This document shows positions 1 to 64,000 of a stretch of DNA of 64,000 nt, piece after piece. Numbering within the stretch: position 1 is the stretch's first letter; every line of letters begins with the position of its first letter. This stretch comes from a virus. Taxonomy: Duplodnaviria > Heunggongvirae > Uroviricota > Caudoviricetes. The stretch is from IMG/VR virus record IMGVR_UViG_3300012956_000001, positions 25,730 through 89,729 of that record. One strand, written 5' to 3'. The notes under the pieces were generated by a model. It ran no database searches. It was given only the letters and a program-made list of their open reading frames with translations, and was not told where the DNA came from. A program made the position numbers and the translations under genes.

Positions 1-117
1 GACTTTTGGGGCCAGAAATGGTCCCAAAACCCCCGTTTGTAACGAACCTAAGCGCTTATGGGGCACCAACTTAGGTGACCCCTTGACTTTTGGATACAAC
101 TAGGCTATATTCAATCT

Positions 118-2232
118 ATGACAAATAACAACCCGCACATCGCCGCCCGTATTCAAGAGAAGGTTGACCGCATCAAGAATTCCCACTCCGCGTTCTGGAT
201 TGGGTCGGATGTGGAAGATTTGACGCGTAAGGTGGAGGTCGGTTCGCTCGACTACCTCGATCGTCTCCGTACCGTACAGCGTGCCGTCGGCAATTTCGTG
301 AAGATTGTCACGGGCGAAGAAATCCCGGTATTGTACTCGAGCGGTAAGTCGAGCTATACGACGGGGAAGGAAGTGGTGCTCTCGGCGGATATTGATCCGA
401 CGAAGTTGGACTCTATGGTAGGCGTGGCGTTGCACGAAGGTGCACACTGCCTTCTGTCGGGCCAGTCGTTGGAGTTTCTGCAGGAGATGCACAAGCGGTT
501 CGATCATATGGTGGGCGGTCATCCGATTGTGGTGCACGCACAGCGGTTGAACATTCCGCTCACCGAAAAGAACCTGACGCCTGCGATGGGCACTGGCGGA
601 GATACCGTCATCGGTCACGTGCAGCTCGTGATGAACGTGCTCGAGGATCGGCGCATTGACTTGTGGATGTACAAGAACGCGCCGGGGTATCGTCCGTATT
701 ACGAGGAAATGTACAACGAGCACTGGCACAGCAAGGATATCGACAAGGCACTGCAAGATCCGAAGTTCCGTGAGCTGGCGGTCCGCAACTATTTCTTGTT
801 TGTCATTAATCTGACAAATACGAATTTTGACGAGACTGCACTGCCCGGTTTGGCGAAGATCAAGCAGATCGCCAACCTGACGGAGAAGGGTTTGTCTGCC
901 CGTGGTAATGATGATCCGGGCTTCCGTAATTGGAAGGCCGGACTGCCGACGAACACGAGTCCGGTGTCGGATTTGACGAAGTTCCCGAAGCTCTTTGCTG
1001 ATGCCGTTGCAATTGTGACGGCGATCTATTCGGGTTCGACTATCGTGGAACCGCCGAAGTCCGACAAGGATGATGAAGGCGAGGAAGGTGGTGAAGGCGA
1101 CGGTGAAGGTGAGGGCGATCAGCCGGGCGATTTGCCTAACCTTGATGGCGGCATCCCGCGTAAGGTGTCGCGGTCGGCGATGGAAAAGGCTCTCGCCAAG
1201 CAGATTCAATTCGCCAACGGTCAGTTGACGAAGGAAGAAATTAGTGCCGAAGTGAAGGCACAGCTCGATCAGCTCGAGCAGACTTCCGCCTCGATTGTGG
1301 ACGTTGAAGGAGACTTCCTTCCCCGCAACGTGAAGGCGCGAGTGATTGTGTACCGGGATATCACCAAGGAAACGGTCAAGAAGGATGCATTTCCGTTTAA
1401 GTATAATTCGTATTATAGTCGGAACGGTGCTGCACAGATCAATCCCGACATGACCAAGGCGTTGAAGGATGGAATTCGGTTGGGTGCCATTCTGGCGAAT
1501 CGTATCCGCGTGATGCAGGACGAACGTCCGCTCACGTTCAATCGTCAGGAGCACGGCCGTTTGGACAAGCGCCGCGTGGCGATGTTGGGTACTGGTGCAA
1601 TGGATGTGTTTTCCTTCACGATTACCGAGCGTCGTAAGCCCGCCAATCTGTGGATGGACGTTGACTTCTCTGGTTCGATGAACGGTGAGAAGTCGGGAAA
1701 GGCGATGACTGTCGCGGTGGCGATTGCCTACGCCGCAGAACAGACCCGGACGTTGAACACCACGATTGCCGTCCGTGACGGTGGGCATGACTGTGCTCGA
1801 GTGGCGATTCTGTATGACTCGCGTAAGCACCAGTTCAACAAGTTGCGTCATATCCTGCCGTATATCGGGGTTCAGGGTGGTACGCCTGAGTCGCTCGCCT
1901 TCGAAGCGATCAAGGATGAAATGATGCAGATGTACAAGGATGAACGGAAGTATTTTATCAATCTGTCGGACGGTGAACCGGGTCACGGTTTCACGTACAA
2001 GGGTAAGGGTTACTCTTACGGCGGCGAGGAGGCGTACAAGCACACGCGGCGCCTGATGAATGATTTCCGTGGAATGGGCATTAAGGTATTGTCCTATTAC
2101 ATCGGCGATTCCCGGTACGAGCACGAGGGTTTCAAGAAGATGTACGGGCAGGATGCTCGGTTTATCGACCCGAAGAACATCGGTCAGATTGCCGGTACGA
2201 TCAACAAGCTGTTGATGGGTGATGACAAGTAA
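118..2232 (+). CDS. VWA-domain protein with N-terminal HExxH metallopeptidase-like domain (CobT-like MoxR partner)
   Basis: LHEGAH motif, acidic linker, MIDAS DFSGSM...GGTP...SDGEP; MoxR-type AAA nearby. Confidence 0.85.
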   Translation: MTNNNPHIAARIQEKVDRIKNSHSAFWIGSDVEDLTRKVEVGSLDYLDRLRTVQRAVGNFVKIVTGEEIPVLYSSGKSSYTTGKEVVLSADIDPTKLDSMVGVALHEGAHCLLSGQSLEFLQEMHKRFDHMVGGHPIVVHAQRLNIPLTEKNLTPAMGTGGDTVIGHVQLVMNVLEDRRIDLWMYKNAPGYRPYYEEMYNEHWHSKDIDKALQDPKFRELAVRNYFLFVINLTNTNFDETALPGLAKIKQIANLTEKGLSARGNDDPGFRNWKAGLPTNTSPVSDLTKFPKLFADAVAIVTAIYSGSTIVEPPKSDKDDEGEEGGEGDGEGEGDQPGDLPNLDGGIPRKVSRSAMEKALAKQIQFANGQLTKEEISAEVKAQLDQLEQTSASIVDVEGDFLPRNVKARVIVYRDITKETVKKDAFPFKYNSYYSRNGAAQINPDMTKALKDGIRLGAILANRIRVMQDERPLTFNRQEHGRLDKRRVAMLGTGAMDVFSFTITERRKPANLWMDVDFSGSMNGEKSGKAMTVAVAIAYAAEQTRTLNTTIAVRDGGHDCARVAILYDSRKHQFNKLRHILPYIGVQGGTPESLAFEAIKDEMMQMYKDERKYFINLSDGEPGHGFTYKGKGYSYGGEEAYKHTRRLMNDFRGMGIKVLSYYIGDSRYEHEGFKKMYGQDARFIDPKNIGQIAGTINKLLMGDDK

Positions 2233-2305
2233 GTTGCTCACATTTGGTGGGCTTGACAAACGATCACTAATGAAGTATCTTTAAGCTTCAACAAAGGAGT
2301 TAGTA

Positions 2306-2659
2306 ATGTCACGAATCGTTAACAAGGATCGCTCGATTTTGCTCCAGCGATTCATTACCCTTATCGGTGACGCCCGAGAGCCATTCGTGGAAACGGGCCG
2401 AAAGTTCGATAAGGTATATGTCGAAGGTCGTGTCCGATACTTCGTCGCTCGGTCGGATCAGGGCGCCGAGGTTAAGGAAGGCGACATCTACGGCGCCAAG
2501 TCGAAGCTCGCTCCCAACTTCCGCTGGTATTTTGGGAATTTGGCGAATGCAGGAAATTGGGATTGGTCGGACTTTCACGGCCGCCCAGTGGATGACAAGA
2601 GTGTAATGCCTGTGAAGGGTTACGGCCGATATACGCATTACAAGCGAATCGAGGCCTAA
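2306..2659 (+). CDS. Phage hypothetical protein (paralog of 6766-7134)
   Basis: Own promoter (TTGACA 2253, TATCTT 2276) and AGGAG RBS; shares GRK-x-x-KV...VRYFV...I(Y/F)-x-A-x-x...PNF with 6766-7134. Confidence 0.8.
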   Translation: MSRIVNKDRSILLQRFITLIGDAREPFVETGRKFDKVYVEGRVRYFVARSDQGAEVKEGDIYGAKSKLAPNFRWYFGNLANAGNWDWSDFHGRPVDDKSVMPVKGYGRYTHYKRIEA

Positions 2660-2881
2660 GTGTTCAAGGATTACCGGGGGACTGAGTTGGTGCCTGGTGT
2701 CCGAGTCGCTTACAATCGGTCAGGCGAAGTGAAACTAGGTACGCTGGTGTATATCGCACCAAGTTCGAAGAAGTGGACATTCACCTATGCTCCGAATCCA
2801 CTGGCGACGATCAAGGTACTTGGCGACGATGGTAAGGAATCGACGCTCGCCAGAATCACGAACCTTGTAGTATTGGAGTAG
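2660..2881 (+). CDS. Small hypothetical protein
   Basis: Abuts upstream stop; coding-like composition. Confidence 0.6.
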   Translation: MFKDYRGTELVPGVRVAYNRSGEVKLGTLVYIAPSSKKWTFTYAPNPLATIKVLGDDGKESTLARITNLVVLE

Positions 2882-3475
2882 GTTTTTCGGTCAATCTAAC
2901 TACGTATGGAGATACGAATGAGATGACCTCATCCTGAACACGGTTTGTCTGTACCGAAAACAGACCCATCGCCCTAGTCAATTTGTGGGCGTCAACGATC
3001 AAGGGCGTTGACTGGTTGAGTTCCCTGCTCAACGATGCGAATTAAACTTATAGATAAATTATTGTATAGTGGAATAGGTCGGGTGACACATAACTCTTGA
3101 GTCCAGCCCGATAGCGCTTGGTCAGAACGGATGGTGTACAGCGCACAACGTTCTTTCTAGTCTGAGGTGTAACGGCATACACGCCCAGCTTTGAACTGGG
3201 AGAAGCGGGTTCGATTCCCGCCTGACGGGGCTTATACCCCTAAACCGAAACGACCGTGACTCCTTTCCGGTATGTACCGCAAATGGATAGTCGTTCGGTG
3301 AAAGAATCGTAGAGCCGGTGAATAAATTATAGAATGATAGATATGTAAGTTTTGTACTTAATATCTATACGCTATTCCGGCACCTAATGACCTTGACTTG
3401 TGAAGCATCGCAACCCCCCTGAAAGGAAACCGTCTATCCCTCCCGACGGCATCAAACCTTTCAGGGGGTTTGTAT
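2882..3475 (+). ncRNA. Candidate large structured ncRNA (~600 nt) with embedded tRNA-like domain
   Basis: No credible ORF; dense hairpins, long-range complementarity, long terminal hairpin 3412-3470. Confidence 0.6.
3158..3229 (+). tRNA. tRNA-Gln(TTG)-like domain, degenerate acceptor stem
   Basis: D arm gtgt/acac, AC cccag-ctttgaa-ctggg, T arm gcggg-ttcgatt-cccgc; acceptor has 2 mismatches. Confidence 0.6.
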
Positions 3476-3580
3476 TTACCCCAATTGTAACGATTTCGGC
3501 CCTTGACAAACCCCTTTAGGGGTATTAAGTTTCCCGAAGTCAAGTAATCAACCTATTCGCTAAAGGGAGCGAAAAAACAA

Positions 3581-4774
3581 ATGGAAAAGGATACGGTTTT
3601 TGCGCCGAGCATCGGCACAGTGGTTCGGGTGGAGAAGTTCGGGGACACGTACCGGGCGACTCTGCCTGATGGTGCGGATGTGACCGAGCATTTCGAGAAT
3701 TATCAGTTGCGGAATGCCGTCAAGGAAGGCATGGCGCTCAAGCTCGTGGAGACGAACACGGGTTCGACGCAGTGGCGGAAGGTGTCGCCGGCGGAGTTCA
3801 CCGAACGTGCCAAGAACGCCCTCCCCGACCAGGCATCGGCGACGATGGATCACGACAAGATTGTTCAGTTCCTTCGGAACGCCTCGGCGGTTCGCCCTGA
3901 GTCGTACAAGATGGACGACCTCAAGTGGCGCTTCTCCGTGCGGACGGTGCTCCGTGGTAAGAATATGATGATTACCGGCCCGAAGGGTACGGGCAAGACG
4001 GTGCTCGCGTTCACCCTTCGTGATACGCTCAATCGTCCGTTCTTCAACATTCCGCTCGGCGCTACGCAGGACCCGCGCTCGACGCTCATCGGTAACGTAC
4101 ACTTCGATCCCGAGCGTGGCACGTATCTGGGTGAGGCCGAGTTCATTCGGGCGATTCAGACTCCTGACGCGATCATCCTGCTCGACGAAATCACCCGCGC
4201 CCATCCTGACGCGTGGAACATTCTGATGAGCGCCCTCGACTACAAGCAGCGGTTCGTCCGTATTGACGAGGCGCCGGATTCGCCCGTCATCAACGTTGCT
4301 CCAGGCGTGACGTTCATCGCCACCGCCAACATCGGTTCGCAGTACACCGCGACCCGTACCCTTGACGCCGCACTCACGGATCGTTTCATCGTGGTTGAGG
4401 TTGAGTATCTGGGCAAGGAGCAGGAATTCGAGCTCCTCCGTCAGCGGGTGCCGGGTGTTGACGAGCGAGTGTTGAACTCCCTCACCAACGCGGCGATTGA
4501 TCTTCGGAAGGATGCCCGCTCGAGTGACCCGCGTATTACGGAAGGTCTGAGCACGCGGTCCACAATCGAAATGGCCGAGCTCATTTACGACGGGTTCACC
4601 TTTCAGGAAGCGGCCGCGCTGGTCATCTATCCGCAGTATTCTGAAGCGGGTGGTGCCGACTCCGAGCGTGCCTATGTCAAGCAGATCGTCCAGAAGCACA
4701 TTCCGACGAACCTTGACGACAAGGCTGCACCGTTCAATCTTGACCCGAACAATGGGGAATTGCCTTGGGCGTAA
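3581..4774 (+). CDS. MoxR/CbbQ/CobS-like AAA+ ATPase
   Basis: Walker A GPKGTGKT, Walker B ILLDEITRA, ATAN, LDAALTDRF. Confidence 0.9.
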   Translation: MEKDTVFAPSIGTVVRVEKFGDTYRATLPDGADVTEHFENYQLRNAVKEGMALKLVETNTGSTQWRKVSPAEFTERAKNALPDQASATMDHDKIVQFLRNASAVRPESYKMDDLKWRFSVRTVLRGKNMMITGPKGTGKTVLAFTLRDTLNRPFFNIPLGATQDPRSTLIGNVHFDPERGTYLGEAEFIRAIQTPDAIILLDEITRAHPDAWNILMSALDYKQRFVRIDEAPDSPVINVAPGVTFIATANIGSQYTATRTLDAALTDRFIVVEVEYLGKEQEFELLRQRVPGVDERVLNSLTNAAIDLRKDARSSDPRITEGLSTRSTIEMAELIYDGFTFQEAAALVIYPQYSEAGGADSERAYVKQIVQKHIPTNLDDKAAPFNLDPNNGELPWA

Positions 4775-4914
4775 TTCATTAACGCCAATAAGGTAATAAT
4801 CGTGGTGGGGTGGCCCTTTCCGCTCCACCACGATTCGGGGAATTGTAACGAAATTACTCCTATTGACTTTGACAAATAACAGGGTATATTGAGTCATACA
4901 CCAACGGAGTAGAT

Positions 4915-5262
4915 ATGAGCAAGTATAACCAACCGATGAAGCGGAAGCCAGCCGAACCATTGGCTCTCATCAATGTCTCGGGCTCTAAGTCGGTGCCCGT
5001 AGGTACGAAGGTGTGGCCTGTGTGTAGTCTTACCAAAGACCTCACTACAAAGTCGTGGCTGTTGGTTTCTGTCAAACTGACCCAAGAGGTTTCGCCGAAG
5101 TGGGCTGCCCACATTCCCGATACGCCTGTTTTTAGTACGTGGAAAGTGCCTGGTGTAGCCAGGGCGGCTATCGTTTGTCTTGAGAAGCCTGTCAAACGTG
5201 GTAATCATTGGGTGGTGGGATTCCTTGCCGACTTTGGCATTCCGGGGCATGGCGATGGGTGA
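4915..5262 (+). CDS. Hypothetical, short member of the PxGxxVxP family
   Basis: VPVGTKVWPV...IVCLEKPV...VVGF. Confidence 0.65.
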   Translation: MSKYNQPMKRKPAEPLALINVSGSKSVPVGTKVWPVCSLTKDLTTKSWLLVSVKLTQEVSPKWAAHIPDTPVFSTWKVPGVARAAIVCLEKPVKRGNHWVVGFLADFGIPGHGDG

Positions 5263-5632
5263 CTGGTTTGATCCGTCTGTACCCCTGAGCATGTTTAAGC
5301 TGGGCGGTGGTCGGACATACGAAATTGTGCCTGGTGTAGAAGTTTGGCCTGTATATGGTCATACTGAAATGCTTGACGGCACGATATTTGTTGTTGAACC
5401 TGCGAAGCTGCAGCGGCGGCTTCGGGTGAACACGTATTGTGAAATGCCCTACACGGTCGGCATGCAGGCTGTCTTGCCGGCACGTAATGATCCGCGCCAC
5501 GATCAGAAGATGTTGTCAAATATCATCATCCCATTGCCTGCTGCTGTAATGGTTGAGGGGTGGGAACCTAAGCTAACATTCGCATTGGGCTTTGTCATTC
5601 ACACTAGCTATCTTCAACAGGTAGTGAGATGA
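5249..5632 (+). CDS. Hypothetical, short member of the PxGxxVxP family
   Basis: IVPGVEVWPV...ALGFVI; start uncertain (5249 or 5255). Confidence 0.6.
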   Translation: MAMGDWFDPSVPLSMFKLGGGRTYEIVPGVEVWPVYGHTEMLDGTIFVVEPAKLQRRLRVNTYCEMPYTVGMQAVLPARNDPRHDQKMLSNIIIPLPAAVMVEGWEPKLTFALGFVIHTSYLQQVVR

Positions 5633-5952
5633 GCTATACCCTTAGAGCACAAGCGTTCGTCATGCCTATTTACGCGATCATAGGTTCTGATCGAGGCGTG
5701 TTCGTGGAGGCGGAAGCGCCTGCTCGCCCGCTGCGAAAAACACAGGTAGTCGAACCTCACGAGATACAGACAGTAAAGAATACATTTCCAGATTTTTTCT
5801 GTGAAACGATACTTGAGTTAAATCAAAGCCGGCTAGCCATGAATCGGCCTCCGTATATGGCGGTTCTTTTCGATGATGGCGTTGAAGTAGACGGTAAGTT
5901 CTATATGGGTTATGTTTTCGACTCATGGATATATCCAAGTACACCGGAGTAA
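5629..5952 (+). CDS. Hypothetical, possible PxGxxVxP family member
   Basis: ATGA overlap; AQAFVMPIY...FYMGYVF. Confidence 0.6.
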   Translation: MSYTLRAQAFVMPIYAIIGSDRGVFVEAEAPARPLRKTQVVEPHEIQTVKNTFPDFFCETILELNQSRLAMNRPPYMAVLFDDGVEVDGKFYMGYVFDSWIYPSTPE

Positions 5953-6049
5953 AATCCCCCGATTGTAACGAAATCTTCACACTTTCCTATACCCTTGCCG
6001 GCGTGACCCGGTGGGGGTATATTTGGTTATAACCTTTTAGGAGAGTCGC

Positions 6050-6754
6050 ATGAAGCTGTTGACGGTAGGCAATCCCAAGATCGCCAAGGGCGAGAAGCTC
6101 GGTTATATGACTTCCATCCTGCACCTGGCGCCGTCGTGGCTGTCCGGCTTCAATACCTGCCCGATGGCGACCGCCGGCTGCTCGGCCGCTTGCTTGAATA
6201 CTGCCGGTCGGGGTGGGATTATCAAGCGTGGGGAGACTACCAACGCAATCCAAAAGGCTCGGATTGCTAAGACGCTTCGCTTTTTCAACGAACGGGATGC
6301 GTTTATGACGCAGCTCGTAAAGGAAATTAACAACGCGATCAAGCTCGCGGCGAAGCACGACCTGATTCCGGTTTTCCGGTTGAACGGTACTAGCGATATT
6401 CGCTGGGAGACTATCGCTGTCGCCGGGGCGAGCAACATCTTCGAGCTGTTCCCGACTGTACAGTTTTACGATTACACGAAGATTCCAAATCGTCGGAACA
6501 TTCCGGCGAATTACGACCTGACGTTTTCTCTTGCTGAAGATAACGACCGGAAGGCTCTGGCCGCTCGCAATCTGAAAATGAATATTGCCGTAGTGTTTAA
6601 GTCTGTTCCCTCGCACTTCCTTGTCGGCAACGTAATGGTGCCGGTAATCGACGGCGACGCAAGCGACCTTCGTTTTCTTGACCCCAAGGGCGTCATCATC
6701 GGATTGAAGGCCAAGGGTAAGGCCAAGAACGATACCACCGGCTTTGTCCGGTAG
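6050..6754 (+). CDS. GP88-like phage protein (Cys-rich, radical-SAM-like motif)
   Basis: CPMATAGCSAACL, FRLNGTSDI, FYDYTK, DGDASDLRFLD, GLKAKG. Confidence 0.8.
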   Translation: MKLLTVGNPKIAKGEKLGYMTSILHLAPSWLSGFNTCPMATAGCSAACLNTAGRGGIIKRGETTNAIQKARIAKTLRFFNERDAFMTQLVKEINNAIKLAAKHDLIPVFRLNGTSDIRWETIAVAGASNIFELFPTVQFYDYTKIPNRRNIPANYDLTFSLAEDNDRKALAARNLKMNIAVVFKSVPSHFLVGNVMVPVIDGDASDLRFLDPKGVIIGLKAKGKAKNDTTGFVR

Positions 6755-6765
6755 GAGAAATCAAA

Positions 6766-7134
6766 ATGTTTAATCATGTCATGCTCGAGAATTGGCGCGA
6801 GACAATGCAGGAGCAAATGCTCGCAGACCTGAAGACAGCGGGGCTCGATTGCCCCGCCAATCGTGACGGTTGCAAGGTCCGGCTGAAAAAGGGCCGGAAG
6901 TATGTTAAGGTAATCGTCGGTGGTGGCGTCCGATACTTTGTCGAGCACGCGACGGGCTCTGGGACTATCTTCGCCGCCTCTGGGCGTGACAAGCCGAATT
7001 TCAATCGTTCGTTCGGCACCGTTTCTGATTACCCCATGTTTCACTGGGGCGGATACGAGGGCGTTGCTAAGCCCGGTTCCGGGTTCACCATGAAGGGCAC
7101 CGCCGGCGGATACCAAACCGCAATTAAGGATTAA
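6766..7134 (+). CDS. Phage hypothetical protein (paralog of 2306-2659)
   Basis: GRKYVKV...VRYFV...IFAAS...PNF. Confidence 0.75.
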   Translation: MFNHVMLENWRETMQEQMLADLKTAGLDCPANRDGCKVRLKKGRKYVKVIVGGGVRYFVEHATGSGTIFAASGRDKPNFNRSFGTVSDYPMFHWGGYEGVAKPGSGFTMKGTAGGYQTAIKD

Positions 7135-7252
7135 TCGATATTCCCTCGGAGCAATCCGGGGGAACGTCGTGCGGGGGATTGTAACGAACGGGTGGACCGC
7201 TTGACCTCGCTCCTACGCGGTGGTATATTAGGTCATCTCAAATGGGGGTACT

Positions 7253-7792
7253 ATGAACTTTAACAAGGTGTACGGCTCGCCGGAGTTTCCGACGATTCCA
7301 GGCGATGAATTGGCCATCCTCGCGGAGTCTGCTCGGCGGTCATCTATTCAGTACCACACGCTTCAAGGGTACATTTCGGAAAATCGGGTTATTCGGTATT
7401 TGTGTGACCTCGCGGGCGTAACGCGGGTTACGAAGATTCCCGATTACGCGGAAGGCCACGGCGGGGACGTTTCCTTCAAGTATCGTAACAATGTCTGGTC
7501 CGTTGAAATCAAGACCGTTACGATCAAGGACAATGGCGTGGGCTCGGTGAGTATCAAGCCCACGCGGAAGTCCGATGTGGTACAGGCATATCGTCGTGGA
7601 CATTTCGATCTCCTGGCAGTCGCCATTACCAATCGTGGAGAAAACGGATTGCTCTTCGTCCATACCGATGCACTACCGAACCACAAGGTCAATCCGCTGT
7701 TTCTTCAAGGGTCGCTCACGATTAAGGAAGTAAATGACTTTTTTCCTTTCTCGTATTCTCTTGGGAAGGCCCTGGCGAAACCGTCAGGTTAG
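7253..7792 (+). CDS. Putative PD-(D/E)XK nuclease
   Basis: GYISE...GGDVSF...VEIKT...FDLLAVA motif order. Confidence 0.6.
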   Translation: MNFNKVYGSPEFPTIPGDELAILAESARRSSIQYHTLQGYISENRVIRYLCDLAGVTRVTKIPDYAEGHGGDVSFKYRNNVWSVEIKTVTIKDNGVGSVSIKPTRKSDVVQAYRRGHFDLLAVAITNRGENGLLFVHTDALPNHKVNPLFLQGSLTIKEVNDFFPFSYSLGKALAKPSG

Positions 7793-7911
7793 GAGCCGGG
7801 TGGCCCAGTGAAAACTGGGTCACACGCCCCGGTTTGTAACGAAATGTTTTTCCGCTTGACGAATACCAGAAAACCCGTATATTTGGTCATAACCTTTACG
7901 GAGTATCACCG

Positions 7912-8511
7912 ATGGTCAAGAGCTCGATTCCTCGTTCGATTCGCACCAAGGTTCGTGAACTGCTCAAAGAGCTCGCGGCTGAGCTCCCGCCGAAGACAAA
8001 GCCGGGTGATGCGATCCCGTACTATGCTCGTAGCGAAGCCTACTACAAGCACGTCGATACGGCGCCGGCGTTGCTTCGGCGGGTTCGCAAGCACGGCATC
8101 AAGGCGACCAAGACTGCCGCTGGTGTTGCGCGTCGCGCGGTGATCTCGGATACGTTCGTCATCAAGTTCAGTCGGTATGAGGGCGACCAGCGCCGATTGG
8201 TGTCCGAGGCAAACTACATCAAGGAAATGTGTGATCGGGGATATGAAATCAATTTTCCCGAGACGCACGTGGTGAAGATTGCCGGCGTGATCGCGCTGGT
8301 GCAGGAAAAGATCGATATGTCGCACGCCTGGGCAGGGCGGAAGTATTCTCGGAATCGCACGGATGCTTATGATATTGCCGAGAGTCTGGCGTGTGAGCTT
8401 GGAATCGATGACATTCACGAAGGCAACTTTGGTTGGCGGACTGCCGGCAACGGCGAGAAGATTCCGGTGTTCGTGGATGTTGATTTCCGTTACGATAATA
8501 GTCATTCGTAA
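7912..8511 (+). CDS. Protein-kinase-like protein, copy 1
   Basis: AAGVARRA, FVIKF, SEA, DIHEGNFG, VFVDVDF. Confidence 0.7.
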   Translation: MVKSSIPRSIRTKVRELLKELAAELPPKTKPGDAIPYYARSEAYYKHVDTAPALLRRVRKHGIKATKTAAGVARRAVISDTFVIKFSRYEGDQRRLVSEANYIKEMCDRGYEINFPETHVVKIAGVIALVQEKIDMSHAWAGRKYSRNRTDAYDIAESLACELGIDDIHEGNFGWRTAGNGEKIPVFVDVDFRYDNSHS

Positions 8512-8633
8512 AATCCAATAATGTGACGACTCCGAGAGGAGCGTCACCCCGGTTTGTAACGAAATTTTGACCCGCTTGACGGGGTTGAGAAATCTTCTAT
8601 ATTTGGTCATAACCTTTACGGAGTGACGTACCA

Positions 8634-9290
8634 ATGGCGAAGTCCTCGATTCCCCGCTCGGTTCGGACGCAGGTTCGTGAGTTGCTCAAGAGTCTGTCAA
8701 CCGACATTCCGCCTATCCCGAGGTCGAAGTCTTACGACAAGACTTGGCGCCAGTGGAATGAACGGGCCTCGGCGTGGAATGCAAAGGTGGACACGCCGCG
8801 GTCTATCCTCGCTCGGGCTCGGACGCACGGAATCAAGGCGAGCAAGACGGGTGCTGGGGTTGCACGTCGAGCGGTCATCGCGGATACGTTCGTCATCAAG
8901 TTCAGTCGGTTTGGTAACGATCAGGAGCGTCTGATTGCTGAGGCGAAGTTCATTCAGGATATGCGAAATGCGGGTGGGTTTCCTGACAACTTTCCTGAGA
9001 CGCATGTCGTGAAGGCGCCTGGTGTGACGGCGCTGGTGCAGGAAAAGATCGACATGAACCACGCATGGGTCAATCGGAAGGGATATCTCGAGCGCCGTCA
9101 GATTCTTAACCGGGTTGAACAACTTGCTCGTGATCTGAGGATCAGCGACCTGCACGATGGAAACTTCGGGTGGCGTGTTGTGGATGGCGAAAAGGTGCCG
9201 GTGTTCGTGGACGTTGACTATCGCAACAGCGATTACAACGATGGATGGGGCGATCCCTCGGATTCGGAGAGCTATCATTCGGATTATTGA
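8634..9290 (+). CDS. Protein-kinase-like protein, copy 2
   Basis: GAGVARRA, FVIKF, DLHDGNFG, VFVDVDY; clear paralog of 7912-8511. Confidence 0.7.
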   Translation: MAKSSIPRSVRTQVRELLKSLSTDIPPIPRSKSYDKTWRQWNERASAWNAKVDTPRSILARARTHGIKASKTGAGVARRAVIADTFVIKFSRFGNDQERLIAEAKFIQDMRNAGGFPDNFPETHVVKAPGVTALVQEKIDMNHAWVNRKGYLERRQILNRVEQLARDLRISDLHDGNFGWRVVDGEKVPVFVDVDYRNSDYNDGWGDPSDSESYHSDY

Positions 9291-9414
9291 ATAATTCAAA
9301 TAGGGGCGCTCTTCACCGGGCGCTCCACGCCCCGGTTTGTAACGAAATGTTTGCTCCCTTGACGGATCGCCAGTGTACCTGTATATTACATCATAACCTT
9401 AACGGAGTAACACA

Positions 9415-9606
9415 ATGAAGAACGCCTCGGCCCTGTTTCTCATCCTGCTCGTTGTGGCAATTGTCATCGGTGGCCCGCTGGCCACGATCTGGTCGCTCAA
9501 CACGCTCTTTGGGTTGACCATCGCGTACACGTTCAAGACTTGGCTGGCCGCGCTCTTCCTCGGCGGGCTGATGTCCAAGTCGGCAAGCTCTTCTTCCTCG
9601 AAGTAA
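9415..9606 (+). CDS. Small membrane protein
   Basis: Two hydrophobic segments; promoter module and RBS. Confidence 0.75.
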   Translation: MKNASALFLILLVVAIVIGGPLATIWSLNTLFGLTIAYTFKTWLAALFLGGLMSKSASSSSSK

Positions 9607-9616
9607 GGAGCGTCAA

Positions 9617-9997
9617 GTGGCCAAGCTGTATCTGATTCGTGGACTGCCGGGGTCTGGGAAGTCCACGATGGCACGGGCTCTCGCCGAGGAAATCGGCGCG
9701 GTACATTACGAGGCCGACCAGTATTTTATGGTGGACGGAGACTATCGCTTCGATCCGTCTAAGCTCGGTGCAGCACACGCCGAGTGTCAGGCCAAGGCAG
9801 AAACCGCCCTGGCGATGGGCAAGTCAGTCGTGGTGAGCAACACCTTCACCACGCACAAGGAGATGGACCCGTATCTCGGGTTCGCGGAGTATCACGGGGT
9901 TCGTGCCGAGATTCGCACGGCGACGGGCTCATTCGGTTCGGTCCACGATGTTCCCGCTGAGACGCTTGAGCGGATGCGGGCTCGCTGGGAGGATTAA
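9617..9997 (+). CDS. AAA_33-type P-loop kinase (polynucleotide-kinase-like)
   Basis: LIRGLPGSGKST, EADQYF, VVVSNTF, HDVP...MRARWE. Confidence 0.85.
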   Translation: MAKLYLIRGLPGSGKSTMARALAEEIGAVHYEADQYFMVDGDYRFDPSKLGAAHAECQAKAETALAMGKSVVVSNTFTTHKEMDPYLGFAEYHGVRAEIRTATGSFGSVHDVPAETLERMRARWED

Positions 9998-10106
9998 TCC
10001 AATTGTGACAATTCCAGATAATCGGAATTGTTACAAACGGGGAATTGACCCTTGACAGGTGATGTACCATAGGGTATATTTTATCAACTTCAATAGGGAT
10101 CTATCA

Positions 10107-19096: not shown

Positions 19097-19991
19097 GTTG
19101 TGCCCGGGATTGTAACGAAAGTGTACAATTGAACTGACCCCTTGACAGGCATTTCTGAGCCCTTATATTTCACATATCTTCAACAGGGAACGATACGATG
19201 GGCTTTCTTCTGATTCTTGGTTCGATGTTCGGTGGCGCGGTGGTCATCAGCTGGTTGTCTGACCTCGCCAGGGCACGAAAGGAGGCAGACCTCCAACATC
19301 AGTTGAACATCGTCAAGCTCGCCTTTGAGAAGGAGGCGGTTGACAAGGCTGTGACCGTCAAGGAGCTTAACCGTTGTATCTGTGGTGCCCCACTAGGAGC
19401 GTGTGATGATGAGTAATTGTTCTGAGTGTAACGACCTTGAAATCGATCTGAGCCGAGCGAACGCTCGAGCCGATGATGCCGAACACCGAGCGATGATGGC
19501 AGAGATGGATCTTCTCGCTGCCGAGCGGAGAATCCGAGAACTTGAACATGAGATTTTTGATCTCGAACGGCGTATCGAGCAGACTGATGACTGATTCAAT
19601 TGACGCCGAACAGGCACATCGCCTGGCCCTGCACTTCGAAGCCGAATATGGGCTCGCCAAGGGCTTGGAAGAGGCAACAGCCAGGCTATCAAAGAGCTGG
19701 ACCTTGGTGGCTCGCCGGCGTTTGGCTATGGCCATCGAGCTGCTCGAGAAGCGACTCGACAGCGTGCACACGATCACTTGACAACCTAATGGGAATGGGG
19801 TATATTCCCATTAACCAATAACCCAAGGTATCTGACGATGGCTACTCAGGATGACGCACAGCCAGTGACCAGCCAGGACGCCCCGGCACCTAGCCAGGCC
19901 ACGACACAGGTACCTTTTGACGAAGCTTGGGACGAGGCCGACTTGGAAGCCGAAGTGCGTCTCTTGCTTGAAATCGATTAAGGAGAATATC

Positions 19992-20225
19992 ATGCTTGAC
20001 TTTGATGATTTGAAGGTTCGTTCGGCTGAGCTCGAAGCCGAGGTTGGTGACGACGACGAGGCATATGTCTTGGGCGATTCGTTGCTTGATGAGCTTGAGG
20101 ACGACGAGCCTGAATTCGACACCGAAGACGAAGATGATTTCGTTGACGATGAAGACGAAGATGATGAGCGTGACGAAGATCCGCTCTATGAACCCGATTG
20201 GGACAGTGAGGATTACGAGAGCTAA
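19992..20225 (+). CDS. Extremely acidic small protein
   Basis: AAGGAG RBS; roughly 41 of 77 residues D/E by hand count. Confidence 0.75.
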   Translation: MLDFDDLKVRSAELEAEVGDDDEAYVLGDSLLDELEDDEPEFDTEDEDDFVDDEDEDDERDEDPLYEPDWDSEDYES

Positions 20226-20422
20226 TGCTTGCACCTATTCTCTTAATCCTGTGTCTAACGATGGTAGGCTGCAATTCTGCCACGTTGCCTCCAACCGATA
20301 AAGAGCAATGCGAACAGTCCGGTGGAATTTGGTCTAATACCGCTCGGTCTGAATGGGTGATTGTTGACTCCACAACGATCAGTCACAGACTTTTGCCTGG
20401 TTGTCTATCTGTTGCCAAATAA
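20225..20422 (+). CDS. Small lipoprotein
   Basis: Lipobox MVGC after hydrophobic signal. Confidence 0.6.
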   Translation: MLAPILLILCLTMVGCNSATLPPTDKEQCEQSGGIWSNTARSEWVIVDSTTISHRLLPGCLSVAK

Positions 20423-21381
20423 CCCAATATTGGGTATATTCAATTATGAAATTCACCCCGGCCAAAAAGACTGAACGCTCTGCCTTGGCCAATCATAAGG
20501 ATTGGCACCTGACACTTGCTCGGCAGGGCACTAAGGTATTGATCAAATGCACGTGTCATCTATCCATCGATCCCAAGAGTGATCTCCGATGGGTGGAAGA
20601 ATCTCAGCTGTTGGGGGACCAATGAAGCTTCGTGTTGCAGTGTCCAATTGGATGGCGGTTCGATGCTATCGCATTGGCGCGTGGTTTGATGAGGCATCTA
20701 AGCGCCTGTCTCTTTGTCCCGATTGTGGTCGGAGTCGGTACTATGGTAAGCCCTGTGAGCCCCCGGCCTGTGGGTCGGTATCAGGCGATCAACTTGCCTG
20801 GCGACAGCAACTAGTGTAGATTTAGGAACTTCAACGGGAGCTCCAAATGTCGGATCGTAAGCGTACCTACACGTTCAAGGTGGAATGCCCCATCCCCGAT
20901 ACGAAGACGGGCGAGACGCGGCAGATGACCACGTTTGTCTATGACGTGCAGGGTATCGGGAATGCACGTCGAATCTGGTTCGCCAAGTATCTCAAGACGG
21001 CCCGGAAGAACGGCCTTCGTGGCTCGAAGCGTGAGTTGAATGAGTCGCTCGCCCTACGTATTACTCGGCAGGCAAAGACTACCTTGCTTGCCAAGTAACC
21101 CTCAATCAACTATATTGGATATATGAAAATCACGAACTATGACGAACTGGATGAGTTGTACGATGACTCTCCGGCCGTCGAACGGATCAAGGCCAAGGGA
21201 GCGCCGATCAACTCCCAGCACAACCTCCAGCGTCAGACGGAGAACGCGATCAACCGGCATCGTCGTCAGGCGCGGCGTGCCAAGGATCGGATGCGGAATG
21301 GCGACGAGTAAGGACGGTGTTCGTGGGCTAGGGGCGGTTGGTCTGTTCCTGCTCATTATCCTCTTTTTCCTGTGGTGAATT

Positions 21382-21687
21382 ATGCGGCTGTACCTTGATG
21401 ATGTGCGACCGACGCCCGAGGGGTTTGACCTTCGGGCGTACACGGCCCAAGAGGCGATTGCCTATCTCAAAGCGGGCACGGTCACCTTTATCAGCTTTGA
21501 CCACGATCTCGGACCACCTGAGGCGGGCACGGGCTATGATGTGGCCTGTTGGATCGAACTGGCCGCGGTCGGCGAGGATATCGTTGTCCCCACTTGGGAC
21601 GTACATTCCGACAATCCGGTTGGACGAATGAACATCATTCGGGCGATGCAGAGCGCCGAAAAGTGGGAACAGCAATATATCGATTAA
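21382..21687 (+). CDS. Cyclic-phosphate-processing receiver-like domain protein
   Basis: LYLDDVR.TP, ISFDHDLG, TGYDVA, VHSDNPVG. Confidence 0.8.
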   Translation: MRLYLDDVRPTPEGFDLRAYTAQEAIAYLKAGTVTFISFDHDLGPPEAGTGYDVACWIELAAVGEDIVVPTWDVHSDNPVGRMNIIRAMQSAEKWEQQYID

Positions 21688-22646
21688 TTGAGTTGTAAAC
21701 AAACGATAACCCCTTGACTGGCAACGGTTGAGGGGTTATCTTTTGGCATCCCTAAGATGGAGGCGTGACGCCTAATGCTAGAATTCCTTGTCGGCTGGTT
21801 GGTCGTTGCCATTTTCTTTGTGGCCGCTGTCTGGACCGCCGTGGCTCGCTTCCTGTTCTCCGCCAAACCTATTGAGGTCACAGATGATGAAAATCTATCT
21901 TCGTGAGTTGTTCACCCGCTGGTATACATCCCTCGTCTCCGCTCTGCCTAAGGTAGGGACCAAAACGTGGGTGTAGCTCGCCACCATCTTCCTAACGTCA
22001 CGCCCGGTCCACCAGCGAATAATCGGTCACAAGCCAACTCGCCTAATGCCAATTGGACGCCGGTGCCCCCAGTCCCCGTGCCAGGTGGCTTCACGCCAAA
22101 GTATGGCATCCGAGCTGCTCAAGCCTATGATGATATCGTCGCTGACTATTGGAAAGAGAAGAAGCGAGCAGACAAAATCATGCGGATATATCTGATTTCT
22201 ATGATGATCCTGGCAATGGGGGTCACGACCGCGGCCTATCTTCTCCAGCGTGCTGGGTGACCTATGGGTGCATTTCGACTTACCCAAGCTGAGAAGACTG
22301 CAGAGTACCATGCTCAGCAAGAACTGCTTCGCCGCAAACAGCAAGCTACTATGCAAGCGTATCAAGAAGAATCTCTGGCTCGTGAAAGGCTTCGCAAGGC
22401 ACGAAATCAGACAATCCTTCTTCGTATTGGTATGGGATTTGGTGTGCTGGTGCCTCTGATCGGACTGGCGAGGATTCTAGGCTGGTTGGGCTAGGCGAGC
22501 AGAAGCAGCCGGCTTGATGCATCATCAGACTCATCGATGAATATTTAGGACCCAAAAAAGAACTTTTCGCGTTTTGACCCGACCTAGTGCGTTTTGGTGG
22601 GCGACAAGGGTAAAATCACAAATAACAATAGTAGAAAATTACTAAA

Positions 22647-23273
22647 ATGATACCATCGATATTTCCACCACGTTTGTATTGTAGGGTATATGACACCTGG
22701 CGTCATCTATCCCCTCTTAGGTTTGTATCGTTTCATGGCGCATGTGAAATAGAATGCCCACAGTGCAAGATGATGACGGTAGTTGGTATGCCAAATGGGT
22801 ATAAACAAACGGTTGGATCGGCACATAGTATTATCTATGCAACCGAGTATACCCGGTGGTACAATAGTGGGTTGCCCGAAAATTATGATTGTACAGAACA
22901 TATGTTATGGACAGTTAGGTTTGATAAGCGAGAACATCTAGCTCTCAAAATAGGTACATTAGTTCGACCATTGTTTACAATTAATACACCCCCACCATAT
23001 GACCCTATCGTGACAGGCATTCAAGAAGCGTTTATATCAGTCCCTTTGACGAAGGATGTATTGATAACTGAGACTCTAGCACACACCACAAATATTCATA
23101 ATGTATGGGGCAATGTTCGTGGGTATGGCCTTATGACCGCCGATGATGTAACCGACTTTAAAAAGTGGTACGCGCCGTACAATTTACAAATTTGGTGGAA
23201 AGAACCCATTCATGCACCGTCTAATAATATAACGTATTATGGCATGACCATTCGGGACGAGAATATACTATGA
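22647..23273 (+). CDS. Zn-finger paralog array, member 1 (unknown function)
   Basis: YC..W, CPQC, H..YATEYTRW, GTLVRPLF, GIQEAFI, YNLQIWWKEPIH, YYGMT. Confidence 0.8.
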   Translation: MIPSIFPPRLYCRVYDTWRHLSPLRFVSFHGACEIECPQCKMMTVVGMPNGYKQTVGSAHSIIYATEYTRWYNSGLPENYDCTEHMLWTVRFDKREHLALKIGTLVRPLFTINTPPPYDPIVTGIQEAFISVPLTKDVLITETLAHTTNIHNVWGNVRGYGLMTADDVTDFKKWYAPYNLQIWWKEPIHAPSNNITYYGMTIRDENIL

Positions 23274-23908
23274 TAAACTCATCGATCTATCCACATCATG
23301 TATATTGTGATTCGTCTGAATTCTGGTACCGGACTCCGCCCCAATCGGTTTCACCACACGTATCAATGCGGATAGAATGCCCGGGTTGTCATTCGGTATA
23401 TTTTAGAAACAGCTTTGTGGGCGAGTATCATTCATTGGTTGGAGTACACCATAAGATCGTGTATGCTACTGAATATACCCGATGGTCTATCTCATCATCA
23501 CAAGGGCATGAAATGCACACCGACTGGTCGATTAACAACAATTGGAACATTCCTATCACGTTGGGGAAAGGTGAATTGGTTCGACCATTGTTTATGATGC
23601 CATTGCACAATAAGGTTGATGGTAGTGGTCCAGAAGGTATTCAAGAATCGTTTATTCCGGTGCCGTTGACCAAAGAGTTGCGACTAACACCAGACGATGT
23701 AACAATTTGTAGTATTCGTAGCTTTTGGGGCAATTTGCATGAGTCCGGCCACGGATCACTTCCAATCGTGTCAGCAGAACAGGCGCCGGAGATCCGACGG
23801 CAACACGATCCGTATAACTTGGAAATATGGTGGAAGCGGCCCATTTACCTCGTCAAGCATAACTTGATTTATTGTGGTATGACCCTTCGTGACGACCCAA
23901 GATCATGA
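23270..23908 (+). CDS. Zn-finger paralog array, member 2
   Basis: Same motifs; ATGA overlap. Confidence 0.8.
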   Translation: MINSSIYPHHVYCDSSEFWYRTPPQSVSPHVSMRIECPGCHSVYFRNSFVGEYHSLVGVHHKIVYATEYTRWSISSSQGHEMHTDWSINNNWNIPITLGKGELVRPLFMMPLHNKVDGSGPEGIQESFIPVPLTKELRLTPDDVTICSIRSFWGNLHESGHGSLPIVSAEQAPEIRRQHDPYNLEIWWKRPIYLVKHNLIYCGMTLRDDPRS

Positions 23909-24549
23909 AACTAGAACATCATTTATATTGCACGGTAGATAATATGTGGCGACTGATGCCGCAGACCCCACCACTTTGTTGGAACTGTCGGCACGACGAT
24001 TCATCTCTTTGTGACGAAGCGACAGGGGAACTCGTCACGAATGTTAAACTTAACGAATATGCACTGTACGATACGACACCACGTTCATTGGTATCGGCGA
24101 GCGGCGTCTCACATGTGTTTAATGCAGCACAAACATATACCCAATGGCGTTCAGAGCTTGGCATATTCCAGCAAACAACAGTGGATCGTCACGCTGAATG
24201 GATACGAAAAAATAGGTACACACATTATGATGTATTAGTGGATGGTTGGGTCGTTCCCGCCACCACATCGGTACTACCAATCTTTTCGTATCATTCTGTT
24301 GACGGGTCAACGGCACATACGCCATTGTATCAGTTGCGACACCGATATACGTTCAGAGATTACAAGTTTAATTTGCATGATGCCTCGATTATTCGTTTGC
24401 CGCGGGATGAAACTGGTACCATGTTGAAGAAGCCACGTTGGGCAGAAATATGGTTTCATGACCCCATTCATATGCCATCACAATATATGACATATCACGG
24501 CATGACCGTCGAAATGACATATATTATTAACCCACAGATGAACATATGA
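23905..24549 (+). CDS. Zn-finger paralog array, member 3
   Basis: YC..W, CWNC, YTQW, VLPIF, EIWFHDPIH, YHGMT. Confidence 0.8.
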   Translation: MKLEHHLYCTVDNMWRLMPQTPPLCWNCRHDDSSLCDEATGELVTNVKLNEYALYDTTPRSLVSASGVSHVFNAAQTYTQWRSELGIFQQTTVDRHAEWIRKNRYTHYDVLVDGWVVPATTSVLPIFSYHSVDGSTAHTPLYQLRHRYTFRDYKFNLHDASIIRLPRDETGTMLKKPRWAEIWFHDPIHMPSQYMTYHGMTVEMTYIINPQMNI

Positions 24550-25211
24550 ATGATAACGGCTATCCAATCAGATACTATTGTAGCAAATATAACACATGGT
24601 ATCTCGTGGAAAATACCACCCTGCCGCGTGGCAAGGAATATGTGTGTCCGGGGTGTTGTTACATTGCACGGCCTGGCATACAAATGGGACCGTGGTATCT
24701 GTATCATATCAACGATATGGGAAATGGTCACAAATTGGCTCTAGCGACGGAATATACTCGGTGGGCGCCAAATCCGTTACCCACAATGTATAAGGCGTAT
24801 TCGCATAAGGATTGGACAATTTACACCAATGTTCTCAAGTCAGGCGACAGAATGTTCTTACCCAAAGGCACCTTAGTTCGACCGTTGTTTCGTATGGGTG
24901 TGGGTATGGTGCCGGGCACCGCGAACGTATCGAATATTGCTGGTATTCAAGAAGCATTTATCCCGGCACGGTTGACGCGTGATATTCTAGTAAAACATAT
25001 GGTTGCAAATATATCACCTATCGATGGCCGCTGGGGCAATGCAGCCGGTCATGGCCGTATGCCAGACTCGTATGACGAACCGAATACTGTTGATGCTACA
25101 GCCAATATGCATGACTCATATAATATGCAAGTGTGGTGGTATGCGCCGATTTATTCTATCGAAGATCGGGTGACGTATTATGGCATGACTGTTTGTAAGT
25201 TAGACGAATAA
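24546..25211 (+). CDS. Zn-finger paralog array, member 4
   Basis: YC..W, CPGC, ATEYTRW, GTLVRPLF, YYGMT. Confidence 0.8.
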   Translation: MNDNGYPIRYYCSKYNTWYLVENTTLPRGKEYVCPGCCYIARPGIQMGPWYLYHINDMGNGHKLALATEYTRWAPNPLPTMYKAYSHKDWTIYTNVLKSGDRMFLPKGTLVRPLFRMGVGMVPGTANVSNIAGIQEAFIPARLTRDILVKHMVANISPIDGRWGNAAGHGRMPDSYDEPNTVDATANMHDSYNMQVWWYAPIYSIEDRVTYYGMTVCKLDE

Positions 25212-25215
25212 TCAT

Positions 25216-25866
25216 ATGAACTACATTAATCTGTTTGTACAATGTGGTCTAAGTAGAAATTGGCGGTCAGCCGGCTGGCTCTCCGAGAATCATCCACTTA
25301 CCTGTCCGAGCTGTGATTATAAAATTAACTACGACGCCATAACGCTTCTGTATGATTGGCATCCTACGTCAATGGCGGTTGTGACTTCGGGACATTGCTT
25401 CGTATCGGGAGCGGTCTATAATAGATGTCGAATTGATACGTGGCATCCGACGCTTAATGCAATTCGTGACACGGCAATAGCCGAACGACTATTTGGCGAT
25501 TTTGATCATTTGTATATTCCACAAGATACACCAGTACGACCGCTCTTTCTATTAGATGATTCATCGATGGCAAAAAGTATGGGTCTCGTCGCGCCGTTAG
25601 AAAGTATTATGCCCGTTCGATTGAATAAACCGTTTGTGAGTGATCCGCGAACGGATTATGTAACACAAATTTCGGGCATTTGGCAACCGGGTAATGTGGT
25701 TACACAAAAATTGCCCGATATTGAAAATCAAATGAATCAAACATTACAAGAGTTTAATATGCAAATTTGGTGGAAAGAACCAATTCATTCGGATCAGTAC
25801 CACGCGACCTTTTATGGTATGACTGTCCGAGCATCGTCTGTACAAATTTACACACTGAGCTGGTAA
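25216..25866 (+). CDS. Zn-finger paralog array, member 5
   Basis: QC..W, CPSC, VRPLF, QIWWKEPIH, FYGMT. Confidence 0.8.
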   Translation: MNYINLFVQCGLSRNWRSAGWLSENHPLTCPSCDYKINYDAITLLYDWHPTSMAVVTSGHCFVSGAVYNRCRIDTWHPTLNAIRDTAIAERLFGDFDHLYIPQDTPVRPLFLLDDSSMAKSMGLVAPLESIMPVRLNKPFVSDPRTDYVTQISGIWQPGNVVTQKLPDIENQMNQTLQEFNMQIWWKEPIHSDQYHATFYGMTVRASSVQIYTLSW

Positions 25867-25871
25867 ATCCT

Positions 25872-26513
25872 ATGTTACGTCCTGCTACGATATACTGTCA
25901 TAATGCGTCCGATGGTCCGTGGGCACAGCTTGGGTGGTTGAATCCACCGATGGCCACCCCCGGCGCCGGCGGCTTATGTCCAAAATGTAAAAGTATGTTA
26001 ATGGTTGATACCTTTACGAAGACAGAACTTACTGATCACATTGATAGTGGTCACACTGCGGTATATGCATCATTGTATAGTCGATGGTCAAGCAAAATAG
26101 AAACAAAAGACGAATATCCAATGTCCAAATTGGTACATCACGAACATTGGATGCATGCAAATAAAGACCGACAGATCATGTTGAACCGTGAATTGATGTT
26201 GCCTCGCGGTGCACGATGTAGACCCATTTTTAGCATGCACGCCGATAGTGAAAGTCTCGCAGAATCATTTTTCTCTATGCCAGTAAAAAACGACATACTA
26301 ATATCAGGTCTGTTACATCGACTTACACGTATTTCTGGTATATTTGATGTGACTGTAGGCGATCACCGTGTAATAACCGACCACAATGACTTTAATATAG
26401 AAGTATGGTGGAACAAACCAATCGTTCATGATATTGAACCGGGCGACGGCGCACTATTATTTCATGGCATGACGATTCGTGAAGAAAACTTAACAATACC
26501 ACCGAGACTATAA
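25872..26513 (+). CDS. Zn-finger paralog array, member 6
   Basis: YC..W, CPKC, YSRW, CRPIF, EVWWNKPI, FHGMT; ATG 25872 preferred. Confidence 0.8.
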   Translation: MLRPATIYCHNASDGPWAQLGWLNPPMATPGAGGLCPKCKSMLMVDTFTKTELTDHIDSGHTAVYASLYSRWSSKIETKDEYPMSKLVHHEHWMHANKDRQIMLNRELMLPRGARCRPIFSMHADSESLAESFFSMPVKNDILISGLLHRLTRISGIFDVTVGDHRVITDHNDFNIEVWWNKPIVHDIEPGDGALLFHGMTIREENLTIPPRL

Positions 26514-26516
26514 TCA

Positions 26517-26921
26517 ATGATTGATAAATTGACTCTTCGTGATTGGTGTAAACGAGAAACTCTTGTACCATATGATATGGTATTTTCCAAACGAGCCGAT
26601 GTGGATGATGATTGGGATGGTATGTTGTGGAGATTGAATCCTCATACAGCGGTATATCCCATTCATATCATAACACAAGACGATCAATTAATGTGTCAAA
26701 TACAACATCCAATTGAAATTTCCAAAGAATATTTTTGTCATGATGCATTGTTATACGACACCACAAAATTTCTAACTTCGCCGAATTATCTTGCATATCA
26801 TTTTTCGTCGGTAACATTCAAGAATAATAATTACGTGGTTGGGTTTATTGTTTCCGGTCACTATCTCGATGCACACACCTATTTGCCCGATGTACACTAT
26901 AATGGAGATGCTGAATGTTAA
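26517..26921 (+). CDS. Hypothetical, possible distant PxGxxVxP family member
   Basis: LNPHTAVYPI...YVVGFIV. Confidence 0.6.
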   Translation: MIDKLTLRDWCKRETLVPYDMVFSKRADVDDDWDGMLWRLNPHTAVYPIHIITQDDQLMCQIQHPIEISKEYFCHDALLYDTTKFLTSPNYLAYHFSSVTFKNNNYVVGFIVSGHYLDAHTYLPDVHYNGDAEC

Positions 26922-27517
26922 ATCTATCTGAGTCTAATTCACAATCGCCGACTCTTCGTGGTGTGTTGCGAGATGTTCGATCTATGCCGCCAGCGGAACG
27001 ATTGTTGTTTGTAAAAACAGCATTGTGCCCATGGCAATCCACCAAGGATAATGTAATCATGTGGGCGAAGATCATCGGTACATTTCTTGTTCTTATTGTC
27101 GCCGGTGTTGGGTTGAACTCACATCTAGTATATGGACCCACCGAAGTATTCTCGGCGTTCATCGGCCGTATATTTTTGAGCGTGTTAATCGGTTATACGA
27201 CAGTCTCGTACATGATTATCGAACTTGGTAAGGGATTGCGAGATACAATACAACACGAACGTCGAAAGCATGTTAAGGAAATGGAAGCTGCTATTGATGC
27301 CCTTGGTAAGCAATTGTTAGGCCGACTACAAGAGTCGTCTGGCCGAACCGACATCAATGCCAATCCGATTAGCATGGCCGCAGCGGCACTTGATGCTGCC
27401 GATGTGAGCCGTACACGACGAAAGACCGACAATCCACTTCGATTGGCACTAGATGGTACGTTACGCCCAGAAGATATTGCACCAGATCCAATCGATGATG
27501 ACGAGGAGAAGTTCTAA
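26915..27517 (+). CDS. Membrane protein with two TM segments
   Basis: Two hydrophobic helices then coiled coil. Confidence 0.7.
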   Translation: MLNLSESNSQSPTLRGVLRDVRSMPPAERLLFVKTALCPWQSTKDNVIMWAKIIGTFLVLIVAGVGLNSHLVYGPTEVFSAFIGRIFLSVLIGYTTVSYMIIELGKGLRDTIQHERRKHVKEMEAAIDALGKQLLGRLQESSGRTDINANPISMAAAALDAADVSRTRRKTDNPLRLALDGTLRPEDIAPDPIDDDEEKF

Positions 27518-27518
27518 T

Positions 27519-28064
27519 ATGGCAATGCCAACAAGTCAACAGAATAATCATGCCGAACTTCTTAAAAAGAAAGTGTTTCTGGCTAAGGAATTGGGCAGAA
27601 TCGATTCTGAGTTACATGAGGTAGAACGTCAACTCACATTAAGCGGTGGATTCAATAGAGTGAATCCGCCCACGATATCGCATGTTACTGCCAAACCAGA
27701 AGACGGTGCAATGACCGATCACTTTTTTGGTTCACTTATGACAGATAAAAATGAATTCGACCAAATGCCCCACAACACTGCGGTCTTATTACTGCCGGGT
27801 GATAAAGTATTTCCGGTTAAAAAAGACGACTCAAGCGTTGCGGTCTATATCAAGCCCGAAGTAACATGGACAAAACATACGTTGTTACGAACCTCAGCGT
27901 GCACCAGTATGAAAATTCCACACATCGTTACCGATGATAAAGGTACGACAACTGGTATAACAAACGATAAAACGCAAATGTGGATGCTTCCGTATAACGT
28001 AGCCGGTTATCTGGGGGTACTGGTATACCCACTTGACAACTCACGAATTGTGAGATTGCCATGA
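27519..28064 (+). CDS. Hypothetical, possible distant PxGxxVxP family member
   Basis: LLPGDKVFPV...YLGVLVY. Confidence 0.6.
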   Translation: MAMPTSQQNNHAELLKKKVFLAKELGRIDSELHEVERQLTLSGGFNRVNPPTISHVTAKPEDGAMTDHFFGSLMTDKNEFDQMPHNTAVLLLPGDKVFPVKKDDSSVAVYIKPEVTWTKHTLLRTSACTSMKIPHIVTDDKGTTTGITNDKTQMWMLPYNVAGYLGVLVYPLDNSRIVRLP

Positions 28065-28621
28065 GTGGTGGAACGCCGTTGTCAGGAGAACTCATAAATT
28101 ACATTGTGCAACATGGTAAATTGCCTGAAATATCGGCCGTCACGTTTTCCGAAGAACGCGCGGATGAGTTTTTGCATATTGTTCTGGACATTATGGTACC
28201 AAGAACATGGAAATCTACAGAAGCTTTGTATACCGATAGTTTAGATTTTATAGATGATCCAGACACTATAAAACAAGTCTTGGAGTATAACAAATTAGCC
28301 AACGCAAAAATCAATCTCAAAAGATGTTCGTATCAAATACCAGAAGGTGCTGTAACATTCCCGGTATGTAAAATTACACCAGCTGATCAACCAACTTACT
28401 TTAGACGTATCGAACCAAAAAAGCTAAGCAAGGCGTGGATCATATCAGATTATTCGTATATTTTTCCCGTGCGACATTCAGAGGTTAATGATAATGGCAG
28501 AGATCCCAAGATTATATTTGTAGATTTTGGTGCGGAGTATGACGTACAAGAAAACAAGTTCGGTCGCGGGTCGGTGATAGGTTTGTGTACACATATTTCG
28601 AATCTAAAGATTACACTTTAG
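28061..28621 (+). CDS. Hypothetical, possible distant PxGxxVxP family member
   Basis: IPEGAVTFPV...VIGLCT. Confidence 0.6.
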   Translation: MSGGTPLSGELINYIVQHGKLPEISAVTFSEERADEFLHIVLDIMVPRTWKSTEALYTDSLDFIDDPDTIKQVLEYNKLANAKINLKRCSYQIPEGAVTFPVCKITPADQPTYFRRIEPKKLSKAWIISDYSYIFPVRHSEVNDNGRDPKIIFVDFGAEYDVQENKFGRGSVIGLCTHISNLKITL

Positions 28622-28657
28622 TAGAACATCCATCAACACCTAGAAAATTGATACTTA

Positions 28658-29077
28658 TTGTCAGGTTATGTCTCCGTAGATTGGAACACTGCAATAATGA
28701 CAATTTCAACTATAGATCCAAATGTACTAGCGGGCATCGCTGCCGCCGGTGGTGCAATTGTGATTAAAATTGTCGAGAAGTGGATGTCTAAAGACACCGA
28801 GGATGAAGCAGAAGCAAAAAACATCCGATCAGAACTACGAATGGAAATTCAACGGCTACATGATGAAAATATTCGATTGGAAAAGGACAACCAGCAATGG
28901 CGACACAAATATTGGGAGCAAAAAAATCTGCATGATTCGGATGAAGTGGAAATTACATCACTTCATGCTCTTAAAGAGGAACGAATTAAAGAAATAGAAG
29001 ATTTAGAAACCGTAGTAAAGCAACTCAATATAGATGTAAGCAAATTGCGTGATCGACTTAAAAATATAATTGAGTGA
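28658..29077 (+). CDS. TM + coiled-coil protein
   Basis: N-terminal TM then long coiled coil; start uncertain. Confidence 0.6.
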   Translation: MSGYVSVDWNTAIMTISTIDPNVLAGIAAAGGAIVIKIVEKWMSKDTEDEAEAKNIRSELRMEIQRLHDENIRLEKDNQQWRHKYWEQKNLHDSDEVEITSLHALKEERIKEIEDLETVVKQLNIDVSKLRDRLKNIIE

Positions 29078-29239
29078 TACGACTATGACGGTTAATGTTG
29101 ACAATCCTAAATCTAAATTACAACAACTTGCAAAGCGTCATCTATGGTGGATGGCGCCCATTTGCATCATCATTCCACTGAGCGTGCTGTCGGGCGATCC
29201 TGTTAATCCGACTGTCGCGTATATAGGAACCACTGGCAT

Positions 29240-29710
29240 ATGGACGTTTCTAGAGAGATTGGCGGATCTAGGCTGAGTTTTGTAACTGGTGATATTTTAG
29301 AATCTACTGCACAGTGTATTGTAAATCCTGTCAATACAGTTGGTGTAATGGGCAGTGGGCTTGCCCTGAAGTTCAAAAAGCGTTATCCTTCCATGTTCGA
29401 CGCATATAAGATTCAATGTAAGAATGGATCGTTGAATACAGGCCGTCTTATGTTCTATAAAATGTCTGACGCTGATCGTATTATCTGTTTGTTTCCAACT
29501 AAACAACACTGGCAAAATCCATCTACATTAGAGTATATTGATCGTGGATTAGATGCGTTTATCCAACATTATGCCGAGTGGGATATCACGAGTGTTGCAT
29601 TTCCTAAGCTTGGTTGTGGGTTGGGTGGGTTGAATTGGGACTATCATGTAGGGCCGTTACTCACTCGTAAGTTGTCCGATTTACCGATTGACGTACAAAT
29701 TTACATCTAA
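29240..29710 (+). CDS. Macrodomain protein (DarG-like ADP-ribosyl glycohydrolase)
   Basis: GDIL, VNPVNTVGVMGSGLA, FPTKQHW, AFPKLGCGLGGLNW; start uncertain. Confidence 0.85.
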   Translation: MDVSREIGGSRLSFVTGDILESTAQCIVNPVNTVGVMGSGLALKFKKRYPSMFDAYKIQCKNGSLNTGRLMFYKMSDADRIICLFPTKQHWQNPSTLEYIDRGLDAFIQHYAEWDITSVAFPKLGCGLGGLNWDYHVGPLLTRKLSDLPIDVQIYI

Positions 29711-29718
29711 GAGGTTAT

Positions 29719-32581
29719 ATGGCGGGTCCACCAAAAGCTGGTCAGTTGCCCATATCTGAAACACATAAGATTATCACACGGTATCTTGTGCCTGTAGGTA
29801 CAAAGGTACAAACCGTACGAGTGCAAGACACTTCGGCTAATCCAGAAATGGCTTTTGATAAAACAGTAGTAACATTAACATCAGAGATGATTTTTTCTGA
29901 TGATGATGTTGTTGTCATTGAAAGTGTTGATGGTCGTCGGTTGCCTGGATCGATGTGTGATGCACCTAATCATGCCAGATATGTAAGATTCAAGTTTAAA
30001 CATAATGACTGTGACTATATCATACGAGTTCGAATGGGTGATATATTAGAGGGTGATTTTATTGCTCGAATTGTATTATCTGACGATGACTACAAAACCT
30101 TAGAAGATATTCTGGCCGAACAATTGAGAAAGTCTATTGATGAAGAAATTATGAAGGAACTTCAAGCAGAAATGCAGAAAAATTTGTTAGCAAAGATGTT
30201 TGCAAATTCCAAAGCAAGGCCGTACATACCGATATCTGTCGTATGATCCTACCTATGTATAGATGTACATTTTTGTCCAAGAGGTCGTATGAGCACTGAT
30301 ACATTAGCAATACTATTGGTAGGCTTGATTGTCTCTATTACAGGCTTTCTGACAATGGGTGGCCTGATTCTATTGGCCTCTCGGGATACTACAAAGATTC
30401 CCGAACTGATCGCCCGTACCACGAACATAGAGAAGATGCTTGAACATCTTTCTGCGGATGTTGGGGTTGAGATGGCCGGTGGTGCTGTGCGTGAAGTCTG
30501 GCGGTCAGCCGATGGCAAATATGAGGCATCATCATTTGAAGAATTGTTGACCAAAATGACAAATGATCCCAATTCTCCTCTGACTGCCGACGAGATTGAA
30601 AGCATCAAGTCTATTTTTGATAAGATTCTGGGTGAATCAGACGATCCAGAAAAGGAAGATTGGCAGAAATGAGTACTCTGGCATCACTTAAAGCATCTTT
30701 AGTTGCGACATTAGATCGTGAATTACAAGATACGGGTAATGGCAAGTTTGAAACAGCACTTGCTGAATCCATTGATCTATACACCACACAAAAAATTGCA
30801 GCATACGATGTGGCAGCTATAAATCCAATTCGTCAACAAATTGCGGCATTGGATACCAGAGTTGCCGCCATAGAAGCATTAGTGGCCAATATTCAAGCAC
30901 AGTTTGCTACGATTCAACAGCAAGTTGATTCCTTGCCTGGTAGTATTTCAGCACAGATTGCCACGGCACAGTCACAATTGTCTTCACAAATAACAGCAGC
31001 ACAAATATCAAGTACGACTACAGTACCAACAACTACAACCACAGCAACATCTACGCAGGCTCCAACAACTGGCGGCCCACCGCTTCCAGATCAAGATTTT
31101 GCACGAGAAGTACCTACGAGTCAGATCATTGCACCTCTTGTACTTGATCCGCTCAAAATTGGAAAATTTGATTTGCCTGATGATCTCAAAGTAAAACCCA
31201 TAGAAGGTGATCTGTGAGTAAGAGAAAAACCAAAACAAAGATGAAGATTGATCCGCTCACCCGGTTGGCACAAAAGAATATAGCCGCATCGTTAGATGCA
31301 GCAACATATAGTAACAATGAAAAAACCATTCGTAAGAATGTACACGATGAATTTCAACGAAAGAAAGTAACTCAGTATGAGGATACAAATGTTGAAGCAC
31401 ATCGTTTGTTTCAAGATATGAAGCGCAGACCATACTAAATGGCAAACATTGTACGGTATATACATTATGGTGAAATCACACATAATAATAAACGAGTAAC
31501 ATCTGTCTTTGCTCATTCTAAGCAACAGGTAATATACCAGTTGAATTCTTGGTTTTTTGATTACTTCTACGCCAATGGTATAACCGTACAACAATTACCT
31601 GCAATAGATGATTGGACTCGATCCGACGAAGACGTTCGGTATGAGTATGTTACGTTTCCAGCCGAAGGATGGTTAGTATCAATTAATTATACTGATTTAC
31701 TGTTGGATGTTTAATTGATATGATGTATTTGTATCTACTTTCGTTTTTTGGTAGGCTCGTTGGTTTTCTAACGGGCAAGAACTGTGGAACGTACAGTGGA
31801 TCATATTACATTGGTATGGGCGGTAAATATACCAGGCGACCGTGTGTTCTTGCGCCTGGGCATTTAACTCCTTGTGTAACTGACTGGGAATGGAACAAAT
31901 CCTTAAATCGCCACGTTCGATTCTGGTTTGATTATGATGGTGTAGGCATAATCGGCCGTGCTGAATTAAGCTAAAATACAACTGATCTCTATTTTCTAGA
32001 AATGTGAGTCAGCAAAGGTTATTGGAATGAATGTATGTAATTCATATCCCAGACTTGTCTTGCGTTTCTTTCCGGGCTCCAAGAAAGAAAAGGTAAGGCC
32101 AAAAGAAAGAACACTCTAATACAATAAAAGCAATCTCCTACTCAATATCCAGTAAAAGCTGAAGATATTGAGTTTGTCATTTAATTGCTCATATAGTAGT
32201 AATTCTCAGAAACAAGCTGAAGATATGATGTTAGGTTACTTATGGGCACCTTCTACCATTGAGAACCCTATGACTTTTGATACAAGAGAACAGGTCAATA
32301 GGTTTACAAGCAAACTGTATAAGTTTTTAGATGATGGCCACAGATTAGAATTCAGACGTATGCGAGGATATCGAGGTTGGATCTTTACAGACAAAAATCC
32401 CACTCATGTACTACTTAATCCAAGCGATAATCTTATTCCTACGTTGATTCACGAAGCGTTGCATTATTTCTATCCTAAAGCATCTGAAACATGGGTGCTT
32501 AAAATGGAAGCAAAGATTGCAGGTAAACTAACCGAAAGACAAATACGTAATATCATCAGGCGTCTAGCGAAAAACATCTGA
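29719..32581 (+). other. Hypothetical ORFs (29719-30246, 30289-30672, 30660-31217, 31214-31438, 31439-31714, 31720-31974, ~32270-32581)
   Basis: Contiguous + strand ORFs; the last has an HExxH motif (LIHEALH). Confidence 0.6.
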
Positions 32582-32621
32582 CGCTTGACTTTTAAGCAGG
32601 ATTGTAGTATTATGGTGTCAT

Positions 32622-32695
32622 GCGGCATTAGTGTAACACGACAGCACGTATATCCCACCAGATATAAAGAACCGTCAACTCGGTGCGCCGCTCCA
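32622..32695 (+). ncRNA. Degenerate Gly-like tRNA mimic ending in TCCA
   Basis: gcggcat/gcgccgc-tcca; tatatc-ccacca-gatata; shortened T arm. Confidence 0.5.
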
Positions 32696-32696
32696 C

Positions 32697-32769
32697 GGGA
32701 ACATAGCTCAGCTGGGAGAGCATCACGCTGGCAGTGTGAGGGTCAGGGGTTCGATCCCCCTTGTTTCCA
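32697..32769 (+). tRNA. tRNA-Ala(GGC)
   Basis: Cloverleaf with G3:U70. Confidence 0.95.
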
Positions 32770-32899
32770 TAATTCAATATAACTCAAAGTCAAGATGTAA
32801 GCAATTAAACTTACTCTTGACTTTTGCGATTACTTGTGGTATATTACAGGTTCAAGAAGTACAACGGTTATGTTACATTTCTTTAAAAACGAGGTTTGC

Positions 32900-33574
32900 A
32901 TGCGTAAGTTGTTTATGATTTTCGCTTTGATGTTGGGTCTGACCACCACAGTCGAAGCGCAGTACACCAATTTGACCGGCGGGTATGAGTTTGCCGGTAC
33001 TTCGGGCGACAGTTACGAAGTCACCTATCTTGGTTCGGGCGGCGCGTCTTACTGGCATAGCTTGTGGGCCGTTGACGCTTCTAATTTGAATACACGCACC
33101 CTTTTGTTCTGTAAGGTGGCCGATTGTGTATCGAATAGCTTTTACGGTGTTGCACAGACCCCGTATGTATATTCGTCGCCCTCGCAATGGGTGTTTGGTT
33201 TGTATGTTGAAACAAGCGGAACGGCTGATGTTACACCGGACGCCTCTGGATATTGGCTATACAGCCTTGCTGCACTAAATGGCGGCAACTCATTCCTCCG
33301 TGATTTTGGTACGGCGAACGGCGTACGTCAGGATGATCGAACCACCATTGTCCCCGGCACAGTATCGCCATTGTCTGGAACGGTTCTAGGATTTGAGGAT
33401 ATTCGTACGAATGGTGTTGCCGGCGGCGACCGAGATTTCAATGATGCGATCTTTACATTGGAAAAGCTCGACAGCGGTACTCCACAGGAAGTCGTTCCTG
33501 AACCTGCCACGATGACACTTTTGGCAACTGGTTTGGTTGGTCTTGCTGGAGCTCGTCGTAAGCGCAATAAGTAA
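32900..33574 (+). CDS. Secreted PEP-CTERM protein with DUF4114-like motif
   Basis: Signal peptide; GFEDIR...GGDRDFNDAIF; C-terminal VPEPATMTLLATGLVGLAGARRKRNK. Confidence 0.9.
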   Translation: MRKLFMIFALMLGLTTTVEAQYTNLTGGYEFAGTSGDSYEVTYLGSGGASYWHSLWAVDASNLNTRTLLFCKVADCVSNSFYGVAQTPYVYSSPSQWVFGLYVETSGTADVTPDASGYWLYSLAALNGGNSFLRDFGTANGVRQDDRTTIVPGTVSPLSGTVLGFEDIRTNGVAGGDRDFNDAIFTLEKLDSGTPQEVVPEPATMTLLATGLVGLAGARRKRNK

Positions 33575-33730
33575 GGTTTCTGAATAAAAACAATGTCGAA
33601 CATGGAAGAAATTCTGTGTTCGATTTTGTTTTATCTAAAAGCCATTAAAGTAGTAAACTTAATGGGACTAGATAATCGTGTCACGCTGCTGTATATTACT
33701 GTCATACGATAACACACCAACGAGGAATAC

Positions 33731-34312
33731 ATGACAAAGGTCACTCTACGCAAGGCTTCAAAGATCCGTAACCGTTTGATGTCAAACCTAACGGACCTAC
33801 AAACGAAGGTGAATAACGTTCAGCTGGCTTTGAACGTTTATAACCCAAATGTCGTGGGTGAGTTGGATGCCGAACTTGCTAAGTTTACCGAATCGTATGT
33901 TCGGTACTCTCAGGTCAGTCGTGTGCTATTTTCCATTCGTGAGAAGATCAGCGCAGCTGGCAATGCTCACAATGTCAGTGGTCTATTGGCTGATCGTGAG
34001 GCGCTATCTGGTCAGTTGCGTACCGTAACCCGTGTACTAAGCCTGGCTCGCCCACGGCTTCCAGATGCCACGTTGTCTGCCCAGATTGCTGGCGTAGTGT
34101 CACGATTGGAAAAGTCCGATTACGGACATGATCAGTTGCATGTCTCGTTCATCCAAGAAGAAGTATTGGAAGGCATTCGTGCCGACCAACTGGTACTTCA
34201 AACTGCGTTGGACACGGTGCAGGATAAGCTCGAGGCCATTAACACATCGGTTACGATTGAGTTGACCGACGAAGAACTGGCGTTGCTAAAGGCTGAACGA
34301 GTCGCGGTCTAA
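33731..34312 (+). CDS. Long coiled-coil protein (DIP1984/DUF6847-like by motif pattern)
   Basis: TLRKA..IR..L N-terminus and QDKLEAIN...TIEL C-terminus. Confidence 0.55.
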   Translation: MTKVTLRKASKIRNRLMSNLTDLQTKVNNVQLALNVYNPNVVGELDAELAKFTESYVRYSQVSRVLFSIREKISAAGNAHNVSGLLADREALSGQLRTVTRVLSLARPRLPDATLSAQIAGVVSRLEKSDYGHDQLHVSFIQEEVLEGIRADQLVLQTALDTVQDKLEAINTSVTIELTDEELALLKAERVAV

Positions 34313-34318
34313 ATTACT

Positions 34319-34559
34319 GTCTGTGAGATAGAAATAGATAGGACATTATTTCGACAAGTAAAATGAATGCCGAGTAACGTACTCCAACTTCTCAAGATAC
34401 GGCCAATCCAGGCTGTTATTCGTTTGATGTGAGTGAAACCTAACAATATCTTGCCAATTGATATTTGTTACTCACGATTCTACGATATGCTATTGGAAAC
34501 TGTGCCATATGTCACTTGCTTCCGTACATTACCCATCATTCAAATTATTTCTCACAGAC
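34319..34559 (+). ncRNA. Stem-closed ~240-nt noncoding element
   Basis: gtctgtgaga (34319)/tctcacagac (34550) closing helix; internal hairpin. Confidence 0.5.
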
Positions 34560-35246
34560 TATGACACATATAATTAACGGATTTCTATCTGCTAGTGTTA
34601 AGTCAAACGTTAGCGTTCAACTAGATACCATATTACGACTATTGCCGCCTGGGTGGACAACCAAATTTGCATCGGATATTACGGCGATGTACGTTAAGTT
34701 GTCACCATTAATTTCTAGGGTTGCCATTGCTGATGGTGTGTTGTATCTTGATGATAGTCCTATCTCGCCAAATCATTCCTTAGTAAAATATATCACACGA
34801 TCATTTGCACAGGAATCGGCGAGAACGTGCATGGTCTGTGGTGCCCCCGGCCGCCGACGTAAAGAACAACTTGGTAAACCTCCGTTGTGTCGGCCACATT
34901 ATCTAGAATTTATCAATTCGGTAGAGGATTAATGTATAACGAAGATACGCAGGATCACGCCGCAGCTATTATGGTGTCGAAGGGCTTCTCTATGGGCCGT
35001 ATGGTATATCCCATCACCGACGCTATTACGCCTAACGCGATTGTGTCCACCGTAGAAGATGGTCCATTTTGGTATGGCGACCTTGCCGACGGTGATGTGG
35101 CTGGTTTGATGGAAGTCGCCAATCAGCTCAAAAAGGATCTAGAGGTCCAATCACAGACTTCTTCTAAGTTCTACGTAGTTTCAGCGTCTATTTAATCGCG
35201 GTTTCTCTATTTATGGATGCCATTGTGTCATCCGTATCGGAGAAAC

Positions 35247-35612
35247 ATGCAAGAAAAAACTTATATCTGTGATTGTGGAAATGTTTATGTTCCCAAGCAG
35301 AAATATAAAGATGCACGTGTCAAATGTTCGAGTTGTATTTCTAAGACTCGATCATCTGATGTAAAAGCAAAAGCAATCAAATATCTTGGTGGCAAATGTA
35401 TTGATTGTGGATATAAAGGTCACCCCGTTGCATTTGACTTCGATCATAAAGATCCAAGTCAAAAAGAATTTAAGATCAGTGGAAATTACATTCTTCGATG
35501 GGCTGAATTGCGTGCTGAATTAGATAAATGTGAATTACGATGTTCAAATTGTCATCGTATTCGACACTATCTGATAGAATTTCCAGATAACGGAAGTACA
35601 ACAATCAAATAA
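35247..35612 (+). CDS. HNH endonuclease
   Basis: CIDCG...FDFDHKD...ELDKCELRCSNCHRIRH. Confidence 0.85.
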   Translation: MQEKTYICDCGNVYVPKQKYKDARVKCSSCISKTRSSDVKAKAIKYLGGKCIDCGYKGHPVAFDFDHKDPSQKEFKISGNYILRWAELRAELDKCELRCSNCHRIRHYLIEFPDNGSTTIK

Positions 35613-36422
35613 AGGGTTACTATGTCAACGATTAAGGAAGTAGTTACAGAGAAGTTGGGTGCTGTGGGACCGGCAGTTCGTGAACAGGTTATTGTTAACT
35701 TGGTAGCGTCTGAAACGGATCGTAGAACACAGGCATCACTCACGGTCGTTAAGAAGCTTGACGAGGCAAATGCTTCGTTGAAAAAGATCAACCGTGCTGA
35801 CAATGAAACCTTCAACGAGGATGGGTCCGTTGCAACCGCAACGTTTACCAAGTCACGACTTGAAGAAATCAAGAAGCTCAAGGAAACCATCCAGAAGCTT
35901 GAGACCGCGTTGGAGACTGCTTTTGAGAAGAGTGATTTCACCAAGCTCTTTGAATTAGCAAACAAGTAATGTCAATATACCAAGAACTACAAGATGAAGT
36001 TAACGCACGCGTTAACAATCAAGTAATTCTTGATAAGTTGGTCACAGAATTGATCTTTTCAGAGAAAAGAACAATCGATGTGGCAGTAGGTCGTGACCGA
36101 CCAATAAATTCTCCATACGAATATGCCAAAAAACTGAAACGTTATGTGGCAGAGAAAATTTCACTACATAGAAAGTTTCGTTATGAGTCACAATCGTATG
36201 TTGTGGAATGTGATTGGAAGTGGCACGATCTACAAAAACAACGACTTCGTGAAGTTCGCGCTGGTATAAAACAGGAATTAATGTCGTATTGATAACGCAA
36301 TATCGGGTAATTTGGAGGGGGTTGCCAAAAAACAACCCCTCTATTACCTTTAGGACATGATGAAATACGGCGGTTTTTGAACCGACCACACTATGTATTA
36401 GAAATCCCAACAGGAATTTATT

Positions 36423-36560
36423 ATGACTCATTCACAACGCTGGTTTAAGCAAGCCGATACGAAAGCCACAAAGCCTAGCTTTGTGTTGCATAATGATCGC
36501 TATGCGCTGAACGGCGTAACGATTACTGGTGATAGGGTCACGGATACAAATGGTTGGTAA
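36423..36560 (+). CDS. Putative 45-aa attenuator leader peptide
   Basis: Promoter TTGCCA 36322/TACCTT 36345, AGGA RBS; MTHSQRWFKQADTKATKPSFVLHNDRYALNGVTITGDRVTDTNGW*. Confidence 0.65.
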   Translation: MTHSQRWFKQADTKATKPSFVLHNDRYALNGVTITGDRVTDTNGW

Positions 36561-36585
36561 ATAAACCACTTTAGTATCACGATGT

Positions 36586-36625
36586 AGACCCCACCAGATG
36601 AAAAGTCGGTGGGGTTTTTGTTTTT
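36586..36625 (+). terminator. Intrinsic terminator with alternative antiterminator (36526-36597)
   Basis: agaccccacc...ggtggggttt + T tract directly before the first tRNA of the array. Confidence 0.8.
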
Positions 36626-36699
36626 GGGCTGTCGGATGCAAGGTGCGTCGCCTCCCTGTCACGGAGGACATCGGGCGGGTTCGATTCCCGTACGGCCCG
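36626..36699 (+). tRNA. tRNA-Asp(GTC), atypical D arm
   Basis: cctcc-ctgtcac-ggagg; C at position 8. Confidence 0.8.
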
Positions 36700-36702
36700 T
36701 AC

Positions 36703-36777
36703 GTCATAGTAGTGTTTAACGGTATAGCACATTACGTTGCCAACGTAAGAGTGTGGGTTCGACTCCCACTTATGGCT
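36703..36777 (+). tRNA. tRNA-Gly(GCC)
   Basis: ttacg-ttgccaa-cgtaa. Confidence 0.9.
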
Positions 36778-36799
36778 TGAAAATATATGTAGAGGCTAT

Positions 36800-37168
36800 A
36801 TGGCAAGTAAAGAATGGATTGCAAAAAACAAAGATAAGATGAAAGAATATCGTCGTATGTGGTATCACAAAAACAAACAAGAAGAACAGAAAAAGGCCAG
36901 ACATCGACAAAAATCTAGACGTTCAAATATAAAAGAATGGTTAGATAATTATAAAGCAACATTGAAATGTGAACGATGTGGATTCTCACATCCAGCAGCA
37001 TTAGATTTTCATCATAGAGATTCTAGCACAAAAGAATTTACAATAGGATCTCGTAGAACTTTACCATCTAATACTAAAACACTAAAAGAAATTGAAAAAT
37101 GTGAAGTGTTGTGTTCTAATTGCCACAGAATACATCACTATGAAGAACGAAGGGTAGGATCTGTGTGA
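36800..37168 (+). CDS. HNH endonuclease
   Basis: CERCG...LDFHH...EIEKCEVLCSNCHRIHH. Confidence 0.85.
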   Translation: MASKEWIAKNKDKMKEYRRMWYHKNKQEEQKKARHRQKSRRSNIKEWLDNYKATLKCERCGFSHPAALDFHHRDSSTKEFTIGSRRTLPSNTKTLKEIEKCEVLCSNCHRIHHYEERRVGSV

Positions 37169-37219
37169 TCAGACCGAACTCCAAATCCGGTCAGCTCAGT
37201 TCGATTCTGAGCTACCCTG
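37151..37219 (+). tRNA. tRNA-Trp(CCA), degenerate D arm, overlaps HNH stop
   Basis: agggtag/ctaccct; loop ctccaaa; canonical T arm. Confidence 0.6.
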
Positions 37220-37226
37220 TATAATT

Positions 37227-37301
37227 GTCTCTCTGGTGTAGCGGGATTCGCACGACTGTCTGAAAAGCAGTAGGCTAACGGTTCGACTCCGTTGGGAGAC
37301 G
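37227..37301 (+). tRNA. tRNA-Phe(GAA)
   Basis: AC loop ctgaaaa. Confidence 0.9.
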
Positions 37302-37339
37302 CTTGACAAAATAGAAAATAGGGTATATATTGTAATCAT

Positions 37340-37411
37340 GCCTCCGTAGTGAAATGGATATAACTACGGTCTTCGGAACCGTCATTGGGGGTTCGAATCC
37401 CTCCGGGGGCA
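37340..37411 (+). tRNA. tRNA-Arg(TCG)
   Basis: AC loop cttcgga. Confidence 0.9.
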
Positions 37412-37417
37412 CTAATT

Positions 37418-37505
37418 GGAAGGTCGGTAGAGACGGTGTGCTGCACCAGTTTGCTAAACTGGCTTACGGGAAACTGTAATAAGGGTTCGAATCCCTTGCC
37501 TTCCG
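37418..37505 (+). tRNA. tRNA-Ser(GCT)
   Basis: AC loop ttgctaa; long variable arm. Confidence 0.9.
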
Positions 37506-37643
37506 TAGATATTATCACACGAGGATGTGGCAAAGCGTTACGCACGGACCCGACGCTGACGTAATTGAATTTAAACATTAGTATGTCCTAATGTACTTTC
37601 AAAGAGGCGCGTGGCAATATCGGGACAAGTAGTGTGATAGTTT

Positions 37644-37732
37644 GGAAACCATCCGGCTGGATGAGGAGCTTGTTTCGAAAACAAGTAATACAATATTAAT
37701 TTGTATTGTGGGTTCAAGTCCCACGGTTTCCG
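37644..37732 (+). tRNA. tRNA-Ser(CGA)
   Basis: AC loop ttcgaaa; long variable arm. Confidence 0.85.
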
Positions 37733-37744
37733 CTGTAAAATTAT

Positions 37745-37826
37745 GGTGAGTATGCTCGAGCGGACGAGCACCGGTCTGTAAAACCGACGACTTATGTCAC
37801 GGCAGGTTCGAACCCTGCACTCACCA
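37745..37826 (+). tRNA. tRNA-Tyr(GTA)
   Basis: AC loop ctgtaaa. Confidence 0.9.
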
Positions 37827-37905
37827 CTTGTAAAGCTCATTGATAATAGATGTATGGATGTTAGCGCCCGATCATTCCGAGGCGTGTATACAAATATCGG
37901 AATTT

Positions 37906-37977
37906 GCCTTGGTCGTTCAATGGATAGGACGATGGTCTACGAAACCATAAATGCAAGTTCGACTCTTGCCTAGGGCA
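37906..37977 (+). tRNA. tRNA-Arg(ACG)
   Basis: AC loop ctacgaa. Confidence 0.9.
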
Positions 37978-37981
37978 TATA

Positions 37982-38055
37982 GAGCAGCGACGTTGGTTCG
38001 AATCCAACCGCATGGCGTCCGCGCCGCGTGTAGCATAGTGGTTAGTGCACTGCTC
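37982..38055 (+). ncRNA. Circularly permuted tRNA-like RNA
   Basis: Order: gagcag, T arm, 3' acceptor strand, linker, 5' acceptor strand, D arm, ctgctc. Confidence 0.7.
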
Positions 38056-38065
38056 GTTGAGTCTC

Positions 38066-38138
38066 ACCCCTATGGGCGTAATTGGCAACGCTGCTGGCTT
38101 TTAACCAGCTGATCACAGTTCGAGTCTGTGTGGGGGTA
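38066..38138 (+). tRNA. tRNA-Lys(TTT)
   Basis: AC loop cttttaa. Confidence 0.85.
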
Positions 38139-38191
38139 TATTAAGACGATCTACTTAACTAGTTATAGATAAACTGTAACTGGGAGTATCA

Positions 38192-38722
38192 ATGAACAGT
38201 AAAAGTAAGTTAGTGATGGAATCACAACGCAGAAAGAAACTCTTTGCAGTTGAACAATTTGGCGGAAAATGTCAAATATGTGGATATGATAAGTGTATTA
38301 ATGCACTATCATTTCATCACGTTGATCCATTGACAAAAAAAGAATCTCCATCTTATATTATAATGAGAAAAAGTTGGAAACTTGCATTTGAAGAACTGCA
38401 AAAATGTATATTGGTGTGTTCAAATTGTCATGCTGAAATACATTACATGAATGTAAACGTAGATTATTCTAAATATATTACTCCTACTGTGGAACTTATT
38501 TGTATAAAGTGTGACGAGAAATTTACAACTAAGGTAGCATCACAAAAATATTGTAGTAATAAGTGTAGAGCGGCAGCAAACTATAAAATTAAAAGAATTC
38601 CCACAAAAGAAGAACTATCACAAAAAATAAACAGTGGAATTTCTATATTGTCTATGGCAAAGGAATTTGGAATTTCTGACGTTGCTATGAAAAAATGGTT
38701 GGTTAAGTTTAATATAATATAA
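38192..38722 (+). CDS. HNH endonuclease with C-terminal Zn ribbon/HTH
   Basis: CQICG...LSFHH...KCILVCSNCHAEIH; C-terminal AKEFGISDVAMKKW. Confidence 0.85.
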   Translation: MNSKSKLVMESQRRKKLFAVEQFGGKCQICGYDKCINALSFHHVDPLTKKESPSYIIMRKSWKLAFEELQKCILVCSNCHAEIHYMNVNVDYSKYITPTVELICIKCDEKFTTKVASQKYCSNKCRAAANYKIKRIPTKEELSQKINSGISILSMAKEFGISDVAMKKWLVKFNII

Positions 38723-38794
38723 GCTTCATAAGCATTAACGGTGATGCATCCGACTCTTAATCGGAAGAACCCCGATCGTTACGGGGATGAAGCA
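38723..38794 (+). tRNA. tRNA-Lys(CTT), T loop ATCGTTA
   Basis: tccga-ctcttaa-tcgga. Confidence 0.85.
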
Positions 38795-38850
38795 TGACGT
38801 TTGACAGAGTTCGTCAGGGGGCGCTTAGGCGTTTTTAAAACTGTCATCAT

Positions 38851-38923
38851 GGTGCTTGTAACATAGTGGCTAATGTGCCGGTCTGTGAAGCCGGAGAAGC
38901 GGGATCGTAACCCGTCAGGCACC
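38851..38923 (+). tRNA. tRNA-His(GTG) with G-1, T loop ATCGTAA
   Basis: AC loop ctgtgaa; G-1:C73. Confidence 0.9.
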
Positions 38924-38928
38924 CTCAT

Positions 38929-38999
38929 TGGAGTATCGTCTAACGGCAGGACAGCTGATTCTGAATCAGTGAATGGTGGTTCGAATCCATCTTCTCCAA
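38929..38999 (+). tRNA. tRNA-Gln(CTG)
   Basis: AC loop ttctgaa. Confidence 0.85.
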
Positions 39000-39003
39000 C
39001 TAA

Positions 39004-46944: not shown

Positions 46945-47803
46945 GGCTGTTTGGAGTCGTTAAGGATAGTATGTTGTAAAACATATAAAGCGGTGTACCC
47001 TTGTAATCCGCGTGAGTCGCAAGACTTGACCAACCAAACAAGTTCGGCCAACGCCAATCCAAAATTGGTGGCATCGAGGATAAGCTCTCGGTGATAGGTT
47101 CGAAGATTGTAAATGGGAAAAATCGTAGCCGTCTCGCCCGAAAGGGGAACGAGGGTTGCGGAAGTCTGACGGGTGGTGCCGGGCTCCATTTAAACCAACA
47201 GTCGAGAAAGTATTGGTAACGAATAGTTTGTTAGTCTGAGCTTTTGCAGGTTAAGGCTAATGAACAATGTGAGTGGTCTGGGCGATAACTTCGCTCGAGG
47301 TCGCAAAACATCGCAGAGTATCCCGCAAGGAGAATGCAGCCGCGGAGTGTAGCATTTACTATTCCAAAAGAATAGCGAACTACTGAGGAAGCACTTCGCT
47401 CGAGGTATAATATAGTTCAATGGTTGAACGAAAGCCTTTTAAGCTTTAGTTTTGGGTTCAATTCCCAATATTAATAAAATGGAAAGACTTCCTCGGTCTA
47501 AACGCGAAAAGAAGCGTAATGCCATACCAGTAATGGAATGTGGCTGGGTCAATGCTCCCAAGGCGGAGATCCATCAATGTAGACTCGCACGTAAAGGGTT
47601 AGCGCCTTTGAACGGCTCGCAAGGTCGGCGGTAGAAGAAGCGTTGAGTAGCGTTAGACGACAGGTGAAATGCCACACCTTAAAAAAGGTCGCTTTGGTTG
47701 TGGACTCTCTTGTGAGAGTGGATACGTTGGGAACGGCCCGTGGGGACATGGGTTGGAATAATCCGACAAACGCACAATCGTCACGGCTGTAGTCTCAGGC
47801 CGT
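46945..47803 (+). ncRNA. GOLLD-like large ornate RNA (~860 nt)
   Basis: Own promoter (46866/46889), no credible ORF, many GNRA hairpins, embedded tRNA, 3' hairpin acggc-tgtagtctcag-gccgt; family name from recollection, not a covariance-model search. Confidence 0.65.
47406..47476 (+). tRNA. tRNA-Lys(TTT)-like, embedded in the large RNA
   Basis: aaagc-cttttaa-gcttt; weak AT-rich acceptor. Confidence 0.7.
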
Positions 47804-48232
47804 ATTGCCCTCCCCTTGTTGAGAATGAATATGAGTGTTAAACTAGAAATCACAATGCCAGAAGGCGACAAGTATAAAGCAGTAATGAATCATTGGTTAC
47901 CACGATTGCTTGGAAGTGACGACACCGTATATGGCGAGACGGCGTATTTTCGTCTACGATTCTTTGATGACAACTCATTAGCAGGACCAAGTGCAGGACA
48001 TCTTGGACATGGGGGAGTTCACGTACGACAGTTCCGAGCATTGAAAAAGAAAGTCGGAATATTTGCATATATCGCATGGCCGTTTGTTTGGATTTGGAAT
48101 AGTTTGTTCGGTGGCGGTACAATGGAAGCTCAAGCAGACTTGTACGCCGAAATGAACAAGACACATCCAACATTGGTCAATCAGTACACGATGTTACGTA
48201 GTATGTTTCACAAGAGCAGTTATTAACATTAT

Positions 48233-48305
48233 CGGGATGTCGCCTAGTGGCTATGGCGCCTGCTTTGGGAGCAGGATATCGCTGGTTCGAGTCCAGTCAT
48301 CCCGA
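48233..48305 (+). tRNA. tRNA-Pro(TGG)
   Basis: AC loop tttggga. Confidence 0.95.
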
Positions 48306-48336
48306 CTGTAGTACCATTCCACCAAAAGAGGTTTTT

Positions 48337-48519
48337 GTGAAAATCAGTAATTTGTTTGCCGTTTTTGTAGTTGGGCTGGCCGCATGTACCGTTAAGGATA
48401 TGACGCCACCACAAGATACCATCGTTGTTGATACACTTATTGATACAACCAAGGTCGATACAATCAAGCTTGATACAACGACATTTAAGGTTGATTCGAT
48501 TACAGTAAAGATTAGTTAA
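48337..48519 (+). CDS. Small lipoprotein with D/T-rich repeats
   Basis: GTG start; lipobox LAAC. Confidence 0.7.
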   Translation: MKISNLFAVFVVGLAACTVKDMTPPQDTIVVDTLIDTTKVDTIKLDTTTFKVDSITVKIS

Positions 48520-48524
48520 GTAAT

Positions 48525-48786
48525 ATTGGAGAGTGAAGTGGTCGCGGCAATGTAAAAGTTGTCGAGGAGAACTTCCGGTCACCACAGAACAGCCTAGGGT
48601 GGAAGCTGCCCACGCCGTAAGGCGCTACACGGCAACAGAGACGAGCCGATTAAGTTCGGATGAAACGGGCGACAGGTTAGGCGGTGCAACCTCAAACAGT
48701 TAGGGCTCTGTTCGGGCAATGCTAACGGGTAGAGGGCTTAGACAGATGACCACTCTTGACAGAAACCGGGGTATTATCTCTCCAAT
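48525..48786 (+). ncRNA. rnpB: RNase P RNA (compact)
   Basis: P1 attggagag/ctctccaat; GAGGAGAACTTCCGG and ACAGAAACCGGGGTA (P4); GCAACAGAGAC; TGAAACGG. Confidence 0.85.
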
Positions 48787-48795
48787 GTTGTATGC

Positions 48796-48868
48796 TGCTC
48801 CTTGGTGTAACTGGCAACACGCAGCTCTCTGAAAGCTGATAGTCTAGGTTCGAACCCTAGAGGAGCAA
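48796..48868 (+). tRNA. tRNA-Gln(CTG)
   Basis: AC loop ctctgaa. Confidence 0.95.
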
Positions 48869-49073
48869 TATGAAATTCAAGCCAGTAGAATTTCTATATT
48901 TGATTAATGGAAATATAGAACATCATACACAGAAACATCCTACCGAAATGTTATTGGGTATTGTGTTTGGGAAACCAGACAAATCTACAACGGTACTTGA
49001 ATTGAATACGAAACATCCGGCATACAATGACGTAAGTAAACATATACGTCAGGTTATCGGATACTAAAAACGA

Positions 49074-49147
49074 CGCGGAGTAGAGCAGCCTGGTAGCTCG
49101 TCACGCTCATAACGTGAAGGTCGTGGGTTCAAATCCCACCTCCGCCA
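49074..49147 (+). tRNA. tRNA-Met(CAT), initiator-like (C1xC72)
   Basis: fMet-type D arm; AC stem lacks the GGG/CCC triplet. Confidence 0.9.
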
Positions 49148-49161
49148 TTTGTAAAGAACGA

Positions 49162-49235
49162 CGCAGGGGAGTGAAACGGAGTATCATTGTCGGCTCATAA
49201 CCGACAGATAGCAGGTTCGACTCCTGCACCTGCCA
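49162..49235 (+). tRNA. tRNA-Met(CAT), initiator-like variant
   Basis: gtcgg-ctcataa-ccgac; C1xC72. Confidence 0.8.
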
Positions 49236-49241
49236 TACCTC

Positions 49242-49315
49242 GGTATAGTGGCGAAGAGGCTTAACGCTCTGGTCTGCAAAACCAGCATTCATCGGTTCAA
49301 ATCCGATCTATACCT
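49242..49315 (+). tRNA. tRNA-Cys(GCA)
   Basis: AC loop ctgcaaa. Confidence 0.9.
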
Positions 49316-49316
49316 T

Positions 49317-49523
49317 ATGAAAAGTCCTTGTGTTGCTATTTGTGAATTAGATCAATTAGGTACGTGTATAGGTTGTGCTCGTACAGTAGACGAAATTACA
49401 CAATGGCCTACAATGACCGAAGAAGAACAAGCTCGCGTGGTGTACCGGCTAACATGTTTCCTTGACATGGAAAAGATAGAAGGTTCGATCCCTTCCGTGA
49501 GCATAGTACCGACATATATTTAA
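49317..49523 (+). CDS. DUF1289-like small Cys protein
   Basis: SPCVAIC....CIGCART.DEI..W..M. Confidence 0.8.
   Translation: MKSPCVAICELDQLGTCIGCARTVDEITQWPTMTEEEQARVVYRLTCFLDMEKIEGSIPSVSIVPTYI
49431..49503 (+). tRNA. tRNA-Val(GAC), nested in the DUF1289-like CDS
   Basis: tttcc-ttgacat-ggaaa; full cloverleaf. Confidence 0.85.
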
Positions 49524-49596
49524 CCGCTGATGGTGAAACGGATATCACAAGAGACTTTTAATCTTTTAGTTCCGAGTTCAAATCTCGGTCGGCGGA
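49524..49596 (+). tRNA. tRNA-Lys(TTT)
   Basis: AC loop cttttaa. Confidence 0.9.
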
Positions 49597-49597
49597 T

Positions 49598-50053
49598 ATG
49601 AAAACTAAGTGTTGTAGTAAGTGCAAGATAGAAAAGACGATTGATAAGTTTACGTCTCGTGGATTGTATAAGAACGGCGAAATACGATATCAAGGATATT
49701 GTAAAGAATGCCAAAATATAAATTCCAGACGTAGATATAATAGTGATCCAGAAAAGCACAAAGCTTTAGTTAGAACCAATAAGAAAAAATATAGAGCTGA
49801 TACAATACGAAAGTTACAAGATTTTTTGAGTTGCCATCCATGTGTTGATTGTGGTATCACTGATATAAGAACGCTTGAATTTGATCATGTTAGAGGAGTT
49901 AAAAAGAATAACGTGTCAAGCTTGCTTCAAAGTGGTAACTGTTGGTCTACAATAAAACAAGAAATTGACAAGTGTGAAGTTAGATGTGCAAATTGTCATA
50001 ACATTCGCACACATGAACACAATAAATCATGGCGAACATTGCCATTAACATAA
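49598..50053 (+). CDS. HNH endonuclease
   Basis: CSKC, CKEC, CVDCG...LEFDHV...EIDKCEVRCANCHNIRT. Confidence 0.85.
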   Translation: MKTKCCSKCKIEKTIDKFTSRGLYKNGEIRYQGYCKECQNINSRRRYNSDPEKHKALVRTNKKKYRADTIRKLQDFLSCHPCVDCGITDIRTLEFDHVRGVKKNNVSSLLQSGNCWSTIKQEIDKCEVRCANCHNIRTHEHNKSWRTLPLT

Positions 50054-50059
50054 AAATTT

Positions 50060-50142
50060 GGAAGTAGCCCGGCTGGACGAGGAAATCGCCTTGAAAGCGA
50101 CTGAGGGTAAAACCTTCGGGGGTTCGAGTCCCTCTGCTTCCG
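50060..50142 (+). tRNA. tRNA-Ser(TGA)
   Basis: AC loop cttgaaa; variable arm. Confidence 0.85.
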
Positions 50143-50169
50143 TAGAATAAGGAGTTTGTATGTAGATTT

Positions 50170-50241
50170 GCCAGTGGGCACGGTTGGATCGTGACATGTC
50201 TCATAAACATGGTGAAATGGGATCGTTACCCATCGCTGGTA
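50170..50241 (+). tRNA. tRNA-Met/Ile2(CAT), T loop ATCGTTA
   Basis: catgt-ctcataa-acatg. Confidence 0.8.
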
Positions 50242-50245
50242 TGTT

Positions 50246-50290
50246 GCCGTTAATCGGGCTTTAAACGGCCCGATTAACGGCTTTTATTTT
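50246..50290 (+). terminator. Intrinsic terminator
   Basis: gccgttaatcgggc/gcccgattaacggc + T tract. Confidence 0.9.
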
Positions 50291-50542
50291 GGAGGTTATA
50301 TGGTATTCGAATTGTCTGATGATGACCGAAAGAAAATTGACGACTGGCTATTAGAAATTCGTCCACAAATATTTGCTAAGATGGGAACACGTGCACCGGC
50401 TTCGTTAAGTACACGGCCATATTACGGCGCAGCAGGCGGTGGCTTAGAGTACAGAATCGTCCCTACCAGCATTGGTTTGATTTGTAAGGTCATCGAGTTT
50501 TATACAAAACTAGAATTGGATCTATCAGAATTAGATTAACGT

Positions 50543-50614
50543 GTCCTCGTAGTGTAACGGATAACATAAGAGTTTCCTAAACTTTTGATTTGGGTTCGAT
50601 CCCCAACGAGGATA
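50543..50614 (+). tRNA. tRNA-Arg(CCT)
   Basis: AC loop ttcctaa. Confidence 0.9.
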
Positions 50615-51057
50615 TAATGTCCAAGGTACCTTCGGCAGACATAAAAAGACTATTAATGGGTAGCGCAGGCAGCTTGAGATTGTTTCTATTAAAAGAATTT
50701 ACGTGGATGATGCCTAAAGATACTGAGTCTCAATACAAAATATGCGATGAGATTATACGTAAATTACGTAAGAATCTATAAGGATGGGTTTGTGGTGTCA
50801 CTATGTATGTGGTGTAGATCAACCGAAGTAACGGTTGTACGAGAGGTATATGATACACGAGGACCAGAGTTCCCGCCGGAGCGGCCGTCTGGATATCCCT
50901 CGGTAAGAATTATGGATGAATATACACGATGTAACGATTGTAACGAACAATGGTATACTGCTGAACAGTCAATGAATCGAACGGCACTAGTACGTGCTGA
51001 ATTGGCGAAGTTAGGCATCACAATGAAAACCAGACGACGCAAGAGGCAACCCGCATA

Positions 51058-51453
51058 ATGGCAAAACAAATCATCATACTAAGAAAAGATCTTAATATGA
51101 GAAAAGGTAAAATGGTAGCACAAGGCGCACATGCCAGCATGGCAGCAATTTTAAATCTAGGTTATAGTACGGACGATGATCGAGGCAATGAATACTTCGT
51201 GGTTCAATATCAAAATGAAGATTTCAAAAAATGGATCACGGGGAACTTCAAAAAGATTTGTGTAGGATGTGATACAGAAGTAGAACTAATTCAATTGTAC
51301 AACGACGCATGCGAACTTAAGCTGCCGTGTTCATTGATCGTAGATTCTGGATTGACCGAATTTAAGGGAATTCCTACAAAGACGGCAGTCGCAATCGGTC
51401 CAGCTGCCGACCATATCATTGATTCGATAACAGGTCATTTGAAACTATTGTAA
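51058..51453 (+). CDS. pth2: Peptidyl-tRNA hydrolase, Pth2 family
   Basis: KQIIILRKDLNMRKGKMVAQGAHA...KKICV...IVDSGLTEF...TAVAIGP...ITGHLKLL. Confidence 0.95.
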   Translation: MAKQIIILRKDLNMRKGKMVAQGAHASMAAILNLGYSTDDDRGNEYFVVQYQNEDFKKWITGNFKKICVGCDTEVELIQLYNDACELKLPCSLIVDSGLTEFKGIPTKTAVAIGPAADHIIDSITGHLKLL

Positions 51454-51863
51454 TTGGAGACGTACCATGTTGTATAAACTAGGCCTGTTAATTAGTTTGT
51501 TGTTGCCAGTCAGTGCAGTCGCACAAAAGCCTGTATCTGTTCGTATCACTACTACCGATATGGTAGACTCAGTTCGATTTACCGTGTCGTGGCCCAAGCT
51601 AGTTACTGTTACCACAACATATAACACGTATGATGTGTTGACCTTCAGCAATCCTCGACTGATTGAAACAGAACAACTAAGAGTGGTTACTGGAACAAGT
51701 TGGTCTCTAACCGTACCAAAGAATAAGTTATCTGCTGGACTAAAGTTCTATGCAAGTGTTCGTGTCTCGTCAACACCAACATATGGCGCGATCACGTATA
51801 CAACCCCCGCCGCAGAAGCAAGACCAGCATTGGTAGTAGAACGTAGACCATAATGTAGTAGTT

Positions 51864-51937
51864 GCTCGTGTGGCCGACCGGCACTAGGCAGAGATCTCTA
51901 AAATCTTACTAAGTGGGTTCGATTCCCACCACGAGCA
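51864..51937 (+). tRNA. Amber suppressor tRNA (anticodon CTA)
   Basis: gctcgtg/cacgagc; gagat-ctctaaa-atctt; canonical T arm. Confidence 0.85.
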
Positions 51938-52194
51938 TATCTTTTAACAAAATAGGTTATATGAACTACCCAAAAGTTATTGAAGAATGGTCTGTGCCCA
52001 CTCCACGACCTAATGATTGTTGGATGACAACGAGTGGCTTGTGGAGAGTATTTTACGATCCGTCAAGAAATTTTGTATGGGCACATTATGGACAACCAAT
52101 AAGTCCATTTGTTCCCGCCGGTGCAGTAAAACATTTAATGGAGTATATTATGAACAAGGATACGCTAATTTCAGGTTAGGATAGTACATTACGG

Positions 52195-52539
52195 ATGTAT
52201 GCAATTGCTAGGACAGAATTGGATATGTCTCCGGGTAAGCTGGCTGCTCAATGTGGCCATGCGTTTGTAGATGCGTATGAACGATCACCACCAGATCGAA
52301 AAACACTATACCAATCAGATAGTCACGGTACAAAGGTCGTACTATCTGGTACTCTTCAAGATTTATTGGAGATCGAACACCAGTGTAACATACGAAATAT
52401 ACCGTGTATCAGAATAGTAGATTCTGGTCACGTAATGCCGCCCCACTTTACAGGTGACCCAATTATCACCGCACTTGGGATCGGACCATCATACAGACAT
52501 GAAGTGAAGTTTTTACGCTCACTTCCACTTACCTCATAA
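52195..52539 (+). CDS. pth2: Second Pth2-family peptidyl-tRNA hydrolase
   Basis: RTELDMSPGKLAAQCGHA...KVVL...IVDSG...TALGIGP. Confidence 0.85.
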   Translation: MYAIARTELDMSPGKLAAQCGHAFVDAYERSPPDRKTLYQSDSHGTKVVLSGTLQDLLEIEHQCNIRNIPCIRIVDSGHVMPPHFTGDPIITALGIGPSYRHEVKFLRSLPLTS

Positions 52540-53019
52540 GGAGACATATTATGTTAAAGACATTTACAAATCAAGTCGGTCGAACCCTCGGTCCATCTAT
52601 GGCACGCCATTGTGGCTCTATTTTGGCAGACGGCAAATGGATTTCATTGGATGAATATATCGATTTGCATTTGGAATTTACAGATCGAGAGTCGTATATA
52701 GAATGGGTGACAAAATGGAAGCTAGAATACAAAGCTGTAAGCACCGCGTCACGATTCGCAAAACGACTTCGTAAGAAAATCAATGCAGAACAGGCTGGGG
52801 TATCACAACAGAGCATGATAGAGTTAGTAAAAACACTTCGAGATCAAGCATTCTGTTTACTACTGGTTCGTAAGGCCGGAAAATTAAAATCCGCAAACCT
52901 ATACAATATAGTAACAGTGTAATTTAATAGCGTGGGAACTGACAAAATGGCGTCAGTTCCCACACTTAAGTTTGTACTACTTATCGCTATAAGGGTTACA
53001 CAAATTATCTACCAGAGTA

Positions 53020-54096
53020 TTGATTCCCATGCATAAAAAGCCCCGCGTCCTATTTGTATTAAAGTTCCGCCAAACATCTGGTGGAGGATCATATGCCGTT
53101 ATTAAATCATCTGGATTATTGAATTCAGCAGGTTTTGTGTCGGATATGTTGAACACCAACGGGTACGATACTAAGTTAGTTCAGGTAATTGACAACAATC
53201 AAATTGATCGTGAAGTGACGCTGTATAAGCCGGATATTGTAATCATCGAAGCCCTGTGGGTTGTGCCAGAGAAGTTTGATGTACTTCGTGCATTACATCC
53301 GAATGTGAAATGGGTCATTCGTATACACAGCAAGATTCCATTTCTAGCTGGCGAAGGCATTGCCATGAATTGGATCACACGATACTTTGAACAAAAGAAT
53401 GTATTTGTATCATTTAACAGCCTTGAAACACACTGCGACTTCTTGGCATATATCAATCAATCGTCAAAATTGAGAAAATACATTAAGAAATTGGTCTACC
53501 TTCCAAATTACTATCCGGTTGCAGATATTGTAACCCCATCAAAGTTGTTTTGGAATCATGATGAAATCATTAACGTGGGCTGCTTCGGTGCCGTTCGCCC
53601 AATGAAGAATCATCTAACACAAGCGTTTGCTGCTGTAAAGTTTGCAGATCAGCGTGGACTACAATGCCATTTTCACATTAATGCCGGTCGAGTAGAAAAG
53701 GGAGACGAAGTATTAAAGAATCTCAGGGGCTTCTTTGAAGGATTGGGCCCACGCCACAAGTTGGTTGAACACGGATGGCTAGATCATAAAGACTTTTTGG
53801 CTCTTGTAGCAAAAATGGACATAGGACTACAAGTAAGCATGTCCGAAACATTCAATATTGTTGCTGCTGATTTTGTTAGCCAGGACACTCCTATCGTCAC
53901 TTCTCGTGAAATTGATTGGATGCCTCGGTTCTTCACCACAGATATTACAAGTGTCGATAGCATCGTTCGTGCCATCGGTCGTGTACTGTGGTATGACAGA
54001 CATCTAATTTGGTTGGATGTACAACGTAGAGCATTAAAGCGATATACTAAGTTGTCCAAAAGAGCATGGCTTGACAATTTGCGCCATGTGTGTTAG
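53020..54096 (+). CDS. Glycosyltransferase (GT-B/GT4-like)
   Basis: GCFGAVRPMKN, MDIGLQVSMSETFNIVAAD. Confidence 0.75.
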   Translation: MIPMHKKPRVLFVLKFRQTSGGGSYAVIKSSGLLNSAGFVSDMLNTNGYDTKLVQVIDNNQIDREVTLYKPDIVIIEALWVVPEKFDVLRALHPNVKWVIRIHSKIPFLAGEGIAMNWITRYFEQKNVFVSFNSLETHCDFLAYINQSSKLRKYIKKLVYLPNYYPVADIVTPSKLFWNHDEIINVGCFGAVRPMKNHLTQAFAAVKFADQRGLQCHFHINAGRVEKGDEVLKNLRGFFEGLGPRHKLVEHGWLDHKDFLALVAKMDIGLQVSMSETFNIVAADFVSQDTPIVTSREIDWMPRFFTTDITSVDSIVRAIGRVLWYDRHLIWLDVQRRALKRYTKLSKRAWLDNLRHVC

Positions 54097-54126
54097 ATTA
54101 GTTGATCCCACATTTTGAGAGGTTAT

Positions 54127-54447
54127 ATGGAAAGACCAGAAGTAAAAGACGAAATCCTTTTAGCTGCTATTGAGGCACTAACCGTTGGATTGGGTCAAAA
54201 AATTGAAAAGCATGGTCGTGGTGCTTATTTGAGTAACCATGAATCATTGGGAATTGTTACAGAGGAATATCACGAATTGATTGACGCAGTTCGTCAAAAC
54301 GATCCAGTTGATATTGCTAGTGAGTTGAAGGACGTTGCCGTGGCTTGTTTGTTTGCCCTGGCATCAATGCTCGAAAAGGAAGCTAGACTAAAGGAAGGCC
54401 AGGAACAACTTCAAAACGAACTGGCCGAGCTTCAATCTTCAGTCTAA
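54127..54447 (+). CDS. MazG-like nucleotide pyrophosphohydrolase
   Basis: EEYHEL..AV...ELKDVA. Confidence 0.6.
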   Translation: MERPEVKDEILLAAIEALTVGLGQKIEKHGRGAYLSNHESLGIVTEEYHELIDAVRQNDPVDIASELKDVAVACLFALASMLEKEARLKEGQEQLQNELAELQSSV

Positions 54448-54580
54448 TCTAGGCTATTTATAGATACCTTGCGATCCACATCTGTTTTACTTAGGACCGT
54501 TAATGTTACGCAGTGGCTAAGTGCCTTCGGAACAGCTCGTGAACAACCTCGATGGTTGTTGGTACAGGTAGATCGCGCAA

Positions 54581-54666
54581 GGAAGATAACCGAAATGGCT
54601 AGGGGTCTCATTGGAAATGAGATGGGCTTCAAAAGAGCTTTGCGGGTTCGAGTCCCGTGTCTTCCG
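54581..54666 (+). tRNA. tRNA-Ser(GGA)
   Basis: tctca-ttggaaa-tgaga; variable arm. Confidence 0.85.
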
Positions 54667-54722
54667 CTTACTTTACACAAAAACAAACCCCGCAAGGGGT
54701 TTGTTCATTTAATGAGGTTTAT

Positions 54723-55391
54723 ATGCTGGCGATTATTGGTGACCTACATGGCGATTTTAACGTTCTATATCAAATGCTGCCGGACATTCGTGCCCGCGGC
54801 GATGTGACAGCGATCATTCAAGTTGGTGATTTTGGTTATTACCCCAATACAATTAAACGGCTACAACTACATACGTTCGATATTCCATTTTATTGGATTG
54901 ATGGTAACCACGAGCACTTCGATCTATTCATTCATCACCAAGAAGTCACGGAAGTACATCCAAACTGTTTCTATGTTCCTCGTGGTACGGTGTTGAACCT
55001 AGATAAGTTTAAGATTGCTTTCATGGGTGGTGCTGGGTCGATTGACAAGAACATGAGACTTCGGTACAACATGGATTGGAGTGAACTGGAAAATATTACA
55101 GATGAACAATTTGCAAAGCTTGATGGGGTAGATGAAGTAGATATTCTAATTACGCATACACCACCACAGTCTGTAATCGATAATAACTTCGACAATTCGC
55201 CACAGATGCTAAAAAGATTTGGTGCCGCCGGTGATTGGTTTGATCCAAATGCACATAAAATTGATGCTCTGTGGAAGCGACTGAATTATCCAGATCTCTA
55301 TTGTGGTCATATGCATCGTTCGGTGATAGACCGTAGTTGTAGGATTCTAGACATCAATGAAGTTGTATATGTTGATGAAGTTTATCAATGA
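54723..55391 (+). CDS. Calcineurin-like metallophosphoesterase
   Basis: GDLHG, GDFG, DGNHE, THTPP, CGHMH. Confidence 0.9.
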   Translation: MLAIIGDLHGDFNVLYQMLPDIRARGDVTAIIQVGDFGYYPNTIKRLQLHTFDIPFYWIDGNHEHFDLFIHHQEVTEVHPNCFYVPRGTVLNLDKFKIAFMGGAGSIDKNMRLRYNMDWSELENITDEQFAKLDGVDEVDILITHTPPQSVIDNNFDNSPQMLKRFGAAGDWFDPNAHKIDALWKRLNYPDLYCGHMHRSVIDRSCRILDINEVVYVDEVYQ

Positions 55392-55928
55392 TCACTATTT
55401 ACTAGTAGGTAGTTTTCATTACTATAGAGGATCTTATGGATGAATCAACAGGTTCACTTGAACCACAAGTAGAAGTTAAGTCGGCGCCGGAACCTACAAA
55501 ACCAGTTGTAGCCCCTCCGGTGCCGAAGCCAGAGAAGACGGTACCAGAACCAAAGGTAGAAGCAAAAAAGCAAGAGATTGTGAAGCCAATTCCACAATAT
55601 AGATTAAATGCTTTCACCACCGCTGGTATTGTCAAATCGTCTATTTCTAGTGCCGTATATCAAGATGCTTGCCGTAAACACGGTGATATTATGCGGTGTA
55701 TCTCGTCATCCAAATGGACTACATTTGAAGAAATTCTGAATGATGTATGGACGTTGGAAAAGAAAATGAAGAATCCGTCAAATCGAACACGAAAGGCCGT
55801 GGAGACCGCATTAAATGATTTGATTGAACGGGAATTGGTGTCGGTTCGTTAAGTTGTATCAAATCTATACAACTAAAAGGGACTAGATTTTCACATCTAA
55901 ATGATGTAGATTTAGAGACTTCCAACAA

Positions 55929-56266
55929 GGGGCCGCTAGGCTTCGACGGAGGTTAGAACATTGAAAGAAGCGTGCCGAGACTGATTCGACTCGTTAAATG
56001 GAATCAAAATTCAAGTGCAGAATACGCACTCCCTCTAGCTGCCTAAGAGCGCTCGAGACTTTTATATTGAATCTGCGACAGTATAAAAGTTCGCTAGCAG
56101 ATAAATTCTCACCGACTCCGATACGATGAGATTTGACTTTCGGATAGACATAGTGTAGATTTGTTTATTGTGATACACTGTGTTAAAGTTTAGACAATAA
56201 ACTGCGCACGGAGAAGATTCAATAAGTACAATGCTTCGGACAGGGGTTCGAATCCCCTCGGCTCCA
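55929..56266 (+). ncRNA. ssrA: tmRNA; tag (A)AEYALPLAA*
   Basis: ggggccg/cggctcc-a with G3:U70, TTCGACGG, T arm; tag ORF 56017-56046. Confidence 0.95.

Positions 56267-64000: not shown

Follow-up and report, generated by a model that had tools for sequence, protein, structure and literature searches.

A candidate ribosome-mediated transcription attenuator at the head of a tRNA array in a large T4-like phage

How does RNA polymerase reach a tRNA gene that lies directly behind a strong intrinsic terminator? The question is raised by a large, uncultured, T4-like phage with a genome of 217.7 kb, from which a window of 64,000 nt was examined (IMG/VR record IMGVR_UViG_3300012956_000001, Caudoviricetes, positions 25,730 to 89,729). 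From position 36322 of the window onwards, the + strand carries a candidate promoter, a 45-codon open reading frame (ORF), an intrinsic terminator and tRNA-Asp, in that order (Table 1). The terminator adjoins the tRNA with no space for a promoter between them. The purpose and control of phage tRNA genes are debated, with proposals that they compensate for codon usage or replace tRNAs that are lost to host shut-off or cleaved by defences. An earlier note, made from the sequence, had interpreted this locus as a ribosome-mediated (leader-peptide) attenuator. With a probability that we place at about 0.65, such a transcription attenuator gates read-through into the phage tRNA genes. The coordinates given in the earlier note were each rechecked and are correct.

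Table 1. Features of the leader region and of the tRNA block behind it (positions in the 64,000-nt window)
Feature	Position	Strand	Details
Hairpin after upstream gene	36315-36341	+	arms GAGGGGGTTG / CAACCCCTC, read from sequence
Probable sigma-70-type early promoter	36322-36350	+	TTGCCA-17-TACCTT; hexamers at 36322-36327 and 36345-36350
Small 5' UTR hairpin	36369-36387	+	GGCGG / CCG-CC, variable loop; RNAalifold consensus
Shine-Dalgarno AGGA	36412-36415	+	7 nt upstream of leader ATG; kept in L092
Leader ORF	36423-36560	+	45 codons, 29 distinct codons, 18 of 20 amino acids
Candidate region 1 (anti-antiterminator)	36425-36435	+	can pair with region 2; fold without region 3
Region 2, antiterminator 5' arm	36526-36539	+	CTGGTG-ATA-GGGTC, within codons 35-39
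Nested hairpin with stop codon	36543-36578	+	GATAC / GTATC and TGGTT / AACCA; folding
Intrinsic terminator	36586-36625	+	GC-rich hairpin of 10+3 bp (36586-36617), then U-tract TTTTTGTTTTT up to the tRNA
Region 3, terminator 5' arm	36587-36597	+	GACCCCACCAG; common to antiterminator and terminator; invariant in L092
tRNA-Asp(GTC) and tRNA-Gly(GCC)	36626-36777	+	first regulated genes in the proposed scheme; ARAGORN; 100% identical in L092
HNH-type endonuclease ORF	36800-37168	+	inserted where relative has tRNA-Trp
tRNA-Phe(GAA)	37227-37302	+	ARAGORN; last gene ahead of next strong promoter
Promoter TTGACA-17-TATATT	37303-37331	+	ends the block that would depend on the leader alone

The terminator hairpin folds at -18.7 to -19.2 kcal/mol and is followed by a U-tract that runs to 36625, and both properties bear out the strong intrinsic terminator that had been described at this position. 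The tRNA-Asp that follows is placed by ARAGORN at 36625-36700, with its acceptor stem starting from 36626; it is atypical and scores under the Rfam tRNA threshold. This gene, taken earlier as the first tRNA, is indeed the head of the dense array, although other tRNAs lie upstream (3157-32769) and it is therefore not the first of the phage. A 434-nt stretch containing the HNH ORF is replaced by a 73-nt tRNA-Trp(CCA) in an X3 contig and in L092, the sole close homologue of the leader region (about 91% identical). The promoter at 37303 follows the first block, Asp-Gly-(Trp/HNH)-Phe, in agreement with the earlier caveat that internal promoters might limit any control to that block. Strong promoters lie a few bases upstream of other tRNA blocks of the phage (37303, 40463), so the long leader found here is exceptional.

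The promoter proposed at 36322 has the hexamers and coordinates reported for it, and would give a predicted transcription start near 36357. L092 shares both hexamers and the 17-nt spacing, and the motif TTG[AC]CA-N17-TAnnnT matches the + strand of the 217.7-kb genome 40 times and the - strand not once. The -10 hexamer is weak, however, and the site is absent from the list returned by a generic promoter scan. The -35 hexamer falls within the loop of the hairpin after the upstream gene, which may serve as a weak end signal for the upstream operon; in L092 a single-base insertion and a single-base deletion have reshaped this hairpin (GGTTGCC / GGCAACC). In the RNAalifold consensus of the window and L092, the small 5' UTR hairpin has an invariant stem and a changed loop.

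The 45-codon ORF looks translated, judging from its start site and coding signature, because AGGA stands at the modal 7-nt spacing and the in-frame pN/pS is low. A Shine-Dalgarno-like motif precedes 81 of the 184 long ORFs of the phage, against a background of 7%, with 7 nt as the commonest spacing. Like the promoter, the Shine-Dalgarno sequence is of proteobacterial type. Comparison of codons 1-34 with L092 gives a pN/pS of 0.11, based on only 7 changed codons, whereas the two remaining frames give 1.75 and 1.57. Purifying selection of this kind is as compatible with a functional small protein as with a leader. No homologue of the peptide was found beyond itself and the L092 ORF among 5.8 billion proteins and 1.84 billion representatives, and a profile search of the latter returned the window's own peptide alone. 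Searches of 50,697 phage records with blastn and tblastn for close homologues of the locus gave tRNA-level matches only, or nothing; an exact 5' pattern of the tRNA-Asp was unmatched in viral and metagenome contigs, as was the 107-residue neighbour protein in a scan of viral contigs.

The composition of the leader is as previously noted, with neither Cys nor Glu and no run of a single amino acid. The 18 amino acids sampled are not unusual in themselves, being reached by 31% of random 45-mers; the L092 ORF has 42 codons and 19 amino acids (no Glu). A leader matched to the codons of the tRNAs behind it was considered and rejected: Asp, Gly, Trp and Phe account for 11 of 44 codons, against 18% expected (p = 0.17), and the window leader is not enriched either in the ten amino acids that correspond to the next tRNAs (p = 0.16). 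As the classical run of regulatory codons is absent, the element would in this respect be a variant and not a member of the classical attenuator class.

The end of the ORF provides the terminator 5' arm (region 3) with an alternative partner, region 2. Pairing of the two is the minimum-free-energy fold until the 3' arm of the terminator is transcribed, with a pair probability of 0.99 in the naked nascent RNA. Folding with and without constraints, a check that the earlier note had suggested, gives -31.9 kcal/mol when the antiterminator is forced on 36520-36625 and -34.2 for the terminator state. The nested GATAC/GTATC and TGGTT/AACCA helices fold as had been described, with the stop codon held in the apical loop. 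When the terminator 5' arm is allowed to pair with the 100 nt that precede it, the gain is -11.0 kcal/mol, compared with -3.5±2.5 for dinucleotide shuffles (3 of 500 as good), and the leader terminator ranks first for upstream complementarity among the 18 terminator-like hairpins of the genome (z = -3.4). The mutually exclusive antiterminator thus surpasses both shuffled sequence and the other terminators of the phage. Upstream complementarity was also seen for a second terminator (13571-13590, z = -2.4), but this one marks an ordinary gene end, has a promoter after it and lacks a small ORF, and was set aside. The rod formed by 36526-36597 was also considered as a degenerate tRNA and rejected, since it is a single long hairpin and not a cloverleaf.

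A third element, candidate region 1 at the start of the ORF, can pair with region 2, but its gain of -6.7 in the window is no better than chance (shuffles -5.8±2.6), which means that read-through would be the default without translation. The lack of a significant 1:2 pairing would suit a small early gene of the ordinary kind, equipped with a promoter and a terminator of its own, in which the complementarity is incidental in this phage and the tRNAs are transcribed by leaky read-through. Many phage genes end in hairpin terminators, the peptide is an ORFan under purifying selection and, because the terminator was picked from many, the p of about 0.006 becomes about 0.05-0.1 when corrected. Yet four conserved tRNA genes would be all but silent behind a strong terminator that is followed by no promoter, L092 retains the pairing through three changes, and the three-part design recurs, covarying, at the same genomic position in a sequence-unrelated family described below. 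The small-gene explanation is therefore considered unlikely.

In L092 the terminator is identical to that of the window apart from one loop base, and the three substitutions fall in the antiterminator 5' arm. The pairing nevertheless reaches -9.3, against -3.0±2.5 for shuffles (10 of 500 as good); the changes in the 2:3 helix comprise one wobble, one break and one register shift and are not clean covariation. In the nested hairpin, four base pairs survive although both partners have changed, and the apex sequence is wholly replaced. The L092 stop codon lies 9 nt earlier, and the footprint of a terminating ribosome would there include the antiterminator arm. In the window that footprint (about 36540-36572) leaves region 2 uncovered, and a thermodynamic model still allows the 2:3 pairing with a ribosome at the stop codon; blocking by the ribosome must then be steric.

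We infer the role of the ribosome and the direction of regulation to be as follows. Transcripts would either start from the weak early promoter (36322) or come from further upstream, and region 3 would pair either with region 2, as antiterminator, or with the terminator 3' arm (region 4). A ribosome that quickly reaches the end of the ORF would melt region 2 and sit between regions 2 and 3, allowing 3:4 to form and transcription to stop. If the ribosome lags or stalls earlier in the ORF, 2:3, being the fold that the nascent RNA favours, would form first, and RNA polymerase would read on into tRNA-Asp, tRNA-Gly, tRNA-Trp in the relative, tRNA-Phe and further genes.

The same architecture was found in distant T4-like phages, whose major capsid protein is about 57% identical, and which were compared as a set of 20 distinct variants. 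All 20 carry an ORF of 38-53 codons (MKTL...), TAA, a terminator and a tRNA; the module heads tRNA arrays and is architecturally identical to that of the window, though unrelated in sequence. The MKTL-type leaders resemble the window leader in their position, ORF length, three-region switch and terminator adjoining the first tRNA, and differ in holding all 20 amino acids where the window leader holds 18 (no Cys, no Glu). Homology of the window ORF to this family was rejected (hhalign probability about 1%; MAFFT alignment unconvincing), and with none detectable the family supports the design by analogy only. A segment in the ORF pairs with the terminator 5' arm, with 6 or fewer of 200 shuffles as good in 18 of the 20 variants. 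Across the variants, 95.2% of the cells of the 2:3 helix are paired and four pairs are doubly changed (0 of 500 shuffles, which ignore shared ancestry); for 3:4 the figures are 97.1% and three pairs (0 of 500, shared ancestry again ignored), so that 2:3 is as good as the terminator helix itself. The codon under the antiterminator arm varies between Glu, Arg and Gly with the pairing kept. Region 2 also pairs with nt 8-16 of the ORF, significantly in 13 of 16 relatives. The earlier note had proposed a search of related phages for a short ORF and terminator before tRNA arrays, and had held that a lack of conserved alternative pairing in homologues would count against an attenuator. The opposite result was obtained, with antiterminator covariation in these distant phages and conservation of the pairing in L092, and the attenuator interpretation is supported.

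The relatives also bear on whether a ribosome is involved at all. A ribosome-free RNA element, with the hairpin 36526-36597 acting as an RNase III-type processing site or as a switch that responds to a factor, a tRNA or temperature and competes with the terminator, would explain the rod of about 27 bp (-26.5 kcal/mol), the four compensatory pairs of its inner hairpin and its probability of 0.99 as naked nascent RNA. It would leave unexplained that the antiterminator arm lies inside a conserved open frame near its stop in every lineage, that the pairing segment ends 14 nt before the stop in most main-type variants although the peptide tails differ, and that the frame survives indels in multiples of three. 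Neither T-box nor other known leader families were matched: the Rfam T-box model reached its gathering score nowhere in 30000-58000 and gave no hit with E <= 1 in 36280-36800. An RNA-only element is accordingly regarded as very improbable.

If translation is involved, the peptide itself could be what matters. The element could be an attenuator of a specific kind, with a leader that encodes an arrest or sensor nascent peptide (cf. TnaC, SecM, ErmCL) for a ligand, host factor or phage protein, or else a functional small protein whose synthesis the switch would merely couple to tRNA transcription. The invariant residues of the MKTL family (M1 K2 T3 L4 H7 T8 W19 G21), its recurring C-termini before TAA (...DTDVG, ...EASGW, ...TNGW) and the amino-acid conservation in the window lineage would agree with this, whereas the family pN/pS is only 0.53 and no known arrest motif is recognised. 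Moreover, 69 of 73 peptides of the relatives contain all 20 amino acids and an internal Met, compared with 44.7±3.0 after column shuffling (0 of 2000, shared ancestry ignored), and Cys, Tyr, Phe and the internal Met occur at differing positions across the lineages. The chance that a random 52-mer holds all 20 amino acids is 3.4%. Retention of the full set at shifting positions points to composition and not to a fixed motif, and a specific peptide is considered improbable.

Returning to the leader-peptide attenuator, its nearest known counterparts are those of amino-acid operons (trpL, hisL, leuL, pheL, thrL and the multivalent ilvGMEDA leader). These share with the window element a short leader ORF (translated there, putatively so here), an intrinsic terminator, an antiterminator formed with the terminator 5' arm, and an energy order in which 3:4 is more stable than 2:3 and 2:3 more stable than 1:2. 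An anti-antiterminator at the ORF start is common to them and the MKTL relatives. Unlike them, the window element has no run of cognate codons but samples 18 amino acids (20 in the relatives), places its stop codon after region 2 and before region 3, and is phage-encoded and would control tRNAs in place of biosynthetic enzymes.

Attenuators that sense translation inhibition also stand upstream of resistance genes, as in ermC- and ermK-type leaders and ABC-F genes (vmlR, lmo0919). There, as in our reading of the window, stalling in a small ORF without a codon run switches terminator and antiterminator and so reports general translation trouble; they differ in that drug-bound ribosomes stall at peptide motifs and the output is a protein, whereas here the output would be tRNA and the trigger presumably decoding speed at any codon. 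T-box riboswitches likewise tie a terminator/antiterminator decision to tRNA status, but sense uncharged tRNA directly, without translation, ahead of synthetase and amino-acid genes, while the switch arm of the window lies inside an ORF. In pyrBI of E. coli the leader also lacks a regulatory codon run and the tightness of transcription-translation coupling decides termination. However, the pyrBI ORF runs through the terminator and a close ribosome prevents the hairpin; in the window 26 nt separate the end of the ORF from the terminator arm, which reverses the logic, and a pyrBI-type mechanism was rejected.

Since the leader has no codon run and samples most amino acids, the signal sensed is probably overall decoding speed, that is, the supply of tRNA or aminoacyl-tRNA, which would amount to feedback on tRNA production. 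The amino-acid content of the relatives' peptides gives indirect support to such a general sensor. A broader proposal, held tentatively and at somewhat less than even odds, is that phages with large arrays gauge the overall decoding capacity of the cell with a near-pan-amino-acid test peptide and thereby set transcription of their whole tRNA complement. On this view the window element would have arisen independently or diverged far from the other members of the class, and its control would extend to the Asp-Gly-(Trp)-Phe block at least. If this is true, any shortage of charged tRNA would switch the array on, whether from codon-usage mismatch, host shut-off, starvation or anticodon nucleases, the link to the last being speculation.

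The position of the module may also be informative. GOLLD, a large RNA for which we know of no function, directly precedes the MKTL-type module in every variant tested, and this arrangement offers a new handle on it. In the window GOLLD lies at 47342-47801, 11 kb beyond the leader, and is followed by an ordinary ORF (about 47826-48225) and no leader-like module.

No published account of such control over tRNA genes was found; a translation-sensing attenuator placed before tRNA arrays would thus be the first circuit reported to be dedicated to the regulation of phage tRNA genes. Leader-peptide attenuation, familiar from amino-acid operons, would thereby reach tRNA genes as well, and such an attenuator suggests a new sensor design in which the leader samples all amino acids rather than repeating one. 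Since the design is shared by related phages, this phage and its relatives probably make more of their own tRNA when ribosomes read slowly, and through such a leader the idea that phage tRNAs are supplied on demand becomes directly testable.

The dense tRNA array of the phage starts at 36625 and is headed by a probable promoter, a short leader ORF and an intrinsic terminator. All coordinates that an earlier note had assigned to this element are correct when checked on the sequence, as are the 29 distinct codons and 18 amino acids counted for the ORF and the strength of the terminator. The acceptor stem of the first tRNA adjoins the terminator, leaving no space for a promoter between them. The alternative pairing is likewise present: region 2, within the ORF, matches the terminator 5′ arm (region 3), and the resulting 2:3 helix encloses a nested hairpin. 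In the proposed mechanism a fast ribosome would melt region 2 and then occupy the RNA linking region 2 to region 3, in which case the terminator would form and transcription would stop. A lagging or stalled ribosome would leave region 2 free to capture the emerging region 3, and with the 2:3 helix formed RNA polymerase would read on into the tRNAs.

Features of the leader element and the tRNA array (window coordinates)
Feature	Position	Remark
Hairpin	36315-36341	-35 hexamer of leader promoter in its loop
Probable leader promoter	36322-36350	
AU-rich helix	36356-36364 with 36417-36425	9 bp, CAUGAUGAA / UUUAUUAUG; consensus fold of window and L092
Leader ORF	36423-36560	45 codons
Region 1, candidate anti-antiterminator	36425-36435	
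Region 2, antiterminator 5′ arm	36526-36539	CTGGTG-ATA-GGGTC
Nested hairpin	36543-36578	stop codon in apical loop
Terminator hairpin	36586-36617	~-19 kcal/mol; then TTTTTGTTTTT to 36625
Region 3, terminator 5′ arm	36587-36597	GACCC-CACCAG
tRNA-Asp(GTC)	36625-36700	acceptor stem from 36626; C, not U, at position 8 (non-canonical)
HNH endonuclease ORF	36800-37168	
Promoter before tRNA-Arg	37303	tRNA at 37340
Promoter before tRNA-Ala	40463	tRNA at 40499
GOLLD RNA	47342-47801	full-length match, 187.5 bits (gathering score 150); mid tRNA array
tRNA-Lys	47406-47476	nested within GOLLD RNA
RNase P RNA match	48526-48789	bacterial class A; 100.1 bits, exactly at threshold (100); between tRNA-Pro and tRNA-Gln
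tRNA with anticodon CTA	51863-51938	named tRNA-Pyl by ARAGORN
tmRNA	55929-56269	phage-encoded; tag peptide AEYALPLAA

Constrained and unconstrained folding of 36520-36625, a check suggested in the earlier note, gives -31.9 kcal/mol for the forced antiterminator and -34.2 kcal/mol for the terminator state. Before the 3′ arm exists (36500-36600) the antiterminator is the minimum-energy fold, and its pair probability is 0.99 in the nascent transcript 36357-36603; in the full leader at equilibrium the terminator has a probability of 0.96. The trp attenuator has the same energy hierarchy. When the terminator 5′ arm is allowed to pair with the 100 nt before it, the gain is -11.0 kcal/mol, compared with -3.5 ± 2.5 in 500 dinucleotide-preserving shuffles, three of which are as good. 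No other + strand hairpin in the genome that resembles a terminator and folds at -12 kcal/mol or better (18 in all) has so large an upstream-pairing gain (z = -3.4). The runner-up at 13571-13590 (z = -2.4) is an ordinary gene end. Allowing for the initial choice of this terminator among others, the window alone gives p = 0.05-0.1, roughly.

The hexamers of the proposed leader promoter fit a genome-wide motif, but the promoter is absent from the list of a generic scan, since TACCTT agrees with TATAAT at three positions only. The motif, TTG[AC]CA-N17-TAnnnT, has 40 copies on the + strand and none on the - strand genome-wide; the copies lie mostly at genome 7.7-86 kb, and most have TATATT and precede genes or tRNAs. 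Given this strand bias, a + strand copy between genes is probably a real promoter. The next strong promoter is at 37303, so that, as the earlier note had cautioned, only the first tRNA block strictly needs the leader. This promoter and that at 40463 are examples of several motif copies placed just a few bases before a tRNA, and almost leaderless tRNA transcripts are therefore predicted. The leader ORF has AGGA 7 nt upstream of its ATG; a Shine–Dalgarno-like motif precedes 44% of the long ORFs of this phage (7% background), with 7 nt the commonest spacing. The AU-rich helix is predicted to sequester the leader start codon and, being invariant in the close relative L092, is without covariation support.

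The source record is a complete 217.7-kb IMG/VR virus genome with terminal repeats, the window being its bases 25730-89729. The phage encodes T4-type portal and major head proteins and carries nearly all its long ORFs on the + strand. Its nearest relatives in culture, judged on the major capsid protein, are a Microcystis phage and Flavobacterium phages, at only ~54% identity, and the same or near-identical DNA is present in activated-sludge, wastewater and lake-water runs. ARAGORN identifies 59 tRNA genes and one tmRNA in the window, and no tRNA-Trp anywhere in it. A tmRNA near GOLLD also occurs in two distant relatives (L093 and L094). The RNase P match covers the full model within just 264 nt, and a reduced phage RNase P RNA may therefore be encoded; the tRNA with anticodon CTA is a possible amber suppressor.

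Only one homologue of the neighbouring 107-aa protein was found. It shares 91% identity and is encoded on a 197-kb JGI contig (L092), which is ~91% identical to the window over the region; a 6.3-kb contig from a lake-water run (X3) is the same variant. L092 keeps both promoter hexamers, and one base gained and one lost in the spacer cancel to preserve the spacing of 17. Five of the seven changed codons among ORF codons 1-34 are synonymous, giving a pN/pS of 0.11, similar to that of the flanking genes (0.02 and 0.17), as opposed to 1.75 and 1.57 when read in the two alternative frames. Small as a sample of seven codons is, the ORF is on these ratios very probably translated and its peptide constrained. 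The tail, from codon 35 on, has four non-synonymous and zero synonymous changes, and the L092 stop lies three codons earlier (42-codon ORF). In the L092 anti-arm C36526T still allows G-U pairing, one pair is lost through G36528T, and A36534G lengthens the inner helix; the 2:3 pairing remains better than in shuffles (-9.3 kcal/mol against -3.0 ± 2.5 shuffled, 10/500). The nested hairpin keeps four pairs via two-sided changes while its apex is wholly replaced, and by this comparison is the best-supported single structure in the window lineage. Except for one terminator-loop base, L092 has the same terminator and the same two tRNAs. The tRNA-Asp, 100% conserved in L092, falls below the Rfam tRNA cut-off (best clan match tRNA-Sec, 22 bits), and its 3′ half is 88-90% identical to Streptomyces-phage tRNA-Asp. 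Where the window has the HNH endonuclease ORF, L092 has tRNA-Trp(CCA) (10815-10887), 434 nt replacing 68-73 nt. The L092 array also holds a protein with PCRF and RF-1 release-factor domains and an RNA ligase (15402-16074, 16899-17918).

The earlier note had called for a search of relatives for a short ORF and terminator before tRNA arrays, and this design was found. On long contigs with a capsid protein ~57% identical to that of the window phage the tRNA arrays were located; in two of these contigs an intrinsic terminator adjoins the first tRNA of a dense array, with a 47-52-codon ORF just upstream. These ORFs, unrelated in sequence to the window leader, begin MKTL[TN]LHT and define a family that, clustered at 90% identity, has 71 clusters among public metagenomes. 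The 28 MKTL loci taken give 20 distinct variants, and all have the design: an ORF of 38-53 codons, TAA, 61-101 nt and a tRNA (tRNA-Asn in all but two), the terminator and U-tract reaching the tRNA or nearly so. In all 20 the terminator 5′ arm has a pairing partner within the ORF. Relative to the stop, this partner lies at -22 to -15 (main type), -37 to -30 (L108 type) or -19 to -12 (L104). The gain is -6.4 to -15.4 kcal/mol (shuffled, -2.6 to -5.0), with at most 6 of 200 shuffles as good in 18 variants. The encoded residue at the anti-arm varies between Glu, Arg and Gly, and pairing is kept.

Arm sequences in the MKTL family
Anti-arm	Terminator 5′ arm	Terminator 3′ arm
GTTAGAGG	CCTCTAAC	GTTAGGGG
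GTTAAGGG	CCCTTAAC	GTTAAGGG
GTCAGGGT	ACCCTGAC	GTCGGGGT
GTTAGGG	CCCTAAC	
GTTAGGGG	CCCCT[GA]AC	
AGTTGGGG	CCCTAACT	

Covariation of the antiterminator was evident in an alignment of 14 MKTL variants, where 95.2% of cells are paired with four double-change pairs (score 0.214 against 0.120 shuffled, 0/500); pairing drops to 24-58% when the partner is slid. The terminator helix gives 97.1%, three double-change pairs and 0.252 against 0.142 (0/500). With such similar counts the alternative pairing is as well supported as the terminator itself. The frame survives indels, all multiples of three (50, 52 and 53 codons); pN/pS for the family is 0.53 in frame, compared with 1.1 and 4.5 out of frame. In 13 of 16 variants region 2 also has an above-shuffle pairing with ORF nt 8-16, where one would expect an anti-antiterminator to lie if an initiating ribosome is to mask it. 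The window region 1 pairing is not significant against shuffles, and untranslated window RNA is therefore predicted to read through.

The arm-to-stop distance is a constant 14 nt in most main-type variants despite different tails (DTDVG, EASGW, DINKG), which is consistent with a terminating ribosome masking the arm. The tails (L095-L122, ORF at 1501) come in three versions, interchangeable and equally long (…LEDTDVG, …LEEASGW and …LRDINKG), always followed by TAA, and the window leader ends …TDTNGW; there may be a constraint on the residues beside the stop codon. The terminating ribosome would cover the arm in L092. The window stop codon lies 18 nt past the arm, where a footprint of ~36540-36572 leaves the arm uncovered and the energy model still permits 2:3, so that blocking there would have to be steric.

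All 20 amino acids occur in 70 of the 74 unique MKTL peptides of at least 45 residues and 19 in the other four, the probability for a random 52-mer from this phage's proteome being 3.4%. All 20 with an internal Met occur in 69 of 73 peptides of 45-56 residues, compared with 44.7 ± 3.0 after column shuffling (maximum 55 in 2000 trials). Peptides without the usual single Cys at position 10 have a Cys elsewhere, with at least three alternative positions in use, and Tyr, Phe and the internal Met shift likewise. By statistics that ignore shared ancestry, this composition is strongly suggestive. The arrays behind these leaders cover nearly all amino acids (24 tRNAs in L093). The 18 amino acids of the window leader and the 19 of L092's are not unusual alone, and a codon enrichment test of the window leader gives no link to the downstream Asp, Gly, Trp and Phe tRNAs.

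Sequence and profile comparison detects no homology between the window leader and the MKTL family. At all 15 MKTL loci tested a GOLLD RNA lies upstream of the ORF, ending 55 to ~600 nt before it, whereas the window's GOLLD lies inside the tRNA array and has an ordinary ORF behind it. The window module thus either arose independently or is a highly diverged relative. In both cases the presence of this design at the corresponding place in related genomes makes it, by analogy, more likely a priori that the window complementarity is functional.

The element has three structural hallmarks of trp/his-type attenuators, but differs in having no defining codon run, in the tRNA genes it would control and in being phage-borne. 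No Rfam match to a T-box or known leader family occurs at the window locus. Full-text literature searches turned up nothing on attenuation of phage tRNA arrays or on pan-amino-acid leaders, and a cryo-EM paper on GOLLD mentions only proximity to tRNA islands (10.1101/2024.12.08.627333). The MKTL covariation and the L092 pairing support the attenuator interpretation put forward in the earlier note; on this comparative evidence the chance that the window element is an attenuator of the proposed kind is about two in three, and confidence is higher for the MKTL family. Read in this way, the element is a variant form of known leader-peptide regulation, here acting on phage tRNA genes.

What the first reader, a model, noticed from the sequence alone, without database searches (positions are those of the whole stretch)
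37982..38055. Circularly permuted tRNA-like gene inside the tRNA array
Seen: the 3' half comes first (gagcag-cgac-gttgg-TTCGAAT-ccaac-cgcatggc), then a short linker, then the 5' half (gccgcgtg-ta-gcat-agtggtt-agtgc-a-ctgctc). The acceptor is loop-closed and the ends lie at the anticodon. Known: this topology matches the tRNA-like domain of bacterial YrlA Y RNAs and permuted tRNAs of some algae and archaea. The long Ro-binding stem is absent and no Ro60 gene is in the window. Inference: a minimal tRNA-elbow mimic or a mimic of an anticodon-cleaved tRNA.
Basis: partly seen in the sequence, partly recalled or inferred. Interest (0 to 1): 0.8.

Follow-up and report, generated by a model that had tools for sequence, protein, structure and literature searches.

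The report
Handle-less permuted tRNA mimic in phage
A 218-kb T4-like phage carries, wedged between two normal tRNA genes, a 74-base gene that folds like a tRNA with its back half first, its amino-acid end sealed and no anticodon loop, so it cannot decode. It is a stripped-down, so far unique relative of the tRNA-mimicking Y RNAs, and its function is unproven.

Summary
Window 37982-38055 (+) folds, alone and in its transcript context, into a circularly permuted cloverleaf. It has a 6-bp closing stem, a canonical T arm, a 9-bp loop-closed acceptor hairpin and a canonical D arm. All elbow and tertiary-contact bases are present, and there is no anticodon loop. It lies 4 nt after tRNA-Arg(ACG) and 10 nt before tRNA-Lys(UUU). 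None of 536 real tandem-tRNA junctions shows both cross-pairings, so it is not a chance junction.

It is not a decoding permuted tRNA. Joining its ends gives a 16-nt loop, and the complete phage genome matches no RtcB, Rnl1 or Rnl2 family. It is also not a Y RNA in the strict sense. YrlA scores 18 bits against a cut-off of 69, there is no long handle, and the genome has no Ro60 match.

A pattern survey found about 38 permuted tRNA-like modules in other phage contigs. All the others I folded or checked have long closing stems or handle motifs, and none is as tightly flanked by tRNAs.

Two distant syntenic relatives lack the element. The one close relative could not be fetched. Best reading (0.42): a minimal, Ro60-independent tRNA-body mimic released by tRNA processing. 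A decaying remnant remains a serious rival. This scan flagged related modules before on other DNA.

The parts
37303..37331 (+). sigma-70-like promoter (TTGACA-17-TATATT) heading the sub-operon Arg(TCG)-Ser-Ser-Tyr-Arg(ACG)-module-Lys(UUU)
   Evidence: 11 of 12 consensus matches. No plausible terminator on the + strand before 38138: the one consensus match, 38075-38092, is the D arm of tRNA-Lys. Inference only.
37905..37977 (+). tRNA-Arg(ACG), upstream neighbour. Its 3' maturation would set the 5' end of the module RNA.
   Evidence: 57.5 bits
37978..37981 (+). 4-nt 5' lead (UAUA)
   Evidence: unpaired
37982..37987 (+). closing stem, 5' strand GAGCAG (equivalent to anticodon-stem positions 38-43)
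   Evidence: six Watson-Crick pairs with 38050-38055
37988..37991 (+). variable region CGAC (C48 available for the G15 Levitt pair)
37992..38008 (+). T arm GTTGG-TTCGAAT-CCAAC, canonical
38009..38030 (+). loop-closed acceptor hairpin. Strand 66-72 is CGCATGG, followed by C73 and G74. The loop is UCCG (38018-38021). Then come C-2, G-1 and strand 1-7, CCGCGTG. It contains G3.U70, C4.A69 and U6.G67.
   Evidence: numbering by direct reading
38031..38032 (+). U8 A9 connector
38033..38048 (+). D arm GCAT-AGTGGTTA-GTGC (A14, G18G19, A21; T13.G22 wobble)
38049..38049 (+). A26 equivalent
38050..38055 (+). closing stem, 3' strand CTGCTC (equivalent to positions 27-32)
38056..38065 (+). 10-nt 3' tail GUUGAGUCUC, ending at the predicted RNase P site of tRNA-Lys
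   Evidence: unpaired
38066..38138 (+). tRNA-Lys(UUU), downstream neighbour
   Evidence: 56.3 bits

Best explanation
The element is a stand-alone, handle-less tRNA-body mimic of the YrlA type. Inferred steps follow. It is transcribed with the neighbouring tRNAs. RNase P cutting at the 5' end of tRNA-Lys, together with 3' maturation of tRNA-Arg, releases an RNA of about 88 nt. That RNA folds into the tRNA L-shape with a normal D-loop/T-loop elbow, a sealed acceptor end and an open end where the anticodon loop would be. It cannot read a codon. It most likely acts by occupying a factor that recognises the tRNA body or elbow, either as a decoy for a host tRNA-targeting or tRNA-sensing protein or as the RNA partner of an unknown protein. 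It does this without Ro60. An optional extra step has a precedent in M. smegmatis YrlA: RNase P opens the 7-bp acceptor hairpin and the phage's own CCA-adding enzyme tails it, giving a two-piece RNA that looks like a tRNA cut at the anticodon. Shown here: the sequence, the fold, the tRNA signature bases, the genomic setting, and the absence of matches to Ro60 and to the RNA ligase families searched. Not shown: expression, processing, partner and biological effect.
For: The fold and tRNA signature bases are intact. Both cross-pairings are present, against 0 of 536 control junctions. The un-permuted body is called a tRNA. A covariance model built from nine other phage modules, without this one, ranks it top in the window at 48.8 bits with one non-standard pair. 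Those nine modules show strong compensatory change in the same four helices (96% paired, 14 pairs changed on both sides). The element lies on the same strand, 4 and 10 nt from flanking tRNAs, behind a promoter-like site and with no plausible terminator (the only + strand consensus match is the D arm of tRNA-Lys). The phage encodes an RNase P RNA-like gene and a CCA-adding enzyme. No close paralogue exists among the phage's 59 tRNAs, so it is not a fresh rearrangement. Making so compact a unit needs at least two precise deletions that spare the core, which argues weakly for retention by selection (inference). Published precedent: YrlA folds as a tRNA, is modified by TruB and DusA, and the 7-bp-stem form is cut by RNase P and CCA-tailed (PMC4201824; 10.1101/312249).
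Against: There is no evidence of conservation. Two syntenic but distant relatives have other sequence between tRNA-Arg(ACG) and tRNA-Lys(UUU), or lack the pair altogether. No orthologue turned up in IMG/VR, JGI metagenomes or GTDB genomes with the patterns used. The acceptor stem has two G.U pairs plus an A.C mismatch. That is worse than any of the 38 phage tRNAs whose stems could be read in register, and all of these departures are single transitions, as expected from drift. The D stem differs from the GCUC/GAGC that is invariant in the nine aligned phage modules, shared by most other modules in the survey, and matched by the YrlA consensus. The covariance score does not discriminate: an ordinary Asp-Arg junction reached 47.5 bits. 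No partner protein was identified.
Confidence: 0.42

Rival explanations
1. Neutral or decaying remnant. It is either the core left over from a Y-RNA-like gene after the lineage lost Ro60 and the handle, or a by-product of rearrangement in an array full of HNH homing endonucleases. It is transcribed passively and does nothing.
For: It is absent from both reachable syntenic relatives. There are three transition-type defects in the acceptor stem and one in the D stem, worse than the phage's real tRNAs. It has no handle, and the genome matches no Ro60, RtcB, Rnl1 or Rnl2 family. Three HNH genes lie in the array, two within 1.2 kb. Other orphan tRNA pieces exist in the window.
Against: All four helices and every tertiary-contact base are still intact. 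The closing stem is six perfect Watson-Crick pairs, against 4 of 536 junctions with 5/5. No trace of handle sequence remains, and the unit is trimmed to within 4 and 10 nt of its neighbours, which random decay would not be expected to achieve while sparing the core (inference). No recent parent tRNA exists in the genome.
Confidence: 0.3
2. Two-piece, CCA-ended tRNA-half mimic. RNase P cuts the acceptor loop, the 3' trailer is trimmed and CCA is added. The two halves stay paired and present a free acceptor end. That end might be charged through anticodon-independent identity marks (G-1:C73 as in tRNA-His, G3.U70 as in tRNA-Ala), or sensed or repaired as if it were a cleaved tRNA.
For: The acceptor has the 7-bp length that made M. 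smegmatis YrlA an RNase P substrate with CCA addition in vivo (PMC4201824). The phage has its own RNase P RNA-like gene and CCA-adding enzyme. G-1:C73 and G3.U70 are present by direct reading, and the phage's own tRNA-His also encodes G-1:C73. Several modules in other phages encode N73-CCA inside the acceptor 'loop', as if built for this cut.
Against: Here the helix runs two pairs past position 1 and is capped by a 4-nt loop, a poor context for RNase P (inference). No CCA is encoded. C1:G72, C2:G71 and C73 are not alanine-like, and G.U pairs are frequent enough in this stem for G3.U70 to be chance. Other modules show no consistent G3.U70.
Confidence: 0.13
3. Bona fide Y RNA that borrows the host's Ro60 (Rsr).
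For: The tRNA-like module has the YrlA topology. In the survey, 4 of 8 complete phage records with modules also lack TROVE.
Against: It has no long closing helix and neither recurrent handle motif (TACAGCAA/TTACATCGCA or GGTTACTTC) seen upstream of other modules. YrlA scores 18.1 bits against a cut-off of 69, and the flanks it tries to pair belong to the neighbouring tRNAs.
Confidence: 0.07
4. True circularly permuted tRNA gene. The ends are joined and the acceptor loop removed to yield a decoding tRNA, as in Cyanidioschyzon merolae.
For: The gene order is 3' half, short intervening sequence, 5' half. The body is tRNA-grade. Flanking tRNA processing would define both ends.
Against: Joining the processed ends gives a 16-nt loop without a U33-anticodon-R37 layout. 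Only arbitrary trimming yields a 7-nt loop, and the best such loop has G33. The complete genome matches no RtcB, Rnl1 or Rnl2 family. Bacteria and their phages are not known to have a BHB splicing endonuclease (own knowledge; PMC3978253 describes the pathway only in algae and archaea).
Confidence: 0.03

Closest known systems
YrlA (Y RNA-like A; Rfam RF02553; Chen et al. 2014, PMC4201824; crystal structure in 10.1101/312249)
   Same: It has the same circular permutation: anticodon-like closing stem, variable bases, T arm, loop-closed acceptor, U8-N9, D arm. It has the same elbow-forming bases and lacks an anticodon loop and a free CCA end. Some YrlA genes lie next to tRNA genes and in phages.
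   Different: It has no Ro60-binding helix or handle, and the genome has no Ro60 match. It scores 18.1 bits against the 69-bit cut-off. The D stem is GCAU/GUGC rather than the conserved GCUC/GAGC. The core is 74 nt against about 110-150 nt, and it is embedded directly in a tRNA operon.
Mycobacterium smegmatis YrlA (processed form; PMC4201824)
   Same: It has a seven-base-pair acceptor hairpin next to a canonical T arm, the feature that allowed RNase P cleavage and CCA completion.
   Different: That RNA is bound by Rsr and carries the Y RNA stem. In the phage element the hairpin is extended by two pairs and capped by a tetraloop. Processing has not been tested.
Handle-bearing permuted tRNA-like modules of other phages (this survey: e.g. 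L281, L286/L288, L192, L206, L287, L219, L289)
   Same: They share the module order. Several have the identical T arm GTTGGTTCGAATCCAAC and D loop AGTGGTTA. They also lie in or beside phage tRNA arrays.
   Different: Those I folded sit on long closing helices. About half of the surveyed modules carry a TACAGCAA-type or GGTTACTTC-type upstream motif, and 10 of 28 records encode a TROVE protein. The window's element has none of these and is the only one of 38 with tRNAs within 14 nt on both sides.
Circularly permuted tRNA genes of Cyanidioschyzon merolae, green algae and Thermofilum pendens (PMC3978253)
   Same: The 3' half precedes the 5' half and a short intervening sequence closes the acceptor stem.
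   Different: Those genes encode complete tRNAs whose termini form a BHB motif. They are spliced into a circle and yield decoding tRNAs. Here the anticodon loop is missing and no splicing or ligation machinery was found.

Membership tests
YrlA / bacterial Y RNA (RF02553) | tRNA-like domain in permuted order (T arm, closed acceptor, D arm) closed by an anticodon-like stem | tested here: met
   MFE fold; the YrlA model aligns the three arms in register
YrlA / bacterial Y RNA (RF02553) | Score at or above Rfam's gathering threshold | tested here: not met
   18.1 bits against 69; no match at gathering level
YrlA / bacterial Y RNA (RF02553) | Long basal helix or handle that binds Ro60 | tested here: not met
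   Only a 6-bp stem; flanks are unpaired; neither handle motif of the other phage modules is present
YrlA / bacterial Y RNA (RF02553) | Ro60/Rsr (TROVE) gene nearby or in the genome | tested here: not met
   PF05731 search of the complete 217,729-bp genome found 0 candidates, while the controls rang
YrlA / bacterial Y RNA (RF02553) | Binding to Ro60, and modification by TruB and DusA | not testable with these tools
   Needs RNA immunoprecipitation and modification mapping
Circularly permuted tRNA genes (algae, Thermofilum) | 3' half upstream of 5' half, joined through an acceptor-loop intervening sequence | tested here: met
Circularly permuted tRNA genes (algae, Thermofilum) | Joined termini restore a complete tRNA with a 7-nt anticodon loop | tested here: not met
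   The processed ends give a 16-nt loop and no U33-anticodon layout (and direct reading)
Circularly permuted tRNA genes (algae, Thermofilum) | End-joining machinery (BHB endonuclease and RNA ligase) | tested here: not met
   The genome has no RtcB or Rnl2 match; the Rnl1 family search rang nowhere, controls included, so it is uninformative. A host ligase cannot be excluded.
Canonical tRNA (RF00005) | Contiguous cloverleaf with an anticodon arm, found by tRNA finders | tested here: not met
   Not called by ARAGORN or Rfam in native order; called only after in-silico un-permuting
Two-piece (permuted) tmRNA | Permuted tRNA-like domain joined to a tag reading frame and pseudoknots; D-loop analogue without a stem | tested here: not met
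   ARAGORN calls no permuted tmRNA here. The unit is 74 nt with a full D arm and no room for a tag. The phage has a standard tmRNA at 55929-56269.

The most novel reading that the evidence does not exclude
Phages make Ro60-independent 'bare' tRNA bodies from their tRNA operons. This 74-nt module, freed by ordinary tRNA processing (and possibly opened and CCA-tailed by the phage's own RNase P RNA and CCA-adding enzyme), would act as an uncleavable decoy or false 'cleaved-tRNA' signal. It would blunt host tRNA-targeting defences or tRNA-damage sensing. That would be a new class of RNA-based counter-defence.
Probability: 0.15. Interest if true: 0.75.

Novelty: new variant of a known kind. Interest (0 to 1): 0.45.

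Why it matters
YrlA-type tRNA mimics are known as Ro60 partners, and their effector is still unidentified. A version reduced to the tRNA body alone, in a complete phage genome with no Ro60 match, would show that the tRNA-like module can work by itself. It would also give a minimal bait for finding the protein that reads this module. The survey adds that permuted tRNA-like modules are common in phage tRNA arrays and are missed by tRNA finders. They are also hard to separate from tandem tRNA junctions by covariance score alone, which matters for annotating phage tRNA arrays. If the element is only a remnant, it still records how such modules are gained and lost in arrays rich in homing endonucleases.

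Tried and rejected
- **Exact and degenerate DNA patterns for orthologues.** I searched IMG/VR, JGI metagenomes and GTDB genomes. No orthologue was found. The single metagenome hit was an ordinary Ile-Met tandem.
- **Neighbouring ORFs as synteny anchors.** The 36800 ORF is a mobile HNH gene and gave 80 unrelated loci. Single-protein scans with the 35969 and 39537 ORFs found nothing in IMG/VR. An alignment-based scan found two distant relatives, L301 and L302.
- **Relatives by gp23.** The closest (67-78% identity) lie on short contigs without the array. Large contigs at about 57% identity contain only tandem-junction look-alikes.
- **GenBank phages.** There was no similarity beyond single tRNAs.
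- **Covariance score as a membership test.** Rejected, because a normal Asp-Arg junction scores 47.5 bits against 48.8 for the element.
- **T arm GTTGG...CCAAC as a module signature.** Rejected, because it also occurs in 32 ordinary tRNAs, mostly Ser(GCU).
- **Parent tRNA.** No convincing match was found among 59 own tRNAs or 1257 tRNAs in phage loci. The resemblance of the 5' half to the phage's tRNA-His D arm is weak.
- **Pairing between the 3' end of tRNA-Arg and the 5' end of tRNA-Lys proposed by the YrlA alignment.** It is only 5 bp and competes with both tRNAs' own acceptor stems.
- **The 704-aa VWA protein as a hidden Ro60.** It pairs with a CbbQ/NorQ-type MoxR ATPase and has no TROVE signal.

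Full report
**What is there.**
The window belongs to a complete IMG/VR virus record of 217,729 bp with direct terminal repeats. It is T4-like by its gp23 capsid gene and has 44% G+C. It carries 59 tRNA genes, a tmRNA, a GOLLD RNA and an RNase P RNA-like gene, all on the + strand.

The reported element lies at 37982-38055. It starts 4 nt after the discriminator of tRNA-Arg(ACG) and ends 10 nt before tRNA-Lys(UUU). In order, it reads:
- GAGCAG, one strand of the closing stem
- CGAC, the variable region
- GTTGG-TTCGAAT-CCAAC, the T arm
- CGCATGG-C-G / UCCG / C-G-CCGCGTG, the acceptor hairpin
- TA, the U8-A9 connector
- GCAT-AGTGGTTA-GTGC, the D arm
- A, the position-26 equivalent
- CTGCTC, the other strand of the closing stem

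This permuted cloverleaf is the minimum-free-energy fold of the 74 nt (47% of the ensemble). It is also the fold with the flanks added and in the 234-nt Arg-module-Lys stretch, which folds as three consecutive cloverleaves. Every base used for tRNA tertiary structure is in place: U8, A14, G15/C48, G18G19, A21, G53, T54-A58 and C61. The acceptor hairpin is 9 bp with a UCCG loop, not 8 bp with a 6-nt linker. It contains G3.U70, C4.A69 and U6.G67.

**More than chance.**
Folding energy alone is unremarkable (z = -0.97). The right control is real tandem tRNA junctions, because any T arm followed by the next tRNA's D arm imitates the order. I examined 536 such junctions (spacer 12 nt or less) from 2.6 Mb of phage loci.
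- The upstream 3' acceptor strand pairs with the downstream 5' strand at 6/7 or better in 19 junctions.
- The two anticodon-stem strands pair 5/5 in 4 junctions.
- Both conditions hold in none.

The element has both, and the closing stem has a sixth pair. Neither half is part of a complete tRNA. When the halves are swapped back in a script, ARAGORN calls a tRNA with almost any filler loop.

**What it is not.**
It is not a decoding permuted tRNA. After processing of its neighbours, the ends would be UAUA- at the 5' side and -GUUGAGUCUC at the 3' side. Joining them gives a 16-nt loop with no U33-anticodon layout, and the only 7-nt loop obtainable by trimming has G33. The complete genome gives no match to RtcB or Rnl2, and the Rnl1 family search rang nowhere, its controls included, so it is uninformative. 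The algal and archaeal pathway depends on a BHB motif and a splicing endonuclease (PMC3978253).

It is also not a Y RNA in the strict sense. Rfam's YrlA model aligns the three arms but scores 18.1 bits against a cut-off of 69, and it pairs flanks that belong to the neighbouring tRNAs. There is no long basal helix, and TROVE/Ro60 is absent from the whole genome. The 704-aa VWA protein early in the window is the partner of a CbbQ/NorQ-type MoxR ATPase, not a Ro60.

**The wider class.**
Two pattern scans of IMG/VR retrieved many loci with a T arm followed by a D arm with loop AGTGGTTA.
- In the first scan, 81 matches were ordinary tandem tRNAs.
- In 22 matches neither arm lay in a called tRNA, and 19 of those had acceptor cross-pairing of 6/7 or better.
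- All 11 matches of the narrower pattern were such modules.
- A generic scan of all loci in hand gave about 38 distinct modules.

The same narrow pattern hit only one contig in 596 Gb of prokaryotic genomes and one ordinary tandem in JGI metagenomes. This sequence flavour therefore appears to be mainly a phage one.

The modules fall into three topologies:
- the break lies at the anticodon loop, as here and in YrlA;
- the break lies at position 26, with an anticodon arm kept upstream;
- the break lies in the variable region, with the anticodon arm kept downstream.

Nine modules of the first type show 96% pairing and compensatory changes in 14 of 21 pairs. That set was chosen for acceptor pairing, so the junction control is the fairer test. 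Only one of the loci tested reaches YrlA's gathering score. TROVE genes occur in 10 of 28 records with modules, and in 4 of 8 records that are at least 90% complete. Ro60-less phages with such modules are therefore not rare.

The other modules I folded sit on long closing helices. About half of the surveyed modules carry one of two recurrent upstream motifs, TACAGCAA/TTACATCGCA or GGTTACTTC. The window's element has neither. It is the only one of 38 with tRNAs within 14 nt on both sides.

**Conservation.**
This is the weak point. The ORF 1.5 kb downstream (39537-40217) has a 91%-identical homologue on a 197-kb JGI contig.

Two distant relatives were reached (34-39% identity for that ORF).
- L302 keeps the gene order Arg(TCG)-Ser-Ser-Arg(ACG)-Lys(UUU)-Lys(CUU)-His.
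- In L302 the Arg(ACG)-Lys(UUU) gap is 282 nt. It holds unrelated sequence plus a non-canonical tRNA-Lys-like gene, and no module.
- L301 has no module in that region (the stretch around its tRNA-Arg(ACG) was read) and no tRNA-Lys.
- Neither record has a module elsewhere.

Large T4-like contigs at about 57% capsid identity have only junction look-alikes. So the element is lineage-specific at best.

**Function or remnant.**
Arguments for function:
- All helices and tertiary bases are intact.
- The 6-bp closing stem is perfect.
- No recent parent tRNA exists in the genome.
- The unit is trimmed to the core, which needs at least two precise deletions that spare it (inference).

Arguments against function:
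- No conserved orthologue is known.
- The acceptor stem (two G.U pairs and one A.C mismatch, all single transitions) is poorer than any of the 38 phage tRNAs readable in register.
- The D stem departs from the GCUC/GAGC that is invariant in the nine aligned phage modules, shared by most other modules in the survey, and matched by the YrlA consensus.
- Three HNH homing endonuclease genes lie in the array, and other orphan tRNA pieces are present.

**Most likely mechanism (confidence 0.42).**
The module is co-transcribed from the promoter-like site at 37303-37331. RNase P cutting at tRNA-Lys and 3' maturation of tRNA-Arg would free it. It would then fold as an L-shaped tRNA body with a normal elbow, a sealed acceptor and no anticodon loop. 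In that form it could bind a factor that reads the tRNA body, either as a decoy or as a cofactor, independently of Ro60.

There is a sub-variant (0.13). M. smegmatis YrlA, which has a 7-bp acceptor, is cut by RNase P and CCA-tailed in vivo (PMC4201824), and this phage encodes both an RNase P RNA-like gene and a CCA-adding enzyme. The hairpin might therefore be opened to give a two-piece RNA that resembles an anticodon-cleaved tRNA. G-1:C73 and G3.U70 are present, but they may be chance. All of these steps are inferred.

**Novelty.**
YrlA RNAs are already described as circularly permuted tRNAs with closed acceptor stems, including in phages beside Ro60 (PMC4201824; 10.1101/312249; PMC7824862). 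The new feature here is the minimal, handle-less, Ro60-less form set directly inside a tRNA operon. I rate it a new variant of a known kind. Earlier notes of this scan had flagged related permuted modules on other DNA. My survey agrees with them and adds the contrast between handle-bearing and handle-less forms.

Noticed in passing
window 48526-48789: Phage-encoded RNase P RNA-like gene: bacterial class A model matched end to end at 100.1 bits, just over the 100-bit cut-off, but only 264 nt long, so it looks strongly reduced.
   Followed up: no
G000:C1:105741-107321 (outside the window; locus L307:1402-2982): 526-aa class-II CCA-adding enzyme (PolyA_pol head, RNA-binding, HD and tRNA_NucTran2_2 domains). 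This fits tRNA genes that lack an encoded CCA.
   Followed up: partly
window 37150-37226: Orphan canonical T arm (CTCAG-TTCGATT-CTGAG at 37195) preceded by a CUCCAAA anticodon-like loop. It is probably a non-canonical tRNA-Trp that ARAGORN misses; no other tRNA-Trp is called in the genome.
   Followed up: no
window 17093 and 18799: Two more canonical T arms (TGGGG-TTCGACT-CCCCA and GTGGG-TTCGAAT-CCCAC) lie outside any called tRNA.
   Followed up: no
L268:5183-5383: tRNA-in-tRNA: a permuted module with a GAAA-capped acceptor sits where the anticodon loop of an outer tRNA-like gene should be, giving a two-elbow RNA.
   Followed up: no
L286:7902, L282:10546, L259:1438, L260, L277:491, L263 (module acceptor loops): In a subset of phage modules the acceptor 'loop' begins with N73-CCA (ACCAT, ACCAA, GCCAATT, GCCAAAAT, GCCATGTTTT). 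This suggests these modules are made to be cut by RNase P and to expose a ready CCA end.
   Followed up: partly
upstream of about 20 modules in loci L164-L290: Two recurrent motifs lie 10-45 nt upstream of the T arm: TACAGCAA/TTACATCGCA, and GGTTACTTC. The second goes with modules that keep an anticodon arm, mostly in TROVE-positive records.
   Followed up: partly
L302:6046-6117: Non-canonical tRNA-Lys(UUU)-like gene (Rfam 43.4 bits, missed by ARAGORN) lies directly before the canonical tRNA-Lys(UUU) in a distant relative. The 200 nt before it fold more stably than shuffles (z = -2.5).
   Followed up: no
window 36800-37168, 38192-38722, 41268-41867: Three HNH homing-endonuclease ORFs are interspersed in the tRNA array. 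The first has 277 relatives in IMG/VR.
   Followed up: partly
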